Made by a program: the position numbers and the translations under genes. Below, in pieces: positions 1 through 18,954 of a DNA stretch of 18,954 bases. How positions within the stretch are numbered: the first letter of the stretch is position 1; every line of letters begins with the position of its first letter. The stretch lies in contig CP070655.1 of assembly GCA_020354945.1 (NCBI GenBank), forward strand, positions 655,970-674,923. Reading direction: 5' to 3'. The DNA comes from Candidatus Omnitrophota bacterium. GTDB taxonomy: Bacteria; Omnitrophota; Gorgyraeia; JABMRG01; JAFGKX01. The notes below the pieces were generated by a model. The model searched no databases and was not told where the DNA came from. It was given only the letters and a program-made list of their open reading frames with translations.

Positions 1-595
1 ATACCTTTTTGCTATATATTTAGGCATGCTTAAAGGCACAGTCTCAACACAAAAAGCAAAGAACATGTTAAGAAAGATGAATTCCATGCCGCAGATTTTA
101 ACCAAGATGCTGAATAATCAACAAACCACATTAAAGATAAGCAAGAGCCATCATAACAAAAGCTGCTTTCTTTATTTAGGCAGAAATATTAATTTCCCCA
201 ATGCCTTAGAAGGCGCGCTTAAGCTCAAAGAGGTTTCTTATATTCATGCCGAAGGTTACGGGGCGGGCGAAATGAAACACGGCCCTATTGCTTTAATCGA
301 CAAAGATATGCCCGTGGTATGCATTGCAACCCGCTCTTCGGTTTATGATAAGATGCTATCAAATATCCAGGAGATAAAGGCAAGAGGCGGGATAGTAATA
401 TCAATTGCCACAGAGGGCGATGAAAGAATAAAGGGGCATTCCGATCATGTTATATATATACCGGAGATAGACGAATTGTTCTCACCAATCCCGGTTGCCC
501 TATCCTTGCAACTTTTAGCCTATTATATTGCCGTGAAAAATAAACGTGACGTTGACCAACCCAGAAATCTTGCAAAATCTGTAACAGTAGAATGA
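1..595 (+). CDS. glmS: Glutamine--fructose-6-phosphate aminotransferase, C-terminal SIS domain (5'-truncated by window edge)
   Basis: Motifs ALEGALKLKEVSYIHAEGY, EMKHGPIAL and terminal DVDQPRNLAKSVTVE. The frame is open upstream of ATG 26 to the window edge, so the true start lies outside the window. Confidence 0.97.
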   Translation, partial: YLFAIYLGMLKGTVSTQKAKNMLRKMNSMPQILTKMLNNQQTTLKISKSHHNKSCFLYLGRNINFPNALEGALKLKEVSYIHAEGYGAGEMKHGPIALIDKDMPVVCIATRSSVYDKMLSNIQEIKARGGIVISIATEGDERIKGHSDHVIYIPEIDELFSPIPVALSLQLLAYYIAVKNKRDVDQPRNLAKSVTVE

Positions 596-1272
596 GCGGC
601 ATCCTTTATATAGTAGCAACCCCCATAGGGAACTTAAGAGATGTTACATTAAGGGCTATAGATACGCTTAAGAAAGCGGACTTAATTGCATGCGAGGACA
701 CCAGGCATACAAGGAAACTAACCACTCATTATAGCATAGAGACTCGCCTGATTAGTTATTTTGAATACAATAAATTTAAAAAATCAAAATATATCATCGG
801 GCTTTTGAAAGAAGGAAAATCAGTAGCCCTTGTTTCCGACGCAGGGACACCCGGGGTAAGCGATCCGGGCTATCGGCTTATAAAAGAGGCAATAGCAAAC
901 AGCATCAATGTAACTATTCTACCCGGGCCGAGCGCAATAATATCTTCATTGGTGGTCTCCGGGCTGCCCACAGACAGGTTTATTTTTGAAGGCTTTCTTC
1001 CTAATAAATCAGCCGCCAGAAGAAAAAGATTAGAATCTTTCAAAGACGAAAAACGCACAATAGTCTTTTATGAATCGCCCCACAGGTTGGTAAAATGCCT
1101 TAATGATATGCTGGAAATTTTTGGCAATATAAATATTGTGTGCATAAGGGAACTTACCAAGAAATTCGAGGAGATAAAACGCGCATCTTTAGAAGAATTG
1201 ATAAGTTATTTTCAGACTAAAAGGCCACGTGGGGAATTTGTGATTTTGGCAAACTCCAGGGCAAAACGATGA
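592..1272 (+). CDS. rsmI: 16S rRNA C1402 2'-O-methyltransferase RsmI
   Basis: LYIVATPIGNL, ACEDTRHT, VSDAGTPGVSDPG, YESPHR and RELTKKFEE motifs; ATGA overlap with glmS. Confidence 0.96.
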   Translation: MSGILYIVATPIGNLRDVTLRAIDTLKKADLIACEDTRHTRKLTTHYSIETRLISYFEYNKFKKSKYIIGLLKEGKSVALVSDAGTPGVSDPGYRLIKEAIANSINVTILPGPSAIISSLVVSGLPTDRFIFEGFLPNKSAARRKRLESFKDEKRTIVFYESPHRLVKCLNDMLEIFGNINIVCIRELTKKFEEIKRASLEELISYFQTKRPRGEFVILANSRAKR

Positions 1273-2078
1273 AAATTCATAAAACCGCCATGGTTTCAAA
1301 AAAAGCAAAGATAGCCAAGGATGTTGAAATAGGCCCTTATGTAATTATTGAAGATGATGTGGAGATAGGTTCTGGCGCCAAAATCGGCCACGGAAGCTAT
1401 ATATGTTCTGGTACTACCATAAGTAAGAATTGCAAGATATATAACAACGTTACATTGGGCGGCGAGCCTCAGGATGTGGCGTATAAGCCAGTAAGAAGCT
1501 TTCTTAAAATCGGCGATAGAAACACATTCAGAGAATATGTAACAGTTCATCGCGGCACAAAAAGGGGTTCGTCTACAGTTATCGGGGATGATAACTATTT
1601 TATGGCGCTTTCCCACGTAGCGCACAATTGCCGCATACATAACAATATTGTGCTTTGCAATAATGCGCTTTTAGCAGGATATGTGGAGGTAGAGGATAGG
1701 GCTTTTATATCGGGCAACGCCACGGTGCATCAATTTGTAAAAATAGGCACCATGGCGATGGTAGGCGGGGGAGTAAGGGTGATTAAGGATATACCACCTT
1801 TTATGCTGGCTAAAGAGGAAGGCGTTGTTAATTTCTATAATATTGTGGGATTAAAAAGAGCCGGGTTGCCTGTTGCTATTCGTAAAGAAATAAGAGAGGC
1901 CTATAAGATACTTTTTTTGTCAGGGCTTAATGTTACAAACGCAGTAAATAAAATAGAGAAAAGATTGCACTCAAAAGAAATTAATCACTTTGTAAATTTC
2001 ATAAGAGCTTCCAAGCGCGGCGTCTGCAGCGGCAAGAAACAGTTTCGTGCCAAATTTCCTCTTGACAGAACAGGATAG
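1269..2078 (+). CDS. lpxA: Acyl-ACP--UDP-N-acetylglucosamine O-acyltransferase (LpxA family)
   Basis: IHKTAMV start, hexapeptide left-handed beta-helix repeats, PQD, FREYVTVHRGT, HVAHNC, VHQF, DIPPF and the C-terminal helical segment NIVGLKRAG. Confidence 0.93.
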   Translation: MKIHKTAMVSKKAKIAKDVEIGPYVIIEDDVEIGSGAKIGHGSYICSGTTISKNCKIYNNVTLGGEPQDVAYKPVRSFLKIGDRNTFREYVTVHRGTKRGSSTVIGDDNYFMALSHVAHNCRIHNNIVLCNNALLAGYVEVEDRAFISGNATVHQFVKIGTMAMVGGGVRVIKDIPPFMLAKEEGVVNFYNIVGLKRAGLPVAIRKEIREAYKILFLSGLNVTNAVNKIEKRLHSKEINHFVNFIRASKRGVCSGKKQFRAKFPLDRTG

Positions 2079-2090
2079 CTGTGGTATAGT
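2062..2090 (+). promoter_or_regulatory. Sigma70-type promoter of the pyr operon
   Basis: TTGACA (2062-2067), 17-nt spacer, TG at 2082-2083, TATAGT (2085-2090); lies directly upstream of the PyrR leader. Confidence 0.85.
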
Positions 2091-2109
2091 CAACCAACAA
2101 TTCGGAATT

Positions 2110-2147
2110 TAAGCCTTTTAACTTGGTCCTGAGAGGCCGAGAAAGGG
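2110..2147 (+). promoter_or_regulatory. PyrR-binding RNA hairpin (anti-antiterminator)
   Basis: CCTTTTAA-CTTGGTCCTGAGAGGCCGAG-AAAGG closely resembles the PyrR site consensus (CCUUUAA...RUCCNGNGAGGY...AAGG) and lies upstream of pyrR. Confidence 0.9.
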
Positions 2148-2180
2148 AGAAATGCTGGATACTAAATATAATACAAAATA

Positions 2181-2223
2181 CCCGCAAAAGCTTACCATAT
2201 GAGCTTTAGGCGGGATTTTTTTT
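2181..2223 (+). terminator. Intrinsic attenuator terminator of the pyr leader
   Basis: CCCGC-AAAAGCTT-loop-GAGCTTT-AG-GCGGG followed by A and 8 T's (2216-2223). Confidence 0.85.
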
Positions 2224-2243
2224 GCCCAAATTAAGGAGCTATT

Positions 2244-2795
2244 ATGATCCTTAAGGAAAAAGCGAAGATTATGAATAAGGAGGCCATGGATAAAACCTTA
2301 ACCCGCATTGCTTGCGAGATAATAGAGCATAATAAAAACGTAAATGATTTAGCTATAGTAGGCATAAGAAACCGCGGTGAGCATTTAGCCAGAAGAATAG
2401 TTGCAATTATTGAAAAAAAGCAAAAAGAAAAGATTGCTTTTGGGGTGCTGGACATTACTCTCTATAGAGACGATTTGACCGCCCTTGCCCAGCAGCCCAT
2501 TGTTCACGAGACTTGTATAGATTTTGATGTGACTGCTAAACATATTGTCCTGGTGGACGACGTGCTTTATACGGGCAGAACCATTCGTTGCGCATTGGAT
2601 GAAATTATAGACTTTGGCAGGCCTAAATCTATCCAATTGGCAGTATTAATAGATAGAGGCCATAGAGAACTTCCCATAAGGCCTGATTATATTGGCAAAA
2701 ATATTCCTACTTCAGACAAAGAAATGGTAGATGCCAGAGTGGAGGAATTTGATACAAAAGATGAGGTCATTTTGGTGGAGAAAATAAATGATTAG
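2244..2795 (+). CDS. pyrR: Pyrimidine operon attenuation protein / uracil phosphoribosyltransferase PyrR
   Basis: LDITLYRDD, VLVDDVLYTGRT and DRGHRELPIRPDYIGKN motifs; SD AAGGAG at 2233-2238. Confidence 0.97.
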   Translation: MILKEKAKIMNKEAMDKTLTRIACEIIEHNKNVNDLAIVGIRNRGEHLARRIVAIIEKKQKEKIAFGVLDITLYRDDLTALAQQPIVHETCIDFDVTAKHIVLVDDVLYTGRTIRCALDEIIDFGRPKSIQLAVLIDRGHRELPIRPDYIGKNIPTSDKEMVDARVEEFDTKDEVILVEKIND

Positions 2796-2841
2796 TCTTC
2801 AGTAACTGACGACTGATAACTGGCAACTAAATAACTGAACA
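2792..2841. repeat. Heptamer inverted tandem array, family A (TCAGT / ACTGA)
   Basis: ttagtct tcagt | aactgac gactgat aactggc aactaaa t aactgaa ca ATG, filling the pyrR-pyrB spacer. Confidence 0.8.
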
Positions 2842-3801
2842 ATGAAGTGGCAAAGAAAAGACCTATTAGGATTAGAAGATTTAAGCGCGGATGAGATTAA
2901 TCTCATATTAAACACTGCCTCTTCGTTTAAAGAGATATCAGAGAGGCCTATTAGAAAGGTGCCTACTTTAAGAGGCAAGACAGTAGTTATGCTCTTCGTT
3001 GAGCCAAGCACCCGCACCCAAACATCATTTGAGCTAGCGGCAAAAAGGCTTTCTGCAGACACTGTTTCTATAGCCGCAAGCACAAATAGCATGCAAAAAG
3101 GCGAAACCTTAAAAGATACTGCCAAAAATATAGAGGCAATGAAAATAGATGCCCTCATAATTAGACATTCGTCAGCAGGCGCACCCCGCATGTTAGCAAA
3201 AGTGCTCACGCCCTGTGTAATAAATGCAGGTGACGGCTCCCATGAACATCCAACTCAAGGCTTGCTGGACATCTTTACTATAAAAGAAAAGAAAGGGCGG
3301 ATAAAAGGTTTAAATGTTTCTATTATCGGCGACATTATGCATTCCAGAGTAGCCCGCTCTAATATCTGGGGTTTGATAAAGTTAGGTGCAAACGTTACTG
3401 TATGCGGTCCGTCTACGCTTATCCCACCGGGGATAGAAAAGATGAAAGTCAAGGTTACAACAAGCGTGAAAGAGGCGATAACAAATACGGATGTTTTAAA
3501 TATATTGCGCATCCAGCTCGAAAGGCAAAAGGGTAAATTCTTTCCGTCTATAAGAGAGTATATGATAAAGTTTGGGATTGATTCAGAAATTTTAAAAGGC
3601 GCAAAGAAAGACATATTGATTATGCACCCCGGGCCTATCAACAGAGGGATTGAGCTGGCTCCGGAAATTGCAGATGGGCCTTATTCTGTTATATTAAACC
3701 AGGTAACCAATGGTGTTGCTGTACGGATGGCAGTTCTGTTTTTATTGCTGGGGAAGAGGAAAGCACCGTTTCTGGAACCAAGCAAAAAGGGACGTTTCTA
3801 A
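2842..3801 (+). CDS. pyrB: Aspartate carbamoyltransferase catalytic subunit
   Basis: [28 protein letters not shown] and MHPGPINRG motifs. Confidence 0.98.
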
Positions 3802-3826
3802 CCCGGATGCTTTCAGAAACGGTGCT
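3762..3826. repeat. 16-bp inverted repeat / long hairpin spanning the pyrB stop codon
   Basis: AGCACCGTTTCTGGAA (3762-3777) versus TTTCAGAAACGGTGCT (3811-3826): 15/16 Watson-Crick pairs plus one G-U pair. Confidence 0.85.
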
Positions 3827-3833
3827 ATAACTA

Positions 3834-5111
3834 ATGAAATTACTGATAAAAAACGGCAGAATAATAGATCCTGCCAATAAAATAAACAGGGTCTCGGATA
3901 TATTGCTGGAAAACGGCAAGGTATCAAAGCTGGCAAAAGATATAAAACCTAACGGCGCTGAGGCTATCGACGCTAAGGGAATGATTGTTGCCCCGGGGCT
4001 TTTTGATATGCATACCCACGTTAGGCAGCCGGGCAGAGAAGATGCAGAGGACTTTATTACTGCCTCATGCGCCGCTGCTAAAGGTGGATTCACAAGCATA
4101 ACCGCCATGCCAAATACCAATCCTGTATGTGATAACAGAGGGATAGTTGAATATATTATATCTGAGTCTCGAGGAAACGCCATTATAAATATATTTCCTA
4201 TCGGCGCTATTACAAAAGCGCAAAAAGGCGAGGATTTAGCAGAGCTCGCAGACATGAAAGATGCCGGAGTTGTTGCAGTTTCGGATGACGGCTCATCCGT
4301 TAAGAATGCCCAGCTTATGAGAAAGGCTCTTGAGTATTCAAATATGTTTAATGTGCCGGTTATATCTCACTGTGAGGACTTAAATCTGTCCCAGGGCGGG
4401 GTTATGAACGAAGGCCTTACGTCGACTCTGTTAGGCCTGCTGGGGATACCGAATATTTCGGAAAGTTGCATTGTAGCAAGAGATATTGCATTAGCAAATT
4501 TTACAAAGGCAAAACTTCATATTGCCCATGTATCAACTAAAGAATCTGTTGAATTGATAAGACAGGCTAAAGAAAAGGGCATAAATGTAACCTGCGAAAC
4601 CTGCCCACACTATTTTACTCTTACAGATGAAACGGTGAAAGGTTTTGATACAAATGCAAAGATAAACCCGCCGTTACGTACAAAAGAAGATAGAAAGGCC
4701 ATCATGGGAGGATTAAAAGACGGCACCATAGATGTTATAGCAACAGACCACGCCCCCCACACCGAAGCTGATAAAGATATTGAGTTTGACCTTGCCCCCT
4801 TTGGCATAATAGGCCTTGAAACAGCCCTTTCTTTAGCTATCAACGAATTAGTGGATAAGAAAATCATAAAGTGGGATGAGTTGATTAAAAAGATGTCATA
4901 TATTCCGTCGGAAATATTAGGATTAACAAATAAAGGGAGATTGTCAATTGGCGCAGACGCAGATGTTGTGATAATAGACCCTGATAAAAAATTCAAATTT
5001 GCCAAAGAGACAATAGTATCCAAATCTAAAAATTCACCCTTTATCGGAAGGAACTTTAAGGGTTGCGCGGTTGTTACCATATGTAGGGGGAAGGTAGTTT
5101 ATAAAGCATGA
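3834..5111 (+). CDS. pyrC: Dihydroorotase (type I, long form)
   Basis: DMHTHVRQPG metal-binding HxH, MPNT, HPHY-like CPHYF, KINPPLR and IATDHAPH motifs. Confidence 0.97.
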   Translation: MKLLIKNGRIIDPANKINRVSDILLENGKVSKLAKDIKPNGAEAIDAKGMIVAPGLFDMHTHVRQPGREDAEDFITASCAAAKGGFTSITAMPNTNPVCDNRGIVEYIISESRGNAIINIFPIGAITKAQKGEDLAELADMKDAGVVAVSDDGSSVKNAQLMRKALEYSNMFNVPVISHCEDLNLSQGGVMNEGLTSTLLGLLGIPNISESCIVARDIALANFTKAKLHIAHVSTKESVELIRQAKEKGINVTCETCPHYFTLTDETVKGFDTNAKINPPLRTKEDRKAIMGGLKDGTIDVIATDHAPHTEADKDIEFDLAPFGIIGLETALSLAINELVDKKIIKWDELIKKMSYIPSEILGLTNKGRLSIGADADVVIIDPDKKFKFAKETIVSKSKNSPFIGRNFKGCAVVTICRGKVVYKA

Positions 5112-5599
5112 AATCCTTAATCATATATTATTCGTATACCGGCAATACCGGCAAGGTAGCGGAGATTTTAAAAGGTATATTAAGCCAAAAAGGCCAGGCA
5201 GAAATTCATCGGCTAAAACCCACTGACGAATCAAACAACTTTTTTGTTCAGGCAGCAGGTGCCTTTACCGGAAAAAGAGCAAAGCTTCCGGAAGAATGGC
5301 TTGATTTATCAGGTTATGATTTAGTCTGTTTAGGTACCCCGGTATGGGCCTTTGCTCCTACCCCGGCAATTAATACATATTTAGATAAATGCAGGAACCT
5401 GGATGGAAAAGATGCAATTTGCTTTGTAACTTATGCAAGCGGTGCCGGCGTTAAAAGATGCGTAAATACTATGATTGAGAAGTTGAAGCAAAAAGGCGCG
5501 TTTAAGATATCCAGCTTTAATATACAGCAGGGAAAGGTAGGCGATGCAGAGTTTGTCGAGCAGGGAATAAAAGAGGCTTTAGAAATGTTTAGCGTATAG
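5108..5599 (+). CDS. Flavodoxin-family protein
   Basis: IIYYSYTGNT FMN-phosphate loop and YDLVCLGTPVW; ATGA overlap with pyrC. Confidence 0.88.
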   Translation: MKSLIIYYSYTGNTGKVAEILKGILSQKGQAEIHRLKPTDESNNFFVQAAGAFTGKRAKLPEEWLDLSGYDLVCLGTPVWAFAPTPAINTYLDKCRNLDGKDAICFVTYASGAGVKRCVNTMIEKLKQKGAFKISSFNIQQGKVGDAEFVEQGIKEALEMFSV

Positions 5600-5628
5600 C
5601 GGATAGTCAATTTCCCTATCCGCTAAAC
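5587..5628. repeat. Heptamer-based inverted array / hairpin, family C (GNNTAGC / GCTANNC)
   Basis: gtttagc gtatagc ggatagt | caatttc | cctatcc gctaaac, with a perfect 10-bp stem TAGCGGATAG (5597-5606) / CTATCCGCTA (5616-5625). Confidence 0.75.
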
Positions 5629-5635
5629 GGTGATT

Positions 5636-6091
5636 ATGAAATTCATAGTTACTAAAGAGTTGGGCAGGCTGGCTCGCTGGCTGAGAATACTTGGATATGA
5701 CACAGAATATTTTTTAAACAGCAATCGTTCGTCTTTGGTTATAACCAGCTTAAGAGATGAGCGCATAATCTTAACAAGAAACAGCCGGATGAGCCCTGTA
5801 AGCGGAATAAGGATAGCGAGAATTAAACACGATGAGTTAAAAAAGCAACTTGCCCAGGTTATGAAAGAATTGGATATAAAACCCGACGAGAAAGCATTAT
5901 TTACAAGATGCGTTTTGTGCAACAAGAAACTTAAGGAAGTGGAAAAAGAGACAATAAAAGGCAAGGTTCCGGAATATGTATACGGGGCCCAGAAAGATTT
6001 TGTAATTTGCCCTGGATGCGGAAGGGTTTATTGGCATGGTACACATTGGGGAAATGTCAGGAAATTATTGGCAGAGGCAAGGGTTGGATGA
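5636..6091 (+). CDS. Mut7-C RNase-domain protein (PIN-like fold with zinc ribbon)
   Basis: LGRLARWLRILGYDT, ERIILTR, FTRCVLCN and CPGCGRVYWHGTHW. ATG 5636 is preferred to GTG 5630 because it gives the family-typical MKF start. Confidence 0.88.
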   Translation: MKFIVTKELGRLARWLRILGYDTEYFLNSNRSSLVITSLRDERIILTRNSRMSPVSGIRIARIKHDELKKQLAQVMKELDIKPDEKALFTRCVLCNKKLKEVEKETIKGKVPEYVYGAQKDFVICPGCGRVYWHGTHWGNVRKLLAEARVG

Positions 6092-7326
6092 GATTTATAG
6101 CAGACTTACACATTCATTCAAAATATAGCCGGGCTACGAGCAAGGATATGGATATAGAACATATTGCACAATGGGCCAAATTAAAAGGTATTAATTTGGT
6201 AGGGACCGGCGATTTTACACATCCGAGGTGGTTTGAAGAATTAAAAAGTAAATTAACACCTACCTCCGGAGGGCTTTATCAATACAATGGCATAAATTTT
6301 ATTCTTACCGCCGAAGTTAGTAATATGTATTCCAAAAACGGAAGAGGCAGAAGGGTACACACCCTTATATTTGCGCCAGATTTTGAAACAGTTGAAAAGA
6401 TAAATAAAAAATTGGCTGACAGAGGGAATATCGTTTCAGATGGGCGCCCCATCTTCGGTTTTGATGTAAAAGATATAGTAAAGATGTGTTTAGACATAAA
6501 CGAGAATTGCTTAATTGTGCCTGCTCATGCATGGACTCCATGGTTTTCGGTATTCGGTTCAAATTCCGGGTTTGATTCCATAAGGGAGTGCTTTGAGGAA
6601 GAGGCGAAGAACATCTACGTCCTGGAGACAGGACTTTCTTCGGACCCCGGCATGAATTGGAGGCTGAGTGCTTTAGATAAATATACACTCATATCTAATT
6701 CCGATGCCCATTCGCCTGCAAAATTAGGAAGGGAAGTAAATGTTTTTGATTGTGAATTGGGTTATAAAGCAATTATAGACACATTAAAAAGAAAGGATAA
6801 GGCTAGATTGTTATTTACGGTGGAATTTTATCCGCAGGAAGGAAAATACCATTTTGACGGCCACCGCTCTTGCGAAATTAGATTCTCCCCGAGCGAAACC
6901 AAACAGCATAATCGAAGATGCCCTAAGTGCGGGAGGCCTTTAACGGTAGGGGTTATGAGCAGGGTAGATGAGCTTGCTGATAGAGAAGAAGGTTTTATCC
7001 CTAAAGATTCAATACCATATAAAAGCCTTGTGCCTTTAATGGAGATAATTGCTGAGGCCAGGCAAAAAGGTGTAGCAACAAAGACGGTTGAGGATGAATA
7101 TAAGGCTGCGGTGAGCCATTTCGGAAACGAATTTGCCATATTATTAGATGCCGGCGAGAAAGATATATCGGAGAAATTATCAGAGAATACGGCAAAAGGG
7201 GTTATGAAGGCAAGGAAGGGCGAGCTTAATATAGAACCGGGATATGACGGCATATACGGCACTGTTAAGATTTTTAAAGAAGAAGAGTTGACTCAAGCCA
7301 GAGACAAACAACTGGAGCTGTTTTAA
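6088..7326 (+). CDS. Endonuclease Q family protein (PHP domain + zinc ribbon)
   Basis: ADLHIHSKYSRATS, GTGDFTHP, PAHAWTPW, ETGLSSD, SNSDAHS, GKYHFDGHRSC...CPKCG and PGYDGIYG. ATG 6088 overlaps the upstream TGA (ATGA). Confidence 0.88.
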   Translation: MRFIADLHIHSKYSRATSKDMDIEHIAQWAKLKGINLVGTGDFTHPRWFEELKSKLTPTSGGLYQYNGINFILTAEVSNMYSKNGRGRRVHTLIFAPDFETVEKINKKLADRGNIVSDGRPIFGFDVKDIVKMCLDINENCLIVPAHAWTPWFSVFGSNSGFDSIRECFEEEAKNIYVLETGLSSDPGMNWRLSALDKYTLISNSDAHSPAKLGREVNVFDCELGYKAIIDTLKRKDKARLLFTVEFYPQEGKYHFDGHRSCEIRFSPSETKQHNRRCPKCGRPLTVGVMSRVDELADREEGFIPKDSIPYKSLVPLMEIIAEARQKGVATKTVEDEYKAAVSHFGNEFAILLDAGEKDISEKLSENTAKGVMKARKGELNIEPGYDGIYGTVKIFKEEELTQARDKQLELF

Positions 7327-7327
7327 A

Positions 7328-7363
7328 ATCAGTCATCAGTTGCTGAATACTGAATACTGAAAA
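7328..7363. repeat. Heptamer inverted tandem array, family A
   Basis: atcagtc atcagtt | gctgaat actgaat actgaaa a ATG, filling the spacer before pyrK. Confidence 0.85.
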
Positions 7364-8206
7364 ATGATACATACCAAAGCAGAAATATTGCTTAACCAAA
7401 GAATAGTGCCGGATCATTTTAAGATGGTTTTGCGCTTAAACGGATTTAAAGGCAAAATAAAACCTGGACAATTTTTTCATATAAGAGCGGGCAGTGGTTA
7501 TGACCCCTTGCTGAGGCGGCCTTTAAGCCTTCATCGTATCGGTGATAAACCAAATATAATCGAACTGTTGTATAAAGTTGTCGGCAAAGGAACACAGCTT
7601 ATGTCCCGGCGCTCAAAAGGGACTTACTTAGATGTAATAGGCCCGCTCGGTAATGGATTCAAAATAGAAAAAGCCCAAAGGAATTTTATAATAGTTGCCG
7701 GAGGCATAGGCGCGGCCCCACTTTTGGCTTTATGCGATGAATTGGCAAAATTTAGAAAGAAAAGCATCACCGTTGTTTTAGGTGCGAAATTTGCCAGTTA
7801 TATAGTTTGCGAGAAAGAATTTAAGGATTTAGGAGCTGAGGTATTAATAGTAACAGAAGACGGCTCAGAAGGGACTAAAGGTTTAGCCACAGATGTTTTA
7901 GTCGATGTTATAAAAAGATTTGACTTAAGAGCAACCACCGGCCCTCTGGCAGATAAAGACACATCGGGTATTACTATAGGCAGCTATCACCCCCTGGTTG
8001 GAGTTTATACCTGTGGTTGTAAAGATATGCTTAAAGAGATAGCAAAGATATGCAAATATTATAAGTTAAAAGCGCAGGCATCGCTGGAGGAAAGAATGGG
8101 TTGCGGCTTAGGGGCCTGTTTGGGTTGCGTAGTAAATACAATAAACGGATATAAAAGAGTTTGCAAGGATGGACCGGTGTTTGATTTATCGGAGATTGCC
8201 TTTTAA
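7364..8206 (+). CDS. pyrK: Dihydroorotate dehydrogenase electron transfer subunit
   Basis: PGQF, LRRPLS, GPLGNGF, GGIG and the [2Fe-2S] motif EERMGCGLGACLGC...RVCKDGP; adjacent to pyrD. Confidence 0.95.
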   Translation: MIHTKAEILLNQRIVPDHFKMVLRLNGFKGKIKPGQFFHIRAGSGYDPLLRRPLSLHRIGDKPNIIELLYKVVGKGTQLMSRRSKGTYLDVIGPLGNGFKIEKAQRNFIIVAGGIGAAPLLALCDELAKFRKKSITVVLGAKFASYIVCEKEFKDLGAEVLIVTEDGSEGTKGLATDVLVDVIKRFDLRATTGPLADKDTSGITIGSYHPLVGVYTCGCKDMLKEIAKICKYYKLKAQASLEERMGCGLGACLGCVVNTINGYKRVCKDGPVFDLSEIAF

Positions 8207-9108
8207 TGGATCTGGCAGTAAAAATAGGAAAAATAAAGTTAAAAAACCCTATAATGGTTGCCTCAGGAACATTTGGCTATGCAGAAGAATTTAAGGATAT
8301 AACGGATTTAAAAGGCATAGGTGCAATTATAACAAAATCTGTAACCATGAAACCAAAGCAGGGGAACAAACCGCCGCGTTTATGGGAAACAACAGCAGGG
8401 CTCCTTAATTCAATAGGCCTTCAAAACGAAGGAGTAGAAGATTTTATCAAAAACAAACTCCCCTTTCTAAAGAGTGTCGGAGTGCCTGTAATTGTAAGCA
8501 TTGCAGGCGAGACAATTAACGAATATGCGCAGCTTGCAAAAAAATTGAATATCCCCGCCGTTTCTGGTCTTGAGATAAACATCTCCTGTCCAAATATCAA
8601 GACAAAACACAGATTGTTTGCGCAAGATGCTAAAGCAGCCGCATCAGCTGTGAAAGCGGTCAAGAAAAATACAAAAAAGACAACTATTACCAAACTTTCT
8701 CCGGAGGTGACAGATATTTGCGAGATTGCAAGAGCTGTTGAAAAGGGAGGTTCTGATGCAATTTCAGTAATAAATACAATAAAAGGCATGGCGGTGGACA
8801 TAGAAACCCAGAAGCCTCAATTGGGAGATATAACCGGAGGCCTAAGTGGCCCGGCCATAAAACCAGTAGCGCTGCGCATAGTTTGGGAAACAACTCAAAC
8901 AGTTAGGATACCTGTGATAGGGGTTGGCGGAATAATGACAGCAGACGACGCAATAGAGTTTTTATTATGCGGAGCAACTGCCGTGCAAATCGGTACTGCC
9001 AATTTCCTAAATCCACAGGCTGTGATAGCGGTAGCTGAAGGGATAGAAGCATACCTTAAAGAGAAAAATTTATCGAACCTAAAAGAAATTGTAGGAAGGC
9101 TGAAATAG
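8206..9108 (+). CDS. pyrD: Dihydroorotate dehydrogenase family 1B catalytic subunit
   Basis: KNPIMVASGTFG, NSIGLQN, EINISCPN (catalytic Cys) and GGLSGPAIKP motifs. Confidence 0.97.
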   Translation: MDLAVKIGKIKLKNPIMVASGTFGYAEEFKDITDLKGIGAIITKSVTMKPKQGNKPPRLWETTAGLLNSIGLQNEGVEDFIKNKLPFLKSVGVPVIVSIAGETINEYAQLAKKLNIPAVSGLEINISCPNIKTKHRLFAQDAKAAASAVKAVKKNTKKTTITKLSPEVTDICEIARAVEKGGSDAISVINTIKGMAVDIETQKPQLGDITGGLSGPAIKPVALRIVWETTQTVRIPVIGVGGIMTADDAIEFLLCGATAVQIGTANFLNPQAVIAVAEGIEAYLKEKNLSNLKEIVGRLK

Positions 9109-9177
9109 CGTTATTGGGTTGTGCGTTATAGCGTTATAGAGTTAGTAGATTCCAAACGCAATAGCGCAATAACGAAC
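9105..9177. repeat. Octamer inverted tandem array, family B (ATAGCGTT / AACGCWAT)
   Basis: atagcgtt attgggtt gtgcgtt atagcgtt atagagtt | agtagattcca | aacgcaat agcgcaat aacgaac. Confidence 0.85.
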
Positions 9178-9182
9178 ACGAG

Positions 9183-9884
9183 ATGAACAAAAGATTAATA
9201 GTTGCCTTAGATGCCGATAGTTTTAAAAAAGCAAAAAATTTTGTGGATGAGCTTTATCCCACAGTAAAAATTTTTAAAGTCGGAAGCGAACTCTTTACTG
9301 CTGCAGGGCTTGAAGCAGTAAAAATGATAAAGGCAAAAGGGGCCGCGGTTTTCTTGGATTTAAAATTCCATGATATACCGAACACAGTAGCAAAAACAGT
9401 AAAAGCCGCAGCAAAACTTAAACCGTTGATGTTAAATATTCACGCATCAGGCGGTCCAGATATGATTAAGGCAGCTTCCGCAAGCATAAAATCATTGCCT
9501 AAAGATAAAAGGCCGGTTCTTTTAGCAGTTACAGTTTTAACTAGCATAGATAAAAGCACATTACGCAGGTTGGGCGTTAGCCGCTCGCCAGTTAAACAGG
9601 TTGTTTATTTAGCAAAATTGGCAAAAACTTGTGGAGCAAACGGCATTGTTTGCTCTCCAAAAGAAATACAGGCAGTAAGGCAATCTTGCGGTAAAAAATT
9701 TATTATTGTAACAGCAGGGATTAGGCCAGCAGGGAAGAGTAGTTTTGACCAGAGACGAATAGCAACACCGGCATGGGCAATAAAAAAGGGAGCGGATTTC
9801 ATTGTTGTGGGAAGGCCGATAACTAAAGCCAGGAACCATAGAAAAGCAGCAGAGGAGATAATTGAACATATTAAAACTGCTTAA
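9183..9884 (+). CDS. pyrF: Orotidine-5'-phosphate decarboxylase
   Basis: LIVALD, FKVG, FLDLKFHDIPNT (DxKxxD), VTVLTS and VVGRPI motifs. Confidence 0.97.
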   Translation: MNKRLIVALDADSFKKAKNFVDELYPTVKIFKVGSELFTAAGLEAVKMIKAKGAAVFLDLKFHDIPNTVAKTVKAAAKLKPLMLNIHASGGPDMIKAASASIKSLPKDKRPVLLAVTVLTSIDKSTLRRLGVSRSPVKQVVYLAKLAKTCGANGIVCSPKEIQAVRQSCGKKFIIVTAGIRPAGKSSFDQRRIATPAWAIKKGADFIVVGRPITKARNHRKAAEEIIEHIKTA

Positions 9885-10425
9885 AAAAACCGGCGCATTA
9901 TTGGAAGGACATTTTATTCTATCGAGCGGCTTACACAGTGGAAAATATGTACAATGCGCCTCTGTTTTAAAATATCCAAAGCATGCCCAGAGTTTATGCA
10001 GGCAGCTTGCCGCTAAGTTTAAAGGTAAAAAAATAGATGCTGTAATAGCGCCTGCAATAGGGGGAATTTTGGTCTCTTATGAACTTGCCAGAGCTTTGGG
10101 CACTCGTTCCATTTTTGCAGAAAGAAAAAATGGACAGATGCGCCTCAGGAGAAACTTTGAAATAAAAAAGAGTGAAAAAGTTCTGGTAGCTGAAGACGTG
10201 ATAACAACAGGCGGCTCCACAGGTGAGGTTATAGATTTAGTTAAGGGTTTAGGCGGGGAAGTTGTTGCCGCAGCTTGTATAATCGACAGGTCAGGGGAAA
10301 AGAATCTATTCGGAAGCATTAGATTAAACAGTCTATGTAAGATGAGAATAAAGACTTACCCTGCCGAAAAATGCCCTTTATGCAAGAAGAATATTCCGGT
10401 TGATAAACCTGGTTCGAGACTATAA
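9862..10425 (+). CDS. pyrE: Orotate phosphoribosyltransferase
   Basis: GHFILSSGLHS and the PRPP-binding loop VAEDVITTGGS. TTG start with AGAGGAG at 9851-9857; overlaps pyrF by 23 nt. Confidence 0.95.
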   Translation: MNILKLLKKTGALLEGHFILSSGLHSGKYVQCASVLKYPKHAQSLCRQLAAKFKGKKIDAVIAPAIGGILVSYELARALGTRSIFAERKNGQMRLRRNFEIKKSEKVLVAEDVITTGGSTGEVIDLVKGLGGEVVAAACIIDRSGEKNLFGSIRLNSLCKMRIKTYPAEKCPLCKKNIPVDKPGSRL

Positions 10426-10427
10426 AT

Positions 10428-10673
10428 ATGCCTGAGTTTGACCTTACCATAGCTACTCCCCAAAAGCAGCTTTTTAAAGATAAAGCAGAGTCTGTTAATG
10501 CCCCTTCAGAAGAAGGCTATATGACAATACTAGCCGGCCATGCCCCCCTGCTTGCCAATTTGACTAAAGGCAAAGTCACCATCAAGGCTGCTACCGACAC
10601 AAAAGAATTTGACATAACAGGCGGCTTCATAGAAGTAAATGAAAAAGGCGTAATCATTCTGGTAAAGCAATAA
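10428..10673 (+). CDS. atpC: ATP synthase epsilon subunit, N-terminal beta-sandwich only
   Basis: LTIATP, APSEEGYMTILAGHAPL and ITGGFIEV; stops at 81 aa with no C-terminal helices. Confidence 0.92.
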   Translation: MPEFDLTIATPQKQLFKDKAESVNAPSEEGYMTILAGHAPLLANLTKGKVTIKAATDTKEFDITGGFIEVNEKGVIILVKQ

Positions 10674-10691
10674 TGCTGTAGTTTTCCTTGC

Positions 10692-10720
10692 TTGACATTT
10701 TTATTATTAAATGTTATTTT
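10692..10720 (+). promoter_or_regulatory. Putative sigma70-type promoter for atpZ...atpD
   Basis: TTGACA (10692-10697), 17-nt spacer, TG at 10712-10713, TATTTT (10715-10720). Confidence 0.7.
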
Positions 10721-10726
10721 ACTTCT

Positions 10727-10939
10727 ATGGCTAAGAATATATTATACTACTTCGGTTTAATCACCCAGGTTGGCTTGACTATTATATTCACTCTTTTAAT
10801 AGCCCTTTTTATCGGCCGATATTTAGATGAAAAGTTTGGTCTAAACGGCATCTTTACTATCTTTTTTATCTTTATCGGCATAGGGGCCGGTTTCTTTTCT
10901 GTTTATAAGCAGATTATTGATAAATATGATAAAAGATGA
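10727..10939 (+). CDS. AtpZ/AtpI (ATPase gene 1 / AtpQ-like) two-helix membrane protein
   Basis: QVGLTIIFTLLIALFIGRYLDEKFG...FIFIGIGAGFFSVY matches the family GxxLD pattern. ATG 10727 is preferred because the longer ORF start at 10688 runs through the promoter. Confidence 0.85.
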   Translation: MAKNILYYFGLITQVGLTIIFTLLIALFIGRYLDEKFGLNGIFTIFFIFIGIGAGFFSVYKQIIDKYDKR

Positions 10940-11309
10940 TTTTGCCAGATTCAGGCTGGATATTCTTGCTAAATCTTTCGCAGCCGGGGCAGTTATTATA
11001 ATGGCAGGGTTGCTTTTTAAGCAAAGGCTTTTTTCTCTCGGATATTTAATAGGTCTTTTAGTCAGTATTGCGCATTTTTCCAATATGTACAGCAATATAA
11101 GAGCGATTTCGAATCTAGGAATCAAAAGAGTAAAACTTTTTTTGGCCACAAGATACCTTTCCTTTTATGTTATCCTTGCATTTGTACTGGTGGCAACTTT
11201 TTTAAAAGATAAATCTATGTTTGCCGGCGCAGTGGCAGGATTTTTATCTATAAAGATAGTTATTTATGTAAATGCGTTTATAAGCAAAAGATGGATCCCT
11301 CACCCTTAG
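10926..11309 (+). CDS. atpI: ATP synthase subunit I-like four-helix membrane protein
   Basis: Four hydrophobic segments, G..IG.LVS..HF and RYL patterns, and position upstream of the Fo genes. The start could be 10917 or 10926. Confidence 0.75.
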   Translation: MIKDDFARFRLDILAKSFAAGAVIIMAGLLFKQRLFSLGYLIGLLVSIAHFSNMYSNIRAISNLGIKRVKLFLATRYLSFYVILAFVLVATFLKDKSMFAGAVAGFLSIKIVIYVNAFISKRWIPHP

Positions 11310-11319
11310 ACAATTCAAA

Positions 11320-11359
11320 ATGAATATATAAAAGGTGGGGGATGAATATATAAAAGGTG
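11320..11359 (+). repeat. Exact 18-bp direct repeat (22-nt period)
   Basis: ATGAATATATAAAAGGTG at 11320-11337 and 11342-11359. Confidence 0.95.
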
Positions 11360-11363
11360 CGAG

Positions 11364-11609
11364 GTGGACACAGTAGAGCTTATCAAAATAGTTTCTCTCG
11401 TTGGAGCGGGAGCCTGTATGGGATTTGGCGCAATAGGCCCGGCAGTGGGCACAGGCCTAACCGGCGCTGAAGGTGCAAAAGCAATGGCTGACAGGCCCGA
11501 TATGAGTGTGCAGATAATGAGGACTATGCTTATTGCTATGGCTATAACAAGTTCGACAGGGATATATTCGCTGGTAATTGCGATATTGTTGCTATTCAGG
11601 ATAACTTAA
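11364..11609 (+). CDS. atpE: ATP synthase c-subunit paralogue lacking the ion-binding carboxylate
   Basis: GAGACMGFGAIGPAVGTG glycine-zipper helix and [21 protein letters not shown], collinear with the second c subunit; GTG start. Confidence 0.88.
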   Translation: MDTVELIKIVSLVGAGACMGFGAIGPAVGTGLTGAEGAKAMADRPDMSVQIMRTMLIAMAITSSTGIYSLVIAILLLFRIT

Positions 11610-11650
11610 TCAGTTATCAGTCACCAGTGCTGAAAACTGAAAACTGAAAA
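11609..11650. repeat. Heptamer inverted tandem array, family A
   Basis: atcagtt atcagtc accagt | gctgaaa actgaaa actgaaa a ATG. Confidence 0.87.
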
Positions 11651-12373
11651 ATGAATGTAGCTCAGATAGAAACTATAACTTTTACATTGCCGGGACTCCC
11701 CTTTATTTTTAAGATAAATCCTAACACCCTTCTAACAACCTGGATTGTAATAGCCGCACTTTTATTATTGGGCATTTTAATTAGACAGATTTCTAAATTG
11801 ATACCCGGCAAACTGCAGACAGCGGTTGAATATATACTCGAGTATTTTTTAGATTTTTCTAAGCAGTCAATTGGTGAAGACTGGAAGAAATTCTTTCCTC
11901 TGGTAACGACTCTATTTTTATTTGTAGTAGTATCTAATTGTATATGCGTAATACCCGGAGTAAAATCTCCCACATCGGATTTAAATACTTGTCTGGGCTT
12001 AGGGCTTATGGTTTTTGTTATAGTGCATATTTCCGCCATAAGACATAAAGGATTAGTTAATTATATAAAAGGGTATTTTAGGCCATTTTTTTTCTTTTTT
12101 CCGTTGAATGTTTTAGGAGACCTTGGCAAAGCAATATCGCATTCTTTCAGGCTGTTCGGGAATATGTTCGCAGGAGGAATAATAATTGCCCTGGTCGGCC
12201 CGATTGCATTTAAGGTTGGAGGAATTTTAGCAATACCAAAAGCAGCCACATCCCCAATCGTTATACTGCTTTCAGTAATAGCCCAGGGTTTTTACGGGAT
12301 ATTCATAGGGATAATACAGGCATTCGTGTTTGCGGTATTGGCATTGACATATATTGCTGTGGCAAGGGAGTAA
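11651..12373 (+). CDS. atpB: ATP synthase Fo subunit a
   Basis: PGKLQ, PTSDLN, SFRLFGNMFAG (essential Arg) and IQAFVF motifs. Confidence 0.96.
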   Translation: MNVAQIETITFTLPGLPFIFKINPNTLLTTWIVIAALLLLGILIRQISKLIPGKLQTAVEYILEYFLDFSKQSIGEDWKKFFPLVTTLFLFVVVSNCICVIPGVKSPTSDLNTCLGLGLMVFVIVHISAIRHKGLVNYIKGYFRPFFFFFPLNVLGDLGKAISHSFRLFGNMFAGGIIIALVGPIAFKVGGILAIPKAATSPIVILLSVIAQGFYGIFIGIIQAFVFAVLALTYIAVARE

Positions 12374-12376
12374 AGG

Positions 12377-12764
<388 letters not shown>

Positions 12765-12765
<1 letters not shown>

Positions 12766-12835
12766 ACAGTAATCAGTTTTCGGTCTTCAGTTTTCAGCAA
12801 CTGACGGCTGATGGCTGACAGCTGATAACTGAAAA
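12765..12835. repeat. Heptamer inverted tandem array, family A (5+5 units)
   Basis: aacagta atcagtt ttcggtc ttcagtt ttcagca | actgacg gctgatg gctgaca gctgata actgaaa a ATG. Confidence 0.92.
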
Positions 12836-13315
12836 ATGAACCTAAATTTAACTTTAATACTTCAAATAATAAGCTTCCTTATTTTAATGGGGCTTTTGGC
12901 CAAGTTTTTGTATAAACCCCTGATAAAAATTTTAGAACAGAGAAGCTCACAGATTGCAAAAAACATAGAAGATGCCAAACACTCCCAGGAAGAGGCAAGG
13001 CGATACGCTAAAGAAACACATCAGGCCCTAAATATGGCTAAAGAAGAAGCGTTAAGAATAGAGGGACAAACCCGCAAAGACGCGGATTCGACAAGAAGAG
13101 GTATGCTAAATGAGGCAAAGAAGGAATATATATCTATAATCGATAAAGCCAAAAAGCAGATAGAGAAAGAGACCGATCGCGCAAGATTAAAATTAAAACA
13201 AGATATAGCCGATGTATCTTTAGAGATTGCCAAAAAGATTTTAGAAAAAGAAATAACTAAAAAGGACCACGAAAGATTGATCGATAAGTCTATCAAGGAA
13301 ATCGGCGATGGATAA
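12836..13315 (+). CDS. atpF: ATP synthase Fo subunit b
   Basis: N-terminal TM helix, FLYKPLIKILEQR motif, then a long charged coiled coil. Confidence 0.95.
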   Translation: MNLNLTLILQIISFLILMGLLAKFLYKPLIKILEQRSSQIAKNIEDAKHSQEEARRYAKETHQALNMAKEEALRIEGQTRKDADSTRRGMLNEAKKEYISIIDKAKKQIEKETDRARLKLKQDIADVSLEIAKKILEKEITKKDHERLIDKSIKEIGDG

Positions 13316-13850
13316 TCTTGAACAGCTTCATGAAAGATACGCAAAGGCATTATTTAATTTTGGAAAAGATACCCATGCCATAGATAAAATAATGCAGGAC
13401 ATTGAGACGTTAACGCACATTATTCGCTCAAACGGTGAATTTTCGAGGCTCTTAAGGCATCCCGAAATAGGCAAGGATGAGAAATTAAAGGTCTTAAAAG
13501 CAGTGTCCAGGATATATAGATTCTGTGATGGTTTTATGGATTTTTTAAAACTCCTGATTAGAAAAAATAGATTGAATTTAATACATGGGGTATTTTTACG
13601 TCACCGCGATTATTATGACATGGAAAGAAAAAAGGTAAAAGTATTTATAAGAAGCGCCGTTGAACTTACCCGAGCTCAGATAAATAAACTATCCGGGCAT
13701 CTGCGTAGTTTTTTAAAAGAGGAGATTATTTTGGATGCAGAGGTAGACCCGTCGTTAATAGGAGGGCTTTTTCTAAAAGTTCATGAGAGAATATATGATG
13801 CATCTGTAAAAGGCGTGTTAAACGGTATAAATAAAAGGTTGGCGGAATGA
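13308..13850 (+). CDS. atpH: ATP synthase F1 subunit delta
   Basis: [31 protein letters not shown] and YDAS motifs. Confidence 0.94.
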
Positions 13851-15373
13851 AAATCAAACCGGAAGAAATAAGCTCAATCATAAAAAAACAGATAGAAGAT
13901 TATAAAAAAAGGACAGATACGGCCGAAGTAGGTACGGTTATAGAAGCAGGGGACGGCATAGTTAGAATATACGGCCTTAATAATGCTGTGTCTGGGGAAC
14001 TTTTACTTTTTCCTAATGATATATACGGGATGGCGCTTAATTTAGAAGAAGAAACTGTTGGCGCCTGTGTATTTGGCGAGGACAAATATATAAAAGAAGG
14101 GACCCAGGTAAGGCTAACCGGAGAAGTTGCCCGGGTAAAAGTAGGGGATGAACTTATAGGAAGGGTATTGAATGGTTTAGGCGAACCTATAGACGGAAAA
14201 GGCCCCCTTAAGACTAAAAAAACAAAACCTATAGAGGAAACAGCTCCCGGCGTGGTCAAGCGTCAACCTGTAAAAGAACCTTTACAGACAGGCCTTAAGG
14301 CCGTAGATTCTATGATTCCTATAGGCTGCGGGCAAAGAGAACTTATAATAGGAGACAGGCAAACAGGTAAGACCGCAATGGCGGTAGATACAATAATAAA
14401 CCAAAGAGATAAAGGCATAATATGCATCTATGTTGCTATAGGAGGAAAGAATTCCTCAATTGCCCGGGTTGTAGATACGTTCGAGAAATATAAAGCAATG
14501 GATTATACAATAGTAATAAGTGCCTCTGCCAGCGACCCCACCCCTTTACAATATTTAGCCCCATATACAGGCTGCGCCATAGGGGAATTCTTCAGAGATA
14601 ATGAACGGCACGCCTTAATAGTTTATGATGATTTAACCAAGCATGCCAAGTGTTATCGAGAATTATCTTTGATTCTAAGACATCCTCCCGGAAGGGAAGC
14701 ATATCCAGGCGATATATTCTACTGCCACTCTAGACTACTTGAGCGGGCCTGCAAATATGCCGATGAATACGGAGCAGGCTCATTGACCGCTCTTCCAATA
14801 ATAGAAACACAGGCAGGCGATGTTACTACCTATATACCGACCAATGTTATTTCTATAACCGACGGGCAAATCTATCTGGAGACAAATCTTTTTTATCAGG
14901 GAGTAAGGCCTGCCGTAAATGTCGGTTTAAGCGTCTCCAGAGTAGGCGGCCAGGCCCAGATCAAAGCGATGAAGCAAATTGCCGGTTCATTGCGCCTTGA
15001 ACTTGCCCAATACAGAGAGATGGAGGCATTTGCGCGATTTGGCACAGAACTGGATAAGGCTACAGTGGGAATGCTTGAAAGGGGCAAACGTTTAGTGGAA
15101 CTCCTAAAACAGCCACAATATAGACCAATACCGGTAGAGGAACAAATCCTCATTGTTTTCGCGGGAGTGGGTGGCTATATAGACAATATAGCTGTTGAGG
15201 AAGTTAGCCGCTTTGAAGAAGAATTGCTTAAATATGTAAGGGAAAATTACTCAGGCCTGTTAAGCGAGATAAAGACCAAGAAGGAATTATCGGATGATTT
15301 AAAAGCAAGGCTCGATGACGTCCTGGCAGAATTTAGAGGAAAGTTTATAAGCAGGGGGACAGGTCCCCATTAA
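13847..15373 (+). CDS. atpA: ATP synthase F1 subunit alpha
   Basis: GDRQTGKT Walker [11 protein letters not shown] and [13 protein letters not shown] motifs. Confidence 0.98.
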
Positions 15374-15374
15374 C

Positions 15375-17714
<2,340 letters not shown>

Positions 17715-17726
17715 GAGGAATTTATC

Positions 17727-18954
17727 ATGATAACGAGATACACCCTTCCTAAAATGGGGACTATCTGGACCGATAAAACAAAGTTTGAGAAGATGCTGGA
17801 CGTTGAAATAGCAGCAACTGAAGCATTGAGCAAAAAGGGAAAAATCCCAAAATCTGCGTTAACCAATATAAAGAAGAAAGCAAAATTTAATATCGACAGA
17901 ATAAGAGAATTAGAGCAAAAGGCCAATCATGATGTTGCTGCGTTTGTGTCTAATATACAAGAAAGCGTAGGAACCGATGGTCGATACCTGCATATGGGGC
18001 TTACCTCCAATGATGTTACAGATACGGCATTGGCCATTCAGATGAGAGACGCTGCAGATATTATACTAAAAGATTTAGAGGATTTTAATGAGGTATTAGG
18101 AAAAAAGGCAAAAAGATACAGACACACTCCGATGATAGGACGCACTCATGGCGTACATGCTGAACCTACTACATTTGGTCTTAAGATGGCTTTATATTAT
18201 GAAGAGACAAGGCGCAATATACAAAGAACAATGTCTGCTAAAGAGATAATTAGCGTGGGCAAGGTATCAGGTGCGGTTGGCACCTTTTCAAATACTGAGC
18301 CATCTGTTGAAGAATACGTCTGCAAAAAGTTAGACTTAAAGCCTGCGTTGGTTACAAATCAGGTTATACAAAGGGACAGGCACGCTCATTATTTAATCAC
18401 AATTGCTATTATTGCCGCTACATTAGAGAAACTGGCGGTAGACATAAGAGGACTTCAAAGGACAGAGATTCGCGAAGTAGAAGAATATTTCTCCCCTACG
18501 CAGAAAGGCTCATCGGCGATGCCCCATAAGCGCAATCCTATAACCTGCGAAAGAATTACAGGCCTGGCAAGATTACTTAGAGCCAACGCCCACGCATCAA
18601 TAGAAAACATTGCCTTATGGCATGAAAGAGATATTTCCCATTCTTCAGTTGAGAGAGTGATAATACCAGACTCTACTATATTGATAGATTATATGCTCAA
18701 TAAAATGACGGATATAGTACGCCACTTGATAGTCTATCCGAAGAAAATGTTAGAAAATTTAAATAAGACCGGAGGTCTTATATATTCACAAAAGCTGCTT
18801 ATTGCGCTTATAAATAAGGGCGTATCCCGAGATAAGGCCTACAGAATGATACAGCGGACCGCTATGAAAACCTTAGAGAGCGAAGAAGGCGATTTTAAGG
18901 AGAATCTGTTAAAAGATAAAGAGCTGCTTAAAGCCCTTAAGCCCAGTCAAATAG
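17727..18954 (+). CDS. purB: Adenylosuccinate lyase (3'-truncated by window edge; absent from ORF track)
   Basis: My translation from ATG 17727 gives MITRYTLPKMGTIWTD..., then GRTHGVHAEP and the signature QKGSSAMPHKRNP. SD GAGG at 17715-17718; the frame runs to the window edge. Confidence 0.96.
   Translation, partial: MITRYTLPKMGTIWTDKTKFEKMLDVEIAATEALSKKGKIPKSALTNIKKKAKFNIDRIRELEQKANHDVAAFVSNIQESVGTDGRYLHMGLTSNDVTDTALAIQMRDAADIILKDLEDFNEVLGKKAKRYRHTPMIGRTHGVHAEPTTFGLKMALYYEETRRNIQRTMSAKEIISVGKVSGAVGTFSNTEPSVEEYVCKKLDLKPALVTNQVIQRDRHAHYLITIAIIAATLEKLAVDIRGLQRTEIREVEEYFSPTQKGSSAMPHKRNPITCERITGLARLLRANAHASIENIALWHERDISHSSVERVIIPDSTILIDYMLNKMTDIVRHLIVYPKKMLENLNKTGGLIYSQKLLIALINKGVSRDKAYRMIQRTAMKTLESEEGDFKENLLKDKELLKALKPSQI

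Follow-up and report, generated by a model that had tools for sequence, protein, structure and literature searches.

A second, glutamate-less subunit c gene in an Omnitrophota ATPase operon: a candidate blank protomer of the rotor ring

The window analyzed here, a stretch of 18,954 nucleotides from a Candidatus Omnitrophota genome, contains an ATPase operon (Table 1) with two genes of the subunit c family. One is a canonical atpE; the other, here called E', is a free-standing single-hairpin paralogue in which the two ion-binding glutamates of its partner are replaced. This raises the question of what such a protein could do for a rotary ATPase.

The E' gene and its operon

E' and the canonical c are the only two matches to PF00137 (ATP-synt_C) in the whole genome (G000; one contig of 1.14 Mb, 89% complete). 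E' matches this family at 58.1 bits (Pfam; cut-off 24) and TIGR01260 barely above the cut-off (45.7 vs 43.95; NCBIfam); only c-subunit families match it in Pfam and NCBIfam, and Pfam gives no match to PF03899, PF09527 or PF12966, the families of the AtpI, AtpZ and AtpR accessory proteins. Aligned by BLASTP to the canonical c (12466-12762), it has 42 identities over 81 residues (52%; E-value 2e-27), with the glycine-rich helix-1 motif and the STGIY stretch common to both. A sequence-only reading of this DNA had described an intact ORF of 81 aa in which both c-type glutamates are replaced, the glycine zipper and STGIY are preserved, and AGT differs from GAA/GAG at all three codon positions, and had placed the gene upstream of atpB, away from atpE; all of this is borne out by the alignment, which is free of gaps and puts Thr30 and Ser63 (codon 11550-11552) at the glutamate positions, and by the location of E' between the atpI-like ORF and atpB. 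Where subunit c has its helix-2 ion-binding carboxylate, E' has Ser63; judged by its sequence, E' belongs to the c family in structural terms yet cannot serve as an ion-carrying c. Its polar loop (R-Q/N-P) reads D-R-P, most orthologues having N-P without the Arg, and it is missing an N-terminal extension of about 20 residues that is conserved in six of the seven partner c proteins aligned.

Table 1. Features of the ATPase operon and of the E' gene, in window positions.
Feature	Position	Strand	Evidence
atpC, short epsilon, beta-sandwich domain only, 81 aa, first in operon	10428..10673	+	PF02823 81.4 bits
atpZ-like small membrane protein (ATPase_gene1)	10688..10939	+	PF09527 57.6 bits
atpI-like membrane protein	10917..11309	+	sub-threshold Pfam: AtpR 21.5 bits, ATP-synt_I 17.3 bits
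Tandem 22-nt duplication just 5' of E' start, 91% identity	11320..11363	+	repeat search
E', single-hairpin c-subunit paralogue, 81 aa, GTG start	11364..11609	+	intact ORF
Codon 30 of E', ACA (Thr30), helix-1 Glu position of two-carboxylate motif	11451..11453	+	alignment to c
Codon 59 of E' (Met59); Asp in canonical c, four residues before Glu	11538..11540	+	alignment
Codon 63 of E', AGT (Ser63), position of essential helix-2 Glu	11550..11552	+	alignment to c
Ser64-Thr65-Gly-Ile-Tyr68 of E', kept; Ser66/Thr67/Tyr70 of solved Na+ c-rings	11553..11567	+	
atpB, a subunit with conserved Arg (SHSFRLFGN)	11651..12373	+	PF00119 166.7 bits
atpE, canonical c: helix-1 Glu, Asp, helix-2 Glu (ESTGIY)	12466..12765	+	PF00137 69.5 bits
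atpF, atpH, atpA, atpG, atpD (b, delta, alpha, gamma, beta)	12836..17668	+	Pfam matches

The neighbors of the operon are pyrimidine genes at one end and, at the other, an adenylosuccinate-lyase gene; the position of the atpI-like gene is conserved among relatives. With an Asp four residues before the helix-2 Glu, the window's c has three acidic residues in or near its site; the single-hairpin c subunits of other phyla have Gln where the window's c has this Asp. Epsilon ORFs are short (81-103 aa) in related operons with and without E', and the epsilon gene comes first in some of these operons and last in others, regardless of E'; we therefore rejected a tie between E' and either the short epsilon or its position.

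Across seven genomes compared, a GGAGG-type Shine-Dalgarno sequence precedes the canonical c in all seven, the Shine-Dalgarno sequence of E' is weak or absent in three, and the GTG start of E' is confined to the window; the weak or absent signals are compatible with, and at most hint at, a minority subunit. Each copy of the duplication just 5' of E' carries a Shine-Dalgarno-like AAGGTG word, and parts of this spacer (11320-11363) are missing from the contigs of one other run. The spacers after E' (11607-11655) and after c (12770-12840) are alike (82-89% identity) and pair as a 27-nt inverted repeat (89% complementary) on either side of atpB-atpE; both are rich in CAGT/CTGA, indel-variable in other samples and unconserved in the related genome G001.

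In G000 (89% complete), for which seven families were searched, RnfD/NqrB, OAD-beta, NuoH, COX1 and cytochrome bd were not found; the genome encodes a membrane pyrophosphatase and two Mrp-like (Proton_antipo_M) proteins (C1:784450-786474; C1:410050-414092). Since these five respiratory or decarboxylase pump families were not found, we infer that the window's ATPase probably runs mainly in the direction of an ATP-driven Na+ pump.

Distribution, conservation and selection

We searched two overlapping genome samples, one of 41 relatives and one of 401 genomes drawn from the phylum, and found E' orthologues in eight genomes (G000, G001, G008, G012, G015, G017, G203, and G300). In all eight, E' lies between an atpI-like gene and atpB, and the canonical c follows atpB; a profile of six E' sequences scores the orthologues at 121-141 bits and the best canonical c at 97. 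As orthologues with recurring substitutions stand in the same gene order in seven genomes besides the window's own, E' is far beyond chance. The G203 orthologue keeps the helix-2 Glu.

Twelve related genomes (G019, G021, G033, G042, G047, G111, G155, G166, G177, G187, G233, and G309) have the same operon type, with a Glu/Asp/Glu c, and no E': atpI/atpZ is followed directly by atpB (G155 being judged from about 740 nt of upstream sequence). Six further loci, whose upstream sequence is cut or unreadable, were counted neither with nor without E'. Because these twelve genomes run the same operon type without it, E' is dispensable. Their c is near-identical to the c of E' operons, so there is no sign of a partner c adapted to E'.

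A search of 5.8 billion proteins with the E' profile gave 1276 matches at E <= 1e-10, the best 120 of which were classified. At least 82 of these 120 are E'-type clusters, with Ile, Thr, Val or Ala at the helix-1 position, and every one of them is without the helix-1 Glu and has Met for the Asp; another 29 have the canonical Glu, Asp and Glu, the window's own c being among them in two forms, and nine are longer (133-145 aa) and were taken as two-hairpin forms. At the helix-2 position, the 82 E'-type clusters among the best 120 of 1276 matches have Ser (53), Glu (22), Ala (3), Gly (3), or Thr (1), that is, the Glu is kept in 22 and replaced in 60. The term "blank", by which E' had been described from its sequence, therefore fits the window's protein but does not define the family. 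Where source names are given, E' family members are called "ATP synthase F0 subunit C" and come from Candidatus Omnitrophota/Omnitrophica. In a library clustered at 50% identity, the top of the list consists of c proteins with 2 to 15 matched stretches, read as hairpins, and three of the 13 matches examined (P0062, P0091, and P0129) are single-hairpin site-less forms. A canonical c lies 0.8-1.2 kb downstream of E' in every locus inspected.

A separate E' branch (L054:3483-3749 and L105:3501-3749) has Ala at the helix-1 position, the Met, and Ser at the helix-2 Glu position; the canonical c paired with it has Asn instead of Asp, and one of the two records bears the title "PVC group bacterium (ex Bugula neritina AB1)". 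In a genome of the window's class, a c-type match at G399:C77:21134-21364 contains one internal TAA.

A tree built from 77 columns, the three trait columns being excluded, and 135 rows (quick IQ-TREE search; 67 of 130 inner branches unresolved) splits the 87 E' rows from the 48 canonical rows by one branch (SH-aLRT 92.8, not starred), which is consistent with one origin of E'. By the tree and by PDB matches, E' falls with the Na+ c subunits of F-type enzymes. Among the E' rows, at least five changes between Glu and non-Glu are needed on the tree, of which starred branches force three. The Thr/Met/Ser group that includes the window's protein is placed next to members that keep the Glu, for example that of G203; the carboxylate state is unchanged across 30 canonical rows.

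What is kept in E' is unevenly spread along the protein. The helix-1 Glu position is Ile in 72 of the 87 E' rows, Thr in eight, Ala in four and Val in three, and never Glu; position 59 is Met in all 87, as against Asp in 30 of 30 canonical rows. Position 64 is Thr or Ser in 85 of the 87, position 65 is Thr in 79, and Tyr68 is present in 84; among class-level relatives, 27 columns never vary, Met59, Ser63, Thr65, and Tyr68 being among them. The invariant residues cluster in the glycine zipper and helix 2. The mean fraction of the top residue is 0.80 in E' vs 0.91 in c for helix 2, 0.73 vs 0.93 for helix 1, and 0.58 vs 0.84 for the cytoplasmic loop, the least conserved part of E'. In known enzymes, this loop of c contacts gamma and epsilon.

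In pairwise comparisons, the NG86 dN/dS of E' is 0.17 between G000 and G001 (dN 0.071, dS 0.423; for canonical c, dN 0 and dS 0.166), 0.054 between G008 and G012, and 0.076 between L054 and L105; this range of 0.05-0.17 is that of the unsaturated pairs, most others being saturated at synonymous sites. At the protein level, E' changes about four times faster than c in the same pairs. The E' CDS is covered by contigs of four other runs from four studies; among the differences listed for them, 74 fewer than the total over the aligned stretch, all indels are intergenic and none falls inside the E' CDS; of nine E' substitutions six are synonymous and the others are V4A, D46N, and R79G, with no listed variant at codon 63. 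E' is real, intact, conserved, and under purifying selection. The check on synteny and dN/dS suggested with the sequence-only reading thus came out in favor of the gene, its orthologues sharing the order atpI-E'-B-E, and the frameshifts or neutral drift that would have counted against it did not appear.

The predicted structure of E' is a two-helix hairpin (helices 3-43 and 45-80; mean pLDDT 80). Foldseek returned no match at E <= 0.001 for this model; its top rows are all c-ring chains, the best being 4bem_A (TM 0.73, E 1.2e-3). By sequence, the best PDB match is c1 of Acetobacterium woodii (4bem_J, E 1.4e-23), with E' Ser63 aligned to the Gln of its blank hairpin 2, and V-type chains are among the weaker matches. 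A complex predicted from three c and one E' scored 0.58, the best of three controls scoring 0.00, with runs agreeing in at least 10% of contacts and a partner pLDDT of at least 76. The mark applied to such predictions is reached by 58 of 80 solved complexes and two of 110 mismatched pairs, and at scores of 0.60 or under by only seven of the 80 solved complexes and by both passing mismatches. The modelling of mixed rings that had been proposed for E' thus gives a positive but weak signal, and because similar rings are solved, it may reflect likeness more than binding.

Possible roles of E' in the Fo ring

We lean, if only slightly, towards E' being a site-less protomer of a heteromeric c-ring that lowers the number of Na+ per ATP. 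The sequence-only reading had raised this idea, next to an assembly factor or an inhibitor, and the present results bear it out in part. E' would insert as a two-helix hairpin beside canonical c, packed through the shared glycine zipper. In the two-carboxylate ring of Fusobacterium nucleatum, one subunit binds Na+ through Glu32 and Glu65, and the subunit next to it contributes Ser66 and the carbonyl of Val63; Thr67 and Tyr70 have a supporting role (PMC3692424). The conservation of Ser/Thr64, Thr65, and Tyr68 in E' would fit a protomer that completes its neighbor's Na+ site: Ser64, Thr65, and Tyr68 of the window's E' would do so on one side of a canonical neighbor, and its own site, with Thr30 and Ser63 for the two Glu, would bind no ion. 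When an E' position passed the Arg of subunit a, no ion would be exchanged, so that a ring with k copies of E' among its n hairpins would carry n-k Na+ per turn, or (n-k)/3 Na+ per ATP. In an ATP-driven pump, a lower Na+/ATP ratio would let each ATP build a steeper Na+ gradient, as PMC9171764 argues for V-type subunits. E' would probably be a minority component of the ring; as it is free-standing, without a covalent link, its copies per ring would not be fixed by the gene.

In favor of a place in the ring, the carboxylate state is labile in E' and constant in the 30 canonical rows, the nearest solved chain is c1 of A. woodii with its blank hairpin, and fused genes of other phyla often contain blank hairpins. 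Against it stand the diverged loop, most members being without the Arg of the R-Q-P motif, the missing N-terminal extension, and the twelve related operons that have a near-identical c and no E'. In Escherichia coli, co-expressed c mutants without the carboxylate are dominant-negative, so a blank protomer could stall the rotor rather than gear it.

An alternative, to which we give a low probability, is a role as assembly factor: E' would serve as a nucleus or c-like decoy, acting with AtpI in ring formation or in docking of the a subunit, and would be absent from the mature ring. Its place between the atpI-like gene, which it directly follows, and atpB in eight of eight genomes would suit this role, as would the diverged loop (the part that would contact F1), the dispensability in twelve related operons, and the weak Shine-Dalgarno signals in three of seven genomes. 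The retained Ser/Thr64, Thr65, and Tyr68 argue against it, since they make sense only beside a working Na+ site, and an assembly factor has no obvious need for a helix 2 that so nearly matches that of c; we also know of no c-like assembly factor.

Somewhat less probable still is a regulator or brake, which would liken E' to a natural dominant-negative c: E' would enter the ring or bind a conditionally, and stall rotation or block an ion leak. The c-like fold and packing surface without a carboxylate are what this reading asks for, the poisoning of mixed rings by the E. coli mutants provides a precedent, and the start codon and upstream region do vary, G000 having GTG and a duplicated Shine-Dalgarno word. 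However, the E' gene is part of the operon itself and gives no hint of being controlled separately, and about a quarter of the family retains the Glu (22 of 82 clusters in the best 120 of 1276 matches); moreover, the rings of A. woodii and of V-type enzymes turn with blank hairpins, according to PMC9171764 and PMC7911925.

About as improbable as a brake is a stronger form of the ring reading, in which E' and c would alternate, or several E' would enter each ring, in a fixed pattern set by specific c/E' interfaces in place of a covalent link. If true, the rotor would resemble the V-type but be unfused, its Na+/ATP ratio would be much lower, and it would serve a respiration-less nanobacterium as a high-gear Na+ pump driven by ATP; the repeated independent losses of the helix-2 Glu would record selection for ever lower gearing, and the Glu-keeping members, with helix-1 Ile, would make rings with two kinds of site.

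We consider it very improbable that E' forms a homo-oligomer of its own with a job outside the ATPase rotor. c subunits do self-assemble, and the loop and N-terminus of E' are unlike those of c; against this are the strict synteny inside the ATPase operon and the canonical c found downstream at each E' locus. A decaying, functionless duplicate, suggested by the loss of the residue essential for c function and by the absence of the gene from some relatives, has hardly any probability left in view of its intactness in eight genomes and at least 82 database clusters, the 27 invariant columns, the low dN/dS and the lack of listed CDS indels in four independent runs, and on the last two points and conservation we ruled out a pseudogene.

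The reading of E' as a blank protomer of the ring has consequences that go beyond this operon. The known routes to a lower ion/ATP ratio without ring shrinkage are gene fusions, as in A. woodii c1 and in the proteolipids of V-type enzymes. A blank hairpin that stands free, if true, would be a third route, in which the number of blanks per ring is set by expression or assembly and not by a fused gene. Ring assembly, control of stoichiometry, and the passage of the a-subunit Arg past a blank position would then be directly testable: the E' family offers stepwise natural variants, with the Glu kept or with Ser, Ala, Gly or Thr in its place, and the small size of the operon would allow heterologous expression. 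The question also bears on membrane energization in host-dependent Omnitrophota with very small genomes. The sequence-only reading knew of no characterized single-hairpin blank form, and the full-text literature that we searched likewise describes no F-type c subunit that is both site-less and free-standing, although one may have been described elsewhere.

E' among related and known rotor subunits

Blank hairpins of another build occur in other phyla. We examined 80 F-type loci from other phyla for c genes and often observed fused c genes of two to six hairpins before the canonical c (loci L055-L131; for example, L062:2657-3430 and L127:2343-3320), in records from Planctomycetota, Lentisphaerae, Cloacimonadota, Hydrogenedentota, Nitrospirales, Desulfobacterales, and others; our literature search found no characterization of such genes (e.g., L062 and L127). 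In most loci, a canonical single-hairpin c comes directly after the fused gene. Many fused hairpins have Gln, Ser or Gly for the Glu, the blank position being mostly Gln, and in 13 of the 64 multi-hairpin c ORFs from other phyla every hairpin is without a carboxylate at the key position. These genes resemble E' in placing blank hairpins beside a canonical c, and differ in being fused and in following atpB, whereas E' is unfused and precedes it. Hairpin 1 of some of them shares an Ile/Met/Glu signature with the E' family. The positions on opposite sides of atpB speak against an origin of E' by fission of a fused multi-hairpin gene, which may still apply as a remote origin. In this spectrum of blank-hairpin proteins, E' stands at the unfused, single-hairpin end.

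Among characterized subunits, c1 of A. woodii (PDB 4BEM) is alike in having a blank hairpin and in coming from a Na+ F-type operon that also encodes a canonical single-hairpin c. The ring of A. woodii contains nine c2/3 and one c1 (PMC9171764), and the accepted effect of c1 is fewer Na+ per ATP (PMC9171764, PMC7911925). It differs in that c1 is a fused four-helix protein with one working site, whereas E' is a free-standing two-helix protein with none; two fused hairpins with one working site, the mark of a c1-type subunit, are not found in E'. The blank position is Gln in c1 and Ser in E', and the c1 gene lies after atpB, the E' gene before it.

The F. nucleatum c (PDB 3ZK1) is a likeness on the side of the working site: the window's partner c has both the helix-1 and the helix-2 Glu, and E' keeps the Ser/Thr, Thr, and Tyr equivalents. 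The differences are that E' is without both Glu and that the window's partner c has the extra Asp. AtpI/UncI and AtpZ are likewise small membrane proteins encoded upstream of atpB, but have no sequence relation to E', and AtpI is an assembly factor and not a subunit according to PMC7911925.

The V-type and A-type proteolipids (c or K; c, c', and c'' in yeast) resemble the E' system in having fewer carboxylates than hairpins, and the yeast V-type ring, in addition, is heteromeric and built from paralogous genes. In a V-type proteolipid, two hairpins are fused and one essential Glu is retained, whereas E' is a single hairpin that keeps none. As a ring protomer, E' would be the free-standing equivalent of the blank hairpin found in c1 of A. 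woodii and in V-type proteolipids.
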